Shown here: positions 1-64,000 of the stretch, piece by piece
Numbering within the stretch: position 1 is the stretch's first letter
How the letters are laid out: each line of letters opens with the position of its first letter
Notes under the pieces: generated by a model
What the model was told of the DNA's origin: nothing
Databases searched by the model: none
The model's input: only the letters and a program-made list of their open reading frames with translations
Assembly: GCA_963712115.1 (NCBI GenBank)
Contig: CAVQGX010000020.1
Location: 160,001-224,000, forward strand
From: an uncultured delta proteobacterium
Lineage (GTDB): Bacteria; Desulfobacterota; Syntrophobacteria; BM002
Reading direction: 5' to 3'
Length of the DNA: 64,000 bases
Translations under genes and position numbers: made by a program

Positions 1-203
1 GATTGATCCTCCAGGGTCAAGAGCACCTGGTCACCAGGTCGCGCCTGAACAACGTTGAGGGCTTCAACCTCCATCTCTTTACCGCCGCCCAGAACTTGGC
101 AGGCACCATGGGAACTGCAGCTCTCGCACATTTCGGAGCGCCTAGTAACCACCCAAGCTTTACTGCCCATTGTTCTCTTGACCATGCCCTCTTCGGTCAT
201 CAT
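1..203 (-). CDS. rseC: RseC/MucC-family protein (SoxR-reducing system; Rnf-associated), truncated by window edge
   Basis: Manual translation: MMTEEGMVKRTMGSKAWVVTRRSEMCESCSSHGACQVLGGGKEMEVEALNVVQARPGDQVLL, with the CxxCxxxxxC and A-x-x-G-D-x-V pattern of RseC. ATG overlaps the upstream stop (ATGA). Not in the ORF track. Confidence 0.8.
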   Translation of the reverse strand, partial: MMTEEGMVKRTMGSKAWVVTRRSEMCESCSSHGACQVLGGGKEMEVEALNVVQARPGDQVLLTLEDQ

Positions 204-1090
204 GGGCGAATCTCCCAAAAATAATGAGAGGGATCAAATATCAGGGGCGATAAGCTCGAGTCGAGAACTTCCGCTCCTATCACCTCGCCGACGAACAAGG
301 AGTGGTCACCAACCGCTACCGTCTTCACCAGTTGGCAATCAATATAAGCAAAAACACCTGACAAGAGAGGGTTACCCGCGGGTGTTCGCTGAGGGACAAC
401 CCCTTCAAATTTGTCCATTTCCCGTCCTGTGGTTAAAGCGAATCGGGAGGCGACATCTACCTGGCCGGAGGCCAGAACGTTCAGGGCAAACTGACCACTA
501 TTGGTGATCATTTCATGGCATTTTCTCAGGGGTGAAATGGCAACCATCACCATCACGGGGTTATAAGATAGCTGGGTGACCCAGGGTGTGGTCACGCCAT
601 TGATCTGGCCTTTGTCTTCAACTGTTACGATATAGACGCCATTACTTATGGACCTGAAGAGGATATCTTGCGTCTCTACTTCTGCCTTGTCAGGGTAACG
701 AACTAGCTCTATATGGGTTTCCTGACCCAAAACCTCGGACACCTTGCTTTCAATTTCGCTTCGGTCAATGGGTTTCAGACAGTAAGCATTCGCACCTAGC
801 CGCATAGCTTCCTCAACGGTAGCGTGCGTTGGGTAACCTGTAAGCATTATGACTTTTATGGAGGGTCGGATCTCCTTTAGTCTGCTCAAGACCTGAACGC
901 CATCCATCTTTTTCAGTTTTATGTCCAGGATTGCGAGGTCGACCGGATGTTTATTAACATGATCAATGGCCTCATCTTCATCCGTGTAACCAACGACCTC
1001 GTGCCCCCTTTTCTCCAATACTCTGCGGACGGCGTTTACCGCTTCCAGGACATCGTCCAGAACCAGAATTCGAGCCATGATGTTCTCCAT
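200..1090 (-). CDS. Response-regulator receiver domain fused to a flavin reductase-like domain
   Basis: N-terminal ILVLDD...DLAILDIKL...MLTG...KP receiver; C-terminal GVYIVT...WVTQLSYNP...FALNVL...GDHSLFVGEV flavin reductase motifs. Confidence 0.85.
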   Translation of the reverse strand: MENIMARILVLDDVLEAVNAVRRVLEKRGHEVVGYTDEDEAIDHVNKHPVDLAILDIKLKKMDGVQVLSRLKEIRPSIKVIMLTGYPTHATVEEAMRLGANAYCLKPIDRSEIESKVSEVLGQETHIELVRYPDKAEVETQDILFRSISNGVYIVTVEDKGQINGVTTPWVTQLSYNPVMVMVAISPLRKCHEMITNSGQFALNVLASGQVDVASRFALTTGREMDKFEGVVPQRTPAGNPLLSGVFAYIDCQLVKTVAVGDHSLFVGEVIGAEVLDSSLSPLIFDPSHYFWEIRP

Positions 1091-1116
1091 TCTCTTTCAA
1101 ATACACAGGGGTTTGC

Positions 1117-3177
1117 TTAATGATACCTGCCCCGTGCATAGCAGATCAATCCACAATTGAGACACCTGAGAGCCTCCTGCTTGGCCATTTCCTCAGTGAG
1201 GCCCCGCTCGATTTCAAGGCTGGGATCGAAATGTTCCTCAGGAGGTCGTTTGGGCATCTGTTGTCTAGGCCCAACAGGTAGCAGCTCCTGCACCTGATCT
1301 ACATCCAGAACCTCTGTTTGGCTGGTGATCACATGCACTGGCGGGGCGACGTCTTTGCCAATGAGGAACATTTGGGTTGAGGCGGCCGCCCTCCGACCTG
1401 CACCAATAGCTTCTACTACTGCTCGGTAGTCGCTTATGGGGTCACTGGTGGCAAAGATTCCCTCAGGTCTCACGGTTGAAGGTAGATGATAGGGAGAAAT
1501 GGTTTGCCACAACAAGGGAGTTCCCTCTCCCTCCAGAGCTGGTACTTTGACAAAGATCATTTCCGGTAAGCGTCCGGAGGCAGCGATAACCGTATCGGCC
1601 GAAATCGCCATCTCAGCAAATCGTCTACGGCCAGCAGTGGAGGAAGCGAGTTGGCTAAATACCAGTTGAGTTAGTTGGTCATCTACTCCTTTAAACTGGG
1701 TCAGGGTAGCATTGAAATAGACCTCTGTTTCCTCATGGCCAATTTTAGTTAAGTCAGAGTCGGAGAGGGCCAGCTCCCCCTTGGAACGGCTATAAACGAT
1801 GGTTACTTGTTCTGCCCCTGCTTGGCGGCATCTTCTGGCAGCGTCCAAGGCCATTTCCCCACCGCCGACAATCACAACTCGTCGGCCCACAGGGACGTCC
1901 ATTCCTTGTGCCCAGGCCAGCGAGACTGGGAGAAGCAGATAAAGGCCGGGAACGGCCTGATCCAGGGCAGGTTCTGGCCCGCGCATTAGGGTAGCATCCC
2001 AGCCGCCTGTAGCCAAAACCACAGCCTCATAGCCCTCCTGAAGCAGAGATGCCACGGTGAAGTCCTTGCCGAGGGCTTTTGCAGTTTGGGCCTCCACTCC
2101 CAATTCCAAGATACCCTCTATATCCCAATCCAGAACGTCTTTGGGCAGTCGTGATTCGGCAATCACCGTACGGAGCAAACCGCCCAGTTTGGGCATGGCC
2201 TCAAATATGGTGGGAGAATGACCTAGCCGGGCGAGGAAACAGGCTGCGGTCAAGCCTTCAGCACCGCCACCTACAACAGCGAGGCGACGGCCAGTCTCAG
2301 GAGCTTTGAAAAGTTGCAGCCGCTGACCGCTTTCTCTTTCATAGTCGGCCACAAATCGTTTCAGATAATTGATGGCCACCGGCTCGTCCGTGAGATTGCG
2401 GCGGCATTCGAACTCACAAGGATGGGGGCAAATCCTTCCGCAGACAAGGGGCAGCGGGTTTCTTTCTTTGATCACCCGCACAGCTTCCAGATAATTCCCC
2501 AAGGCCGTTTGCTGGATCTGTTCGGGAATGTTGATCCCGGCCGGACAAGTTCTCTGACAGGGGGCGGTGCATTCATCGGTGGTGTACTCGCCAAGAATGC
2601 GGTTTGTCACCGAAGTGAGATTAATTATTCCCTTGGGACAGGTACGGACGCAGGTACCGCAGCCGGTGCAAATGTCTTCGTGGACAACCGGTAGGCCGTC
2701 TTTTCCCATGGAGAGGGCGCCAAAAGGGCAGGCCTTGGCACACGAGCCCAGGCCAATACAGCCTATGGGACATTGTTTGGATCCCCCGTCCAGCAGCATG
2801 GCAGCGCGGCAGTCGCTGACACCGTCGTAGATATACTTGATATCGGCCTTTTCAACACTGTATCGGCAACCTATCTGAGCGATTTCTGGCTCCTTTAGTT
2901 CCACTTTAACACCGAGGATCTCAGCAACCTTCTGGTGAATTTCCACGCCTCCTCCCACACAGGAGTTTGGAGCCAGTTGACCTACTACAATGGCTTGGGC
3001 CGCTGCACTGCAACCGGGGAGTCCACAGCCGCCACAATTGGCTCCTGGAAGGGCCTCTTCAACCTCTATGATCTGTGGATCCACGTACACATAAAAAACC
3101 TTGGAGGCCACAGCTAGTCCAACACCAGCCAACAAACCCAGACCCCCTATGGCCAAACCCGCAGCGAGCATACTCAC
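1117..3177 (-). CDS. rnfB: RnfB fused to a GltD/DPD-like FAD/NAD(P)-dependent oxidoreductase
   Basis: N-terminal TM helix, LPGANCGGCGLPGC, ferredoxin CxxCxxCxxxCP motifs; then APCQRTCPAG, CGRICPHPCE, two Rossmann motifs and C-terminal EALRCLNCG. Confidence 0.9.
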   Translation of the reverse strand: MSMLAAGLAIGGLGLLAGVGLAVASKVFYVYVDPQIIEVEEALPGANCGGCGLPGCSAAAQAIVVGQLAPNSCVGGGVEIHQKVAEILGVKVELKEPEIAQIGCRYSVEKADIKYIYDGVSDCRAAMLLDGGSKQCPIGCIGLGSCAKACPFGALSMGKDGLPVVHEDICTGCGTCVRTCPKGIINLTSVTNRILGEYTTDECTAPCQRTCPAGINIPEQIQQTALGNYLEAVRVIKERNPLPLVCGRICPHPCEFECRRNLTDEPVAINYLKRFVADYERESGQRLQLFKAPETGRRLAVVGGGAEGLTAACFLARLGHSPTIFEAMPKLGGLLRTVIAESRLPKDVLDWDIEGILELGVEAQTAKALGKDFTVASLLQEGYEAVVLATGGWDATLMRGPEPALDQAVPGLYLLLPVSLAWAQGMDVPVGRRVVIVGGGEMALDAARRCRQAGAEQVTIVYSRSKGELALSDSDLTKIGHEETEVYFNATLTQFKGVDDQLTQLVFSQLASSTAGRRRFAEMAISADTVIAASGRLPEMIFVKVPALEGEGTPLLWQTISPYHLPSTVRPEGIFATSDPISDYRAVVEAIGAGRRAAASTQMFLIGKDVAPPVHVITSQTEVLDVDQVQELLPVGPRQQMPKRPPEEHFDPSLEIERGLTEEMAKQEALRCLNCGLICYARGRYH

Positions 3178-3287
3178 ATCTCCTTAATCAAGTATAGTAA
3201 GGTGTTAATATTGCAATGTCTTTGTCGCTCTAATCTCTTTTTATTGCCCAATATTCCACCCACCCACGATTCCATCATTCCAGCTTC

Positions 3288-3866
3288 CTAATCAACTAAC
3301 CCTGAGAAACCCAAAAACGCCAGGGCAAGGAGGCCAACCGTTATCATGGCAATGGGCATTCCCGCGAAGGGGCCGGGAATTCTGGCCGTGGGAAATCTTT
3401 CCCTTATACTGGCGAGCAATACCATGGCCAACGAAAAGCCCACCGCCGAGGCAAAGGAGAAGACTACCGTCTGCATGAAGTCAAATTCTTCCTGAATATT
3501 GATGATAGCTATACCCAATACTGCGCAGTTGGTGGTAATCAGGGGCAGAAATATGCCCAAGGCTCGGTAGAGTCCTGGGATGGATTTTTGCAGAAACATC
3601 TCCACCAGCTGGACCAGTGAAGCGATGACCAGGATAAAGGCGATGGTTCGCAGATATTCCAAACCGAGTGGGTTGAGAATTGCGTACTGCACCACCCAGG
3701 TGATCATTCCAGCAAGGGTCACCACAAAAATAACCGCCATTCCCATGCCAACAGCAGTATCCATCTTTTGGGAGACACCCAGAAAAGGACAATTTCCCAA
3801 ATAACGGGCCAGGATAATATTGCTGACCAAAATGGCACTCACGATTAAAAGAAGATAGTCACCCAT
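3288..3866 (-). CDS. rnfA: Rnf complex subunit A
   Basis: LGNCPFLGVS and LGIFLPLITTNCAVLG motifs; hydrophobic; operon position. Confidence 0.95.
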   Translation of the reverse strand: MGDYLLLIVSAILVSNIILARYLGNCPFLGVSQKMDTAVGMGMAVIFVVTLAGMITWVVQYAILNPLGLEYLRTIAFILVIASLVQLVEMFLQKSIPGLYRALGIFLPLITTNCAVLGIAIINIQEEFDFMQTVVFSFASAVGFSLAMVLLASIRERFPTARIPGPFAGMPIAMITVGLLALAFLGFSGLVD

Positions 3867-3947
3867 GATAAAGATTCCTTTCTTCCGTGATTGGCTCTTC
3901 AGTTACAGGCCTGTAAAGTAGCCGCCAGCCTACAAGGCTTTCGAAGA

Positions 3948-4075
3948 AAATCCTAAATCCGAATATCTAAATCTTAAACAAATTCAAATTTCAAATTTCC
4001 AATGTTCAAAACGAAAATTATTTATGTAATTAGATTCTTTCCGTTTGGGTAATTTGAATTTTGGATTTCGAATTT
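3948..4075. repeat. Short-period AAATYY/RRATTT inverted-repeat array between rnfE and rnfA
   Basis: aaatcctaaatccgaatatctaaatc...ttcaaaacg and a complementary arm cgtttgggtaatttgaattttggatttcgaattt. Confidence 0.7.
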
Positions 4076-4153
4076 AAAGCCCCTATCTCACCGGATGCCA
4101 GATTATGCCTTAAAACAAAGTGTTCCGTAGCTACCTATCTGCTGTTGCAAACG

Positions 4154-4753
4154 CTAGTGTGCTGGTCTTTTGCGGCTGATGATGTTCATCAGACCGAGGA
4201 GGAGTCCTAAACACACGAAGGCGCCCGGTGCCTTGACTATAAAACTGAGAGGTTCAAAGCTGGACCACATGACGCTGGCGCCAAAGAGAGTACCGTTGCC
4301 CAAAATCTCCCTTATACTTCCCAGAACAGTGAGAGAGATGGTGAAGCCCAGCCCGATCCCCAGGCCATCCGCCAGCGAGTAAATGATAGAGTTTTTGGAG
4401 GCGAAGGCCTCGGCTCGGCCTAAAATAATGCAGTTGACCACTATCAAGGGAATAAAAATTCCCAGAATTTTAAAGAGGGGATAGAAATAGGCCTGCATTA
4501 AAAGTTCTACGATGACCACAAAGGAGGCTATCACCACAATGTAGGAAGCGATTCTTACCTTACTAGGGATGACCTTTCTCAGTATCGAGACGAGAACGTT
4601 GGAGAAAACCAAAACAAAGGTCGTGGCCAATCCCATTCCCACACCGTTTTCGGCAGCGGTGGTAACTGCCAAGGTTGGGCAGAGGCCCAAGACAAGTCTG
4701 AACGGCGGGAGTTCCTTCCAGAATCCCTTGGTAAACTCTTTGACCACACTCAT
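4154..4753 (-). CDS. rnfE: Rnf complex subunit E
   Basis: LGLCPTLAVT, LGIFIPLIVVNCIILGRAEAFA, REILGNG motifs. Confidence 0.95.
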   Translation of the reverse strand: MSVVKEFTKGFWKELPPFRLVLGLCPTLAVTTAAENGVGMGLATTFVLVFSNVLVSILRKVIPSKVRIASYIVVIASFVVIVELLMQAYFYPLFKILGIFIPLIVVNCIILGRAEAFASKNSIIYSLADGLGIGLGFTISLTVLGSIREILGNGTLFGASVMWSSFEPLSFIVKAPGAFVCLGLLLGLMNIISRKRPAH

Positions 4754-5334
4754 GGCTTAAATGCCTCCTCTTTAATCTTAGGAAACTCCTTCAGCGCTTC
4801 GGTAACGGCAGTAACAACGCCCACGGTGGAGAAAGTTGCACCGCTGAGAGCGTCGACCTTGCCTCCTTCCGCCGAAAGCTTGGTTGTATCAAGATCCAGA
4901 CCGGCAAACTGGTCGGTGAATGACGGTTCTACAATTCTGGCACCCAGTCCGGGAGTCTCGGTATGGGTCATAATACTGATGCCGGTGAGCTTGCCGTCCG
5001 GACCCACTCCCACCATTACCTCTATAAGGTCGTGATATCCTTTGGCAGCAGCACTAAAGGCTACTGCCTGGGTTTTTCCGCCTTTTTTTGCAGGAAAAAC
5101 CACTTTTTCTAAGGGGTTGCCTTCCCCATCTTCCCCCAGCACCACCTTGATCCGTTCCTTGATTGGATCGTTGTCGAAGTCGCTCAGAACCGCCTTCATG
5201 GAAGGCTCTTGCACGAACTTGATGTACTGATACTCTCGGGGTGCCTTGGTGGCCTCGTTGACATAGGACAAGACCACACCCGAGGTGGTGCATATAACCA
5301 ATAAAACCACGACCATTTTTATTAGATCACGCAA
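4750..5334 (-). CDS. rnfG: Rnf complex subunit G
   Basis: N-terminal TM, HTETPGLG and VDALSGATFST (covalent FMN motif). Confidence 0.95.
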   Translation of the reverse strand: MRDLIKMVVVLLVICTTSGVVLSYVNEATKAPREYQYIKFVQEPSMKAVLSDFDNDPIKERIKVVLGEDGEGNPLEKVVFPAKKGGKTQAVAFSAAAKGYHDLIEVMVGVGPDGKLTGISIMTHTETPGLGARIVEPSFTDQFAGLDLDTTKLSAEGGKVDALSGATFSTVGVVTAVTEALKEFPKIKEEAFKP

Positions 5335-6324
5335 CTTCTTTTACCCTCCCATAGACTCGTGGCCGCACCCGATCCAGAAGCGGGGTAGCGGCATTCATTA
5401 GCAAGATGGCAAAAGCCACTCCGTCTATGAATCCTCCCCAGTAACGGATGATCATGGTAATCAATCCGCAACCTGCACCGAAAATGATCATGCCAGGTCC
5501 AGTTACCGGCACGGTTCCTTTATCGGTGGCCAGGAAGAAGGCGCCGATAAAAATCCAACCACTCAGAAGATATATGGTGGGGTTAGCATAGGTCCCGGGG
5601 TCGATGAGCCAGAAGATGAGGCCGAAGAGCCAAGCAGAGGCGAGAAAGCTTACAGGGATATGCCAGGTGATGATACGTTTTACGAAAGAAGATAGATGCC
5701 TCCGATTAATATGGCCACTACCGAGACCGTACCAATGGTTCCGGGTACGTTCCCGATGAACAGATCCAGCCATGGCAAGTCCATCAGAGCGTCGACTCCA
5801 TCCGACCTGATAACCTCTAGGGGTGGATATTCGATGTACCCTCCCGGGGCCAAGCCGAAAAGGGGCTCAGGCATTATCCAAGTCAGCATCTTACTCGGGA
5901 ATGAGACTCTAACTACAGCCCATCCCACCAGCACTGCATTGAAGGGATTGTTTCCTAGACCACCATAGATCTCTCTGCCCAGGATCACGGCCATGGCGGT
6001 TCCCAGCGCAGCTACCCACCAGGGTAATTCCGAGGTGCAGATCAGAGCGAAGAGGAGTCCTAGCAGTAGGGCGCTTCCGTTTTTGACGGCCAGTTTGCGC
6101 CCCATCAAACCCTGCATTCCGGCCTCACAGGCCACCGCGGTGGCCATGCATATGAGGGCCAATTTCAAGGCGGGGAATCCGAAGAAATATATGCCAGCCA
6201 GGAGTGCGGGTACCAGAGCTATCAGGGTGTGGTACATGATAGAGGAGGTAGTGATCTTCTGTTGGATGTGCGGGGCTACTGAAACACGAAGCATTGGCTC
6301 TTTTACTGAAATTCCTTTATCCAT
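5327..6324 (-). CDS. rnfD: Rnf complex subunit D (split by a 1-nt deletion near 5685, probably assembly error)
   Basis: ORFs 5680..6324 (APHI, GGLGNNPFN) and 5327..5773 (GAFFLATD, FAILLMNAATPLLD) join if one T is added to a T run: GGIYLL-FVKRIITW. Confidence 0.9.
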
Positions 6325-6336
6325 GTGGCTGACCTC

Positions 6337-7668
6337 TTATGCTAGGCTGAGCTCGCGTTTTCCATAGCGCATCAGATGCAACATGGGTCTTTTCTCGGGA
6401 CAAACATAAGCACAGATGCCGCATTCAATGCAGTGCAGGAGGTACTTCTCTCTTGCTTCCTCAAACATGGAAAACTCGCAGTACTTCGACAGTTCATTGG
6501 GAAGAAGGCGGGAAGGACAATGGCGGACGCAAAGCCCGCAGTTGATACAGGCGTCTGGAGAAAATCTTTTTGCCTCCGTCGCCGTTTGGAAAATCAGGGC
6601 GTCCGTCTCCTTGGTAATAGGGATATTGGTGTTCATCAGGGCAGCCCCTGTCATGGCGCCACCGGCGATTACCTTCACCGGCTCACCCTTGAGCCCTGCA
6701 AGCTGCTCCATGAGATCTTGCACAACCGTGCCCAGTCTCACCCTGTAGTTCTTTACAGCAGTGATGCCAGCTCCGGACAGGCTCACCACTTTGTCCACTT
6801 GGGGCTTCAGATCCCGGACAGCCTCCACTAAATGCACCAGAGAGACTGCATCAACCACAGCAACTCCGACGTCCTGCTCGCTACCTTGGGGCAAAGGAAT
6901 CTCCCGGCCGGTAACACACTTGATCAAGATGGGATTGAGTCCTATGGGATACTTGTGCCTGCCCCGAAATACCTGAATGCCGAGCCCTGCCAGTTCACCA
7001 TTCACGGATGAATTCTGGGGACCTACTGCGAGAACAACCTTAGCAGAGCCGACAAGCTTTTGTAGAATTTTGATACCGGCAGTAATCTCCGAGCTGTATG
7101 TGTTGAGGACAGCTCCTTTGGCCGCCATTCCAGGCTCAGCGTCGATACCGTTGATTATCAAGGTATCCACCGGTCTGGTTTGGGGGATACCCACCAGAAA
7201 AAGAAACTGCTTTGATGGCTCAGGTTTGGCAAACTTTGCGTGGAGGGGCATGCTCGGCGGGCCAATTTCTACAACGCCGGCAGCCTTCAACCCGGAGAGG
7301 ATTTGCGAGGTTTCCTTGTCCAGGAAGCGCTCATCCGAAGGAATTTCTTCCAGCCAGGAGTCTTGGCCGTCGGATTCGACGATTACTGAGAGCACCTCGT
7401 TGCCTCTCGGGTCAAACCAGGGTCGAATGTCCGCTACCCTCCCAGAAATCGAAGAGTGCACTGGTGCCACGAGAAAATCATCGCTTCGACCGACAAGCTG
7501 TCCCGTCTTGACTTGCTCCCCTACCTCAACAACGGGCTTGCAAGTTCGATTACTCTCTTGGCCCAGGGGAAGAACGACCCTTTTGGGAAGGGGGGTGTCC
7601 TCGATTGCCGGATTACTTACTTTTTGCGGAGGAAGGGAGACACCGCTAAAGGATGTTTTGAGGCCCAT
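6337..7668 (-). CDS. rnfC: Rnf complex subunit C (divergent)
   Basis: VHSSISGRV, SLBB region, CINCGLCVRHCP and CIECGICAYVCP; first gene of the rnfCDGEAB order. Confidence 0.9.
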   Translation of the reverse strand: MGLKTSFSGVSLPPQKVSNPAIEDTPLPKRVVLPLGQESNRTCKPVVEVGEQVKTGQLVGRSDDFLVAPVHSSISGRVADIRPWFDPRGNEVLSVIVESDGQDSWLEEIPSDERFLDKETSQILSGLKAAGVVEIGPPSMPLHAKFAKPEPSKQFLFLVGIPQTRPVDTLIINGIDAEPGMAAKGAVLNTYSSEITAGIKILQKLVGSAKVVLAVGPQNSSVNGELAGLGIQVFRGRHKYPIGLNPILIKCVTGREIPLPQGSEQDVGVAVVDAVSLVHLVEAVRDLKPQVDKVVSLSGAGITAVKNYRVRLGTVVQDLMEQLAGLKGEPVKVIAGGAMTGAALMNTNIPITKETDALIFQTATEAKRFSPDACINCGLCVRHCPSRLLPNELSKYCEFSMFEEAREKYLLHCIECGICAYVCPEKRPMLHLMRYGKRELSLA

Positions 7669-7973
7669 AACTTACCTTCTGCTGTAGATAGTTGGAATTG
7701 CGGAGAAAAACAAGGCTTAGCTCACCACGGAATTTAGAATAGCCGTCTTGTTTTGTGGAAAAAAGCAGTGGCCACAGTTGCCATGGCTTTTCAGGCAAGA
7801 CGTTTAACTTTTGATGGCGATAGAGTACTAAAATTACTGATATTGTGGCTCAAGACCAAGTGAACGCTAAAGGCTCTGGTTCGAGCATCATATATTAACC
7901 ATACGAACATGTTCAGAGTCAAGAACATTTTTTCACGAACTCAAAGGGAGAATTTAAAAACAATATGAACCAC

Positions 7974-8198
7974 GAAGGCATGGGGCATAGGGCATAGGGA
8001 AAAATTCGAAATTGTCCTTCAGACTCCCACCCTTCGGGCGGGTTCCCGGTTTCGCAATCCTAAATATTCTGGTCCTCTACCTCTTACAATAAATGACAGC
8101 GCAGCGTAATGACCTAATGACAGCGACGCGTAGTGACCCGAATCGCCTTGCGCCTTTAGCCATTGACTCTATGCTCTATGCCCTTTGCTCCATGCCCT
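7974..8198. repeat. About 220-bp composite dispersed repeat, copy 1 (copy 2 at 44208-44420; partial copy near 14300-14355)
   Basis: Shares gaaggcatggggcatagggcat, gactcccaccctt and the identical tacctcttacaataaatgacagcgcagcgtaatgacctaatgac with 44208-44420. Confidence 0.85.
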
Positions 8199-8202
8199 TA
8201 TT

Positions 8203-8218
8203 AGGCACGCCTGTTGCA
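8203..8218 (+). promoter_or_regulatory. Sigma-54 (-24/-12) promoter upstream of the kinase-activator pair
   Basis: AGGCAC-GCCTG-TTGCA matches GGCAC-N5-TTGCW. Confidence 0.65.
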
Positions 8219-8305
8219 TGTGATTTGTTGGGATGTGATGGACTTTGCATTGCAATATCTTCTCAATATTTTGTAGAATTTCCAAGACATATTCACCCCC
8301 TCAGA

Positions 8306-8466
8306 ATTCCCTCCCCCTCGACGGGGAGGGTTAGGGTGGGGGTGAGCCGCCGGCCATCTTCCGCCTCCCGCCAGGGGAGGGGAAGAAGGGATCTTTCGAC
8401 TGGGGGAACAAGCCTGACCGCCATCGTCCGCCTAGGGCGGATCAGGCGATGGTCGGCGGTCGAAAA
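8306..8466. repeat. REP-like palindromes plus a nested GC-rich palindrome (8413-8459)
   Basis: ccctccccctcgacggggagggttagggtggggg; cctgaccgccatcgtccgcctagggcggatcaggcgatggtcggcgg interrupting a tttcgact...agtcgaaa hairpin. Confidence 0.7.
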
Positions 8467-8506
8467 ATTTGATTAAAATTCTAGATTATTGGAAATACAA
8501 ATCGCA

Positions 8507-10190
8507 ATGAACCGCTTCCAGATGAGCCTGAGAACCAAGGTGGTCCTGAGCCTCACCTTTCTGATGGCCTCAGCCATGCTATTGATCGGCACGGTCATGC
8601 TCAAGGTGAGTCAGCGTGACCTGGTCCGGGCCAAGGTAGAGCAGGGTTTGGTGCTCAAGACGGCAGTGGAGCGGTTACTCATGACCTCGAGTGACGGCGA
8701 GATTGACCTGGTCAAGAACAGTTCGCTACTGGCAGGTCTCCAAAGCGGAAACTTTGAAAACATGGCCCCGTGGAAGATCACCGTTGCCGACCAGGATGGC
8801 CTGGTGGCTTATTCTGGAGACAATAAAGAAAAGGCAGGTAAACAGCCGTTGGCAAGACTGAAGCGGGTGATACAACTTGGGGTGGAGTCCGTCTCTTTCT
8901 CGCCGACCCCCCAATCCTTTTGGCCGCAGCTGCCTGAAACAGTAATAATTGCTGCCCCCCTTTTCCAAGACCGGAAAGTCATAGGAGCACTCCAATTGGA
9001 GGCAGACTTTGGCCGATGTGCGCCAGAGTCTGGCAGGTTCTCAGAAGCTCCTGTTGTTTTACATAGTGCTGGATATTCTGGTACTTGTAGCTTTCGGTGC
9101 CTATGTCTTTTCCAAACTGGTGGTAAAGCCGGTGCAAAAGCTGGTGCAGACCGCTGAGAGCTTCCAGGAGGGAGATATCATCCCTGACGTAAGTGCAGGA
9201 GAACAAAACGAGTTGGGAAAGCTTTCGCAGGCTCTGAACGCCATGTTGCAGAGGCTGGCGGAAAACAAAGAAGAGCTTCGCCAGCATATTTCCTCTCTGG
9301 AACAGGCTAACCTGGAACTGCAAAGGGCCCAGCAGGAAGTAATATTTAGTGAGAAGCTTGCCTCGGTGGGGCGGTTGGCTGCAGGTATCGCCCACGAGAT
9401 CGGAAACCCCGTGGGTATTGTCCTGGGTTACCTGGAGTTATTGCAAAGGAAAGACATTGACGAAGGTGAGCGCTCGGAGCTTGTTGGCCGCATGAGTAAC
9501 GAGATTCAGCGGGTAAATCAAACCATCAGGCAACTGCTGGATTTTTCCCGGCCGAGCTCCAACGAGAGACAGGCCATCTCTGTCCATCCCCTCATTCAGG
9601 AGACCCTGGAAGTTTTAGACCATCAGCTGAGACAAAAAGATATAAAGGTTGTCCTTGAACTCAAGGCCCAAGCAGATATGGTATTCGCCAATGCTGACCA
9701 ACTAAAGCAAGTATTTCTTAACCTCATGGTGAACGCTGCAGATGCCATGGAGGCTACAAGTGACAGACCACAGGGTGGTGAGCTGCATGTGAGGACCCGG
9801 GCTTTGGCCGAGGAGAGTCTGATTCAGGAAAGATCTGATGCTAAGCCCCTCCGGCGCCGCACGGATCCTGCCACAGCGGATTACAGCCACCTTCGGAGAA
9901 GTGTTGTCACCGCCAGGGAACGCTGGCTCCAAATCCAATTCGCCGATACCGGGGTGGGCATTCCCAAAGAAAACCAGAAAAGAGTTTTTGATCCCTTTTA
10001 TACCACCAAGGAGGTTGGAAAGGGCACGGGTTTGGGTCTTTCGGTAAGCATCCAAATCATTGAGACTTTAGGGGGACGCATGGATCTGTCCAGCAACCCC
10101 GGGGAAGAGACTAGAGTCACTATCCAGCTGCCCCTCTATGATGAGCAGGGAGGAGACAGCGGACAGGAGACAGCGAGGATAGAAAACTAG
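8507..10190 (+). CDS. HAMP-domain sensor histidine kinase (NtrB/PilS-like; extra T near 9008 splits it)
   Basis: TM-periplasmic-TM-HAMP, H-box EKLASVGRLAAGIAHEIGNP, QVFLNLMVNA, DTGVGI, FYTTK..GKGTGLGL; ORFs 8489..9157 and 9009..10190 join at LEADLADVR. Confidence 0.9.
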
Positions 10191-10217
10191 GCAGTAAGCA
10201 CTATGCACCACCCGGCG

Positions 10218-10302
10218 ATGGGGAGAGACGGAGATGGGGCGAGACGGAGATAAGGAAATGATTAAAACTCGTCGTTTCTCCGTGTCCCCGTTTCACCGTG
10301 TC
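10218..10302. repeat. 8-nt-period GAGACGG/CCGTGTC inverted-repeat array
   Basis: gagacggagatggggcgagacggaga...tctccgtgtccccgtttcaccgtgtc; same family at 36977-37062, 39423-39460 and 40666-40687. Confidence 0.7.
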
Positions 10303-10371
10303 GATCCACTCCGGTGTACAGACGGATCAGACTGAGCGGGTTGGCTAAAGAAGCTACTAGGGTATACCAAA

Positions 10372-11736
10372 ATGGAAGAGAAGCGAATTCTCGTAATAGA
10401 CGATGAAGAAAACATGCGCCACATGCTGGCTGTGCTCTTGGAGAAAGAGGGCTATCAGGTGGAAAGTGCTGCTAACGGTAAGGAGGGCCTCGGCCTTGCC
10501 TTGGAGAGTTTTTACGACATAATCCTCTGCGATCTGAAGATGCCGGTTATGGACGGAATGGCCTTTCTGCAAAACTTTCAAGATAGCGGCCAGGAATCTA
10601 CCGTAATTGTGATGTCCGCCTATGGAACCCTGGATACGGCAATCGAGGCCATGAAACTGGGGGCTTATGATTATGTGTCCAAGCCCTTCAAAGCCGATGA
10701 AATTCTTCTCACCTTGAGAAAGGCCGAGGAACGGGAGCTACTTCGGAAAGAGAACCGGCTGCTACAGCAGTCAATGCGGGATCGTTACAGCTTCGCCCAG
10801 ATGATTGGCCCCAGCCCGGGCATGCAGGAAATCTTTGCTACCATTGAAAAGGTGGCAGATTACAAAACCTCGGTGCTCATTACCGGAGAGAGTGGTACCG
10901 GCAAGGAGCTCATCGCCCGGGCCATTCATTACAACAGCTCGCGGGCTGACAAGCCTTTGGTTACGGTTAACTGTGGTGCCATTCCCGAAAATCTGCTGGA
11001 AAGTGAGCTTTTCGGCCACAAGAAGGGCGCCTTTACCGACGCAATCAGAGACAAGAAGGGTCTGTTTCAGGAAGCCCATGGGGGTTCAATTTTACTGGAT
11101 GAAATAGGAGAGTTGCCTCGCCAACTCCAAGTGAAGCTTCTCAGGGCACTGCAGGAAGAGGAAATCAAGCGGGTGGGGGATAACCAATCCATTAAAATAG
11201 ATATCCGGGTTATGGCGGCCACCACCAAAGACCTGGCAGAGGAGGTAAAGGGTGGTCGTTTTCGAGATGATCTCTATTATCGCATTAATGTTCTCCACAT
11301 AGCAGTACCGCCCCTCCGTGAACGTCAAGAGGACATCCCCTTGCTGATTCAGCACTTTATTGATAAAACGAGTAAGCGGCTTAACTCGGACGTGACCGGA
11401 GTCAGTCCTGCTGCCGGAAGAGCCCTGCAAGCCTATTCGTGGCCTGGAAACGTAAGGGAGTTGGAAAACATCATCGAACGGGCTATGGTGATGGCTAACG
11501 GTTCTACCATTGGGCGAGAGGATCTGCCCTCTTACTTGCAGCCCCAGGAAGAAACGGTGGAATACTTCACTGATGATGAAAACCTCTCCATAAAAGAGGC
11601 CAGTAGGAAATTGGAAAAAGTGCTCATTCGGAAGGCCCTGGAAAAAACGGCGGGCAACCGGACTCAAGCTGCAAAAATACTGGAAATCAGCCACCCGGCC
11701 CTACTATATAAGATGAAGGACTATGGGCTGGAGTGA
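10372..11736 (+). CDS. Sigma-54-dependent response regulator (NtrC/PilR/AtoC family)
   Basis: Receiver, GESGTGKE Walker A, ESELFGHKKGAFTDA, LLDEIGE, WPGNVRELEN, C-terminal Fis-type HTH. Confidence 0.95.
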   Translation: MEEKRILVIDDEENMRHMLAVLLEKEGYQVESAANGKEGLGLALESFYDIILCDLKMPVMDGMAFLQNFQDSGQESTVIVMSAYGTLDTAIEAMKLGAYDYVSKPFKADEILLTLRKAEERELLRKENRLLQQSMRDRYSFAQMIGPSPGMQEIFATIEKVADYKTSVLITGESGTGKELIARAIHYNSSRADKPLVTVNCGAIPENLLESELFGHKKGAFTDAIRDKKGLFQEAHGGSILLDEIGELPRQLQVKLLRALQEEEIKRVGDNQSIKIDIRVMAATTKDLAEEVKGGRFRDDLYYRINVLHIAVPPLRERQEDIPLLIQHFIDKTSKRLNSDVTGVSPAAGRALQAYSWPGNVRELENIIERAMVMANGSTIGREDLPSYLQPQEETVEYFTDDENLSIKEASRKLEKVLIRKALEKTAGNRTQAAKILEISHPALLYKMKDYGLE

Positions 11737-11798
11737 TATATCTCTGTAAGAGCAAGCTCTGCTTGCCAAAAAGAGGACTTAGAGTACTGGAGTAACTA

Positions 11799-11933
11799 AA
11801 AATTCCAAATAACAAATTACAAATTCCAAACAAATCACAATGACCAAAATTCAAAATTCCAAGCCTGTTTTGGTCATTTAGTATTGGAATTTGAGATTTG
11901 TTTGTAATTTGGTGCTTGAGATTTGTTATTTTG
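11799..11933. repeat. 7-nt-period inverted-repeat array
   Basis: aaattccaaataacaaattacaaattccaaacaaatcacaatgaccaaaa...ttttggtcattt...gatttgtttgtaatttggtgcttgagatttgttattt. Confidence 0.8.
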
Positions 11934-12025
11934 CAATGCATCATCACTCAATTAATTCAACATTATGAGAAAAAGGTCATTGAAGCCCCCCCGGGGTTGG
12001 CTAAGGGGCACCGAAGAGGTAAATA

Positions 12026-12954
12026 ATGTTCCGTAAAGTAATGACTATTCTTGATGGTAATGGGTATTTTCGCGTTGCAGTCAGCAGGCAGAATATGGGG
12101 ACGATAGGGCAACTTCCGAGTCTGTGGGCGACGGAGCTACCAGAATCAGGTCTGTGTGGATTGAACCGGCAAATCCAGCCAGCAATAATAATCTTACCGC
12201 TGAGGTGCTCGTCCGAGGCGAAACCGGATCTCGGCTGAACTACCAGTGGCTGAGAAACAACGTTCCCATACCTGGAGCCATTCGACAGATTCTTCCCAGC
12301 GAGCAATTTAGCAAGGGAGATTTTGTTTCGGTACAAGTCAGGGTTGCTCAGGCTGGAGGCGACAGAGACCCGGTGACCTCCGATGCGGTCCTCATCGGCA
12401 ACACTCCCCCTGTAGTTGCCTGGGTAGCCATCGGCCCTGCACCGCCCAGTTCCACCAGCAGTCTCGAGGCGGTGGCGAAAGGCAGTGACCTGGACAATGA
12501 TGAACTGAGTTTCTCTTACCAATGGACAGTTAATGGAGAGCCTGTGGTGGGCCCGGAAGGTCCATCCCTGGCCAGCAACTATTTCAAACGTGGCGATCAG
12601 GTAGAAGTAACAGCCGTGCCTTTTGACGGCACTGATTGGGGCCAACCTGGCAGCTCGATCAAGGTGACTATTAGCAACAGTCCCCCGATTATTAAATCCA
12701 CTCCTCCGGGAGAGTTAAGAGAAGGGACCACTTATCGCTACCAGGTTGAGGCAGAAGATGCTGATGGCGATACCCTGAGTTTCTCACTCCAGGGCGAGCC
12801 GCCAAAAGGTATGGTGATCGATGCAAAGACCGGAGTGGTGGAGTGGCAGGTAGTAATCCCCGAAGAGCCGGTAACCTATGTGTACGAAGTGGTGGTGGAA
12901 GACCCCGAAGGAGCCAAGAGTATCCAGAAGGTAACTTTGAAGAATGCTTCATGA
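12026..12954 (+). CDS. Probable lipoprotein with Ig-like/cadherin-like domains (indels in the signal-peptide region)
   Basis: Repeated YQW...GD.V.V.V...NxPP Ig modules and a C-terminal YQVEAEDADGDTLSFSL...GMVIDAKTGVVEW; upstream in-frame CSQQAEY preceded by a hydrophobic stretch in shifted frames. Confidence 0.7.
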
Positions 12955-13078
12955 TGTAGACTGCATGCGCAAAGAGCATAGAGTTAGGGGCAAAAGGCTT
13001 GAGGCTCAAGGCGCAAGGAGAAATGATTCCGCAGATTGCGGACTGCGTATATTGATTTAGCTAATCGAAGAAATGCTC

Positions 13079-13159
13079 GATGTGGGATGTGAGATCTGAG
13101 ATGTGGGATGGAAGATAGAGGTTAAGGATCCCACATCTCACATCGCATATCTCATATCC
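13079..13159. repeat. 7-nt-period GATGTGG/CACATC inverted-repeat array
   Basis: gatgtgggatgtgagatctgagatgtgggatg...atcccacatctcacatcgcatatctcatatc. Confidence 0.8.
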
Positions 13160-13199
13160 ATAATTTCTCCTGAAAGAAGAAGAATTAATAAGGTGTATA

Positions 13200-14240
13200 A
13201 TGATGACTTTCCGTAGTTCTCTGAAATGGCAGATCGTTCTTCTTGTTGGTCTCATAGGAGGCTTCTACTCAGGCTTTGCCCAGGCAGTTACCCCTGAAGC
13301 CAAGCCGGTTATGGAAATACCATCTCCCCGCCACGACGCCGGCACCCACTGGGAAGGAGAGGTAGTATCCCATGATTTTGAGGTGAGAAATTCCGGTAAT
13401 GGTGAGCTCAAGATTCTCAGCGTGAAACCCGGGTGAGGCTGCTCAGTGGTCCGCTACGATCGGACCATCCCGCCAGGTGGGGTGGGTCAGGTTACTCTTA
13501 CAGGTCAACACCAGTGGTTTCCAGGGCAGACTCACCAAGAATGCGCAGGTGACCACCAATGACCCCAGACAACGGAACAGCAAGATCTACCTTTCCATCG
13601 ATGTCCGCGCCCATATACTTGTGGAGCCGGGGCCCAAGATAATGCTCCAGGGCATTGTTGGCGACGACATTCAAAGTGTGGTCCATATCCGCTCTGCCGG
13701 GAACCAACCATTTGAGATCACCAGGATTGAGACCAATCTGCAATCAGTCATCGATTACAAACTGAATCGCAAGGATGATAGCAACCAGTACACCCTGGAG
13801 GTGGTCAGCAAGGCTGCCGACCAGAAAACCGCCAGTGGATTTCTGACCTTGCACACCAACCATCCCAAGAAGAAGTTAGTTAAGCTATCTGTCCACCTCC
13901 GGGTCAAACCGGAAATTCAGGTCTGGCCCAATAGGGTTGACTTCTATGAGGAATCCAAATCCGGGACCAAAGGGAAAACAAACAAGCGCACCCTCATCGT
14001 AATGAACAACCGGGGCAAGAGCTTTAGGATTAGAGAACTGAACTATAATAGGGACTATTTTCAGGTGCGTTCCTTGGCAAAGAATGACGACCCTGCCAGG
14101 AGATATCAATTTGAAGTAATACCGTTGGCAGATCAGCTGCCTGCGGAAGGTTAGAGTTTCAGGACACCTCGACCATCAGGACAGACAGCGCTAAAGCCGG
14201 GGAACTCAAAATACCGCTGAGTATTAGAATAAAACAATGA
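13200..14240 (+). CDS. Secreted DUF1573-like (Ig-fold) protein, probable selenoprotein (UGA at 13434-13436); indels near 13497 and 14147
   Basis: Signal peptide ...AQA, HDFEVRNSGNGELKILSVKPG-TGA-GCSVVRYDRTIPPGGVGQV, then KNAQVTTNDP: the DUF1573 pattern with U in place of the first C of CGC. Confidence 0.8.
13446..13468 (+). promoter_or_regulatory. Candidate bacterial SECIS element
   Basis: Perfect 7-bp stem TGGTCCG/CGGACCA with G-containing loop CTACGAT, starting at the 11th nucleotide after the in-frame TGA. Confidence 0.75.
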
Positions 14241-14366
14241 CGCATAGCGCAGAGCGAAAAAACAGAGGAGTCATAAGTCAGGAGTCAGAATCCAATAGGC
14301 AAAGAGCAAAGGGCATGGGGTTGAAATCTCCAAATTGTCCTTCCGACTCCCACCGTACATTCTGAA

Positions 14367-14458
14367 TGTCCTGCTTTCGCAGGAATGACGATTAAATAAC
14401 CGATTAGATCATTCTGGTCCCGCATCAAGTGCGGGATAAACTCCGGCGGGAATCCAGA
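14367..14458. repeat. GTCATTCC..GAAAGC..GGAATCCAG-type palindromic repeats with an inner hairpin
   Basis: tcctgctttcgcaggaatgac and tcattctgg[tcccgcatcaagtgcgggataaa]ctccggcgggaatccag. Confidence 0.6.
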
Positions 14459-14553
14459 CGAGATCATTTCAAGTCAATCTGCAATTTGAAATCTAAAATC
14501 TCAAATGTCCTCTGTGCCCTCTCCCCCTGACCAAAAATCCCCCCTTATAGACA

Positions 14554-14680
14554 ATTGAATATCGAACAGCAGAACAAGGAACCGTAGAATCATGAAGTGA
14601 TCACTTCGATATTCGATATTCCTTGTTCGATATTCTGCGGTTTAGAAGCCTGACGGGCAAGCGTAAAACCCGCCCCTACT
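14554..14680. repeat. Empty GAATATCGAACAAGG element plus adjacent GTAG-type REP
   Basis: gaatatcgaacagcagaacaaggaaccgtagaatcatgaagtgatcacttcgatattcgatattccttgttcgatattctgcggttt followed by gggcaagcgtaaaacccgcccctac. Confidence 0.85.
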
Positions 14681-14731
14681 ATTATAGATCCCCAATTTGC
14701 TCTCCTCAGCGGCAGAGGAAAAGAATGATCC

Positions 14732-14768
14732 AAAAAAAATCCCCCCTCGATCAGAGGGGGGATTTTTT
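14732..14768. terminator. Bidirectional rho-independent terminator after pilY1-1
   Basis: AAAAAAAATCCCCCCTC-GATCA-GAGGGGGGATTTTTT between convergent transcription units. Confidence 0.9.
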
Positions 14769-14796
14769 AATGGGTTATAGAGGAGAAAGTTAATGT

Positions 14797-17700
14797 TTAC
14801 TCTTCCATCCAGTAGGTCTTGCCGGACTTGACCGCACCCGGGTTTGCCTGCTCGATGACCAGGATCGCCCCGGTGCTGGTCTGGACAAAGGCCTTGGTGC
14901 CTTTTTCTCGCCCGGTGTGCATGGCCGGAGAAACGGCAAGTCCCTTACCCAGAGATTGCTTTCTCAATACATCCTTACTGGTGCCATCACCAGGATCAAG
15001 ATTCGCACCATAGCCGATGACCGAACTGCTGAAAGCGGTGCCGGTCTTGTAGTAGGTGGCGTAGAAATAACTGTCACCTTCATTCTGACAGGCGTTGGGG
15101 TCGGGAGCGTAGGTGGTGAAGGTCAAGATGTCTCCCAGCAGTGCGGCCTGGCCCAGATTTCTTTCCCTGATGGCTGAGAAGTGCAATTTCCAGCCGTTGG
15201 GAAAGATGTCAGTGGTCGGAGCCGGATCATTGTCACCAGGATATGGATCTTTCTCCATCTCTTCTTCCAGCGCCATAAAGGTACCCAAGGTGTTATTTTC
15301 CAAATCCTTTACGTCGGTGAAGACAGACCCGTTGTAGTTTTTGATGTTTCCACTCTCGAAAACCACGGTGTCGCTCACATCCATAAGATAAGCGGATGAG
15401 ACTTCCTCCCAGGTCATTTCATTTTCCAGATCGGTGGTGCCGTCGCCATCGGTGTCCTTATTTACATCCACCAGGTTATTTTCGTGGCCGACGGTGTCTT
15501 CCCAGGGTTCCTTGATGCCGTAGTAGGATTGCTGACTGGTGTCGGCCACGTCCGCATAATTGGCAAAGCGGCCGGTGCCGAAAAACACCCAGGTCCGTTT
15601 CTTCCAGTCCATGGCCACCGTGGGTGCGGTGCTTATCGGTTGACCGGTATCAATCAAGATGGAATCCGTATCCCAGGAACTTGGAGAAGTGGGAAGGATG
15701 GTATTCTCCGGGTCACTCAGGACGAGACGCCGCAGTTTGCCTCCCAAAAAACCGGTGGAAGAGAGGGAAACAGTGCCGAAATACATGGCGTCTGTGGCGT
15801 AATCCAGGTCCAGGTCCACGGTGATGAAATCCGATATCTGACTATTGTTGTCAAAGCCGGCACCGTCCTCAAAAGGTCCGGCAGGTGATCCACCCGTTAA
15901 GGCACTGCCGTTGGGGTCTACCAGGGATCCGCTGGCAACCAGGTGTTTCAGGTCAACCATATAGATCCTGGCCTGCTGACTGCTCAGCCCATGTTTCAGG
16001 TCTGAGATGGAGTTAATGGTATCCACCACAATTTTGGGGTCCGTATCCCAGTTATACGAGCCATTGTTGTTCTCGTCATGATATACTCTCTCGCCGTTTG
16101 CGAACCAACCCACAACATTGGTGACGGTGATCAACTTATTAACCGTATCCTTGGAGACAAACTCGGCCCTTGCTCCCGAGGTTTCACCGACCATCAGGTC
16201 TCCCACCGAGAAGGTCTTGGTGTCAGAGGAATACTTGAGCCGTGCCCCATTTGGGCCGGAGCCCAGCACCAGGTACCAGTCGTTGGGGTCGGAGCCGGTG
16301 TCCTTACTCTTTACCACTATGGCACCGGGGTAGCTGGTGGTAAAGCCCAGATCGTCGAAGGAGATCTCCGCCAACAGTTCAGGCGCAATCTCCGGGTTGG
16401 TTATATCCATGACCACGTAGGCGGACTTCATGATCTGATCACCACTTTCATAGATGCCGTCGTGGTCCTTGTCCGTTCTGATCTTGCCGCCACCAAAGCC
16501 CATGCCGCACACCAGAACAGTGCCCCAGCCTCCGGGGTGCGTTCCAGTGGGGCCGTCATCCGCGAAGATCTTGGCATCGAATACTTTCGGCTTGGAATCA
16601 ACGTAGAAGACGTGCTCGTAATTGGGTTTGCCGAACCAGTAGAGGTGGGGCAGCAGGTTAAAGGGTACGTAACCCCACAATTCCGCCCCCAGGTCATAGG
16701 CAGACTCAGAGCCGCCGTAACTCTGTTTACCAAATTCCCACCTACCATCCACAGGGTCGTAGTAGAAAAAGCCTCCATTGAAGGCGTGCAACATGCCGTC
16801 GTTTCCACCCGCGTAGATGACCTTGCGTCTATCCTTGTACTTGAGCCAGAAGTACCGGTAGGAGACGTCAGCATAGAGCAGGTCGTAGTTTTCCGCCGGC
16901 GTTCCCACCAGGGTGGCGGTTGAGCCGATGATGTCCCCGAGCCTGTAGGTGGCGTCCATCGAAGAATCGCCGTCGGAATCATATTTCCGGCTTCTCATGC
17001 TGGTCTGGTCCTTGCCGCGGATGTAATCAATCTGTTTCGTGGCCAGCGTGCCCACTTCAGATAAGGTAAGGGATTTGGTAAATGGCTCTGCCAAGTGGAG
17101 GTAAGGTTTGATGGCATCGAGGTTTTGAGCTGGAGAAGAGGAAAAGGCAATCTTCTCACCACTGTCGGCTACCATGTCGTTGTCCGCGTCAATGAAAGTG
17201 AACACGTACCTGGCTTTGTCCGTGGCGGTGTAGGCTTTATTTTGCAGAATCACAGCGTCACTCAGAAAGTTGAGCCATTTGCTGGCGGACCACAGATACT
17301 TAATGGTATCCAGGCTCTCTTCCGGAGGACTTTGCGCACTCTTTTCGCTCGCGGTTAGCTCACCGTTTCCATCGGTGTCAACGTACTTTTTCAGCACTCC
17401 GGGGTTGAAGGCATCGAATTCGATGACCTTGTCAGTGGCGTTATCCAGAGCCAGGTTGGCGTTGGTATCCTCTCTTAACTCCCCGTATCCGTCCACCAGG
17501 AGAGCGTGCACGTCACCCACCCAGGATACGTTTTTGTACTTGGGGTAGAAGATGGACTGATAGGTGGCGCCCTCGCCCGAGCGCGATGCTGAGAGAACCG
17601 AGGCTGAGGTGCCTGCGGTGGCCCGCTCCAGGATGGCGAGGAAAGCCCGGTTCAAATTCCTCTCCAGAAGCAAAGGATTTTGCACATAGAAGTAATTGTC

Positions 17701-20146
17701 CGGGGTGCCATCCTCGTTTTCGTCCCATTCAGCAGGCAGGTCCGGAACACCGTTGGAGTTGTGGTCCAGGAAGCTTCCCCATTTGGCCGCATACCACAGT
17801 GGGTTTTTCAGCAGTTCCGCCGTGCCGCTGGTACCCGGGGAAAAATATCTGAAGGCCGTCAACGGTAAAGCTGTATTATCATCCCAGGTTCCACCAGGAT
17901 CCTGTCCCGGCGGGGTGTCCAGGAAGTAGTCGACATCACCATTCTCACCGTCAGGTTCATCTATTGCATTGTCGGTATCAGCATCCCTCACCTCCAGATA
18001 GGTGCCATCCTTGGTTGTCCCCGAGATGATGTAGCCCATGTGCTGGATGATACACCCCGAGGCGTACACCCCACCGTCCACGGTGACCAGCACCTGGGTG
18101 CCCTCCTCCGGGGTGGCAGCCTCAGTGTAGTCCGCCTTGAGTACCTGATAGGTATACCTGGCTATGGCGTCCATGTCGTGGTCGGCGGCCTGCTCCACGT
18201 CCTCGAAGTTGATGCGGAACTGACCAGAGGTGGGGGTTATAGCTTTCCACGTAGAAGTCGACGATGGTGTTAGTGGGAGTGAAGGCGTTGTCAGGTTTAA
18301 TGTCGAGACAGCCCCCCACCGATTTGGCGAAGGGAACCAGGGTGATGGTCTTGAGCGGATTTCCCAGGCTGATTTCGATCTTCGGCAAAGGTGATGCCAA
18401 CCCCACGGTGTAGGTCAACACCTTCTGCTCGTTTGTTGCCGAGTTCAAATCCTCCTTATGGCCGTAATAGGCAACAGCAGCGGAATAGTAGCCCCCCTGC
18501 TTGGTGGGCTCCTCCGGGCAGAGACCGCGAACATCTTTCAGGGTGGAGAGGGACTTGGGTGCACAAGAGCTGTCGTAACTCCCACCCTTGTCGCCGATGT
18601 AGTAGTCGCCGGAGATATTTTCATAGGAGGAGATGTCATCCAGCTCCTTCTCGACGTTCAGTTTACTGCCTGAGGTTCCCAGGGTCACTTCCGGCCATTT
18701 GCTGCCGCCCTCGTCTTCGAAATTACTTCCAGGCAGCTGGTCAGCATCGTAGGAAGGGTTGATGTCGCTGATGACCAGCATGAAGGGCTGGCTGCACCAA
18801 CGATCGCTGGGCGAATAGGGGTCATCCCAGGTAGCCTTGGGAAGGCCCAGGCTGACGTCGTCTCCGGTGCTGTAGTCAAACGCGCTTGTGGCTGAACCGG
18901 CACCGGCAAAATACCTCAACCCCTCGTACATCATCTCCGCTGTGGGGTTGCCCCAATCGGGAAACTCCCCTGCGACCATGGCCCGAGTCGTTACCCAGGC
19001 GTCCGGCCAATGGGGCTTGTAGGACTCCTCGTCGTAGACGTAGTTGAAGATCCTTATCTTGTCTATGGTTTTGATGATGCCCTTGACGTTACTGTCATCC
19101 AGGTATTCGAACTCGCCGGTCTGCGAGTCGATTTCATCCGAAATCAAGCTAATGGTCTTGCGCAGGACACCTCCGGCGGTATTTTTGGCATAAGATCCGC
19201 TAATGAGGCCGAAGAGCATCTGCTCGGTCTCGCCATATCGTTGCAGCAAACCAATAGGTTTTTGAGGATCGGTGCTGACACCGAATTTGCCGTCGGTGCC
19301 GGGATAGATTTTACAGTTGCTCTCGAGCCCGGCTGTAAGATCACACACCAAGACCCTGACCGTATAGTCTGTCGGAGACACTGAAGTGCCACCCTCCAGC
19401 TCGTCGCCCGCAACTGGACTTTCCTTGGAGACCCATTGCCAGATCCGTTCGGACCTGTTTTGGAGCAGGCGCAATATGGGTGTGCCGTTATCGGAAAGGG
19501 TGGTGGAGGCGAACAGGTGCCTGGTGCCGGCACTGGGCAGGGCAAGAGGCGAATACTCGGTGATGTCGTAGCCGTCAGTGGCCACGTCCTTGTATTCCTT
19601 TCCCCAGCTGTGGGCATCCTGGGGAACGTAGGCTCTTTGTAATACCGTTTCAGTGGGCGTGTCGGTGGAGCGGTAGCCACCGTAGAGCACCTTGCGCATG
19701 GCGTCCATGCGGGTCATGGTGAGATAGTTCAGGAGATCTCCACTCCATTCACTACCCCCTGAACAGGCCTTGTCATTGGTCCCGGCAGCATTACTTACGC
19801 TGAGGGAGGTGGGCTCAAATCTGCTGTTTTGATAGGTGTAGCACTTGTAGCTGTCGAAGTAGCCGTAGTAGTCTATGTCGTCAGGCTTGTAGCCCACATC
19901 CAGGTCTCCGTCCCCGTCCAAATCAGAGGCGTCGTTATAGGCCTCGTAGTAGAGCTTGTGGTCACGGCCCAGGACGATCATCACCAGGGGGGGGGCGGCT
20001 GCGGTGAGAAAGGGCGGCGTCATGGTATAGTCGCTGTTGTCTTCGTTAGCGGCCGCCAGAACCATGTTGGGACCCAAAGGGTTGGCAAAAGCGCAGATTA
20101 ATCCTGCCAAAACGATAATTAAGGTGATTTTTCTGAACATTTTCAT
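14797..20146 (-). CDS. pilY1: PilY1/PilC-family type IV pilus tip adhesin 1 (about 1780 aa; extra base near 18241)
   Basis: ORFs 18122..20326 and 14797..18198 join at ESITPTSGQFRINFEDVEQ; LGDIIGS, YAGGNDGMLHAFN, ELWGYVP, FFGTGR, VQTSTG propeller motifs; ATG 20146 has an RBS and a signal peptide. Confidence 0.9.
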
Positions 20147-20201
20147 GCTCCTATGTATGGCTGCTGATCTCAAGCTCCCACACGGTAAGGGCCGGTTCAG
20201 G

Positions 20202-20843
20202 TTACAACACGTGTCTCCAGCCCAAGCGGATCCTGACTTCCGTGTCGCGAACATCACGACGCTCAGCCCGGACGTCGTAGGTGATCCAGGCGCCTCCGCC
20301 AGCAGCTCCTTTTCCTTTGCCTTCATAGCCGGCTATTAACTGCACCGCACTTCCGGTTGACAGTGTGGTGTTGCCAACAGCCTTGATATTTGTGTGTGGG
20401 TCACTGTTAATCACAGTTCTGGGATAGACAGCATCGCGGTTGATGTCCGACGGTATGCCGTCCATGGGTTCTCGATTCATGTATGGATTGGGGCTTTCGA
20501 GTCTCACGTTTCCTCTGGCCAGAGGATTACTGGGGGAAACGGCGGAGACCCCATCTTCACCAAAATCCCAATCTCTGTCTTCGATATTTTGCTCGATTAA
20601 TTCGCCACCCATTTCGGTAGCGCCATCGGCAGCATAAAATGCTTGCTTATATAATTTGTCATTTCCCGCTATCTGCAGCTCGAAGGTGGTCGTAGTTGTT
20701 GCTGAGATGCCTATGAGAGTTAGTACGACCAGCATTAACAGGGCGACGACCAGCGCACTTCCTCTTTGGTTATTGAGCGGTGAGTGGAAATGGATGCTGT
20801 ATCCTTCGCTATTATTGGTGAACTTCATGTTCAATATCTCCAT
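20202..20843 (-). CDS. pilX: PilX-like minor pilin 1
   Basis: NQRG|SALVVALLMLVVLTLIG, no Glu5, IAGNDKLYKQAFYAAD. Confidence 0.85.
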   Translation of the reverse strand: MEILNMKFTNNSEGYSIHFHSPLNNQRGSALVVALLMLVVLTLIGISATTTTTFELQIAGNDKLYKQAFYAADGATEMGGELIEQNIEDRDWDFGEDGVSAVSPSNPLARGNVRLESPNPYMNREPMDGIPSDINRDAVYPRTVINSDPHTNIKAVGNTTLSTGSAVQLIAGYEGKGKGAAGGGAWITYDVRAERRDVRDTEVRIRLGWRHVL

Positions 20844-20850
20844 TTAAAGA

Positions 20851-21387
20851 TTAAATGATGTTCGACTTCATAAAGTCTACGACAGCTCTTTTCTGCGTTC
20901 CTCTGTCAGTCCAGACAACAATTATCCGCACAGTTTTGACGTTGTTTAGCGGTTCGTCAACGGCGATGTTCCAGTAGAGGGTATATCTCCCATTTACCTC
21001 TGATTCGTCTGCTATTACGTTTCCACCGCCATCCACCGTGTCATCCAAACCAAAATTACCCCCGTCATTATCGAAGCCATCATCATCGGGGTCCTGGTTG
21101 GTCCCGTTGCTGGCTCCACCACCGTTATCATCCAGGGGATCGTCGTTATCGGCCGTGTCATCATAGGGAAGCCTCATCAATTGTTCCACTTTATCCTGGG
21201 CCAGGCTTATGGCCTCGGTGATGCCAATAGCCTGCGAATTTCCCTTGACTGAAGTGGCCTGCATGGTGGCGATGGCCAGAAGTCCGAAGGCCAAAATGGC
21301 TATAGCAGCGAGAACTTCCAGAAGGGTCAGTCCCCTGTTGCCCATTGATTCTATGGTGAAGCCTCGTTTTCTCTTGCCCTTGAACAT
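20851..21387 (-). CDS. pilV: PilV-like minor pilin 1
   Basis: RG|LTLLEVLAAIAILAFGLLAIATMQ prepilin motif. Confidence 0.85.
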   Translation of the reverse strand: MFKGKRKRGFTIESMGNRGLTLLEVLAAIAILAFGLLAIATMQATSVKGNSQAIGITEAISLAQDKVEQLMRLPYDDTADNDDPLDDNGGGASNGTNQDPDDDGFDNDGGNFGLDDTVDGGGNVIADESEVNGRYTLYWNIAVDEPLNNVKTVRIIVVWTDRGTQKRAVVDFMKSNII

Positions 21388-21390
21388 TAT

Positions 21391-22161
21391 TTAGGTCCCC
21401 ATGTTTCGACAGAGTATGGTGGTGCTCAGTAGCCGCCGTCTCCGGTTGTCGCTCTGAGCTGCTAATATCTCATCACCCTGTTGGTTGTCATATGCGGCCG
21501 TGCCGGGAAAGCTCCTATCAATATTACCCGTTCTCGCTACAACTGATATCTCAATTGACCTGATCGAGTCGATGTAAGGTAAATTTGTCGCTGCATATAG
21601 AGCAGTAGGGTTGGCAATGACGTTGAGAGTGATATCAGTGCCGCTGGGATCGAGATAGACGAAATCGAGTGCATCGATATTGTCGGCCACAGTGTGCCAG
21701 GTATCATCACTCACCCTGAACTTTTGCAGCGTATTGGTAGCGTTATCCAGCCGGTAGGCAATCTGTTCATCATTGTCTTCTAGGTCGATGGCCCCATTTG
21801 CATTCTCATCGATGGTGAAGGCAATGTTGGTTGAGTCGGTTGTGGTTTCCCCAACGCCGTCGTCTGGCAGCTGGGTAAGAAAACCCCCCACATTGGGCGA
21901 GCGTTGCGGGTTGAATCCCGCCATCCTCAAGTCCCTCGCTATCTGGTAAAGAGATGCCCGGAGGTTCTGCTGCATTTCTGCCACCTGTTCCTGGGCAACA
22001 TATGTGTCCTGCTGCGATTTGTAGGTCGAGTAGACGGCGGCCATGACAATTCCTACCATGGCCATGGCAACCAAAAGCTCTGTCAAGGTGAACCCCTGTT
22101 GTTTATTTTGTCGGTCTCTTGGGTGCTTTAGAATCATGGTCAACGTTCCTTCGCCTCGCAT
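21391..22161 (-). CDS. pilW: PilW-like minor pilin 1
   Basis: QG|FTLTELLVAMAM, MQQNLR, DLRMAGF, C-terminal CRNMG. Confidence 0.85.
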   Translation of the reverse strand: MRGEGTLTMILKHPRDRQNKQQGFTLTELLVAMAMVGIVMAAVYSTYKSQQDTYVAQEQVAEMQQNLRASLYQIARDLRMAGFNPQRSPNVGGFLTQLPDDGVGETTTDSTNIAFTIDENANGAIDLEDNDEQIAYRLDNATNTLQKFRVSDDTWHTVADNIDALDFVYLDPSGTDITLNVIANPTALYAATNLPYIDSIRSIEISVVARTGNIDRSFPGTAAYDNQQGDEILAAQSDNRRRRLLSTTILCRNMGT

Positions 22162-22172
22162 TTAACCCTTGC

Positions 22173-22712
22173 TTATAGTGGTCCATTCAGACTGACTGCC
22201 CCAGCCGCTGATAGCACGACGTTGTAGGTTCTGGGTCCATTGGTCAAAGACACTGTTCCTCCGCCCCCAACGGGTATGCCTCTGGTATTGATCTGAAATG
22301 TGGTTACGGGTGTGGTGGGCGGAGTCAAAGTCACCTTGGATGGCATGGTCATTTCTTTCAAGGTCTGGCCACTAATTATGACCTTGCATTTGCCAACACC
22401 TTTTCCTCCCTCAGTGAACTCTATGGAAGCTGTGGCATTACGTTTGGCCGCCTCTATTTTAGCGAACTGAAAATAGGAGACTACGTTCCTGGCCGTGGCT
22501 CTGAGGTTCATGTTGTCTCGCCACCCAGGGAGGCTAAGAGTTGTGACAGTGGCCAGGATTGCAATAATGGCCATGATGACTATCAGCTCAATAATGGTGA
22601 AACCGCGGCTGTGGTGGTTATGGTCAGTATTTGCCACTAAAAGAGGCTTTGGGAATAATTGCTTCACTTCGTAGCGCTCTAAGATTGCCGAAAAAACTGT
22701 TGCTAATAACAT
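22173..22712 (-). CDS. FimT/FimU (GspH-like) minor pilin 1
   Basis: RG|FTIIELIVIMAII, AKIEAAKRN; start moved to ATG 22712 (GGAGG RBS, downstream of the sigma-54 site). Confidence 0.85.
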   Translation of the reverse strand: MLLATVFSAILERYEVKQLFPKPLLVANTDHNHHSRGFTIIELIVIMAIIAILATVTTLSLPGWRDNMNLRATARNVVSYFQFAKIEAAKRNATASIEFTEGGKGVGKCKVIISGQTLKEMTMPSKVTLTPPTTPVTTFQINTRGIPVGGGGTVSLTNGPRTYNVVLSAAGAVSLNGPL

Positions 22713-22738
22713 TTCTGGACCCTCCGGCGAGTTATTTG

Positions 22739-22754
22739 AGCAAATTCTGTGCCA
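22739..22754 (-). promoter_or_regulatory. Sigma-54 promoter of pilin cassette 1
   Basis: TGGCAC-AGAAT-TTGCT, perfect consensus. Confidence 0.85.
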
Positions 22755-23028
22755 TTGAAAAGAAATGTTAGTTGCCAATAAGAAAGAAAGGAGTAAGTTG
22801 AGCGATGTTTCTAAATATCAAGTAATAACAAAACATTACAAAGTCATATCCGAGAAGATCAAATTTCCCTTTGCCCCCGGCCACTGTGGGAAGGGAAGGT
22901 GATTCTTACAATAATTTAATAGTTATTTAACTTTTTTAATAGTAGAACTTGTAAAAATTCCCCTAGATCCCCTCTCCGAGGCGTAGCCTCTGCAAGTCAG
23001 AGGCCTTTACAAAAGGGGTAGATTCTAT

Positions 23029-23202
23029 ATAGGGGCGGGGTTTGCCCCCGCCCGTCAGACTTTTAAACCGCAGAATATCGAACAAGGAATATCGAATATC
23101 GAAGTGACCCCTTCATGATTCTGCGGTTTTTTGTTCTGCTGTTCGACCTGCCCGCCATCGTCCGCCTGAGGCGGACTCAGGCGAGGCGGGCGGGTATTCA
23201 AT
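23029..23202. repeat. REP plus empty GAATATCGAACAAGG element carrying a 48-nt palindromic insertion (23147-23194)
   Basis: Inverted copy of 14554-14680 with cctgcccgccatcgtccgcctgaggcggactcaggcgaggcgggcggg inserted between ttcga and tattcaat. Confidence 0.85.
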
Positions 23203-23263
23203 GGTCTTAGAGTGGGGTTGGGGGAGATTTTTCCGGTTGGCATCAATTGCAGAAACTCGTAGA

Positions 23264-23336
23264 CCCGCAGAATATCGAACAAGGAATATGGAAGTGATCC
23301 CTTCGTGATTCTGCGGTTCCTTGTTCTACATTCGAT
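23264..23336. repeat. Shorter empty GAATATCGAACAAGG element
   Basis: ccgcagaatatcgaacaaggaatatggaagtgatcccttcgtgattctgcggttccttgttctacattcga. Confidence 0.8.
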
Positions 23337-23339
23337 TTG

Positions 23340-23654
23340 TTACTTCAGCACTATGATTCTGATGTATTTGATCTTTTCCTTGGTTTTGGCCTTGGGGTCG
23401 AAGGTTTTTTCTCCGATGATCTTAATTTCAGTTCCACCTTTGAGAGCATCAAAACCCAGAATTTCTCCAGACTCGTTTTGAATGGTGATGTCCTCATCAA
23501 ATTGATAGATCTTTCTGTCAACTTCATAGGTGCGAGACTGCGGAGCAAAGTCACCGATGATCCCCTGAATTTCGATGGTCTTGTTGGGTTCTCCCTTGGT
23601 GAAGTTAGGGATAAGCAAGAGGGTCAGGAACAAAAGGAATATATTCTTTTTCAT
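23340..23654 (-). CDS. Small secreted beta-rich protein downstream of pilY1-2 (PilY2-like position)
   Basis: Signal peptide MKKNIFLLFLTLLLIPN; same strand and directly after pilY1. Confidence 0.65.
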   Translation of the reverse strand: MKKNIFLLFLTLLLIPNFTKGEPNKTIEIQGIIGDFAPQSRTYEVDRKIYQFDEDITIQNESGEILGFDALKGGTEIKIIGEKTFDPKAKTKEKIKYIRIIVLK

Positions 23655-23705
23655 TTAAAAGTACTCCTAGCACAAGTTAGTGCGGAAAAATCTCCATCAG
23701 CACCA

Positions 23706-26700
23706 CTAATCCACGGTCCTCCAGGAGCCAACGCCCCAAAGCTTACCGGTCAGAGTCACGGTCTCAACATATACGGTAGTATCACTCGTCTGCACCATGA
23801 TGCTGGACTGTCCGGTGCCGAGATCCCTGTAGAATACAGGTTTCGAAGGAAGACCGACGCCCAATTCCTTGTATCTTTCTGTGATATTCCCACCACCTTC
23901 AGCCGACAGGGTGGTGACGTCACCTGCGGTGGCAATGAAGCCTGTCTTGTAGTCCACTGCATACAATCTGGCATTCCCTCCATAGCCACAAATGTCCTCG
24001 TTGGGATAAAAGGAGGTGAAAAAGGAAACACCGGCAACCACTACTGATTCCTCCAGCACTCTCTCCCCTGGATCACCTGCTGGATCATCCAGATTGAAAT
24101 ACCAGCCAACACCATCTTTTTTGTCGTTGAAGGCCTGCTGTTCTGCCTCAGTAAGCCCAGTGAGATAGTTGCTGAGTTCTCCCTCGGTTCGCAACGAGGT
24201 AATATCCGCCAAATCACTCGGGTCTAAGGGTGTTACTGGAGCAACGGTGTAGTGGTCGCCATTCAGGTCCTTGGGCAGCTTTGCCACGAATTTCTTCTCA
24301 ATGACGCAATAATAGGTATTTCTGGTGGTGTCGTCTTTATCTTGTCCCACCAGGTATTTCCCAGTGCCGAAGAATATCCTCAAGTTCTGCTGGTCATCAA
24401 AGACAAGGGTTGGCCTGCCGGTGATGGGTTGGCCGCCGGTGTCGAACAACTTGACTTTCTTCCAGAGGGTGTCGTTGTAGTCATAGTAGAACTTCCACAG
24501 TCCACCTTCAGTGTCGCCCGCGTAGATCAAATCGAGATAGCCATCATTGTCGGAATCCACAGCAACAGGGGAAGTTAAGCTGTAGTAGGCGTTCGAACCA
24601 CTCTTGGCCTGGGTGGCCAACTGATTAAATTCCGAATTACCTTCTTTCCAGATGGTTTCCTTAGTGCCGTCGGTGAAGTTCACCGCGGCAATCATTCCGG
24701 TCCTTGAGTCACTTTCATCGTAGCCGGAGGTGATGATGGCGAGCCATTTATCAACCTCTCCACTTTCTCCCTCCAGAGCCTTGACCTTGCCGACAAAGGG
24801 CATGGTGGAGGACTTTCTCCCTGAAAAGAGCACCTTGTCCCAGAGGATGGAAACGGAGTCTGCCGCAGGGTCAGTTATATCGAGGGCGAAGTATTCCTCC
24901 CCTCCTAATCTATTGCCGCCCAGCAAAACGGTTTTCCAACCGGTCCAGTCATTACCGCCGGACTTCCAGGCCACATCGTAAACGTCGCTGGCTGTTGCAG
25001 TTAAATCCACATAGTACTTGTGACAGGCCTCGAGAGTCAGATTGGTCAGGTACTGACGTATGTGTTCTGGAATAAAGGACCAGGCCTCTGAACCGTCGGA
25101 GGAGTTGAAGGCATGGAGCATGCCGTCGTTTGCCCCCACATAAACCATGGTGGATCTATTGAGGTTGTTGCTTTTGAAGGTCTGATAGTCATTCTCCAAG
25201 AAAAAGGATCTCGGGTGACCTACTACCGCCGGGGCGGAATAGATGATATCACCGAGGTACCATCCCTTTCTGTCCCTGTACTTGCCTCCGTCGTTGCTGT
25301 CTTTGCCCCTCAAGAAATCTATGATGTCCTGAACCTCGCTGTCGTCAGACTCTGACCATTCACTGTTCAAGGCATCCACCAGGGTGGGGTTGTCCCTTTC
25401 GAACTCCTGCTTCTTGTCGGTTAACTCAGAGCCAATGTAGGTGAAGATTTCCCGGTCATCGGCACTGTTGAGATCTATCCTGTCGGCCAGGACTTGGCCG
25501 GCCTCCCAAAGGGGAGTTTTTCCATCAAAATAGGGCTGGGTAAAGGCCTCCAGAAAACCCTGCCAGGATAGAGGCAGGAACTTGGCCCTGATTAAGTAGC
25601 TTGCCGATTCGGCGGAAGTTGTTATGGTCGAAACTGCCGTACCGGCAGATATTCGGTTCAGAATATCAGTAATCGCCTTGCTCAGAGCCGAGGTCAGGGC
25701 GTCAGCGCTGTCGGCGGTGAAATAGAGCCCTCCTCCGTTGGCGGCCGTTTGTGCCAGAAGAGTAAAATCAGTAAAAAAACCAACTACATAGGTAACTAAA
25801 TTTTGCTTGCCCTCTATGTCTGAACGCATGTCGTTTTCGTATAAGTATTTTGCCACATCATCGAGATAGGTGGTCTCACCTTCATCGCCTGAAGCACCGA
25901 CATATTTGCGATCTTCGCTTTCCCCGTCGTTGTCGTAGTCACCAATGACATCGGTCACCACGGACCAGTCGTTGTCGTACCAGGGCAAACCGTCGGTAAT
26001 GAAGATAATGAAAGATTGCTGACATTTGTTTTCTATGGGACTGGTTGTATCCAGGTATCTGCCCTGATCGCTGCTATTGGAGGCGATACAGTCGTTGATG
26101 CCGCCAGGCAGGGAGACATAGGCAAAGTAAGTGTAATCCGCATTGCCACTACCATTGCGGTTCCCCCCCAGGGTGACCATGCCGGCATCGAACTGCTTTT
26201 CGTATATTCTCAAGGTCTTGCCCCAGGATGTTGAGACAGTGTTGCTGGTCTGGGTGTAGCTCTCGAGCCAGGTAGGGATGGTCTTGCCGCTCTGGTAGGC
26301 CACGTAGACCTTTGCTGCCACCGGAAGGTTCAAGTCAATGAGGCCAGCGGAAGTGTTGTATTTGTCGCTGAATCTATCGTTATAGGTTCTGATGGCCACA
26401 TAATTTTCAAAGCCGGCGGGCTGAGACGAGATGGTATCGTCGCTGTCTAGCCAGGGCCTTACTCCTGAGGAGAGTGTTCCTGTTCTATAATGACAGCTGC
26501 TCTCGCTGTGATCCGGGTGGTATGGCTTGCTGTAGGCTCCAAAGCCAGAAGGGCCCTTACCCGCTTTTTGGCTGGTGGTGTAAGCGTCGTCAGTGTCCCA
26601 ATCATTGTCGCTGCCGTGGGCCAGGGTGGCGGTTATGGTTGTGGCGGAGACCGCGGTTATGCTCCCATAAGAGCCGTCGGTGGTATTGAAGATCAGATCG

Positions 26701-27287
26701 CCGGTTTCGATGGAGTCGTTGACAAAATCAGCATTTTCGTCTGTCAGAATGGCTGCATCGTCGCTTCCGGTGTGGGAGCCCCCTACCTCAACAGTGGCAA
26801 AGTATTGGCCGGCTGTGGCCAGGGTTTCGGCCAGAACTGTCCAGGTCTGTGGATGACCAGCGTCAGATCCCCAGTCGGCAATATATTGTTTTATCTCACT
26901 TCCCGGGGTGCCAACGGGTTTCAACAGCTTGCCGCCCTGCCTGACGTAAGAGCTCTCTATGCTTATGTTGTCATTTCCCCAGTAATTGGAGCCGTCCATT
27001 CTCATCAAACCGAAGCGCACATTGGGAAAATCATCAATTATTTTGGGCACAACATCTCGGGCAATATTCCAGCGGGACTCACCACTGGGAGTATCACTGT
27101 TCATGGATCCAGAATGGTCCAGAATGATCAGAATATTGGGTTTCCCGGTCTCGGTGGAAGAAAATGGCGGATAGGGGCAGTTGTCCAGAGCTTGCGCATC
27201 TGCGCTGTCGGAGCCAGACACAACCAGTACGAAAAAGAGGCTCAGCAAAAAGGGAAGCAGGATGTATTTTTTCCTCAGTGAAATCAT
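23706..27287 (-). CDS. pilY1: PilY1-family adhesin 2 with N-terminal vWA domain
   Basis: Signal peptide, ILIILDHSGSM (MIDAS), IFITDG; LGDIIYS, YVGANDGMLHAFN, DLIYAGD, FFGTGK, VQTSD. Confidence 0.92.
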   Translation of the reverse strand: MISLRKKYILLPFLLSLFFVLVVSGSDSADAQALDNCPYPPFSSTETGKPNILIILDHSGSMNSDTPSGESRWNIARDVVPKIIDDFPNVRFGLMRMDGSNYWGNDNISIESSYVRQGGKLLKPVGTPGSEIKQYIADWGSDAGHPQTWTVLAETLATAGQYFATVEVGGSHTGSDDAAILTDENADFVNDSIETGDLIFNTTDGSYGSITAVSATTITATLAHGSDNDWDTDDAYTTSQKAGKGPSGFGAYSKPYHPDHSESSCHYRTGTLSSGVRPWLDSDDTISSQPAGFENYVAIRTYNDRFSDKYNTSAGLIDLNLPVAAKVYVAYQSGKTIPTWLESYTQTSNTVSTSWGKTLRIYEKQFDAGMVTLGGNRNGSGNADYTYFAYVSLPGGINDCIASNSSDQGRYLDTTSPIENKCQQSFIIFITDGLPWYDNDWSVVTDVIGDYDNDGESEDRKYVGASGDEGETTYLDDVAKYLYENDMRSDIEGKQNLVTYVVGFFTDFTLLAQTAANGGGLYFTADSADALTSALSKAITDILNRISAGTAVSTITTSAESASYLIRAKFLPLSWQGFLEAFTQPYFDGKTPLWEAGQVLADRIDLNSADDREIFTYIGSELTDKKQEFERDNPTLVDALNSEWSESDDSEVQDIIDFLRGKDSNDGGKYRDRKGWYLGDIIYSAPAVVGHPRSFFLENDYQTFKSNNLNRSTMVYVGANDGMLHAFNSSDGSEAWSFIPEHIRQYLTNLTLEACHKYYVDLTATASDVYDVAWKSGGNDWTGWKTVLLGGNRLGGEEYFALDITDPAADSVSILWDKVLFSGRKSSTMPFVGKVKALEGESGEVDKWLAIITSGYDESDSRTGMIAAVNFTDGTKETIWKEGNSEFNQLATQAKSGSNAYYSLTSPVAVDSDNDGYLDLIYAGDTEGGLWKFYYDYNDTLWKKVKLFDTGGQPITGRPTLVFDDQQNLRIFFGTGKYLVGQDKDDTTRNTYYCVIEKKFVAKLPKDLNGDHYTVAPVTPLDPSDLADITSLRTEGELSNYLTGLTEAEQQAFNDKKDGVGWYFNLDDPAGDPGERVLEESVVVAGVSFFTSFYPNEDICGYGGNARLYAVDYKTGFIATAGDVTTLSAEGGGNITERYKELGVGLPSKPVFYRDLGTGQSSIMVQTSDTTVYVETVTLTGKLWGVGSWRTVD

Positions 27288-27288
27288 A

Positions 27289-27783
27289 TCAATAGCCTCC
27301 CATATCGAAAACTTTGCCTGCGGTTACTTCAACTTCTGATCGGGCGTTGCCGGGTCCGACCCCAACAGAATTCACCCGGTAATTGAATCTTCTGAAGCTG
27401 GTGCCATAACCCGTCACCGGCGCTGTTCCGGCGAATTCCACCTTTACGAAATATTGAGTGTTAATATCGTTTGCAAGAGGGATACCAACCGTTGCCGCTT
27501 CCTCGAGGCTACCCACAACCGGAGTGAAAGTTGTTCCATCCCAAACCCGGTTGTCAGTAACCCCGGGAAATTGATTGTCCAGCCAGTTCAAACCCCTTTG
27601 CCAGCCGCTTTCGGCTGAGTAAAAGGCCAATTCGTAGAATTTCTCGCTGCCGGCCATCTGAACCTGAACGGTGCTGGTGGTGGTGGCAGAGATGCCCATC
27701 AGGGTGAGTAATACCAGGATGAGCAGGGCAAGCACCAGGGCAGAGCCTTTTTCGTCAGCGCAGATTGAAGTAAGGTATTTCAT
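27289..27783 (-). CDS. pilX: PilX-like minor pilin 2
   Basis: EKG|SALVLALLILVLLTLMG, AFYSAESG. Confidence 0.85.
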   Translation of the reverse strand: MKYLTSICADEKGSALVLALLILVLLTLMGISATTTSTVQVQMAGSEKFYELAFYSAESGWQRGLNWLDNQFPGVTDNRVWDGTTFTPVVGSLEEAATVGIPLANDINTQYFVKVEFAGTAPVTGYGTSFRRFNYRVNSVGVGPGNARSEVEVTAGKVFDMGGY

Positions 27784-27867
27784 GCTCTTGGGCTTTCTCC
27801 CCCCCTCCCTTGACGATGGTCTTTACACCTATTTGAGACAGTGGGTATTTTCATAATGAAATTTTTT

Positions 27868-28005
27868 AAACCGCAGAATATCGAACAAGGAATGCCGAAT
27901 ATCGAAGTGATTACTTCATGATTCTGCGGTTCCTTGTTCTGCATTCGACCTGCCCGCCATCGTCCGCCTGAGGCGGACTCAGGCGAGGCGGGCGGGATAT
28001 TCAAT
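27868..28005. repeat. Empty GAATATCGAACAAGG element with the same 48-nt insertion (27949-27996), inside pilin cassette 2
   Basis: Near-identical to 23065-23202. Confidence 0.85.
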
Positions 28006-28033
28006 GTTCTTGCCTCTCGAGGGGGATTTTCCC

Positions 28034-28524
28034 CTAGCTAAGATCCGTCTTTACAAAATCCAGGTAAATGCGTTTGTCCTTTCCCCTTTCGGTCCAAGTA
28101 ACGATCACTCTCATTCTACTGCTGTTGGCGGCAGGTTCGTTCACTGCCACATTCCAATAAATACTGTATCTGCCATTGACATTCAGTTGCCGAGTCATCC
28201 GCTATCACGTTTCCAACACTCATCCACCGTATCATTCAGACCAAAGTTCCCCCCGTCGTCGTCATTGCCGTCGTTATCTGCATCTTGGTTGGTACCATCG
28301 CCGTCGTCGTCCAAGCCAACGAGAGCGCTGTAAGGCAGGTTCATCAAATCTTCTGCCTTGGCTTGGGCCAGGGTAACTCCCTGTGACAGGTCACTGGCCC
28401 TGGAGTTGGTCTTTATGGCCGTGACCTGCATGGTTGCCACTGCCATGAGACCAAAACCCAAAATCCCCAGGGCAACGAGAACCTCTACCAGGGTGTAGCC
28501 TTCCTCTTTCTTAACTCTTTTCAT
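28034..28524 (-). CDS. pilV: PilV-like minor pilin 2 (several indels in the 3' half)
   Basis: EG|YTLVEVLVALGILGFGL; shifted frames continue NGRYSIYWNVAVNEP...RVIVTWTERG...YLDFVKTDLS, paralleling PilV-1. Confidence 0.8.
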
Positions 28525-28540
28525 TTCTTCACGCTTTGTC

Positions 28541-29414
28541 TTACAGTGCCATATTTCTGCACCTGACCGTAGTTGTCACCAGATTGCGTCTATTCTGGTC
28601 ATTTCTGGTCATTATCCTGTTACCTACGACGTATGTTTCGGAACGACTGTATCTGCGATCAGATTGCCCTGTTTTGGCGAGGAGCCATATCTTGACTGCT
28701 ACTATTTTGTCTAAATCCACCGGGGCTGGAAGTAGCGTCGCCAGCATCATTGTCGTCGATTAGTCCATCGCCGTTGGTATCGTCGCTAGCATCAATAGCC
28801 CCATCATCGTTGCCGTCAAGTTTCACGTTAAGCCGTTCGTCTGTATCCGAGTCGTCAGCGTCAATAGCCCAGATAATATTCCCACCATCCTCGAAAGCAT
28901 AGGCGAAACCAAGGGCTTCGATGTTTTCGACTACCGTTAGCCATGCATTGTTGTCTACGTCGAATCTCTGGAGATTATTGCCTGCTACTCTAAAGGCAAT
29001 TTGTTCATCGAAGTTTGCATCTAAGACACCATTTCCATTGTCGTCGAGGGTGAAGGCAATACTATTAGAGCCCGTTGAAGTCCTGTCTGGATCACCATCA
29101 CCCAAATCATCACCTGGTAATCTTGCTACAAAACTTGTTACAAAATTTCCAACATTGAGCGTTCTCGTGGGATTATACCCGGCCATCCTAATATCTTTCA
29201 TTAGTACATACTTTGCTATCCGGGCGTTTTGCTGCATTTCTGCGACCTGCTCCTGCAGAAGATAGGAATCCTGTTGGGTCACATAAACCTTGTAGACTCC
29301 GGCCATGACGACGAGGGTAATTGCCATGGCCACCAGAAGCTCAATCAGGCTGTAGCCGTGGCCATAAAACAATTCTTTGCAGCTATGGCGTTTCTTTTCT
29401 AAGGCTGTCCTCAC
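28541..29414 (-). CDS. pilW: PilW-like minor pilin 2 (indel near 28735)
   Basis: HG|YSLIELLVAMAI, MQQNAR, DIRMAGY; C-terminal TTTVRCRNMAL in ORF 28541..28750. Confidence 0.85.
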
Positions 29415-29460
29415 GAAGCATCCTCAGGTGAAGATTTCAACAACTACCACTCCGTAGATT

Positions 29461-30042
29461 TTATTTTTTACATTCATCTATTGGTTTAGGCCCCTCCAGT
29501 TTCAACCCTCCAGAGGTTTTTTTAAATTTCACCTCATAACACCGCTCATTGTTGGAAACCGTCACTACACCTTCATCATCAGTAAAACTAGAATCAACTG
29601 GAAAACCACGGGAATTGTAGCCAGCCGCATTTGCAGCGAATGTTGTCTTGTCCAGGTTGACATCGACGGGCATTTCGACATACTTCAAGCGCTCCTCAGT
29701 GCCATCCTGCGACCGATTACCAGCATTTCCTCCCGCCCCCGCTCCATTGTCCACAAATATAATGTAGCTACCCGGACTATTCCCAACATCGGGGTAGAAG
29801 TTCAAAGCGATGTTACTGCTGCGCTTGACCGCTTCCAAACGAGCATACTGGAAGTAGGTAAACAGGTCCCTGGCCGCACTTTTCAGCCGCTGGTTGCTTG
29901 CCCAACCCGAAAGGTTGGGAATTGCAACTGCAGCCAGTGCCATCAGAATAGCAATAACGATCAATACCTCGACCGTAGTGAAACCCCCAGGTTGATGACC
30001 TATGCAGTGAACTCCGTCCTTTGTCATAATCATCTGAGCCAC
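29461..30042 (-). CDS. FimT/FimU-like minor pilin 2
   Basis: GG|FTTVEVLIVIAIL, ARLEAVKRS, YNSRG. Confidence 0.85.
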   Translation of the reverse strand: MAQMIMTKDGVHCIGHQPGGFTTVEVLIVIAILMALAAVAIPNLSGWASNQRLKSAARDLFTYFQYARLEAVKRSSNIALNFYPDVGNSPGSYIIFVDNGAGAGGNAGNRSQDGTEERLKYVEMPVDVNLDKTTFAANAAGYNSRGFPVDSSFTDDEGVVTVSNNERCYEVKFKKTSGGLKLEGPKPIDECKK

Positions 30043-30078
30043 CAGGGGGCTAGAAATTCTTCACCCTCAAATGAATTG

Positions 30079-30094
30079 AGCAATTTATATGCCA
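30079..30094 (-). promoter_or_regulatory. Sigma-54 promoter of pilin cassette 2
   Basis: TGGCAT-ATAAA-TTGCT. Confidence 0.85.
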
Positions 30095-30569
30095 GTAGGT
30101 AGAAGCTTTGGATGTTACTGCTGTAAAGCAACTACACATAGCAGAATACGTATGAAAATTCAGGGTGTACGATGTGAGAGCAGCGAGGTTTATTTCCATC
30201 CCGGGCCATTACTTGGCTTCAATAGAGAGCCTAGTGTTATTAAAAAATTTAATAGTAGTTAATTTTTTTGTATTCTATGGAAATGTTTGCGGGATTTTTT
30301 TCATCCCCCTCCGGAATAGCTGAGGCTCATACACCAGGCTTCGGGTATTATAAGGCTTATAGACAGTAATTGTAAACCAACTGCATATAGCCATACCAGG
30401 TAAATCATCTTGACCCTCGCCATGGTTTTGAGGACAATGGCACTGTCTAGTGTCCATCCGGAAACCAGAGATTTCCGGATAGAGCTGCCAGCAGTCAGCT
30501 TAAGCTCTTATTATTATCGTATTTTTAGCTGAATCCTGAGCGCTGAAACCTAAGGAGAACAAGTTCTCA

Positions 30570-32381
30570 ATGAGTCGAAGCCGGCTGGATTTAGATTATT
30601 TGATCGGTGTGCTGAGCAGACGCGGCCTGATTAGTGAACGCCAGGCGAAAGTCATCTCTCAAAAGGCGCCTGCCCAAAAGGAGAAGCTCACTCAGCTGCA
30701 CAAGGTGAAGAGAGGGGGATTGTCCTCACTGAGGCGCGGAGATGAGGTCACGCCAGTGGATGTTCTGGCCTCCATGGGATTGAAACTGGGCAAGGAAGAA
30801 AATGACCGTCTCAATGAAGAGGCCATCATGCGGATGGTGGCAGCTGACCTGGGGATGACTTTCAAAAAGATCGACCCACTAAAGCTGGACCTGGAGTTGG
30901 TCACCCAGACCATTCCCAAAAACTTCGCCCTCAAACACATGGTCCTTCCGGTGGAGAGTTCCCTGGAAACGATCACCGTGGCAGTCTACGATCCTTTTAA
31001 TCGTCAGGTTTTGGAGGACATCGAGCGAGTTACCAAAAAGCGGCTGGAAGCTCTCATCAGTACCAAGAGTGACATTGTCAAAACCATCTCTGAGTTTTAC
31101 GGGTTCAAGAGCTCAATTGTTGCCGCCGACACTCAGTTGAGTAAGCCCTTAGTTGACCTGGGAAACCTGGAACAGCTCACTCACTTGCAGGCGACAGAGG
31201 AGATCTCCTCGAGTGACCAGCACATAACCAATGCGGTAGATCACCTGTTCAGCTACGGTTTTGATCAGCGGGCTAGTGACGTTCACATTGAGCCCAAGCG
31301 GGAAAAAACCATCGTAAGACTTCGCATAGATGGTTTGCTGCACACTATTTACCGGATACCCAAGAGTGTGCACCCGGCGATTGTTTCCAGAATCAAGGCC
31401 CTGGCCCGGCTGGACCTTGCAGAGAAGCGCAGGCCGCAAGATGGACGGATCAAGGTGGAACGCAATGGCAAGGAGGCGGAAATTAGGATTTCAACCGTGC
31501 CGGTGGCCTTCGGTGAAAAGTTGGTGCTTAGAATCCTGGATCCTGACATTCTCTTGCAGGACCTTGAAGGATTGGGATTTTCATCAGCAGATCTCATCAA
31601 GTATCGTAGACTTATAGAGGTGCCCCACGGAATAGTTTTGATAACCGGTCCAACAGGAAGCGGAAAGACCACCACCCTTTACTCCAGTTTGCGCTTTCTC
31701 GCCTCCGAGGGCAACAACATCACCACTATTGAAGATCCCATCGAAATGGTGCACGAACAGTTCAACCAGATTGCCGTAAAGCCACGAATCAACCTTACCT
31801 TCGCCAATGTCCTGCGCCATGTTCTCCGTCAGGATCCCGACATCATCATGATCGGAGAAATGCGAGACCTCGAGACAGCAACCAATGCTATTCAGGCCGC
31901 CCTCACTGGCCACCTTGTTCTGAGTACTTTGCACACCAACGATGCAGCCAGCGCCATAACCCGTCTGATGGACCTGGGGGTGCAGCCCTTCCTGATCTCC
32001 TCAACCCTCACTGGTGTGGCGGCCCAGAGATTGGTGCGCAAGATTTGTCCTCACTGCGAAGAGTTATACAAGGTGAAGGTTGCTGATCTGGCTCCCCTGG
32101 CCTTGGGCAAGGACCCGGAAACCGAACTGGAACTCAAGATGGGCAAGGGTTGCCAACAGTGCCGCAACACCGGCTATCTGGGACGCAGCGGCATATTCGA
32201 GGTGCTGCCCATGAGCGAAAAACTGAGGGACCTGACCAACCGGAAGGGTTCACTGGCACAACTGCAAAAGGTCGCCTTGCACGAGGGTATGCTAACCCTC
32301 CAACAGTCCGCCGTCGACAAAATGCTACGGGGAGTGACGACTTTTGAGGAAGTGGTCAGGGTCACTCTGGGTGAAAGGTAG
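30570..32381 (+). CDS. GspE/PilB-family secretion ATPase
   Basis: ASDVHIEP, PQDGRI, GPTGSGKTTTLY, LRQDPDIIMIGEMRD, CPHC/CQQC zinc motif. Confidence 0.93.
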   Translation: MSRSRLDLDYLIGVLSRRGLISERQAKVISQKAPAQKEKLTQLHKVKRGGLSSLRRGDEVTPVDVLASMGLKLGKEENDRLNEEAIMRMVAADLGMTFKKIDPLKLDLELVTQTIPKNFALKHMVLPVESSLETITVAVYDPFNRQVLEDIERVTKKRLEALISTKSDIVKTISEFYGFKSSIVAADTQLSKPLVDLGNLEQLTHLQATEEISSSDQHITNAVDHLFSYGFDQRASDVHIEPKREKTIVRLRIDGLLHTIYRIPKSVHPAIVSRIKALARLDLAEKRRPQDGRIKVERNGKEAEIRISTVPVAFGEKLVLRILDPDILLQDLEGLGFSSADLIKYRRLIEVPHGIVLITGPTGSGKTTTLYSSLRFLASEGNNITTIEDPIEMVHEQFNQIAVKPRINLTFANVLRHVLRQDPDIIMIGEMRDLETATNAIQAALTGHLVLSTLHTNDAASAITRLMDLGVQPFLISSTLTGVAAQRLVRKICPHCEELYKVKVADLAPLALGKDPETELELKMGKGCQQCRNTGYLGRSGIFEVLPMSEKLRDLTNRKGSLAQLQKVALHEGMLTLQQSAVDKMLRGVTTFEEVVRVTLGER

Positions 32382-32411
32382 CATCACGCAGATGGTAATA
32401 CAGGGTTCTCC

Positions 32412-32885
32412 TCGAATATCGAATATCGAACAGCAGAACAAGGAACCGCAGAACGGAACAAGAAGTTTCGAATCATGAGGCTTTTTTCTTCCTTTTTTGA
32501 GCGGTTTTTATGCTTGTCACAAAAATCGAAATCAGCTCATTATTCTCTACAATCAGAGGTTCAAGTTTTGATGCTGGCTTTATCAATTTGGCCCTTACAA
32601 TCATAAGCAACCATACCCTAGTCTCACGTAACTCTTTAAGTGATACTTTCATCTTGTGGATAAAGTCAGAACGAGATTCTGCGCTTTGAGCTTCACCATA
32701 GTTGGGAGCCGGGGAAGTGCCACAACGAATGAGTTGTCCTGCAATGTGATTTCCTACCCTCGTTTTTGGCAAGGATTCTGCTATACGAATAATCCGAATG
32801 GCAAAATCAATTAAGCGCTCCTCGAGGTCAAATATTCTGTTCTCCTTCGACATTCAAAATTCCTTGTTCGATATTCTGCGGTTCG
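32412..32885. mobile_element. Putative repeat-bounded cassette carrying a four-helix-bundle gene
   Basis: Left arm 32412-32466 and right arm 32845-32885 match the two halves of the empty element at 14554-14643. Confidence 0.65.
32473..32853 (-). CDS. Four helix bundle protein (23S rRNA IVP-like family)
   Basis: DLEERLIDFAIRII...QLIRCGTSPAPNYGEAQSAESRSDFIHKMKVSLKELRETRVWL. Confidence 0.92.
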   Translation of the reverse strand: MSKENRIFDLEERLIDFAIRIIRIAESLPKTRVGNHIAGQLIRCGTSPAPNYGEAQSAESRSDFIHKMKVSLKELRETRVWLLMIVRAKLIKPASKLEPLIVENNELISIFVTSIKTAQKRKKKAS

Positions 32886-32906
32886 AGTTGATACCTCCCT
32901 GCTGAA

Positions 32907-33492
32907 CTACCATCTTTCCCAACCTTGGCCATAGTGCCTCCAGAGTTGGGTCAAGCAGTTGGAGCGGAGACGGATGGCGAAGGTCCGGCCTTTGCTATTG
33001 TGGAGGTAAATAGTGCCCGTGCTGCAGGTCCCGTCGGGATTGAACTTGATTCTATTCTGTGCGAAGCTAACCCCATCTCCACCACCGGCAGTGATCTTGG
33101 TGTTATTTGGCCCGCGCTCTGGCCCTCCAAATTCGGCAGGATAGGCTTTAAGGTGTACCTTAGGAAATAGTCCTAAATCAAATACCATATCGCTTTTCTC
33201 TAAGAGTTCCTTCCGGCGATTTTCGTTGCGATCCCCCCAGAGGAAGCAGCCTGCAGATTCCAAATCTCCGTCGCCGTCGAGATCGAAGTCAAAATAGTGA
33301 ATGATGGACTGGTTTATGGCCCTGAGCTTCGCTCGGTGGATTTGGACCACCAAGGATCGCGCCGCACTGGTGAGACGGTAATTTGGGATCATTTCAACAA
33401 GGTGGGGCAGGCCCAAAGCGGTTGTAACACTATCACGGCCAGAGTAGACCACAAGTTCTTTCAAAGTAATGCCTATTTGCAGAGGATTTCAT
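32907..33492 (-). CDS. Orphan FimT/GspH-like pilin (indels in the N-terminal helix)
   Basis: G|ITLKELVV prepilin-like start, LTSAARSLV..IHRAKLRAI, FNPDGTCSTGTIYL. Confidence 0.7.
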
Positions 33493-34047
33493 GGTAGTCA
33501 CCTGCCTAAAAGCATGCGATGACGCAGCAGGGGAAAGCTCCTCTGGCATAGGTGGGTTAGGTCAGAGGAAAAGGGTGCCCCGGGGATCTAGATCTTGGCT
33601 TAAGGCCTCAAAAAAGTTTCTTAGAAGCCGGCCAGACGAGTTGTTTGGCCTTCGGACAGTTCGACAACAAACGGCAGCTAAAGGGGAACGCCCCAGACTC
33701 GAGGATTTTGTCTGGCAGGTATACTGTGCCCCCTAGAGCAGCCCTGATATTTCATGAATTGTTCGTCGCGAGATCCCATGAAGATTGGGCGTGCCACCGG
33801 GCAGTCGCAGGATGTTCGTTCGAGGCGTAAAAACCTGAATGGTACCGTCGGAAGCAGGAGCCGAGCAACCGAAAAGATGCTCGGAAGGTACGATTTTGCT
33901 CATTCACGGACGCAGTATACTGCAAGGCTTGGTTATGAAAAAACCGGGAGAGATAACCAAGGAAAAATTCGCTGAAATAGTTATTGTAAACAAAAAAATA
34001 CGATTGAATTTAGGTCGGTGACTATTATGACAGGAAAGGGAGACAAG

Positions 34048-34592
34048 AATGGTCGTTGGAAATAATGCCGGAGAAAAATTGGTTTGTCTTGTGACCTCTG
34101 CGAGCGGTTTTGACGACCTTGATAATTCTGGAAGAATCAGCTGAAATGCAAACATCCAACTTCTTCAGTGCCGCCAACCATAATTGCTCCGGTGGACATC
34201 AAGCCAGGATACTGCCCCAACCCTTTAGAGGTGTATGGTAGTGGCGACGTTTCCGTGGCAATTCTTGGCACGCAGGAATTAGAGTGACCGAAATCGCTCG
34301 AGATTCAGTCAGGCTTCAAGAGATTCCGCCACTGCGAAGTGAGCAAAGAGATGTAGCAAAGCCCTTCCGTCTATATAAGTGGCAAGTAAGTGGAAACAAG
34401 GTAAAAGAAGATTACTGCACCGACGAAGGGCCGGACGGTAGGCTCGATCTCGTTCTTTATTTTAGCAAAGAAGACATACTGAAGGCTGTGGGCTCAACCA
34501 GAGATGGCGATGTCCTGGTCCTGACAGTTACCGCCAGGCACAAATCAGGCGCTCTGATTGTGGGTCAGGACGTGGTGCTAATACAGAAATAA
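34048..34592 (+). CDS. Hypothetical protein with a DIKPGxCPNP/VAILG-type beta domain (frameshifted; start uncertain)
   Basis: Reading across frames: VDIKPGYCPNPLEVYGSGDVSVAILGTQEL then VTEIARDSVRL...PDGRLDLVLYF...IVGQDVVLI. Confidence 0.55.
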
Positions 34593-34612
34593 GATTGTCG
34601 GACAGGCTCCCG

Positions 34613-34724
34613 GCCCTCCTTTAATAAAGGGGGGTTGGGCCTGCCCGCCATGCGATCCCGCCCGGCAAGCGCCTGAGACGAAACCGATGGCGGACGGGCA
34701 AGGCGAGGCGGGCGGGGCGATTTT
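34613..34724. repeat. REP-like palindrome interrupted by a cctgcccgcca...ggcgaggcgggcggg element (34640-34716)
   Basis: Same outer ends as the 48-nt insertions but a different, longer core. Confidence 0.75.
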
Positions 34725-34854
34725 GAAGCATTTGATATTCCTCACAATATGCTTCCTGGAGCACGACTTCACGAAATCAGTTGAAAGACCGTTTCAATTG
34801 TGACGAAGTCATCTCGGTCTGGACTATGCTCTACGAGCAAGGTATTCATCTTGC

Positions 34855-36606
34855 TTGGCCGAGCTGCAAATTAGCGATTTCGCCATTATCGACAAGCTTT
34901 CAGTCTCCTTCAACCCGGGACTCACCGTGATAACCGGGGAGACGGGAGCTGGCAAGTCTATTTTGGTGAACGCCATCAATCTTTTGCTGGGCAGCCGCGG
35001 CTCTGCAGATCTGATCCGCAGCGGTAGCCAGGAGGCCACGGTGACCGCTCTCTTCAACCTGGCCGGTGAAGATGATTCTACTAATATTTCAGAAATATTA
35101 AATAAATTTGGCAGTTTCGAGGTGTTGCTCAAGCGTACTCTCTCCAATTCGGGTCGAAATCGAGTATATATCAATGACCAGCTAACCACGGTGGGGTTAT
35201 TGACCGAGTTTTGCCGTGGGTTGGTGAGCATATCAGGACAACATGAACACCAATTATTCCTGGAGCCCGAAGCCCACCTTGAAACTATTGATAGATTCGG
35301 TGGCCTAGAAAAACAGGTTCAAACTTATGCCCAGACATTTGCTGAGCTGAAGAAGCTGCAGACCGAGCTCAGGCAACTGCGGCGGCAAGTCCAGGAGCGC
35401 AAAGAAAAGGAGGAATTGCGGTTCTTCCAACTGGAAGAGATCAACAAGGCCCGGGTAAAGGTGGACGAGGAGGTCCAACTGGATGAGGAACGGGAAAGAC
35501 TGCGGCACGTGGAGAGTCTCAGGGAAGGTGCTTCCACGGTCCATGAGGTTCTTTATTCCGACAGCGGCGCAGTTTTGGAGGCTGTGAGTAAATGTCAGAA
35601 AATCCTTGCCGATTTGGGTGGCCTGGATCCAACCCTCAAGCCCCTGGCCCAAACCCTGGAGGATCTCAGACATCAGCTGGAAGACGTTTCCTTCAGTTTA
35701 AGAGACTACAGCCAGAAGATCCAGGCGGATCCAGCCAGATTGGAGTGGGTGGAGGAACGCTTGCACGCTCTTAAAAGGCTGATGCAAAAGTATGGCGACA
35801 GTACCCGGGCGGTGCTTACCCATGCGGATAAGCTCAGGCAAGAGCTTGAGGCCACAGAAAGTGAGGAAGTGGAGATTGGAGCAAAAGAGAAGGCTCTTGA
35901 TGAGATTCAACAAAAGGCTCTAAAAGAGGCGCTGGAGTTGTCTGAAAGCCGCCGGCAAAGTGCAAACAGGTTGGGCAAGGCCGTGGAAAAGACCTCTGCC
36001 TCTCTGGATATGCCCAATTGCCGCTTTGAGGTGCAATTTGATCTGGAGGAAAGTTCGGCCACCAATACAGCTTCCCGGGCCTCCGGGTCAGGAGCGGAGG
36101 CTATCCGGGTAGGTGAATATCTGCTAGATGAGAAAGGGTTAGATAGAGTTGCCTTTTTATTCTCGGCGAATCCGGGCGAGGAGGTCAGACCCATGGCCAA
36201 AATCGCTTCGGGCGGAGAACTTTCTAGGATTGTCCTGGCCCTGAAAGAATTACTGGCCAGCAAGACTGCCCAAGAGACCCTGATCTTTGATGAGGTGGAT
36301 TCCGGTATTGGAGGCCGCACAGCAGACAGGGTGGGCCGGAGTCTCAAGGCCCTTGCCCACCGACATCAGGTAGTCTGCATCACCCATTTGCCGCAGATCG
36401 CCTGTTATGGAGACCATCATTACGTAGTACGCAAAAGTACTTACAAAGGTCGAACCATCACAGCCATGGAGGAGTTGAGCGGTCAAGATCGTTTAGAAGA
36501 AATTGCCCGTATGCTGGGAGGGGAGAAGATTTCTGCGAAAACTCGGGCCCACGCCAAGGAGATGCTCAGTCGAGCTCAGCAGGCAGCTGACAGCGGGCAG
36601 CTATAG
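34855..36606 (+). CDS. recN: DNA repair protein RecN
   Basis: ITGETGAGKS, ASGGELSR, FDEVDSGIGG, CITHLPQIA, EEIARMLGG. Confidence 0.97.
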   Translation: MAELQISDFAIIDKLSVSFNPGLTVITGETGAGKSILVNAINLLLGSRGSADLIRSGSQEATVTALFNLAGEDDSTNISEILNKFGSFEVLLKRTLSNSGRNRVYINDQLTTVGLLTEFCRGLVSISGQHEHQLFLEPEAHLETIDRFGGLEKQVQTYAQTFAELKKLQTELRQLRRQVQERKEKEELRFFQLEEINKARVKVDEEVQLDEERERLRHVESLREGASTVHEVLYSDSGAVLEAVSKCQKILADLGGLDPTLKPLAQTLEDLRHQLEDVSFSLRDYSQKIQADPARLEWVEERLHALKRLMQKYGDSTRAVLTHADKLRQELEATESEEVEIGAKEKALDEIQQKALKEALELSESRRQSANRLGKAVEKTSASLDMPNCRFEVQFDLEESSATNTASRASGSGAEAIRVGEYLLDEKGLDRVAFLFSANPGEEVRPMAKIASGGELSRIVLALKELLASKTAQETLIFDEVDSGIGGRTADRVGRSLKALAHRHQVVCITHLPQIACYGDHHYVVRKSTYKGRTITAMEELSGQDRLEEIARMLGGEKISAKTRAHAKEMLSRAQQAADSGQL

Positions 36607-36672
36607 ACCACTAGGCACTAAACACTAAGCACTAGGCACAACAATCTAGGGGCGGGTCCCCGCCCGTAATAA

Positions 36673-36957
36673 TTACCAGGGATACTTCACCGAGAAGTCC
36701 TGGAACTCGCCCGTATAATCTTGCCAGTCCACATCTATCCGGGTTACCTGGGACATGGGTGAGCCCTGGTGGCACCAGTTGATCATATCCTCAACTTGCT
36801 CTTTTTTGCCTTCCAGTACCGCTTCAACTCTACCATCGCGAGTATTCATGACCCAACCTAGAATGTTTCTTGCCCGGGCAGCTTTCTGGGTGTAAGCCCG
36901 AAAGAAAACCCCCTGTACCCGCCCTGATATCATCACATGTGCACGTGCCTTGTCCAT
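36673..36957 (-). CDS. acyP: Acylphosphatase
   Basis: GRVQGVFFR, GWVMNTRDGRVEAV. Confidence 0.95.
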   Translation of the reverse strand: MDKARAHVMISGRVQGVFFRAYTQKAARARNILGWVMNTRDGRVEAVLEGKKEQVEDMINWCHQGSPMSQVTRIDVDWQDYTGEFQDFSVKYPW

Positions 36958-37127
36958 TTTAGCCCCCTTATTTGAAGACGCGGGGACACGGAGAAACGGA
37001 GACGCGGAGAAGAAACATGATATAAAATCGCCGTGTCGCCGTATCGCCCCATCTCCGTATCGCTATGACTCGCCTCTCCCCCCATGACCACTAATGCCAA
37101 CTTTCCGACTTACCTATCATTCTTGAC

Positions 37128-39482
<2,355 letters not shown>

Positions 39483-39483
39483 G

Positions 39484-40551
39484 TTAAATAGCCCCCGTGG
39501 CTGCCCGGATTAGACCGAAGCATCCGGAGAGCATCATGTCTCCATAAGGTGCAGCAAAATAATAACCGAGGCTTTTTGCCAGATGTCTTTGAGGGCCGGT
39601 TACCACCACAGTTGCAAAAGAACTCATATCTCTTGCTTGGGGCAGGGTGACACAGCCATGTCCGTGATCAGAGAAAACTTCTTCGTCAGTGAGTGTACCT
39701 TGACAAAATCGTTCTAAATGGTCATGAAGCTTGGCAACGGACAGACAACCTGTGTGATGCTCGTAAATACCAACAATTCTGGAGTTGATTACCAGCGAAG
39801 CTACTGCATGTTGGTTGCCCAGGTTCAATATTACCACCCCCTCTTCGGTCTTTTCCCCTACCAGGGGGTCGCAAAGGGCTCCCAAAATGGCAGCTGCACC
39901 GGTGTCCATCACCAGGGCTCCGGGCAAATCACGCTGTACAGCAAGCATTCGCGTCAGATAATCTGGTGGTTCCCTGTACCACAGTTGATCCAGACTACCT
40001 CCTCGATCAAGGAAGTCACGCCATATGCGGAAACGGAACAGTCGGTTACTACCATGGGGGGAAAACCCATGATCCTGAACTGCCACGGCATGGGAGTCCG
40101 GGAGTTCAACCTCGAATGGACCAAGGGCTTTTGCGAGAGCGGCAAGATCTACATCGCCCATGGTCACGGGAGTTGCCTCAGGAGGCGGATTTTCCACTAA
40201 AGTTACTCCCATGTTTTTCACGCGATCAAGGTTGTCATAAATGGTCAAAGCAGCCCCTACTGACGCATATACGGGATAACCTCCCTTTAGGTGTTCCTGA
40301 ATGGCCTGTACACAGGCGCCACCACCCATGAGATTTCCCCTGAGGAAAATGGGAAGACCCTGGGAGGTGCAACGACGGATGCGTGCCGCCACTACCACTG
40401 TCTGGGAAGGAAGTACCAGTTTTACGCAATTTTCTATGGGAACGTCAGGCTGCCAGAGGAGAATATCCTGAGTGCCGCCACCAACGTCGATGGCGAGGGT
40501 AGGTCTTGCATTAGGTTGCGGTCTGTATGAAGGCATATTCTGGGTTCTCAT
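39484..40551 (-). CDS. DUF1786-family protein (ASKHA-like fold)
   Basis: LAIDVGGGTQDILL, MGGG, AVQDHG, MDTG, NLGNQH, YEHHT, PYGDMMLSGCFGL. Confidence 0.85.
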   Translation of the reverse strand: MRTQNMPSYRPQPNARPTLAIDVGGGTQDILLWQPDVPIENCVKLVLPSQTVVVAARIRRCTSQGLPIFLRGNLMGGGACVQAIQEHLKGGYPVYASVGAALTIYDNLDRVKNMGVTLVENPPPEATPVTMGDVDLAALAKALGPFEVELPDSHAVAVQDHGFSPHGSNRLFRFRIWRDFLDRGGSLDQLWYREPPDYLTRMLAVQRDLPGALVMDTGAAAILGALCDPLVGEKTEEGVVILNLGNQHAVASLVINSRIVGIYEHHTGCLSVAKLHDHLERFCQGTLTDEEVFSDHGHGCVTLPQARDMSSFATVVVTGPQRHLAKSLGYYFAAPYGDMMLSGCFGLIRAATGAI

Positions 40552-40738
40552 GCGGACCGACGAGGCGAGGCTGACTAGGCACTAAGCACTAGACACTAGG
40601 CACCAAGGCCTATTCTTCAAAGTTTTTTGTAGTGCCTAGTGCATACTGCCTAGTTTCAGATTTCTATCTCTCCGCGTCACCGTGTCTATTATGCATCAGG
40701 GCTGTCACTAGTACAAGGGACAAAGGCTCTACTTTGAT

Positions 40739-41503
40739 TTAGGGTGCGCCAGTAAGAAACTCGGGGGGCAGGCTGGAGCAGAAGTCGAGGATGGTCTGAC
40801 ACGCCTGGTTGCACGAACGCTTGAAGCTAGTGCTGCCAAAGCCTGGTTGCCACTTCAAGGTGAAGAGTTCGTCCGACACCACAAGCAATCCAACCAGCCG
40901 TACTTTTCTGTATGCGGCCACGTGAAACAAAGCAGACAACTCCATTTCCACAGCAAGAAGTCCATCTTTTCCATAAGCTCGAACCTTATGTACAGTTTCC
41001 CGCAAGAGGGCATCGGTGGTCCAGATCGGTCCCAGACGGACGGGAACTCCAGTCTGCTGGCAGTGGTCCTGAAGACGAGCTAGCAGGTCTGCATCGGGAC
41101 TAAACTTCTCTGACTTCATAGGATAGTGTACCGATGTTCCTTCTTCGCTGCGGGCATAGTTAGGCAGGAGCCAATCACCAATTTTGACGTCTGGTTGCAT
41201 AGACCCACACCAGCCAAAGACAATAATGACCCTACTGCCGAGAGCGATCAATTTCTCCAGGACAAGAACGGCCTGGGGTGCGCCGAGAATGGGTCCCGCT
41301 AAGGTCACAGAACGGCCGCCGTGGATAATCTCTTGCAGGCGAGCGTTATATACTGTTCGTATGCTGGTAGCAATAGGGGTGGCCAGGCGGCAAAATCTCT
41401 GGCGATCCGCTTCGGTGCAGGCTAAAATTGCCACCGGTTCGCAGGACTCTTCCCTGGAACCCTTGCGGGATTCGATTATCACTGTGTCATCTTCAAGTGG
41501 CAT
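40739..41503 (-). CDS. Nucleoside phosphorylase (uridine/purine phosphorylase family 1)
   Basis: GAPQAVLVLEKL, GWCGS, EEGTS.HY, WTTDALLRET, AVEME, VVSD. Confidence 0.9.
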   Translation of the reverse strand: MPLEDDTVIIESRKGSREESCEPVAILACTEADRQRFCRLATPIATSIRTVYNARLQEIIHGGRSVTLAGPILGAPQAVLVLEKLIALGSRVIIVFGWCGSMQPDVKIGDWLLPNYARSEEGTSVHYPMKSEKFSPDADLLARLQDHCQQTGVPVRLGPIWTTDALLRETVHKVRAYGKDGLLAVEMELSALFHVAAYRKVRLVGLLVVSDELFTLKWQPGFGSTSFKRSCNQACQTILDFCSSLPPEFLTGAP

Positions 41504-41625
41504 GATTCGTGACGTGAGAGTTGTTGATAAGATGGGGATTTATTTACCACAAAGAACACAAAGTATTAAGAGATAATATTATTTCCTCCGCGTTCTCTGC
41601 GGTAAAATATTTATTGTTCGGTTAG

Positions 41626-41682
41626 AAAAAGGAAAAGCGGAACAGGCTACCGTCTGCAAGACGGCATCTTCCTGTTCCGCTT
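41626..41682 (-). terminator. Rho-independent terminator after hup
   Basis: AAGCGGAACAGG...CCTGTTCCGCTT stem followed by T-rich tract on the minus strand. Confidence 0.7.
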
Positions 41683-41760
41683 AAAATAAGGACTCTTGAA
41701 TCTTAGCCAGAATTTCGGCAGCTAGATCTTCAATCAAAGCTGAGAAGGTCGTAAAATCTC

Positions 41761-42033
41761 TTACTTGACCATTGCTTTGAGCTTGCTCCCAGCTTTGAAC
41801 TTGACTACCTTGGTAGCCTTGATCTTGATCTTTTTGCCGGTTTGGGGATTTCTTCCCTCACGAGCAGCTCGCTTGGCCACGCTAAAGGTGCCAAAGCCCA
41901 CGAGGGTGACCTTGTCCCCTTTCTTCAGGGCACCGCTTACTCCCTTCAGAAAGCCGGTCAAAGCCTTTTCTGCAGCAGCCTTGGTGATCTTACCACTGCT
42001 TGCCATTTGCGCAACGAGATCTGCCTTGGTCAT
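41761..42033 (-). CDS. hup: DNA-binding protein HU
   Basis: MTKADLV, VGFGTFSV, GRNPQTG, KFKAG. Confidence 0.97.
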   Translation of the reverse strand: MTKADLVAQMASSGKITKAAAEKALTGFLKGVSGALKKGDKVTLVGFGTFSVAKRAAREGRNPQTGKKIKIKATKVVKFKAGSKLKAMVK

Positions 42034-42411
42034 AGAATCCTCCTCTTTTGTTCAAAAAGTCTTGGGAAATCCCATCCCCCCCCCCCATGCCCGACAAACC
42101 CGCTTCTGTTGCGGCGGGACAGGGGGATCCTCCGTAGAACTGCATGAATAGGGGCATTATACATAAGTTGCTTTCAAAGGCAAGAAAATATTTAAAAAAA
42201 GTGAAGGTCCTAGAAAAAAAACTAATAAAGGGGTTTTGTGGCGATTGAATCCGAAACAGTCATGGCAATATATGTAGCAATTTAGTCGCTATCCAGCTTA
42301 TATATGGTGGTTAGTGGGCTATGGAGTGAACCTGCTTCGCAAAGCCACCCGACCTAGGGAAAACATTAGAGGAAAGAGACATACGGGTTTTTGTCAAATG
42401 AGAGATGACAA

Positions 42412-43002
42412 CTAGGATTCCATGGCCCATTTGATGTTCATCTGGACACCGTTTCTTTCGAAAAAAATCTTAAGAATTCGGGCAGTGGCACCCCAGATCC
42501 GGTAGTTCTCATAGGAGATGAAGTAAGCCTCGAAAGCCTGCTCACCTGCCTGGTAGGACCGTCGAGACCAATGGTTGTCATCTGCAAGGAAATGCAAAGG
42601 GACAGTCAAAATCTCCGCCACCTCTCTGCCATTGGGCTTAAACCCATAAGGATAAGGAATGAGCCCTACAAAGGTGTGCACTTGGAAGCTTGTAGTGACG
42701 GTGGCAATGGGGTCCAGCTCTCCCAGGATCTCCACATCTTCGGGTTTTAGACCGATTTCTTCCTGTGCCTCTCTCAGGGCAGTCACCAGGAGGTTCTCAT
42801 CATGGGGGTCGTGCACTCCGCCGGGAAAAGAAATCTGGCCTTTGTGGACCTTGACTGTTTGGGTCCTCTTGGTGAAGAGGACGTGCAACTCGTGCTCTTT
42901 GAACAGCAAGGGGAAAAGTACCGCGGCAACCGTCAGATTTTCTGAGACTGAAGATGCATGGGGTTCAATAACCAGGTTGTGGCGTATTCTCTCCAGGTTC
43001 AT
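42412..43002 (-). CDS. Nudix hydrolase, CoA pyrophosphatase family
   Basis: AAVL, TKR...HKGQISFPGG, TALREAQEEIG Nudix box, IWGATA. Confidence 0.93.
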   Translation of the reverse strand: MNLERIRHNLVIEPHASSVSENLTVAAVLFPLLFKEHELHVLFTKRTQTVKVHKGQISFPGGVHDPHDENLLVTALREAQEEIGLKPEDVEILGELDPIATVTTSFQVHTFVGLIPYPYGFKPNGREVAEILTVPLHFLADDNHWSRRSYQAGEQAFEAYFISYENYRIWGATARILKIFFERNGVQMNIKWAMES

Positions 43003-43039
43003 GGCTAGGGATTGTAAACCATAAGAACCCGCCTCGCAA

Positions 43040-43171
43040 GAGATTGTAGATTTCAGATTTCGGATTGCAGATTGACAGCAGTTAAAACGACCAACCTATG
43101 AAATTCCGCAATCCGCAATCGCAAATCCGCAATTGTGAAAGCTCCAATACTCCAACACTCCACTACTCCAT
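43040..43171. repeat. 7-nt-period GATTKCG/CGCAATC inverted array plus CTCCAA repeats
   Basis: agattgtagatttcagatttcggattgcagattg...aaattccgcaatccgcaatcgcaaatccgcaatt; half-copy at 51366-51398. Confidence 0.8.
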
Positions 43172-43247
43172 AGATTGGGACTAAACACTCAAAGAACTTA
43201 AGGTATTTGGCAAGGGGAGGATAAAGCAAAGGGCGGGGTGACTACGA

Positions 43248-44156
43248 CTAGCTGAGTTCCACCATTACCTTCTGGTTGCCGCCGTTGTTCTTGGCGAGGT
43301 AGAGGGCTTGGTCGGCTTCTCTGATCATATCATCCAGGTCTTGTTCCAGATTGTTGCTGGAGTTTTTCAGTTTAGCTATGCCGATGCTCAGGCTGGTGGG
43401 AAGCAGATTTTTTTCGTTATATTCTTTGCAAAATCTCTCTGCCACCATTAGAGCCTGTCGAGGGTTGGCGTGCAGTACAGTGACGGCAAACTCGTCACCG
43501 CCATAGCGGTAGCCCGAATCCACGTTGTTGCGAATGTTGCGTGATATTATCTCGGCCAGCTCTTTGAGGAGCCTGTCTCCCTGTTGGTGGCCGTATTTGT
43601 CGTTATAAATCTTGAAGTTGTCAATATCGATGAGGAGTAAGTAAAGATCGTAATGTTGTCGGGAGGCACGAATCGCCTCATTTCTTAGGTTCTCATCCAG
43701 ATATCTCCGATTGTATAGTCCCGTAAGGGCGTCACAGGTTGAAAGCCGTCTCAACTCAGATCTCATGTTCCGCTCACGGACGATCCGTCTTATCTTTGCC
43801 TCGAACTCGTTTATGTTAATCGGTTTAGAGATAAAGTCACTTGCCCCCAGGGCTATGATGTCGGTGTAGTTGTATTCTGTCTGGAACCCGGTGATGGCAA
43901 TTACATCCGTATCAATGTATTCTGCGGCAACCCTCTTGATCAAACCTATGCCGTTCAGGCGGGGCATGTTGATATCGGTAATCACTATGTCAAATTGCTC
44001 TTCCTCCATTTTCTCCAGAGCATCCATACCGTCCACTGCTGTTACACTAAGGAGGCCCATGTCGATAATCAACTCGTGGAGCAAGTCCCGCAAATCCCGA
44101 TCATCGTCCACCGAGAGCACAGATTGTCGAGCTCGATTTTCTCTATTCATGTCCAA
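43248..44156 (-). CDS. Receiver-GGDEF diguanylate cyclase
   Basis: Receiver (VDDD, TDINMP, SKP), DALTGLYNRR, DIDNFK..ND.YGH..GD, YRYGGDEF. Confidence 0.95.
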   Translation of the reverse strand: MDMNRENRARQSVLSVDDDRDLRDLLHELIIDMGLLSVTAVDGMDALEKMEEEQFDIVITDINMPRLNGIGLIKRVAAEYIDTDVIAITGFQTEYNYTDIIALGASDFISKPININEFEAKIRRIVRERNMRSELRRLSTCDALTGLYNRRYLDENLRNEAIRASRQHYDLYLLLIDIDNFKIYNDKYGHQQGDRLLKELAEIISRNIRNNVDSGYRYGGDEFAVTVLHANPRQALMVAERFCKEYNEKNLLPTSLSIGIAKLKNSSNNLEQDLDDMIREADQALYLAKNNGGNQKVMVELS

Positions 44157-44207
44157 CTCGCGAAGATTCCAGCTTACAGTCCCCCTTGGTCAATTGTCTG
44201 TTGCATC

Positions 44208-44420
44208 GAAGGCATGGGGCATAGGGCATGGGGAAAAATCCTAATTTGGAATTTCGAAATTTTCCTTCGGACTCCCACCCTTTGCATGGATTCCCGGTTT
44301 CGCAATTCTAAACTTTTTGGCCCCCTACCTCTTACAATAAATGACAGCGCAGCGTAATGACCTAATGACGGCGAAGCATAATGACCCTAATGGCCTTGCG
44401 CCCCTGGCTCTATGCGTTTT
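44208..44420. repeat. Composite dispersed repeat, copy 2
   Basis: Direct copy of 7974-8198. Confidence 0.85.
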
Positions 44421-44451
44421 TTTCAACGGACCACGGACAACTGACGCGTAG

Positions 44452-45909
44452 CTAGGGAGCTGGCTTAGAGTCACCTCCTTTGGAAGAAGATTTTTCACTC
44501 ACACCTGCATCTACCTCTGTGGACCTGTCCCAGGGGGAGAGAAATTCAAAGATTTGCCGGTAGGGGGGCAAGGGCTCCTTTTTGAAGTTCTCTTCAGCAT
44601 TTTTTGTCTTCATAATGGCTTCCACTTCATCCAAGCTTTTTTTCTTCATATTCACTACTGTCGGGGTGATCAGTAAAACCAGCTCGACTTTATCAATTTT
44701 TCGACCGCGCTGTCCGAACAATAGGCCCAAAAGAGGAATATCGCCCAAGCAGGGTACTTCGCTCCTCGTTTTGGTCAAGTTGTCCTGGATGAGACCACCA
44801 ATCAAGACCGTGTCCCCGCTCTTGGCCAGCAGCCATGTCTCGACAAAGGCAGTCCTGGTTACCGGGATTCCCTGCTCCAGCTCGGCTGAAGTGACGCTTG
44901 GTTTCACATTGAGCAACACATTACCGTCATCATCGATGTAGGGAACTATTTCCAGGACGATACCCGTGTCGATGAACTCTATGGTCTCGGTCGATACTCC
45001 CAGATTGGTGGTGGTTACGGCGTAGCCCTGTTGTCCTCCCACCTGCACTTTGGCGGGCTGGCCGTGGATGGCAAGAACCTTGGGGGTGGAGAGGGTGTTG
45101 ACCTTGGTCTTTTCTTGGAGGGCATCGATGGCAGCTGCAAACTGACGAGAGCCTGAACTAGTCAGGACGTTGAAAAAAAGACCCGAGCCCGTGTCCGGTA
45201 CCGGAGAGACGGCCTCGCCTTGAGGGAACACTTGAGGTAATGCCGCGTTACTAAAACTCGATGTGCCGACATTTACATCTCCCAATACTGCAGCCCATTC
45301 AACCCCGAGAGACATGTCATCCGTCAGGTTTATCTCTAAGATCTTTGCCTCGATCATCACCTGCTTGGGCACAGTGTCCCACTGAGCGATCATAGTCTCT
45401 ATCTTCTTGATGGTTTCGGGGGTGTCCTCTAAGTAAATGGTCTTGGAAGGTTCATGAAACTTGATTGTCCGTATGCCAGGAAAGGTACTCAGAATGTCCT
45501 TGACCTTACTCATGTCAGCGTATTTAAGTTTGAAGATCCGGGTCTGCAACCTGTCTATTTCCGGGTCTTGGGCCAGCTTGGGCTTGTAGACGTAATAGAC
45601 GTCGCCGTGCTTGTGATAGCTGAATCCTCCCGCCATGGTGATGGCATGGAGGGCTTTTTCTAAGGTCACCTGGTAGAGGTGAATGGATATTTTCCCCGTG
45701 ACCTCTTTGGCTGTTGCAATGTTGATCTCCTGCTCCATAGCCAGGGCGGAAAGAGCGTCCCTTATGTCAGTGTCAATCAGGCTGAGGTTTATCAGTCTCT
45801 GGGAAGGACCGTACTTGGACTGGTACGGGCCTTTCTCTGGTTGGGAAAAAGCCGGACCCACGACCAGGATCATTATTAGAAAGCATAGAAATGTTGTTTT
45901 TCTAATCAT
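44452..45909 (-). CDS. Secretin (PilQ/GspD family)
   Basis: QVMIEAKILE, LSTPKV, GIVLEIVP, IGGLI, VPCLGDIPLLGLLF, LLITP. Confidence 0.93.
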   Translation of the reverse strand: MIRKTTFLCFLIMILVVGPAFSQPEKGPYQSKYGPSQRLINLSLIDTDIRDALSALAMEQEINIATAKEVTGKISIHLYQVTLEKALHAITMAGGFSYHKHGDVYYVYKPKLAQDPEIDRLQTRIFKLKYADMSKVKDILSTFPGIRTIKFHEPSKTIYLEDTPETIKKIETMIAQWDTVPKQVMIEAKILEINLTDDMSLGVEWAAVLGDVNVGTSSFSNAALPQVFPQGEAVSPVPDTGSGLFFNVLTSSGSRQFAAAIDALQEKTKVNTLSTPKVLAIHGQPAKVQVGGQQGYAVTTTNLGVSTETIEFIDTGIVLEIVPYIDDDGNVLLNVKPSVTSAELEQGIPVTRTAFVETWLLAKSGDTVLIGGLIQDNLTKTRSEVPCLGDIPLLGLLFGQRGRKIDKVELVLLITPTVVNMKKKSLDEVEAIMKTKNAEENFKKEPLPPYRQIFEFLSPWDRSTEVDAGVSEKSSSKGGDSKPAP

Positions 45910-46426
45910 TGCTCACCAACTTTAGTTTGAAAGTACTGTTGCCTGATCTCAAAAAAACCTCTTTTTCCTCGATTCTAACTACTTGATACCCGTCAATCCG
46001 TTCACCCAGACGGAGGAGTTTCCCGTTAATGATTGCCACGGAATTACTCCCACCCACAATCACCCCCTTGAGCTTAAGAGAAGTAGCCTTCTGAGCTCTC
46101 GGTTGACCCTTTGGCATGATCCTTTGTTCCGCTTTTTGCAAAGGTTTCATGGGAGCAAAGACGTCTCGGAGCAAATCTCGCCTGGGTTCCTTGACCTTCG
46201 CCCTTGCTAGCTGGGTTTTCTTCAAACTTCCCATATCTAGTGGGGCTAGATCAGCCACCTCCGCCAGCCCCCTAGTGACGCTTGGTGGAAGTAGGGGAGC
46301 ATTTCCTGACGGTTTCGCCTTTAGATGGCGATACACCAACGCCGCTAGCACCATAGCCAGGCCGACTACTAAATAAATCTTTATCCGATCGCCGGTCTTT
46401 CCTTTAAGGACCCCCACCGTACCCAC
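45902..46426 (-). CDS. PilP/GspC/MshK-like membrane-anchored protein
   Basis: N-terminal TM, RDVF.P, LKGVIVG..AIING..LRLGE.I.GY.V..I; lies between pilO and the secretin. Confidence 0.6.
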   Translation of the reverse strand: MGTVGVLKGKTGDRIKIYLVVGLAMVLAALVYRHLKAKPSGNAPLLPPSVTRGLAEVADLAPLDMGSLKKTQLARAKVKEPRRDLLRDVFAPMKPLQKAEQRIMPKGQPRAQKATSLKLKGVIVGGSNSVAIINGKLLRLGERIDGYQVVRIEEKEVFLRSGNSTFKLKLVSND

Positions 46427-46430
46427 TCGT

Positions 46431-46961
46431 TTATTCCCTCTGGTAAACGTTGGCTGTCAATTCAGCCTGGCAATCTTCATCAAGGTTGCTTCTAGAAATA
46501 GTCATGTTCTCAGCAATTAACATACGGTTCATGGTTTCAAAATCATAAAGTAAGTTGTAGATATTGACAAAAGAGCCTTGTAACATCAACTTGATTGGAA
46601 TTTTGGTATAAAGTTTCTCTTCGACGCTAGCCATAGGTTGCATACTGATTAATGTGACTTTCCTTTTTTTCATAGAAAAATCTATTTCTTTTAATACTTC
46701 ACCAATATTTACTGCCTTTGGTATGCGTTTATCTAGAAATTCCAATTCTTTTTTTGTCTGGATCATAAGCAAATTTATATTTTTAAAATTATCTTCTGCC
46801 GATCTTAGTTGGTCTATACTTTTTGATACTATTTCATTATCCTGACGCAGTTGCCTATGTTTGCTTAAGCTATTCTTTATTACCCAGTAACCACATGTCA
46901 ATGAAAGAGTGATCACTAGAAAGAAGCCAATTCGATCAAGTGTTTTAACACTAATCTGCAT
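46431..46961 (-). CDS. pilO: PilO-like protein
   Basis: TM, coiled coil, YTKIPIKLMLQGSF; position. Confidence 0.75.
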   Translation of the reverse strand: MQISVKTLDRIGFFLVITLSLTCGYWVIKNSLSKHRQLRQDNEIVSKSIDQLRSAEDNFKNINLLMIQTKKELEFLDKRIPKAVNIGEVLKEIDFSMKKRKVTLISMQPMASVEEKLYTKIPIKLMLQGSFVNIYNLLYDFETMNRMLIAENMTISRSNLDEDCQAELTANVYQRE

Positions 46962-47548
46962 TATATTTTCGAAATTTTACATTCAATGTTAAATTGCATT
47001 AGGCGAACTGTTTTGCCCGAGCCTTTACTAAACTGCGAATTTACGTTCTCACGAGCCTGTTGCAACACTACATCCTTGAACATCGGTTCGTTGGTAAGTT
47101 GCTTCAAGAAACTTCCCAGTTCGTCTGCAGAAAAAGAAAAACCTGTCAGCCTCAACCGGATGGAGGATTGTTCCTCATGGCCACTGTCTATAGTCAGTTG
47201 GCTTAGCCAGGTGGCTTCATTCATAAGGTCTGCCAGTTTAGCGAATATTTGCGAATAAGGAGCACCGAGAGTAATATTTTCCAATCCGGCTTGTTCTTGC
47301 TGCATCCTGTCCAATTCTACTTGAATTCGCCTGATTTCATTTATTTTGCTGCCAAGGTGTTGATGTTTTTGCTTTAGTTCTGCTAAGGTGCGTTTTTTGG
47401 CCTGTAGTGCATATATTTGGTAAAAATAAAAGGTCCAAATAAGACTCAGTGAGATGGCCATGCAAGCCGTCCAAAAAAATAGGTGGCGCAGAAATTCTCT
47501 ACGGGCCAAAATCTCAGCTGGAATCAGATTTGTCTCTCTTAGAGCCAT
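46961..47548 (-). CDS. pilN: PilN-like protein
   Basis: ETNLIP motif, TM, coiled coil, TWLSQL, LTGFS. Confidence 0.8.
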   Translation of the reverse strand: MALRETNLIPAEILARREFLRHLFFWTACMAISLSLIWTFYFYQIYALQAKKRTLAELKQKHQHLGSKINEIRRIQVELDRMQQEQAGLENITLGAPYSQIFAKLADLMNEATWLSQLTIDSGHEEQSSIRLRLTGFSFSADELGSFLKQLTNEPMFKDVVLQQARENVNSQFSKGSGKTVRLMQFNIECKISKI

Positions 47549-48648
47549 GTTACCTTTCTCATAGCCAAGCCCAGAGCTAGGCTAAATGGCCCACCTTCGG
47601 ATAGGTCCGAAAGAGAAGCGTCCTTAGACAAGCTCACTTTATTAAGTGGATTAATCAGGCTGGCTGGAATATTCAGTCTTTTCTCCAGATAGCGGTCTAA
47701 ATGGCGAATAAAGGTTCCCGGCCCATAAATATAGATCCCCTCTATAACCGCATCCTGTCGCTCAGACCGCGCATAGCCGATGACCCTGTGGAACTCATGA
47801 ACCAATTCCTCGATATGTGGGTTTATGATCTGGTAAATGGCGCGGTACATGTCCCTCACATCCTCAGGAGGAGTTTTGTCTTCGGGGGCTAAACAGTCCA
47901 AACAATCTTCATAGAAAAGGCCGTATTTTTTTAGGAGAACCTTGGCTTTATCACTGTCGGGTGAGAGTTCAAGGTTGGCCTGTAGATTCTTCAGCACTGT
48001 TCGGATACCCCGGGCAACACTGCGCTGAACCAAGATGCTGTCTTTGGTTACAACTGAGAGGAGGCTTTGGGAGTAGCCGATATTGCACAAGATTATTGAA
48101 TCCTGGATGGTCTGCTGGGGATAATTGTGGAACCGCAGTAAAGATGAAACCCCGAAATCAACTACCTCTACGGTCAAACCGGCGGTTTTTAGCATGGAGA
48201 GATAGTTGGCCATCTGATCTTTCCGAGCCGCAACAACGCTGGCCCTGTATTTGTTCCCCTCATCCCCATCAACAAAGGTGAGTGACGGGTAGTCTATTAT
48301 GGCTTCTTCCAAGGGAAAGGTAAGATACTGTCTCGAGTTTCGCATGATGGCAGTTTCTACGGTTTCATCTTTACCGAGCTGAAAGCTAATGGGAAAGCTA
48401 AGGATGTATTCGCTGGGAAAGTGAACCACAACTCTCTTACCCTTAAGTTTCTTATCTTTAACCACATCCCTCAGCAGAGGAATCAAAACATCTTTTGCCT
48501 CTAGAATTCCGCCCTTCTCACTCTGATATTCTCGATGGACCAGACCCCTGATCACTAGACCCTGCCTGTTTTCTTTAAACTGGGCAGCGTAAATATTGTT
48601 TTTGCCTATATCAATACCTATGGGGTATTTGCTGTTTAAGTTAAGCAT
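47539..48648 (-). CDS. pilM: PilM-like protein
   Basis: IGIDIG actin-like start, NIGY, LALGLAMR end. Confidence 0.85.
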   Translation of the reverse strand: MLNLNSKYPIGIDIGKNNIYAAQFKENRQGLVIRGLVHREYQSEKGGILEAKDVLIPLLRDVVKDKKLKGKRVVVHFPSEYILSFPISFQLGKDETVETAIMRNSRQYLTFPLEEAIIDYPSLTFVDGDEGNKYRASVVAARKDQMANYLSMLKTAGLTVEVVDFGVSSLLRFHNYPQQTIQDSIILCNIGYSQSLLSVVTKDSILVQRSVARGIRTVLKNLQANLELSPDSDKAKVLLKKYGLFYEDCLDCLAPEDKTPPEDVRDMYRAIYQIINPHIEELVHEFHRVIGYARSERQDAVIEGIYIYGPGTFIRHLDRYLEKRLNIPASLINPLNKVSLSKDASLSDLSEGGPFSLALGLAMRKVTWL

Positions 48649-48709
48649 AGTGTTCTCTGGAAATTTTAATGACTACAGACCTAAGCTATTCCACTCGCCA
48701 ACTCCAGTC

Positions 48710-48725
48710 TGCAAGGCTCATGCCA
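48710..48725 (-). promoter_or_regulatory. Sigma-54 promoter upstream of pilM
   Basis: TGGCAT-GAGCC-TTGCA. Confidence 0.75.
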
Positions 48726-48776
48726 CAGCCCGGATATTGCATGAATCGCTTGCTGCGACTTTGGAGTGAGCAATCC

Positions 48777-51287
48777 TCAGTTCGACTGCCGGTAGATTTG
48801 GGACAGCCTCTCAATGGAAGAGGGTTCATAAACAGAAATGTCTGATGGATAATAGAGGGCAGCGTCGGTGGCCGGTTGATCATTGCCGTTGTAGCCGCAG
48901 AAAGTAGTGCCAGCAATAGTGGTTATAATAGCTGTGGTGCCATCCACCATTCTGACTCGACAGTTATCAGTGTCGACAATAAACATATTTCCCGAGCTAT
49001 CTACCCATACGCCTTCCGGATAATCCAGTTGAGCTTGGGTGGCCAGTCCACCGTCGCCTGAAAAACCCGGGGTACCATTTCCGGCAACGGTGTTTATGAT
49101 CTTGGTTGTGGCATCCACCTTTCTGACCACATCGTTCTTGGTGTCCGTAACGTAGATGTTTCCGGAAGCATCCACATACACGCCAGTGGGTGTATTCAAA
49201 AGAGCCTCGGTTGCCAGGCCACCATCGCCTGAAAAGCCAGCATTCGTACCCTGGCCCACCACGGTGTCTATGATCCCTGTGGTGGCATCCACTTTTCGAA
49301 TGCAGTGACTGTGAGAGTCGGCAATGTAGAGGTTGCCTTCTTTGTCCACTGCCACATCATAAGATTTCATGATGCTGGCATCTATGGCCAACCCTCCATC
49401 TCCTTTAAATTTGGCGTCGAACCGTCGCCAACTACAGTGGTTATTATCTGGGTTTGAGCATCCACTTTTCTGATACGGTAGTTGTAGGTATCCACAATGT
49501 AGATATTCCCTGCCGAATCCACGTAAACACTGAAGGGATACCTGAGCCTGGCGCTGGTTGCAGGTCCGCCGTCTCCGGAAAATCCTTTGGAACCGGTACC
49601 GGCAACGGTAGTGATGATTCCGGTTTTGGCATTTACCTTTCTGATCCGATGATTGTAAGTATCGGCAATGTAGAGATTTCCAGAAGCATCCAGGTGCACG
49701 CCAAAAGGGTAATTAAGTCTAGCCCAGGTAGCCAGTATGTTATCCCCGTTGTAGCCCGACCAAATGGTGCCGGCGGCTGAGGTGAGAAAGCCCTCTTTGA
49801 GGTCCACCTTTCTAATCCGATAATTAGAAGGATCGGAAATGTAGAGGTAGGCAGGGGCAGGAGACTCGTAGGCGCAGACACCCTGAGGTTTTTTGAGTGA
49901 GGCATCGATGGCCAGCCCGTAGTCACCCGAGTAACCCTCGCTGCCATTGCCTGCGGCAGTGGTAATATCTTTCGTGGTAACGCTTACTTTTCTTATGCGG
50001 CTGTTTTCGGTATCAGCAATGAGTAGATTCCCTATTTCATCCAGCCAAACGGTTTTTGGTTTTTTGAGTGAAGCAAGAATGGCCTGGTCACCATCTCCCG
50101 AATAATCTCCTGAGCCATTGCCTGCGACCGTGGTAATTGTCATGGTACCAGCATCGTCATAGACCATTCTGATGCGGTGGTTTTCGGTGTCAGCAATATA
50201 GATGTTTCCCAAACTATCGACAACAACCCCGGATGGTTTGTCCAGTTTGGCTGAGGTTGCCGGCCCGTCGTCTCCCAAATAACCATGGTCGCCGTCGCCA
50301 GCTACGGTAGTGATTATATTGGTTCCACCATCCACTTTTCTGATGACATGATTTTCCGTGTCGGCAATATAGATGTTATTAGAACTATCGACAAAAACCC
50401 CCAGAGGTTTCTTGAGCGAAGCCAGGGTAGCCTGGAAGGTATCTCCCGAATAACCTCCTGACCCGTTGCCAGCGACGGTAGTAATTATCCCGGTTTCACC
50501 ATCCACTTTTCTGATGACATGATTTTCCGTGTCGGCAATATAGATGTTCTCCAATGCGTCAACAAAAACCGCGCTCGGTTTGTCGAGTTGGGCCTGAGTG
50601 GCCGGTCCATTATCTCCCGAATAGCCTATGACTGCCGTTGCCTGCCACCGTAGTTATTTCCCTGGTTGTGGCATCCACTTTTCTGATGACGTGATTTTCC
50701 GTGTCGGCAATATAGATGTTTTCGGAACTATCGACAAAAACTCCCTGCGGTTTGTCGAGTCTGGCTTCCACTGCTGGCCCATTGTCACCCGTATAGCCGC
50801 TGTTGCCGGTGCCCGCGATGGTATCGATTATCCCGGTTGTTGTATCCACTCTTCTGATGACATGATTTTCCGTGTCAGCAATAAGGTAGAAAATTCTGGT
50901 CTGAGCAATCAGCTGAAAAGAAGTTGAGAATTGTTTGATCCCCCCCCCGGGGACTTTAACCGTAACCGTGACCACATCTTTAAAGCCGGTGATGGAGGCG
51001 TCAACCACTGTGCGAGTGTAGCTAATGCCCTCGAATACGTAATCCTCACCTGAACTGCTTGTTCGCCAAGCAGGATTGCGGCTCAGATTCCAGGCAGCCT
51101 CTTCAAGGGCTGCTATCTGGCCCAGGTGGACCTGGCTGTTCCGGGTTTGGTTGGCCGTCACCCTGGCCTGCATGGAGGCTCGCCTGTTCATGCCCGCTGC
51201 CATTGCAGCCATGACAAGCATCATCAGGACGACTACAATGAGCACGTAGCCTCGGTCGTTCTTATGTCTTCTAATAAGTTCCAGCAT
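48777..51287 (-). CDS. PilX/GspK-like pilin fused to about 12 NHL repeats (indels near 50628 and 49417)
   Basis: RG|YVLIVVVLMMLVM prepilin start; ORFs 50610..51287, 49382..50554 and 48777..49391 are one continuous YIADTENHVIRKVD...TVAG.G..G.SGDGG repeat series. Confidence 0.8.
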
Positions 51288-51399
51288 GTCTCAAAATTCA
51301 ATAGCTTTCTGGTTACAACCAAATCCCAATCAGCAATGAAAGAATCCAGTAGCTCTATGCTTCCCAAATCCGCAATCCGCAATCTAAAATCTCCAATCA

Positions 51400-52095
51400 T
51401 CAATTCACATAAAACCCTCTAACCCTGGTCTTCAGGCTCACCTCGTGCTCGCCGGCACTTAGGGTTAGCAGAATTTCGACCAAGTTCGGGGCCAACAGGG
51501 TGCATTGGAAAGCGGTTACATGCTCACAGAGCAACTTTTTCTCCTTGGGATCATAAAGGTCCGAGGTTCCATAGTTTGGCATCTCTTCCATGAGTTTCCA
51601 GTTGTTGCCATCGCTTTTGTCCAGATCGAAGGAGATTGGGTCTGGAGGATCTTCTGGGGTCCCCTCGTTGACCTGGCCGTTGTGATCGTTGTCAGCATCA
51701 AGATAGCCGTCACCCTCAAACAGATAACTATGGAGGTCGTTGTCGTAGGTGTCGATCAAGCGCTCGCTCACAACAAGCTTGTCCACGGAAGGCACGTCAA
51801 TCTGGTCTGTTTCCTGAACAAACATCACCATGCGTTCCATGGCATAACGGGCCTGGGCCAGGAGTTCGGTTTTCTCAGTTGTCTGGCGATGGGCAGAGAG
51901 GGCGGTCCCCATGACTTGCTGGAGACCAATCATGATCATAGCGAGAATGGCAATGCTAATGAGGAGCTCGAGGAGGGTAAAACCTGAAGAGTCATGAATC
52001 CCTCGGGGCCTCTGCAAGCTATTAAATCGAGGAGGTTTTTCCCTGGTTTTCAATTCTTTACTCGCTGCCAACCCATCATGCCAACCTTCCATCAT
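51400..52095 (-). CDS. Minor pilin/pseudopilin (PilW/GspJ-like)
   Basis: SG|FTLLELLISIAIL. Confidence 0.85.
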   Translation of the reverse strand: MMEGWHDGLAASKELKTREKPPRFNSLQRPRGIHDSSGFTLLELLISIAILAMIMIGLQQVMGTALSAHRQTTEKTELLAQARYAMERMVMFVQETDQIDVPSVDKLVVSERLIDTYDNDLHSYLFEGDGYLDADNDHNGQVNEGTPEDPPDPISFDLDKSDGNNWKLMEEMPNYGTSDLYDPKEKKLLCEHVTAFQCTLLAPNLVEILLTLSAGEHEVSLKTRVRGFYVN

Positions 52096-52178
52096 TCCAA
52101 TATTCCCAATTTGGGATCCCTTAGGTGGGCTGAGGCGAGCGGAGCTAGCTCGAGAAAATTCGAGCAGGGAACGAAGTT

Positions 52179-52676
52179 CTAGTATTGGGATTTGAGAGTG
52201 GCGAAATGAAGATGCTCTAAGGTGACACTCAGCTGCAGCAGCCCGTCCAGGCCCCCGCTTGCATCAGTAATAGCCACAGTGGGGGTATAGTTTATTCCCT
52301 TAAAACTAAAAGTCTCCTTATCTGCCTCGGCGGCCGAGCCAAAAAGGGCCGCCAGGTTTACGGGGTCGCCCTGGTTGTTGTTTAGAGTGTCGAAATCGAA
52401 GGCCATGACCCGATTGAGGGTGCCCCTGGCTTGATTAGCGAAAACCGCTGTCTCTTCATCTGCGCTGGCTGTTAAGACGGCAGGGGCAAAGGCACGGACC
52501 ATGGGCACAATGGCAATGGCAAGAATCAGCACCACCAGCATGATTTCGAGAAAAGTGAAGCCCCTGCAATTCATTGGTATGAAAGCTCTGGTTGAAATGG
52601 AATTTCTCATAAATCTAATCGACCCTGATTTTGCCGGTAGTTCCATCCACGGTGATGGTTTTGCTGTCTCCTCCAA
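52179..52676 (-). CDS. Minor pilin/pseudopilin (PilV/GspI-like); true start probably downstream (about 52610)
   Basis: RG|FTFLEIMLVVLIL. Confidence 0.8.
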   Translation of the reverse strand: MEETAKPSPWMELPAKSGSIRFMRNSISTRAFIPMNCRGFTFLEIMLVVLILAIAIVPMVRAFAPAVLTASADEETAVFANQARGTLNRVMAFDFDTLNNNQGDPVNLAALFGSAAEADKETFSFKGINYTPTVAITDASGGLDGLLQLSVTLEHLHFATLKSQY

Positions 52677-53175
52677 AACTCAGGACAAAAAAGGAGTCGT
52701 CAGATGAGGAGTGACCATCCGGGTAAAATGAGATGACCCCACCAGTATCAGTAGGCGCTGCATCTATGCTTACCCCCTCATATGTGTGGATTGTGTCAAG
52801 GTCTACGATGTACCAGTTCTTATCGAGAGGATTAATTACCACACCATAACCGTCTACGGGTGGTGTCTCGTCGTGATGAGGGTTGCTATCATCTCTGTGC
52901 TGGTAATCAAATACCCTGAACCAGTTCCCGTCCACATCCGCCTTAAGGCCAAAAGGCCGCTGATGAGTCACAGCCAGGCTCTGGGCATATTGCAGCCCGC
53001 AGACCATCTCCCGGGCGGCCTCGTTCAGCCTAGCCCCGGTCATCATTGAATACAGCTGGGGTGCCAAAATCACCCCCATGATCCCGAGGATCATAAGGAC
53101 AATAAGCAAATCGAGGAGGCTGAAGCCCCTATTCCTCTGCCTGGCAAACACCGTTCTATCCCAGACAACAAGCAA
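52615..53175 (-). CDS. Minor pilin/pseudopilin (FimT/GspH-like)
   Basis: RG|FSLLDLLIVLMIL, LQYAQSLA, FYPDG. Confidence 0.85.
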   Translation of the reverse strand: MLVVWDRTVFARQRNRGFSLLDLLIVLMILGIMGVILAPQLYSMMTGARLNEAAREMVCGLQYAQSLAVTHQRPFGLKADVDGNWFRVFDYQHRDDSNPHHDETPPVDGYGVVINPLDKNWYIVDLDTIHTYEGVSIDAAPTDTGGVISFYPDGHSSSDDSFFVLSFGGDSKTITVDGTTGKIRVD

Positions 53176-53742
53176 CTACATGGCCGCGTGGGCATCACTG
53201 TCGTTGGCGAAGAAGAGCCCAAGGGGTGCGTAGTATCGCCAGCCGGCAGTGCTTCCACCGTCCCTCACCCTTGCAGCAGTGATGTCGTTTTGATCGAACA
53301 CACATACCACGTCGACCGCATCAGCTGGAGCGCTGACGTAGGGATTCTGGGGCAGCGCGCCCAGCTTCAGATAGGGACCGAATTTAAAGGTGGCATCTTG
53401 GGTCGCCTGGATCCTGCCGTTGATGTCAGTAAACTGGGTAAGTTGCGCCAGTAATGCGACACGGGCTGCAGCATTGTCGGCCACAAGGGTTGTTCCATCA
53501 GCCTCCGAATAAATACCCGGGTACCTGTTTCCGTGCTGAGCCGCATACACTTCGATTGCACTTCTTACCGTGGTCAGATTGCTTTGCAGGGTGTTCAGCC
53601 TGGCGTCTTCGGTGGAGACGGTAATCTGTGGCACAATGATCATGGCCAGGATTCCCAAAATAATCACCACCACAAGCATCTCAATTAAGGTAAATCCCGA
53701 CTGGTCCTTAAGCTTTTGAGTCCTAAACTCCCTAATCATCAC
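53176..53742 (-). CDS. Major pilin/pseudopilin (GspG/PilA-like)
   Basis: SG|FTLIEMLVVVIILGILAMII, RSAIEVY...G.YP, GPYL..LPQNPY. Confidence 0.9.
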   Translation of the reverse strand: MMIREFRTQKLKDQSGFTLIEMLVVVIILGILAMIIVPQITVSTEDARLNTLQSNLTTVRSAIEVYAAQHGNRYPGIYSEADGTTLVADNAAARVALLAQLTQFTDINGRIQATQDATFKFGPYLKLGALPQNPYVSAPADAVDVVCVFDQNDITAARVRDGGSTAGWRYYAPLGLFFANDSDAHAAM

Positions 53743-53801
53743 TACACCTCCTCTAGTAAACGTCCTTCAACATTAAGATAAATCGTTGAAGTTTTGCATT
53801 A

Positions 53802-53817
53802 TGCAATCTGCATGCCT
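53802..53817 (-). promoter_or_regulatory. Internal sigma-54 promoter for the major pilin, overlapping the pilC stop codon
   Basis: AGGCAT-GCAGA-TTGCA. Confidence 0.65.
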
Positions 53818-54964
53818 AATGTATGGCATGTGCTAATCTAAAGAGCGGCAAAATTACTGAGCCTACTATGAGACCCACTACTCCTCCCAAAAGAATCAGG
53901 GCAAGGGGTTCGATCAAGGAGGCAATGTTCTTTAGCTCCCGATCTACCTCAATGTCGTAATACTCAGCGAGCCGGAGCATCACTTTAGGCAGATTTCCAA
54001 CTTCCTCTCCCGTGGCCACCATTTGCTTGACCGAGTCCAGGACATAGGGATAAGTGGTGAAGGGCTGGGCGAACCTTCCTCCCTTCTCCACGTGATCCGT
54101 AATTTTATCTATGAAAAGCTTAAAATACCGGTTCTTGATGGTGGAGCGCGTTACTTCCAAAGCCTCCAGCAAAGGCACCTGACTCTGCATCAAATGTCCC
54201 AAGGTTCTAAGAAGTTGGCAGGTATAAATCTTGTTATATAGTCTTGACAAAATAGGTCCGCTCACACAGACTCGGTCTATTACTGTCTGACCAACCTCAC
54301 TCTCCTTCCAGAGCTTGACCCCAATGACGAGTCCTATGGTAATTATGATGTAAGCCCACCAATAGCCTCGCAGAGAAACGCTGAGGACCATCAAAAATCG
54401 GGTGCTCAGTGGCAGGATCTTTTCTTTGCCGGCGAAAAAGGTGGAGAACTTGGGCAGCACACCCACCAGGACGAAAACCACCACCAAGAACCCGACGAGA
54501 CAAAGAACAGCGGGATAAGTCAAGGTGGATCTTAACTGGGCGATGAGGGCCAGACGCTTTTCCTGCATTTCCGCCAGCCTTTCAAGAATCTCCTTTAGAA
54601 AACCGCCAGTCTCTCCAGCTCTGATCATGCTGGTATAAACATAATTGAACACCCGGGGATGGCGCCGCATGGCATCGGAGAGCTGCTGCCCCTCCTCTAT
54701 GTCCCTGTGTAAGACGCGAATCACTTCCTTGAATGCCGGGTTTTTGGTCTGCTTCTCCAGGGCTGCAAGCGCATTGGTAAGGGGTGTGCCTACCTCGAGC
54801 ATTAGGGCAAGCTGGGAGGTGAAGAAAATAACCTCTTTGGGTTTGACAGTAGACCTGCGGAATACATCCAGACTCAGCTTAGGCATACGGCTAGCCAGCG
54901 AGGTAGAGCTCTTCGCAGCCTGAGGAGAGGCCCCTTGTTCATATTGTTCATAACTTATGGCCAT
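53816..54964 (-). CDS. GspF/PilC inner-membrane platform protein
   Basis: FTSQLALMLEVG, RAGETGG, YP, GEEVGNL, LIEP, LPLF. Confidence 0.93.
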   Translation of the reverse strand: MAISYEQYEQGASPQAAKSSTSLASRMPKLSLDVFRRSTVKPKEVIFFTSQLALMLEVGTPLTNALAALEKQTKNPAFKEVIRVLHRDIEEGQQLSDAMRRHPRVFNYVYTSMIRAGETGGFLKEILERLAEMQEKRLALIAQLRSTLTYPAVLCLVGFLVVVFVLVGVLPKFSTFFAGKEKILPLSTRFLMVLSVSLRGYWWAYIIITIGLVIGVKLWKESEVGQTVIDRVCVSGPILSRLYNKIYTCQLLRTLGHLMQSQVPLLEALEVTRSTIKNRYFKLFIDKITDHVEKGGRFAQPFTTYPYVLDSVKQMVATGEEVGNLPKVMLRLAEYYDIEVDRELKNIASLIEPLALILLGGVVGLIVGSVILPLFRLAHAIH

Positions 54965-54984
54965 GAAAGTCCGCGCCTTCCCTT

Positions 54985-56694
54985 CTAAGTCTCAACTGAT
55001 GTTACTCTTTGGACCTCTTCTATGGTGGTGACCCGCTCCAACACCTTTTCGTAGCCCATTGATTTCAAAGTTCCGTGACCATTTTTCCGCAGGTATTCAT
55101 GCAAAACATCGATAGTCGGGTTCGTCAGGATAAGGGATTGCAGCCCCTCGTCCATTTCAAAGAGCTCATAAAGTCCGGTGCGGCCTTTGAACCCGGAGTC
55201 ATAGCAGTTGGAGCATCCCTTGCCCCTCGACAACTTGACCTGTTTGCCTCCATTGCAACCCAGTGCCTGCAGCACTTCTTTGGGGGGGTAGTAATCCGCT
55301 TTACATTCGGGACATATGGTTCTGACCAAACGTTGTGCCAGGGAAGCCAGCAGCGAAGAAGATATGAGATAGGGCTCGATCCCCATCTCCAGCAACCGTG
55401 TGATTGCACTGGGACTGTCGTTGGTGTGCAGAGTCGACAGAACCAGGTGTCCGGTGAGCGAGGCTTGAATGGCGATTTCGGCAGTCTCCCGATCTCTAAT
55501 CTCGCCCACCATGATGATGTCAGGGTCCTGTCTCAGGGCGTGCTTAAGGAAGCGGGAAAAGGTCAGGCCGATGTACTCCCTCACCTGATTCTGATTTATT
55601 CGATCCAGTTGATACTCCACAGGGTCTTCAATGGTGACCAGGTTCTTCTCTGGTGCGTTGAGCAAGGTCATAGCCGAGTACAGAGTGGTGGTTTTGCCAC
55701 TCCCTGTGGGGCCGCAGACCAGGAGGAGGCCGTGGGGTCTCCGTAAGAGAGATTTGAAGCGATCGAGTATCACTGGGGCGAAGCCCAGTGTGTTCAGGTC
55801 CAGCATGGCCGTGCTTTTGTCTAGGATCCGCAAGACCACTTTTTCACCGTGGATCCCCGGCATGGATGAAAACCTCAGGTCTACCTTGCGCCCCTCCACA
55901 TGAACCTGTATACGGCCGTCCTGGGGTATCCGTCGCTCCGCGATATCTAGATTGGCCATAACCTTCAACCTCGAGACCACGGCCGCATGCATCTCAATTT
56001 TAGAGGACATGAGCTCATAGAGCACACCGTCTATGCGGAGTCGAACTCTAAATCTGCCCGGTTCCGGCTCTATATGGATGTCACTTGCTCCATCTCGTAT
56101 GGCTCTCAACAAGACCATATTGGTCCAGTTGACCACCGGGCTCCCTTCAGCCATCTCGGCAATTTCACTGATCTCTCTTTCAAAGGAGGATTTAACCAGC
56201 TCGATATCAGACTCGTCAATATTGGCCATAACCTCATCCATGCTTACCTCTTTTTGGTAGCATTCATGGATGGCATCTATGATATCGTCCGCCCGGCAGA
56301 GTACCGGTTGAACCTCTAGGCCTGTGATCTTGGAGACCTCGTCGAAGACAAAAAAAGCATGGGGATCAGATGTGGCCAGGGTCAAAAGGTTGTTGATCTT
56401 GAACATGGGGATGACCTGGAAATGCAAGGCTTTCTCTTTGGGCAAGACATGGACAATCCTGGGATCTACCAAGCCCTTGCGCAGCCAGATGTGGGGGATA
56501 CCCAACTGCTCCCCTATGATAGTGGTCAGTTCCTCTCTGCTGAGGATATCCTCCTCCAGCAAGAGTTGCCCAAGAGGCTTGGAGGTTCCCTTCTGGGTAC
56601 GGAGAAATTCGGCCAGCTGTTCGGCTGTGATCAGACCTTTGCCGACCAGAATTTCACCGATTTTTTTTCTTCTGGGGACAAGACTGCGTTTCAT
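54985..56694 (-). CDS. GspE/PilB ATPase with N-terminal MshEN-like region
   Basis: KIGEILVGKGLITAEQL, ASDIHIEP, GPTGSGKTTTLY, LRQDPD, CPEC/CSNC. Confidence 0.93.
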   Translation of the reverse strand: MKRSLVPRRKKIGEILVGKGLITAEQLAEFLRTQKGTSKPLGQLLLEEDILSREELTTIIGEQLGIPHIWLRKGLVDPRIVHVLPKEKALHFQVIPMFKINNLLTLATSDPHAFFVFDEVSKITGLEVQPVLCRADDIIDAIHECYQKEVSMDEVMANIDESDIELVKSSFEREISEIAEMAEGSPVVNWTNMVLLRAIRDGASDIHIEPEPGRFRVRLRIDGVLYELMSSKIEMHAAVVSRLKVMANLDIAERRIPQDGRIQVHVEGRKVDLRFSSMPGIHGEKVVLRILDKSTAMLDLNTLGFAPVILDRFKSLLRRPHGLLLVCGPTGSGKTTTLYSAMTLLNAPEKNLVTIEDPVEYQLDRINQNQVREYIGLTFSRFLKHALRQDPDIIMVGEIRDRETAEIAIQASLTGHLVLSTLHTNDSPSAITRLLEMGIEPYLISSSLLASLAQRLVRTICPECKADYYPPKEVLQALGCNGGKQVKLSRGKGCSNCYDSGFKGRTGLYELFEMDEGLQSLILTNPTIDVLHEYLRKNGHGTLKSMGYEKVLERVTTIEEVQRVTSVET

Positions 56695-57035
56695 CGCTCA
56701 CTTTTAATGGCTTCGTGAATGTCCTCGTAAACGTGTAAATGGATCAGCCGAGTAGCAAAAAATATGTCACGGCAGACTTCGTTCAAGCCGATTATCATTA
56801 AGCGGTTTCCTTGATTTCTCAGCTCTTCATGCATCCGCACCAAGAGTTCAAGAGCCTCGCTATCCATGTAGGCTATGGCCTTGCAGTCCAGGATGATATC
56901 GCTCCTTTGTTGATTGATACACTCATCAAAGGTGGCCTGAAGTTCTTCGCGATTCTCATAGGTAAGTGACTTTTTGGGCGCAAGAACCGTCCTGCTACCT
57001 ACTCGGGCTATAGATATTGCCGATGATGATTGCAT
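56691..57035 (-). CDS. STAS-domain protein (anti-sigma antagonist-like)
   Basis: IILDCKAIAYMDSEALELL. Confidence 0.88.
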   Translation of the reverse strand: MQSSSAISIARVGSRTVLAPKKSLTYENREELQATFDECINQQRSDIILDCKAIAYMDSEALELLVRMHEELRNQGNRLMIIGLNEVCRDIFFATRLIHLHVYEDIHEAIKSER

Positions 57036-57045
57036 GGTAGAGACT

Positions 57046-58561
57046 TCACTCGTCAGGGCTGCATTTTTGCTTAAGGTCTTTTCTAAATACCTCTTTGAAT
57101 ACCTCCACCAACTCGGGGTCCAGTTGGCTTCCCGCCACCCTTTCCATTTCCTCGAGGGCTTCAGCCGGAGATTTGCCAGGGCGATATGCTCGGTTCGAGG
57201 TCATGGCATCGAAAGTGTCGGCAACGGCAATTATTCGGGCCTCCAGCGGGATCTTTTTCCCTTTCAGTCCGCCGGGATAGCCTTTGCCATCGTAGCGCTC
57301 ATGGTGGTGCAACATGCCCGGTAGAGAACTGGCCAGCTGCTCGAGGGGCTCAAGGATTGTGTGTCCTTTGGTGGGGTGGTTCTTGATAATCTGATACTCT
57401 TCGTCCTCCAAACGCCAGGGCTTGTTCAAAATGGACTCGGGAATGCCGATTTTTCCACTGTCGTGCAGAATGGATGCCCACTGGAGCACCTTTTTCCGCT
57501 CTTCGTTGAGACCCATTCGATCTGCCATGAGGAGTGAATATCGGCAAACCCGTTCGGAATGACCTCGGGTGTAATCATCCTTGGCCTCAATGGCGTAGAC
57601 CAGTGATTTGACCATGTTGATGACAAAACGTTCCAGGTCACGATAAAGATCTGAATTGGTAATGACCACGGCAATTTGCTCGGCCATAGAATTGAGAAGC
57701 CTTAATTCACTTCGTCGAAAGATTTCAGCCAAATTGAACGATACAAGCCCCATCCATCCGTAAAAGTTGTCGTTGTGTCTCATCTTCACCGCAAGAAAAC
57801 GATAGGACTCCGGGGCGTGTTTTTCATATCCCGGGGTTGTTCTCGAGTCATTGACGATAAAGTAGTTCTCTTCCAGAGAGGGTGAATTCTGTGGGATTGA
57901 ATCTATTAAAGTGTCAATAAAGACATTCTGATCGGAGATCATCTTGGAGGCTGCTGGGGTGCTCAGGAGAGAATTGTACTCCGGCCTCTCCGGGAGCCTG
58001 GCGAAGGCAATGTCTGTTCGCATGGTATCCATGAGGTCCGCAACGAGGTCTTTTAGCATCGCACCCGAGAAGGTTATTGTTCTTACCCGGCCGGCAATTC
58101 TGGCATAGAAGCAGAGCTGTTCGAAGTTATCGGTCAACTCTTCGGCCATCTCTTCCATTTCTTGTTGGGTGGCGAGCTTGTCTTCTAAAAGCGTCACCAC
58201 CTGACTCAGGAACTTCTCCATCTCGGCGGCAGCAGATGAATTGGGCTGCTGCTAATGTTTGAAATTGTGAGTGCTCGTGAGAGTTTGAGTCGAAGGCAAC
58301 TAGAGACCCCACCACCAGATCACCATCTCTAATAGGAACGCCAAAAAGCCCTTCCCCACCATTGGACTGAACATGATGGAATTTAGCCTGATTTATGATC
58401 GCCTCGGAAAAATCCTCTAGCTCCTGCAGAGGAGGCGTCATGTGCTGGTTGGAGCCGGCAGAGAATACCAACCCCTCATGGATGTCCCATATCTGGAAAT
58501 TCAGTTTGCTGATTTTGGCAAGGCTAGCCAGGAATTCTTTTGCCGGGCCCATCTTTATCAT
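57046..58561 (-). CDS. GAF plus HD-GYP phosphodiesterase (extra base near 58244)
   Basis: AKDDYTRGHSERV, LHDSGKIG, HHERYDGKGYP, ADTFDAMTS.R.YR; N-terminal part in ORF 58127..58561. Confidence 0.9.
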
Positions 58562-58938
58562 CCTTGGTCGTACAAATACTGGTCAACAAATTTCAAAATG
58601 GTCGACAAACTAAAGGGTTTCTCCACAAACACGGTGTCCTGCAGCTGGTTAATCCAATCTTCCTCGCTGGGAGAAATCCGGCACGTCATTACGATAGTTA
58701 GAAAAGGTCTTTCCTTTTTAAGTTCATTTACCCTTTCGCACAGTGCTTTGCCGTCAAGCTTGGGCATCATGATATCGGTGATAACCACATCTGGCTCCTG
58801 GGCTTTGATCAACTCGAGCCCCTCCTCACCATTTGTGGCGGTAATAACTCGGTATCCTTGGTTTTTGAATTTGAGCTCGATCACTCGCCTGATATGGGCC
58901 TCATCATCGATGACCAGAACGGACTTATTGTTTTCCAA
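58558..58938 (-). CDS. Single-domain response regulator
   Basis: VLVIDDE, TDIMMP, KPFS; TTG 58938 preceded by GGAGG. Confidence 0.9.
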   Translation of the reverse strand: MENNKSVLVIDDEAHIRRVIELKFKNQGYRVITATNGEEGLELIKAQEPDVVITDIMMPKLDGKALCERVNELKKERPFLTIVMTCRISPSEEDWINQLQDTVFVEKPFSLSTILKFVDQYLYDQG

Positions 58939-60754
58939 GGTAGTATTCCTCCTTGGGCAGCCTGATAACGAAATGACTTCCCTCGTCGATCTTGCTGCTG
59001 ACTTCAACCTCCCCACCGTGCAACCGGATAATCTCGGAAGTTAATGCAAGGCCCAGGCCACTTCCGGTCTGTTCAGTGACACGAGTGTCTGTTGAGCGGT
59101 AGAACTTGTCGAAGATATGGGCGAGATCTTCCTTGGAGATACCGTAGCCATTGTCGATTACTTCAAAAACAACAACGTCATCCTGCTCGGTAAGGGTGAA
59201 TTTGATTCGGCCCTTTTCAGGGGTATACTTAACTGCATTACCCAGGATGTTGATGATGCCAACCTTAAGTAACTCCTTGTCCCCGAATAAAGATGGGAAG
59301 TTATCCGGCAGGTTTCTCTCTATAGTGATGTTCTTCCTTTGAGCGGCTCCTTCCACTGCCGTGATGCAATCGTCAAAAAGCCAGTCGCTTTTAACCAACC
59401 CTTTGTTTAGGGTCAAACTTCCCATTTCAATTTTCGAGATATTCAGAAGGTTCTTTACCAGACGCGTCAATCTTCTCGTTTCGTCGCTAATGGTATTATA
59501 GAATTCCTTCTGCATTTCCATATTGTCAATCTCGTCCTCCATTAACATTTCATTGTATGAGTTAATAGTCGTCAATGGTGTTAACAGCTCGTGAGTAATA
59601 TGCGTGATAAACTCGTGCTTTGCTTTTTCAGATGATTTTTCAGTGGTTATATTCTTAAAAGAAATTACCTTTCCAATAACACCTTCTTCTTTACCTGTAA
59701 GATAACCAAGGGAAACCTGAAAGAACTCTCCTGAGGCCAGCTCGGGAAAGGTAGCTTCTATGTAACTGCTAGTCTTACTATGTTTGAATTCTTCTTGTTG
59801 GAAAATGAAAGCAGTAATTTGATCATGACCCAATATCTCAGCTAAGGGATGGTCCACGACATCACTGCGGCTCTTTTCGAGAAGGTTTAACATGTACGAA
59901 TTAATATGACTTATGTTGTCTTGAATATCAGTTACAATTATGCCGTAGTTTATGGAATCGAGAATGCTGAAGACGTTATTCTTTTCAAAGGAGATTATTC
60001 CACATTTGGTTGTCAGATCGGTATTTTCCGTCTGGATTCTTTGATATTTATCCCTTAGTTTAACTACCGATTGCTCTAGATCCCTTATGATCTCGCCAAC
60101 TCCACCATTCTTCACTTCAATGGAAGATGGTGGGGTTGAATCCAGGTAGATGCTTCTGAAGTTTTGATTTACTTCTTGAAGTGGGCGAAGTGCCAGGGTA
60201 ACGCCGTAGTAGACCAGGACGCCCATAGCAAAGGTAAAAAAGGCCATCATGGCCATAAGCCTCACCCGGGCTGGAGAGAATATGGTGATGGGAGGAAGGT
60301 CGAACCCCATTCTTACAGTTCCGCTTTTTTCCCCGTCTTGATAAATCGGTTTAGCGAATTCATTGATGAGATTGTCAGTTCCGTTCATCTTGAAGGTTTG
60401 GTGAACTAGCCCGTTCACATACAAAGATCTTTGCTTGACGTCAGCCGGTATTTTGTCGACCACCTCACGGTGGGCCAAGGAGAGGAGTGGTGCGCCGGTC
60501 TGGTCATGGACAATGCAATAAACCAGACCTTCCGAGGTGACGTACTCGGCGAGAGTCTTGACGATAAAGTCACGCTTGCCCGTATTGAAATCCTCCATTG
60601 GATGCAGAGCCATGAGACTGACAAGATAGTTTCCCTTGTGCCTGAGGTCTCTCGTTCTCTTATTCTCTTCGTGTTGGATTAGACTTTGGGCAAAGATAGC
60701 TATGCCGACAATGAACATAACGATTGTTGCAATACCGAACCGCGAAATTTTCAT
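58925..60754 (-). CDS. PAS-domain sensor histidine kinase
   Basis: Two TMs, PAS, HELLTPLT H-box, NAVKYT, DNGYGI, FYR, GSGLGL. Confidence 0.93.
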   Translation of the reverse strand: MKISRFGIATIVMFIVGIAIFAQSLIQHEENKRTRDLRHKGNYLVSLMALHPMEDFNTGKRDFIVKTLAEYVTSEGLVYCIVHDQTGAPLLSLAHREVVDKIPADVKQRSLYVNGLVHQTFKMNGTDNLINEFAKPIYQDGEKSGTVRMGFDLPPITIFSPARVRLMAMMAFFTFAMGVLVYYGVTLALRPLQEVNQNFRSIYLDSTPPSSIEVKNGGVGEIIRDLEQSVVKLRDKYQRIQTENTDLTTKCGIISFEKNNVFSILDSINYGIIVTDIQDNISHINSYMLNLLEKSRSDVVDHPLAEILGHDQITAFIFQQEEFKHSKTSSYIEATFPELASGEFFQVSLGYLTGKEEGVIGKVISFKNITTEKSSEKAKHEFITHITHELLTPLTTINSYNEMLMEDEIDNMEMQKEFYNTISDETRRLTRLVKNLLNISKIEMGSLTLNKGLVKSDWLFDDCITAVEGAAQRKNITIERNLPDNFPSLFGDKELLKVGIINILGNAVKYTPEKGRIKFTLTEQDDVVVFEVIDNGYGISKEDLAHIFDKFYRSTDTRVTEQTGSGLGLALTSEIIRLHGGEVEVSSKIDEGSHFVIRLPKEEYYLGKQ

Positions 60755-60973
60755 GGGACTTTCCTTTTTAATCGGTGACCGCTGTGGTCTCTCGATTAAT
60801 CTGTTGATTCGGGTAGATGGGAGAACATGTTTATTTTATGTAGGTTAATGCAAAATTTGTGCTCAACTGCTAGATGAAAATAAAAATCTATATCCGGGTG
60901 AAGGCTTTAAAATTATTAGAATAAAAGCTGCGTACCAAGATCCATCCAATCCAATAAATGTATACAAAAAGTG

Positions 60974-61041
60974 CCCTCTCCTCCTTGGGAGGAGAGGGCT
61001 TCGGCGTACCTTGTGCCGAAAGGTTGGGGTGAGGGGGGGGA
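60974..61041. repeat. REP-like palindrome with nested hairpin
   Basis: ccctctcctccttgggaggagaggg[cttcggcgtaccttgtgccgaaag]gttggggtgaggggg. Confidence 0.7.
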
Positions 61042-61101
61042 TGAACAGCCCTATTTCTGGGCTTTATAATCTGCGGCGTACCGCAGAAATTTTAGTAATC
61101 T

Positions 61102-63357
61102 TTACGATGTTGGAACTTCCGTCATGGGTTCGTCAGTGGCCTCAGTAGTAAGCTCCTCAGCCGGGGCTACCTCGCCGGTCTCGTCGACGGTGGTTTCCTC
61201 AGGTATTGAGGGAGCACCCATCACAATGGGTTCGTCAGTGGCCTCAGTGGTAAGCTCCTCAGCCGGAGCTACCTCGCCGGTCTCGTCGACGGTGGTTTCT
61301 TCAGGTATTGAGGGGGCACCCATCATAGTGGCTTCCTCAATGGCCTCAGCAGTAGGTTCCTCAGCAGGAGCTACCTCGCCGGTCTCTTTGAAGGCGGTTT
61401 CCTCTACTCCTTGCACCTCTTGGCCGCTACCTTCGTCAACCGGTTCAGGCGCAATAGTAGCGGGGGCGACACTAACCGGCTCAGAACCGGTGAGAGTAGG
61501 AACTATACCGGTAGTCTCACCTGGGGTGGTGTCCTCAGAGCCTAAAAATCCCTCATCTGATAACTCATCACTCTGGACCGCTACTGTCTTCGCCTCAGTC
61601 AATGTTGTTGTGGTTTCCTCCTCTGCATCATCGCCTGGCCACACCACATCTAGAGTTTGCCAGGCTTCACTGTCTGGTCGATCTGATTCCAGGGTTAAGC
61701 AATAGTCAGTCTGGTAGAACCGAAGGAGTGGTCGAATTACCATGACGTAATAGTAACCGTCCTCCGGCAGATCTGCCGACATATCAAAGGGGATCTGGTC
61801 TTTCTTTCTTGCCCTAAAATCAACATTTGGGATCGCATCCCGAATACCCAGGAACACCCTCCCTTTGCCTCTGCGGTTCAGCCAGGAATAAAAAAGTGTG
61901 TTTACCGAGGATTCCTCTCCGGCCATCACAGTTTCTTCCCCTTCTGGTGCCAGTCTCAAGGTGATCTTTTCACCTGCTTTGCCCTGAAACTTGAACAGGC
62001 CGATGGCACGATGTAGGGGGTTGTTTTTGAGTTTAAGTTTGGAGAGTTTAGGAACGTTAGTTTCGGAACTGGCAGTAGTTGCACTGGTAATGCTCGAAGA
62101 ACAGAGGGTTTTTACGGGCTCTTCATTCGGGGGAGCCTCCCCAACCACAAAGGTCAGGCCGTTTACCGCGGCTATGGGCTCACCGATGGTCAGAGCTTGG
62201 CCGTTCACATGATCTATCTTAAGAACATTTCCTGAACTATCAACACCGTACAAAACGTTCTCATGACTAAAGTCAAGAGCCACTACTGTAACCTGGCCGT
62301 TCGCCCCCACGGTTTGGATCGCACCCACAGTTTCGATCGAGAACTCTGGTTCTAAGCGGATCCTGATAAGATCACTTGCGCTGGAAACGGAGGCAACACC
62401 ATATAGTACCTTTTCAGATGAATGATATGCTAGACTTGTTACGTGCCAAGTCAATGAAGCAATAGTCTCTAAGCCTAATAACCCATCGGGAGTTTGACTG
62501 ATAGTAACCAGGCTATACTTTTCCACAGCCTGCAGAGCATCAATGTCGTCGGTGTGAAAAAGAACTCCATACAGGGTATCTCCTGCTGATTCGAGTGCGA
62601 CAAAGCCGCCCTCGACATAATTAAACTCGGCAACTTTGGTGCCATCATTTGGGTTAATGGTAACAATGCTACCGGGGTAACCTGTATCGTTGGCAGCGAA
62701 GAGCACCTTGCTAATAGGATCGAAGTCTATGTCGGCTATCGGGCCGATCTCTAGGGGGAAACGAAGAGAGCTTTGCCCATTATCAGGGTCGATACTTATG
62801 AGCGACCCACTTTCGGAACCAGTGGTACCCAACAGATCACCAACTTTAACGTCCGCGATGGGGCCAGGCGGGTTGGACGGATCTGAACATTGGAGAAAGA
62901 GCATGTAGGAACCGGTATTACCACCTTTATCAACAGCTACTTCACCTTCATTTTTTGAGGAGGCACTGATAGCAAGGTAGTAGGTGCCATCCACAATAAC
63001 TTTGATCTCAAGATATGGGTCGACAACAGTGATCTCTCCTGGCGCTTTGTCGTCATCGCTGGCACCGATTGGCTTTCCAGCGCCATCGAAGACTTCCAAC
63101 AAAGAGTCAAGGGAAGAAAGATCCTCCGCATCAACATCGATGGTCAGCACCTGGCCCGCCACAAGATCGATGGAGTAATAATCAACTTGATCAGCTGAAG
63201 TAATTTCGCCATTCCAGCTCGTTGGAGGATCAGAGCAGGTGACGGGGGTCGCAGTGGTAAAATCTGAATCAGTAGGTACGACCGCATGAACTACCGGCAC
63301 AGTGCCAAATATTAAAATGATAACTGCAAGTAAGATTAGTCTGAACGTGGGTTTCAT
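61102..63357 (-). CDS. Secreted protein with PPC-like domain, probable beta-propeller and acidic C-terminal repeats
   Basis: Signal peptide, DQVDYYSIDLVAGQVLTIDVDA...LDSLLEVFD...DD...DPYL...GTYYL; repeated LYG/IDP blades. Confidence 0.75.
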   Translation of the reverse strand: MKPTFRLILLAVIILIFGTVPVVHAVVPTDSDFTTATPVTCSDPPTSWNGEITSADQVDYYSIDLVAGQVLTIDVDAEDLSSLDSLLEVFDGAGKPIGASDDDKAPGEITVVDPYLEIKVIVDGTYYLAISASSKNEGEVAVDKGGNTGSYMLFLQCSDPSNPPGPIADVKVGDLLGTTGSESGSLISIDPDNGQSSLRFPLEIGPIADIDFDPISKVLFAANDTGYPGSIVTINPNDGTKVAEFNYVEGGFVALESAGDTLYGVLFHTDDIDALQAVEKYSLVTISQTPDGLLGLETIASLTWHVTSLAYHSSEKVLYGVASVSSASDLIRIRLEPEFSIETVGAIQTVGANGQVTVVALDFSHENVLYGVDSSGNVLKIDHVNGQALTIGEPIAAVNGLTFVVGEAPPNEEPVKTLCSSSITSATTASSETNVPKLSKLKLKNNPLHRAIGLFKFQGKAGEKITLRLAPEGEETVMAGEESSVNTLFYSWLNRRGKGRVFLGIRDAIPNVDFRARKKDQIPFDMSADLPEDGYYYVMVIRPLLRFYQTDYCLTLESDRPDSEAWQTLDVVWPGDDAEEETTTTLTEAKTVAVQSDELSDEGFLGSEDTTPGETTGIVPTLTGSEPVSVAPATIAPEPVDEGSGQEVQGVEETAFKETGEVAPAEEPTAEAIEEATMMGAPSIPEETTVDETGEVAPAEELTTEATDEPIVMGAPSIPEETTVDETGEVAPAEELTTEATDEPMTEVPTS
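61124..61405 (-). repeat. 102-bp (34-aa) intragenic tandem repeat, about 2.7 copies
   Basis: EETTVDETGEVAPAEELTTEATDEP(IVMGAPSIP) repeated. Confidence 0.9.
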
Positions 63358-63420
63358 TGCACATCCCCCTGGTCTGGGATCTACCCCAAATGAAGGTTAG
63401 TTTTGCGTACGATCCCTTCT

Positions 63421-63436
63421 CGCAAAAGTAGTGCCA
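63421..63436 (-). promoter_or_regulatory. Sigma-54 promoter of the secreted PPC protein
   Basis: TGGCAC-TACTT-TTGCG, about 64 nt upstream of ATG. Confidence 0.75.
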
Positions 63437-64000
63437 AAAGACTCATGTGTAAAAATAGATGTAAAATCAATTAGTTAATGGTGTGGTAACAATTTGACCT
63501 GGTCTGGCCAAATTGCCAGATTTTGCCAATTGACCAATTGTTGTTTGGCTAAAAGGCCAATTCCAGGGTTGAAGAAAAGGAATGGGGCAGGGATTGTACC
63601 CTTCAATAGCAAGGGTTAATGGCTTTGAGTCCATTGAGATATGTAGTTAATATGACGACGCTTTTAATATGGGATACGATTTTAACCAGAGGAAATTAGG
63701 CTTCCATTTGGTGAATAGACAGGATAGCCGGAGTATAAGGAAGGGGATCAGTTCAGGGTTCCCAACTGAGAGGTAAAATGGATTGTAATGTGAAAGTTTT
63801 TTCCTCTTTTTATTTTATCAACACGACTTATCCATATAATCCATGCTGCCAAATACGGCTAACCGCTGCAAATCGGAGAAAAGATGAACCATGTTTCCCT
63901 TGATCAGTTGGGCTGCTTTGGTGGTTTTTAAAGAGAAATAAGGAGGCTAAGGTTGATACTTTGGTGGGCTGAGCAATAAAGTTCGCTTATGTGTGAAAAT

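Follow-up and report, generated by a model that had tools for sequence, protein, structure and literature searches.

A probable OS_HP2 / DUF1573 selenoprotein gene with an in-frame UGA and two frame breaks in an uncultured delta proteobacterium

The stretch of 64,000 nucleotides analyzed here (the window), from the genome assembly of an uncultured delta proteobacterium, contains an open reading frame of 78 aa (13200..13436, +) that ends at a TGA (13434-13436). When this TGA is read through, the frame continues GCSVVRYDRTIPPGG, which gives VKPG-U-GCSVVRYDRTIPPGGVGQV. The question raised by the locus is whether the TGA terminates a short peptide or is decoded as selenocysteine (Sec) within one longer gene. 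A previous sequence-only reading had proposed the latter, in the form of a single exported protein of about 345 aa with a Sec-x-Cys site and a hairpin behind the TGA. The elements on which that proposal was built (the 78-aa open reading frame, its TGA, the VKPG-U-GC readthrough, and a 7-bp stem beginning at the 11th nucleotide) were all found in the sequence. The analyses described below led us to consider it very likely that the locus is one exported selenoprotein gene of the OS_HP2 family coding for about 345 aa, in which the UGA is recoded and the frame breaks are artefactual.

Layout of the gene and origin of its two frame breaks

The gene starts at an ATG-ATG behind an AAGGTG motif. The claim of one exported protein of about 345 aa stood in part: the gene is open to 14240 if two 1-nt indels are allowed for, but the literal frame of 13200 stops at a second TGA at codon 121. 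The gene falls into three segments, and the following features were assigned:

13190..13195 (+): Shine-Dalgarno-like AAGGTG, 4 nt 5' of the ATG at 13200, predicted from the sequence
13200..13286 (+): predicted Sec-type signal peptide of 29 aa, MMTFRSSLKWQIVLLVGLIGGFYSGFAQA, from sequence features, with A-x-A ahead of the predicted cut
13200..13496 (+): segment A, in the frame of 13200, covering the signal peptide plus the N-terminal two thirds of the DUF1573 / OS_HP2 domain, Sec codon included
13434..13436 (+): in-frame TGA, read as Sec (VKPG-U-GC) from the same codon at the same site in relatives
13446..13468 (+): SECIS-like hairpin, with an 8-bp stem (seven Watson-Crick pairs and one G-U) and a 7-nt loop, CUACGAU, from the minimum free energy structure and covariation
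13497..13497 (+): frame break 1, one extra base (ACT-C-TTACAG versus ACT/ACC-TTACAG or -TTGCAA in four orthologs)
13498..14142 (+): segment B, in frame +1, covering the remainder of domain 1, the whole of domain 2, and the larger part of domain 3 (open reading frame 13477..14154)
14143..14145 (+): frame break 2, one missing base (GCCTG-CGG versus GCCTGCCGG or near in the five closest orthologs)
14148..14240 (+): segment C, again in the frame of 13200, with the last strands of domain 3, the last 30 codons, and the stop TGA at 14238-14240

Segment B showed 53-78% identity to orthologs of the genus, in which segments A and B share one frame, and segment C aligned with the C-termini of the orthologs. 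Comparison with three orthologs gave dN/dS values of 0.23-0.31 for segment A, 0.19-0.30 for segment B, and 0.18-0.28 for segment C, the segments spanning both sides of the TGA. In the structure model of one ortholog (L018; see below), the signal-peptide region consists of a helix (residues 3-23) and a low-confidence linker (residues 26-29). Scanning of 11700-14900 for sigma-70 promoters and terminators yielded counts near shuffled expectation, and none was assigned. The intergenic region 5' of the gene contains GATGTGGGATG twice (13079-13089 and 13100-13110) and a 10-bp perfect inverted repeat, GATGTGGGAT ... ATCCCACATC (13100-13109 with 13130-13139).

Both 1-nt breaks (at about 13497 and about 14144) were absent from all the orthologs aligned. 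Contigs from public sequencing runs (Logan), which belong to relatives (the best run contains 0.30 of the sampled words), gave the same picture in four of four runs: one base was left out at 13496, 13497 or 13500, and one base was put in behind 14143 or 14144. Private frame switches were also detected elsewhere in the window, at about 5686, about 9009, and 18233-18312, where genes that occupy a single frame in relatives are distributed over two frames. The genes affected code for a 335-aa protein, a sensor kinase of 595-638 aa, and a 1822-aa PilY1-domain protein, respectively, and the 1133-aa open reading frame 14797..18198 (-) represents only the C-terminal part of its gene. On contig C22 of the same genome, a Cys-type DUF1573 paralogue is likewise frame-split, with its N-terminal part in another frame, which is likely another assembly indel. 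The errors seen in this assembly were thus indels, as had been anticipated, and the switches at the three other sites of the window indicated that 1-nt indel errors are frequent in it. Since so many private 1-nt breaks fall in conserved genes, they point to consensus indel errors in the assembly, and judging from the orthologs and the relatives' contigs, both breaks in the gene at 13200-14240 are probably assembly indels and not biology.

The alternative that best survives this evidence is a recent pseudogene: the family would be a selenoprotein family, and the copy in the window would be dead, both 1-nt indels being real mutations. In its favor, the literal sequence requires two frame corrections, and the public-run contigs available come from relatives and not from the source organism. 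However, between the two breaks an uninterrupted run of 215 codons shows purifying selection (dN/dS 0.19-0.30), and the same kind of private switch occurs in no fewer than three further genes inside about 15 kb and in the Cys paralogue on contig C22. A series of private switches like this is more easily explained by consensus indel errors than by the independent death of many genes. We therefore regard a pseudogene as unlikely, and the copy in the window is probably intact behind assembly errors.

The in-frame TGA and the hairpin downstream of it

The Pfam model DUF1573 (PF07610) matched the read-through N-terminal piece of the protein at residues 40-101 with 44.9 bits (cut-off, 26.1), and this match runs unbroken over the TGA. 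A six-frame search of the genome also detected DUF1573, with 38.9 bits and one TGA inside the match. When 61 genomes, including the one studied here, were searched with a 225-aa middle piece of the protein, matches were obtained in 47 of them. Of 29 non-self loci then retrieved from relatives belonging to several families, 25 had the TGA at this position, within (K/R)P(G/S)-TGA-GGN-TGY. The remaining four loci were continuous and carried SCGC (L037 and L040), GCSC (L032), or GTGC (L045). Among public genomes, 79 of 80 fetched loci contained the motif, in the form UGC (73 loci), CGC (four), CSC (one), or TGC (one), and the UGC carriers included Desulfoferrobacter suflitae DRH4 and Desulforhabdus sp. 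TSK (names as in the records). The Cys-type paralogue mentioned above (G000:C22:123655-123864, +; locus L140) has SCGCT, the classical Cys form. The expectation that the TGA would align with Cys in homologues was thus borne out by L037, L040, L032, and this paralogue, and the CGC motif attributed to DUF1573 proteins at this site was recovered in L037 and L040 and in the four public CGC loci.

One form departs from this pattern: L045 / L089, from a MAG recorded as Syntrophobacteraceae, has Thr (ACA) at the Sec site (T-G-C) and yet conserves seven of seven hairpin pairs. This Thr form may represent a recent loss of Sec.

A true stop at this position, which is the reading of standard gene callers, would yield two products, a peptide of 78 aa and, downstream, an independent protein of about 267 aa, and open frames of 258-272 aa after the TGA do recur in relatives. 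Such a stop, however, would cut the DUF1573 domain in the middle of a beta-sandwich and would fall exactly on the first Cys of the family's CGC in 73 of 79 loci. Moreover, the Cys-containing homologues are continuous, and the frame after the TGA goes directly into GGN-TGY with no conserved start codon. On these grounds, we consider termination at 13434-13436 highly improbable. Least credible of all is that a TGC or TGT was turned into TGA by a base-calling or assembly error, or that the TGA encodes another amino acid under a variant code: the assembly does contain errors, but those seen here are indels, the same TGA occurs in dozens of independent assemblies, no other letter appeared at 13434-13436 among the matches listed (40, of 40 + 233, from four public runs), and TGA ends 15 of the 29 orthologous loci of relatives and is therefore a normal stop in these genomes. 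We conclude with high confidence that the UGA at 13434-13436 is decoded as Sec in one gene extending over 13200-14240 (+).

In bacteria, the SECIS of the Escherichia coli fdhF type is a hairpin within the coding sequence, beginning about 11 nt downstream of the UGA, with an apical loop that opens 17 nt after the UGA and contains a conserved G. These traits are common to the hairpin found here, which differs from the fdhF type in its loop (CUACGAU), in that a bulged U is not evident, and in the lack of an Rfam match: scanning of 13300-13600 against Rfam, with E values up to 10, returned two chance-level matches only and no SECIS family. The stem comprises seven perfect base pairs (TGGTCCG at 13447-13453 and CGGACCA at 13461-13467, with the loop CTACGAT at 13454-13460), its first base being the 11th nucleotide after the A of the TGA, and RNAfold adds a G13446-U13468 pair to give 8 bp. 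The fold energy of 13434-13490 was -25.8 kcal/mol (z = -1.64; 15 of 200 shuffles were as good), which is unremarkable alone, and the signal of the hairpin therefore resides in its conservation and covariation across relatives and not in its energy.

Covariation was analyzed in an ungapped alignment of 26 sequences (A1; pairs are numbered by alignment columns). The seven pairs were formed in 86.3% of the cells, compared with 76.8 +/- 1.4% in shuffles, and slid controls were 16-56% paired. Changes on both sides were observed in three of the seven pairs, namely 32-46 (U-A in 11 sequences and C-G in 11), 30-48 (G-C in 17 and C-G in 4), and 33-45, and the observed covariation score was reached by none of 500 shuffles. 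RNAalifold returned the same helix, with an outer G-U pair added (28-50; 25 of 26 sequences) and the inner pairs 34-44 and 35-43 dropped. The encoded residues co-vary with the stem (Val...Thr versus Ala...Ala), as is expected when RNA pairing constrains the coding sequence. Since the stem lies in the codons of a conserved peptide, V-A/V-x-F/Y-D-R-x-I, its conservation is partly protein-driven; the conserved G of the loop is the first base of the Asp codon.

In the public loci, the 73 Sec forms keep a mean of 5.63 of the seven pairs (46 of the 73 keep six or seven), and the non-Sec forms keep 4.17, the latter mean being that of only six sequences, among them the Thr form with seven of seven pairs. 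The four CGC forms keep two to four pairs, and in several Sec forms with low scores, the fold is shifted in register. Relatives combining the TGA with a hairpin, which had been looked for as support of the Sec reading, were therefore found both among the fetched loci (25 of 29) and among the public ones (73 of 79), with compensatory changes in the three stem pairs named above. From its position, conservation, and covariation, the hairpin at 13446-13468 would act, inside the coding sequence, as a bacterial SECIS, and this putative element would recruit SelB and Sec-tRNA(Sec) to the paused ribosome.

Downstream of this hairpin, a second stem, CCCNCC / GGN..GGG, is predicted at 13469-13486 (A1 columns 51-68), over invariant IPPGG codons. 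In 20 of the 26 sequences, its wobble positions 54 and 63 are paired, by six pair types in all. This second stem could be an extension of the SECIS, or it could simply result from the Pro-Pro-Gly-Gly codons.

Selenocysteine machinery in the genome

Decoding of the UGA as Sec calls for selA, selB, selD, and tRNA-Sec, and the genome was searched for all four. The three protein-coding genes were present: selA (518 bits), selB (75 bits for the SelB wing domain, in a frame of 649 aa), and selD (382 bits; G000:C22:26789-27709, +). The selD gene has one in-frame TGA inside its TIGR00476 match, and the SelD of this genome is itself of the selenoprotein type. Two outcomes named beforehand as refuting the Sec reading, a genome lacking the Sec machinery and relatives lacking the TGA with its hairpin, were not observed.

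The fourth component, tRNA-Sec, was not found in the assembly (94.4% complete, 70 contigs) by a search with RF01852, whose best matches, with 45.8 and 44.3 bits against a cut-off of 47 bits, were tRNA-Ser. Neither ARAGORN at its default threshold nor a blastn search with the tRNA-Sec of G002, a relative of the same genus, detected it in this assembly. Lowering the ARAGORN threshold (80%) produced many spurious tRNA-SeC calls, which were not used, and a regular-expression scan for the shape of tRNA-Sec gave one match that was not a tRNA. A search by synteny located the counterpart of the G002 gene that lies upstream of tRNA-Sec (C45:10176-11485; 93%), behind which the contig diverges without a tRNA-Sec. 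In contrast to this assembly, tRNA-Sec was detected in nine of 12 relatives of the genus, with about 75 bits, and G002, whose genome is a single contig, carries the TGA ortholog, tRNA-Sec, selB, and selA together. Since the assembly is incomplete and divided into 70 contigs, and since nine of the 12 relatives possess the tRNA, its absence is likely an assembly gap.

Family, structure, and possible function of the protein

The sequence-only reading had left open whether the family was already known to contain selenoproteins, and the literature provided the answer. OS_HP2 appears among the novel selenoproteins of Olavius symbionts in Table 2 of Zhang and Gladyshev (2007, NAR; PMC1976440), where it is assigned to the symbionts delta1 and delta4. 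The 2008 GOS study by the same authors has the entry "OS_HP2, pfam07610, UxC" (PMC2398784), and the selenoprotein tables of reviews from 2022 and 2026 contain "PF07610 UGC" (PMC9312934, PMC13188914). The curated model NF041425, "OS_HP2 family (seleno)protein" (cut-off, 100), gave 107 bits with the closest ortholog, L018, and 98.6 bits, just under the cut-off, with the ortholog L017. The two pieces of the window copy scored 65.3 bits (positions 2-60) and 28.4 bits, low values that are due to the splitting of the domain by the frame break. The gene at 13200-14240 is very likely a member of the already catalogued OS_HP2 / DUF1573 "UGC" selenoprotein family.

With this family it shares the Pfam domain, the U-G-C at the first Cys of CGC, the pairing of Sec with Cys, the SECIS-like hairpin right after the UGA, and the lineage, and nothing essential differs. 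The protein studied here has about 345 aa, with two further Ig-like domains to which no Pfam model gives a name, whereas NF041425 models a domain of 98 positions only, and the window copy is frame-broken. Cys-type DUF1573 proteins, represented by 2qsv of Porphyromonas gingivalis, share with it the Ig-like fold (Foldseek E 3.3e-9) and the position of the CGC motif; they differ in having Cys instead of Sec, so that a SECIS is not needed, and at the sequence level there is hardly any resemblance to 2qsv (phmmer E 0.54). In a full-text search covering titles and the beginnings of abstracts, no literature on the function of DUF1573 was found.

The structure was modeled with AlphaFold2 on the ortholog L018, using an alignment of 28 rows and Cys in place of Sec. 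The model (pLDDT 89.3) consists of an N-terminal helix, corresponding to the signal peptide, followed by three all-beta domains; strands 69-76 and 81-85 are joined by a turn that contains residues 77-80 (G-U-G-C). Among the residues near this site, those that are invariant or nearly so include H57, N63, G65, C80, D86, and the PPG at 90-92. The best Foldseek matches were HYDIN-type Ig arrays of ciliary central-apparatus entries (E down to 8.5e-17) and 2qsv, and the Pfam model PF22544 matched domain 1 with 26.9 bits (cut-off, 25.5). The likeness to HYDIN, CFA65, and VesB-like arrays (ASH, PapD-like) is at the level of the fold only, with 9-16% identity and TM scores of 0.2-0.3 over multi-domain chains, and it therefore has no functional implication. 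A search of the PDB by sequence gave nothing useful, the best match being to an unrelated Ig region (E 0.011). The signal peptide would be cleaved, and according to the model the mature protein would consist of three tandem Ig-like (ASH/PapD-like) beta-sandwich domains, with Sec-Gly-Cys in a predicted tight turn between two strands of domain 1.

A redox or metal site had been proposed for the Sec-x-Cys pair, which would lie exposed in a turn of a protein outside the cytoplasm. Sec usually occupies redox-active positions, according to one of the reviews cited above (PMC9312934). Quite possibly, the pair serves as an extracytoplasmic redox site, cycling between the selenol/thiol and selenenylsulfide forms. 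Binding of a soft metal by these residues is the principal alternative and a more doubtful one.

Analysis of the neighborhood with Pfam identified an Ig-domain protein (He_PIG/Big_9) next to the gene and a convergent gene coding for a PilY1-domain protein, in agreement with the Ig protein and the convergent pilus gene that had been named as its neighbors. Three relatives of the genus keep the order sensor kinase, sigma-54-type response regulator, He_PIG Ig protein, and selenoprotein, and one of them (G012) also has the convergent PilY1-domain gene. Outside the genus, no neighbor was kept, and among the 80 public loci, no neighbor family occurred in more than 14: the most frequent were an S41 peptidase (14 loci), a divergent polysaccharide deacetylase (14), a Rex-like protein (11), DsbD_TM (8), and rhodanese (8). 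No functional partner is therefore claimed. A DsbD_TM-family membrane protein (for instance, L139:1518-2225) or a rhodanese-domain protein (L097:4076-4609) adjoins the OS_HP2 gene in eight of the 80 loci each, and this hints weakly at a setting of thiol or sulfur chemistry outside the cytoplasm.

As a discovery, the gene carries little weight: published lists of selenoproteins have included its family from 2007 onward, and NCBIfam offers a curated model for it, which makes the gene a correct but ordinary find. Standard gene callers interrupt genes of this type at the TGA, and indels in error-prone assemblies fragment them further, so that such a gene will probably be overlooked or annotated as a pseudogene. 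A more far-reaching idea, which we put forward as speculation with a small chance of being right, is that the three-domain IPPGG branch constitutes a distinct extracytoplasmic selenoenzyme in which Sec is not replaceable by Cys. In this genus, such an enzyme may work with the adjoining cassette (sensor kinase, sigma-54-type response regulator, and He_PIG Ig protein) and with the convergent pilus genes (PilY1); one example would be a role as redox partner when the cell surface or pili are assembled. The 79 public loci of this branch include 73 with Sec and 5 with Cys. This strong preference for Sec, together with the carriage of the gene by cultured species (Desulfoferrobacter suflitae and Desulforhabdus sp. 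TSK), makes a labelling or knock-out experiment feasible.

Follow-up and report, generated by a model that had tools for sequence, protein, structure and literature searches.

The genome under study (G000, 4.9 Mb) carries a cassette in which the gene for a four-helix-bundle protein lies between two complementary arrays of degenerate 7-nt units, along with many copies of the same arms joined without the gene. We consider it likely that this feature is a selfish hairpin cassette of the type known as the 23S rRNA intervening sequence (IVS), here located outside rRNA and accompanied by MITE-like gene-less derivatives. The unit comprises an arm, the four-helix-bundle gene and the complementary arm, and would have no promoter of its own, and the gene-less copies of about 90 nt would persist and multiply without the gene, as the MITEs of transposons do. 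The cassette lies in a window of 64 kb, the whole stretch of DNA analysed here, and positions given without a contig name refer to this window.

The gene (32473..32853, minus strand) has 126 codons and encodes a product of 126 aa with a pI of 10.1 and a tail rich in Lys and Arg. The product matches PF05635 (E 4.5e-13, 49.8 bits against a curated cut-off of 33.8) and TIGR02436 (E 1.7e-23, 82.9 bits against a curated cut-off of 24). These matches bear out the four-helix-bundle gene placed at the locus by the original prediction and assign the protein to the 23S rRNA IVS/S23p-type family. The closest solved structure (PDB 2rld_A, a sequence match with E 1.4e-15) comes from an entry with five chains, and the four-helix-bundle relative Xcc0516 is a pentamer, as cited in the accessible text of PMC4990558. 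The 126-aa protein is basic and probably pentameric. PF05635 is the only Pfam domain found in the gene, no transposase domain occurs inside the cassette, and searches of the PADLOC (defence) and PHROGs (phage) libraries returned no match. Copies in two genomes of the same genus encode proteins 86% (G008) and 85% (G011) identical to it, and the dN/dS of these intact copies against the gene (0.10-0.17) indicates that the protein is under purifying selection. In-frame stops are present in 12 of 32 protein matches from related genomes.

Downstream of the gene, in gene sense, is the left arm of the plus strand (32412..32472), with the units GAATATC GAATATC GAACAGC ...AACCGCAGAA. It pairs with the right arm (32842..32885), which lies upstream of the gene. 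Alignment to the gene-less copies agrees with the positions at which these flanking arms had been claimed. The upstream arm itself holds AAGGA (32865-32861, minus strand), a 7-nt spacer, the ATG (32853-32851) and the first three codons, so the claim that this arm supplies both AAGGA and ATG is correct. At the other end, the TGA stop codon (32475-32473) sits in arm-like sequence (TCATGATTC) that is retained by gene-less copies. Read in gene sense, the filled copy runs ...GGAATTTTGA-ATG-TCG-AAG, the gene, TCA-TGA-TTC..., and the gene-less copies run ...GGAATATCGA-ATA-TCG-AAG-TGATCACT-TCA-TGA-TTC.... Thus, arm sequence supplies the ribosome-binding site, both the start and the stop codon and the first three codons, which puts the gene exactly at the symmetry centre of the arms, as had been proposed. 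The right arm (32845-32883) matches 14604-14642 at 92% and is 90-92% complementary to 23066-23104 and 27869-27907, and the left arm (32426-32453) is 93% complementary to 23119-23146; about 16-19 nt of the left arm (32412..32472) are missing from the gene-less copies. The predicted fold of the whole cassette (506 nt, z -2.1) has the two arms base-paired around the start codon. Terminal inverted repeats form a stem around the S23p-family ORF, and heptamers stand in tandem upstream of it. G-U pairs in the arms of 11 paralogues numbered 47 in sense and 31 in antisense orientation, in alignments that extended past the arms.

The helix-45 IVS of Coxiella burnetii, as described in the accessible text of PMC4990558, has a 28-bp terminal stem, is cleaved by RNase III and carries tandem heptamers before its S23p ORF. 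The same text cites ORF-bearing 23S rRNA IVSs in Leptospira, Brucella and Xanthomonas; IVSs are regarded as selfish, and an older proposal cited there holds that the ORF serves mobility. As far as these descriptions go, the cassette is like a 23S rRNA IVS in having a PF05635-family ORF in the loop of a stem of terminal repeats, with tandem heptamers just upstream. It is unlike one in that it lies outside rRNA, between pilB and a convergent protein gene, and in that it has tens of gene-less derivatives per genome.

Four gene-less copies with directly joined arms are present in the window, all of them at the coordinates and in the orientations originally claimed: 14554..14643 on the plus strand and 23065..23202, 23264..23336 and 27868..28005 on the minus strand. 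The first has the centre GAAGTGATCACTTC, with ATA where the filled copy has ATG. The claimed common centre (gaagtgatcacttc) is exact in this copy only and carries 1-3 changes in the others. Arm alignment indicates that the extra length of the copies at 23065..23202 and 27868..28005 is due to a 53-nt G+C-rich hairpin nested in one arm, which is the same in both (100% alike, 23142-23194 and 27944-27996); the copy at 23264..23336 is shorter. The gene-less copies are predicted to fold into hairpins on either strand, with z from -2.4 (23264..23336) to -5.9 (27868..28005) and values of -3.2 and -4.0 for the two strands of the copy at 14554..14643.

The nested hairpin is of a kind separate from the arms, about 40-53 nt long and very G+C-rich (CCCGCCCGCC...GGCGGGCAGG). 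It is also found at 8408-8460 (64%) and on contigs C2, C27, C33, C37, C51 and C68 of G000. Hairpins of this kind lie inside the arms of several heptamer families and split the array every time, as if a second tiny element targeted heptamer arrays.

A 22-nt core has 27 matches in G000: one is the filled copy, one is a partial copy and 25 are gene-less, seven of these with the nested hairpin. All copies are intergenic, and the upstream gene reads into the element in 20 of 27 cases. The core was found in 19 of the 41 genomes searched (G000 counted), including 16 of the 17 other genomes of the same genus and none of the 19 outside the family, with a maximum of 38 copies per genome. The core read backwards had no match in any of the 41 genomes; the 27 matches in G000 are thus not due to chance. 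Genomes rich in gene-less copies include G016 (38), G012 (36), G010 (28) and G007 (26), where the best protein match is 40-48% identical or absent, and the gene-carrying G008 and G011 have only three and two core copies. Across the genus genomes compared, the number of copies does not track whether the cognate gene is present, although the gene may have been missed in some of them because the genomes are 83-95% complete and assemblies break at repeats.

The gene-less copies are internal-deletion derivatives of the filled cassette, as indicated by copies that keep the first part of the gene. In seven of eight loci fetched (from G005, G009, G010, G014 and G018), the ATG and the first 23-33 codons survive between the upstream and downstream arms, with a short run of A-rich sequence before the latter. 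These arms also recur, around other centres, in gene-less copies of strain NaphS2 and Candidatus Brocadia pituitae, some of which have a nested hairpin of their own. The end points of the deletions differ yet always spare the inner arm ends, which by comparison of these copies is MITE-like formation. The original prediction had the arms capture or lose a gene. Loss is shown by the codon-keeping intermediates, but no evidence of capture by empty arms was found among the copies compared, and no other cargo was found between these arms. The DUF1786 gene (39484-40551) was considered as cargo between like arms and rejected, as the ACTAGGC-type arms flanking it are two separate elements: a gene-less hairpin upstream (40574-40656) and a lone complementary arm downstream (39228-39272). 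The 3' gap of this gene (39280-39480) holds a chain of four more pyrimidine-rich arrays of other families.

Mobile insertion cassettes (MICs), for which MIC231 and IS231 are the comparison pair, and MITEs offer a close parallel to the gene-less copies. The likeness extends to short, multi-copy, non-coding derivatives that have both ends in common with a longer coding parent, to internal deletion and, in other genomes, to the occurrence of the cassette within a shell of inverted ends with an 11-bp duplication (see below). Unlike the parents of MITEs, the filled cassette encodes no transposase, PF05635 being its sole domain, and its 'ends', which vary from subfamily to subfamily, are long arrays of 7-nt units. 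Inspection by eye of the sequence beside the 27 copies in G000 revealed no recognisable target-site duplication; the flanks at orthologous sites are too diverged for one to be read.

The cassette is flanked by pilB (T2SSE) and by a convergent ORF (32907-33464) that has no Pfam match. The latter had been called fimT, a name that belongs elsewhere, as the GspH/FimT-like gene is at 29461-30042. The site after pilB differs among congeners. G002 has only a 34-nt terminator hairpin and no element; G016 has an empty element with the family-typical centre; G007 has an empty element with both the family-typical centre and the nested hairpin; and G000 has the filled cassette. A filled cassette in G011 adjoins the same downstream gene, with an N gap on its other side. 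In G004 the site is taken by a gene-less hairpin of GCGCATA units, and three genomes have other TIGR02436 cassettes there, with arms of GTCCGTT units (G014), ACTAGGC units (G009) and CAGCAGG units (G010). The genes of these three (TIGR02436 E 5e-24 to 1e-27) are only 20-25% identical to the 126-aa protein, and the pilB beside them has 75-81% DNA identity. This disparity rules out divergence in place, so the site must have been occupied repeatedly. The comparison of these loci indicates that cassettes have been gained, lost and replaced at one site within the genus. The claim that filled and empty states coexist therefore applies even at a single orthologous site (G000 against G016 and G007), and the locus is not invariant among relatives.

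The typical centres of the empty copies in G016 and G007, and the typical nested hairpin in G007, lead us to infer exchange with dispersed copies. Whether filled and empty alleles at one site would interconvert by homologous recombination through the arms with such copies is, in our estimate, evenly balanced, and ordinary recombination between dispersed copies would most simply account for the switch from filled to empty at this site. At the other gene-less sites of the window (14554, 23065/23264 and 27868), the intergenic DNA of G002, G007, G014 and G016 is too different for junctions to be read, and hairpins built from other repeat units take up much of it; at 14554, G016 has a copy in the opposite orientation. 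The gene-less arms of G004 consist of ATAGCGC-type units that resemble the stem of the G002 terminator hairpin (AATAGCGC...GCGCTATT), which hints that an existing stem may be extended into arms where it stands, as its 7-nt units are duplicated.

A scan of species genomes with the single protein gave 330 relatives. The best 80 of the 330 include Planctomycetota, among them anammox bacteria (87-89% identity), Desulfobacterota, Nitrospirota, Verrucomicrobia, Kiritimatiellales, Acidobacteriota and Deferribacteres, as well as one Gammaproteobacteria MAG and one Nealsonbacteria MAG. The unit of arms plus gene occurs in at least eight phyla, with protein identity up to 89%, and some cultured or enriched organisms from other phyla carry near-identical cassettes (strain NaphS2, with two filled copies, and Candidatus Brocadia). 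At these best 80 of 330 loci, the arm motif GAATATCGAACAAGGAA (up to three mismatches) was found upstream in 60 and its complement downstream in 53, with both in 48 and either in 65; the reversed motifs, used as controls, were found in 1 and 0. Arms elsewhere are thus associated with four-helix-bundle genes, a point on which the original prediction had depended. The conservation of gene and arms together across phyla identifies the unit, from comparative evidence, as horizontally mobile. The arm unit tracks the relatedness of the protein: it is GAATATC/GAACAAG at protein identities of at least 85%, GAACATC/GAACGTC at 51-61%, AAATGAG at 42-48%, and other units at 37-41%. Each protein subfamily keeps its own unit.

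The cassette is not restricted to one family in G000. All 14 TIGR02436 matches in this genome sit between inverted arrays of units of about 7 nt, and the unit differs in each. The eight intact paralogues that were aligned are 15-33% identical to the 126-aa protein. Tandem arrays in G000 number 2780, of which 1489 have period 7 (226 distinct units), compared with 73 of period 6 and 302 of period 8. Within 300 nt, 224 of the period-7 arrays have an 11-mer partner in inverted orientation, against 9 in the control, and the 5' arm of the inverted period-7 arrays is purine-rich in 78 cases versus 27. The commonest unit is ACTAGGC (115 arrays). No ACTAGGC-armed four-helix-bundle gene was seen in G000; one is present in G009, at the site after pilB.

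Several other repeats were noted in G000. Units of the GGGATGT/GAGATCT type form a 41-nt inverted repeat around a loop of 18 nt (13069-13168), another gene-less heptamer hairpin. Two copies of a repeat of about 190 nt (8001-8181 and 44207-44402, 87-90% alike) have GGGCATA arrays at their start and form a composite family. Repeats with a 171-nt period (7-8 copies, 60-78% alike) and a 102-nt tandem repeat (3 copies) at 48941-50891 and 61124-61429 are probably repeat domains of large surface proteins. On contig C14 (38441-39062, locus L141 142-763), a paralogue is split after about codon 52 by a stand-alone GIY-YIG ORF of 84 aa (PF01541, E 3.4e-15). This type of nuclease was rejected as a general partner, as only three matches occur in G000, one of them within a 658-aa frame.

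No rRNA or other Rfam family was detected in the 64-kb window, nor at E <=1 in the cassette. From 23.7 to 41.5 kb there are 13 ORFs with 150 aa or more; the 10 that were scanned, all but three that overlap longer ORFs, have no transposase or reverse-transcriptase domain. The original statement that rRNA, reverse transcriptase and transposase are absent nearby holds over these ranges. We found no promoter-like site upstream on the strand of the gene and no terminator-like T tract at the cassette. In G000, 12 of 13 four-helix-bundle loci are co-oriented with an upstream long ORF, and this, together with the lack of a promoter-like site, fits expression by read-through. We lean towards transcription of the cassette by read-through from the upstream host gene. 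In the RNA, base pairing between the arms could bury the start codon in a long stem, to be cut by RNase III as in the Coxiella IVS; we give this step an even chance. Such cutting would make the insert harmless to host transcripts.

Contigs from two DNA and two RNA sequencing runs were placed on 31900-33300, and none had a joint from 32453 to 32845 anchored in the locus. Joints of this type carry 13-31 other letters and represent other gene-less copies from the community. In run X1, the depth at the arms is about 4750-5050, compared with roughly 10-160 in neighbouring genes. The gene body is covered by contigs in DNA runs X1 and X3 and by none in RNA runs X15 and X16, which, being contig data, is not evidence of silence.

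In some other genomes the cassette is enclosed by a further pair of ends. Outer inverted ends (CATAAGCGCTAA(C/G)TT) surround it at eight of the best 80 of the 330 related loci (L048, L049, L051, L053, L056, L062, L066 and L105), about 45 nt beyond the heptamer arms and 514-584 nt apart. L049, L051 and L062 have a perfect 11-bp direct duplication at the shell, and in L105 it matches at 9 of 11 positions. Judged by its ends and duplication, the structure that encloses the cassette is an ordinary transposon shell of the non-autonomous kind. In G001, G005 and G009, the relatives with GAACATC arms have similar outer ends. The original prediction of a transposase-less cassette system is right in that the cassette has no transposase of its own, but it may not apply to the system as a whole, as other genomes show the transposon shell.

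These outer ends and duplications are what would be expected if the unit were a passenger with no mobility of its own. Its arms would then act at the RNA level only (in processing, translation control or termination), and its protein would be unrelated to movement. The carriers could be non-autonomous shells mobilised in trans by an IS transposase, composite repeats, hairpin-specific Y1 (RAYT/IS200-type) transposases or homologous recombination between arms. The lack of a link between copy number and the cognate gene agrees with this model, as does the larger repeat to which some copies belong: 13 of the 25 gene-less copies in G000 have a longer flank in common and sit in chains of other heptamer arrays, so these copies may have multiplied within a composite repeat. 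Homologues of Y1_Tnp, found in 17 of 18 genus genomes, are a further point for it. However, shell ends form no pair in G000 (there are three unpaired matches, each with two mismatches), and G014 has 17 core matches yet no Y1_Tnp match at 95% completeness. The model also leaves unexplained why each protein subfamily has its own arm unit across phyla and why the inner arm ends are kept in every independent deletion derivative. We think it rather improbable.

Y1 transposases were considered as the candidate mobiliser; G000 has four Y1_Tnp matches, and the distribution of such matches over the genus shows no relation to copy number. The gene-less copies are like REP/BIME/REPIN elements, associated with the Y1 transposase RAYT, in being dispersed intergenic palindromes that form hairpins and reach tens to hundreds of copies. 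Unlike these, their arms are heptamer arrays rather than short G+C-rich REPs, and are tied to a four-helix-bundle gene instead of a RAYT, with Y1 unrelated to copy number.

A different possibility is that the protein itself takes part in movement. It might bind its own heptamer arms and promote copying or insertion with host enzymes, which we consider doubtful. As the cassette has no transposase domain, no target duplication was seen around the copies in G000 and copy number has no link to the gene or to Y1, a role as mobility factor is a minority bet. In its strongest form, which seems unlikely to us, this proposal would leave the four-helix-bundle pentamer as the sole factor encoded by the element, in what would be a new class of mobile element. 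Each subunit of the pentamer would recognise one of the tandem 7-nt units of its own arms, in a hairpin of DNA or RNA; enzymes of host replication or repair would be recruited; and the hairpin would be copied with or without the gene. Targets would be other intergenic sites prone to form hairpins, the tips of rRNA helices included.

Very improbable, finally, is a host function, in which the copies would be domesticated intergenic hairpins (bidirectional terminators or RNA-stability elements, like REP/BIME) spread by selection and not by selfish copying, with the protein as an RNA-binding regulator of the hairpins: the exclusively intergenic location, the upstream genes reading into most copies, the stability of the hairpins and the position of the element in place of the G002 terminator hairpin all suit it, but presence, absence and replacement at one site within a genus (pilB identity 75-90%), the in-frame stops in relatives, the lack of a terminator-like T tract, and the cross-phylum spread combined with deletion derivatives, which is the mark of a selfish element, speak against it.

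The reading that we prefer, a selfish IVS-type cassette outside rRNA with MITE-like derivatives, also invites comparison with two further systems. PF05635 proteins resemble Avd, the accessory protein of diversity-generating retroelements, and in the accessible text of PMC10053308 Avd belongs to the same fold family and works with nucleic acid and a polymerase. The Avd model NF033474 is absent from the NCBIfam matches of the 126-aa protein (E <=0.01), and matches of relatives at the pilB site to an Avd model are weak (1.3e-12 and 3.9e-05), both below the cut-off. Unlike a diversity-generating retroelement, the cassette has no reverse transcriptase and no template or variable repeats nearby.

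Heptamer repeats are known in bacteria, as in the STRR of cyanobacteria. Arrays of GGGAATC in Xanthomonas (70 of 186 in inverted pairs) and of GGGGA(C/T)T in Nostoc are described without a protein partner in the accessible text of PMC4692102. They are like the arms in being intergenic arrays of 7-nt units and, as described there, unlike the cassette in having no gene in the loop. In a literature search that covered few subscription journals, we found no report of the cassette outside rRNA, of its link to heptamer arrays or of its gene-less derivatives.

Three puzzles meet in this element: the role of the four-helix-bundle/S23p/IVS protein, the origin of the IVSs of 23S rRNA, and the excess of 7-nt tandem repeats in the intergenic DNA of bacteria. 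The repeats have consequences for the genomes that carry them, as they reshape intergenic regions, terminators and operon spacers, and they break metagenome assemblies (contigs end at repeats in G007, G010 and G011). A single genus offers a natural series that runs from the unoccupied site through the filled cassette and deletion intermediates to amplified gene-less copies, and this series makes the question of whether the protein acts on its own arms directly testable. If true, the new-class mechanism would explain the S23p/IVS family, the 23S rRNA IVS and the excess of heptamer repeats together.
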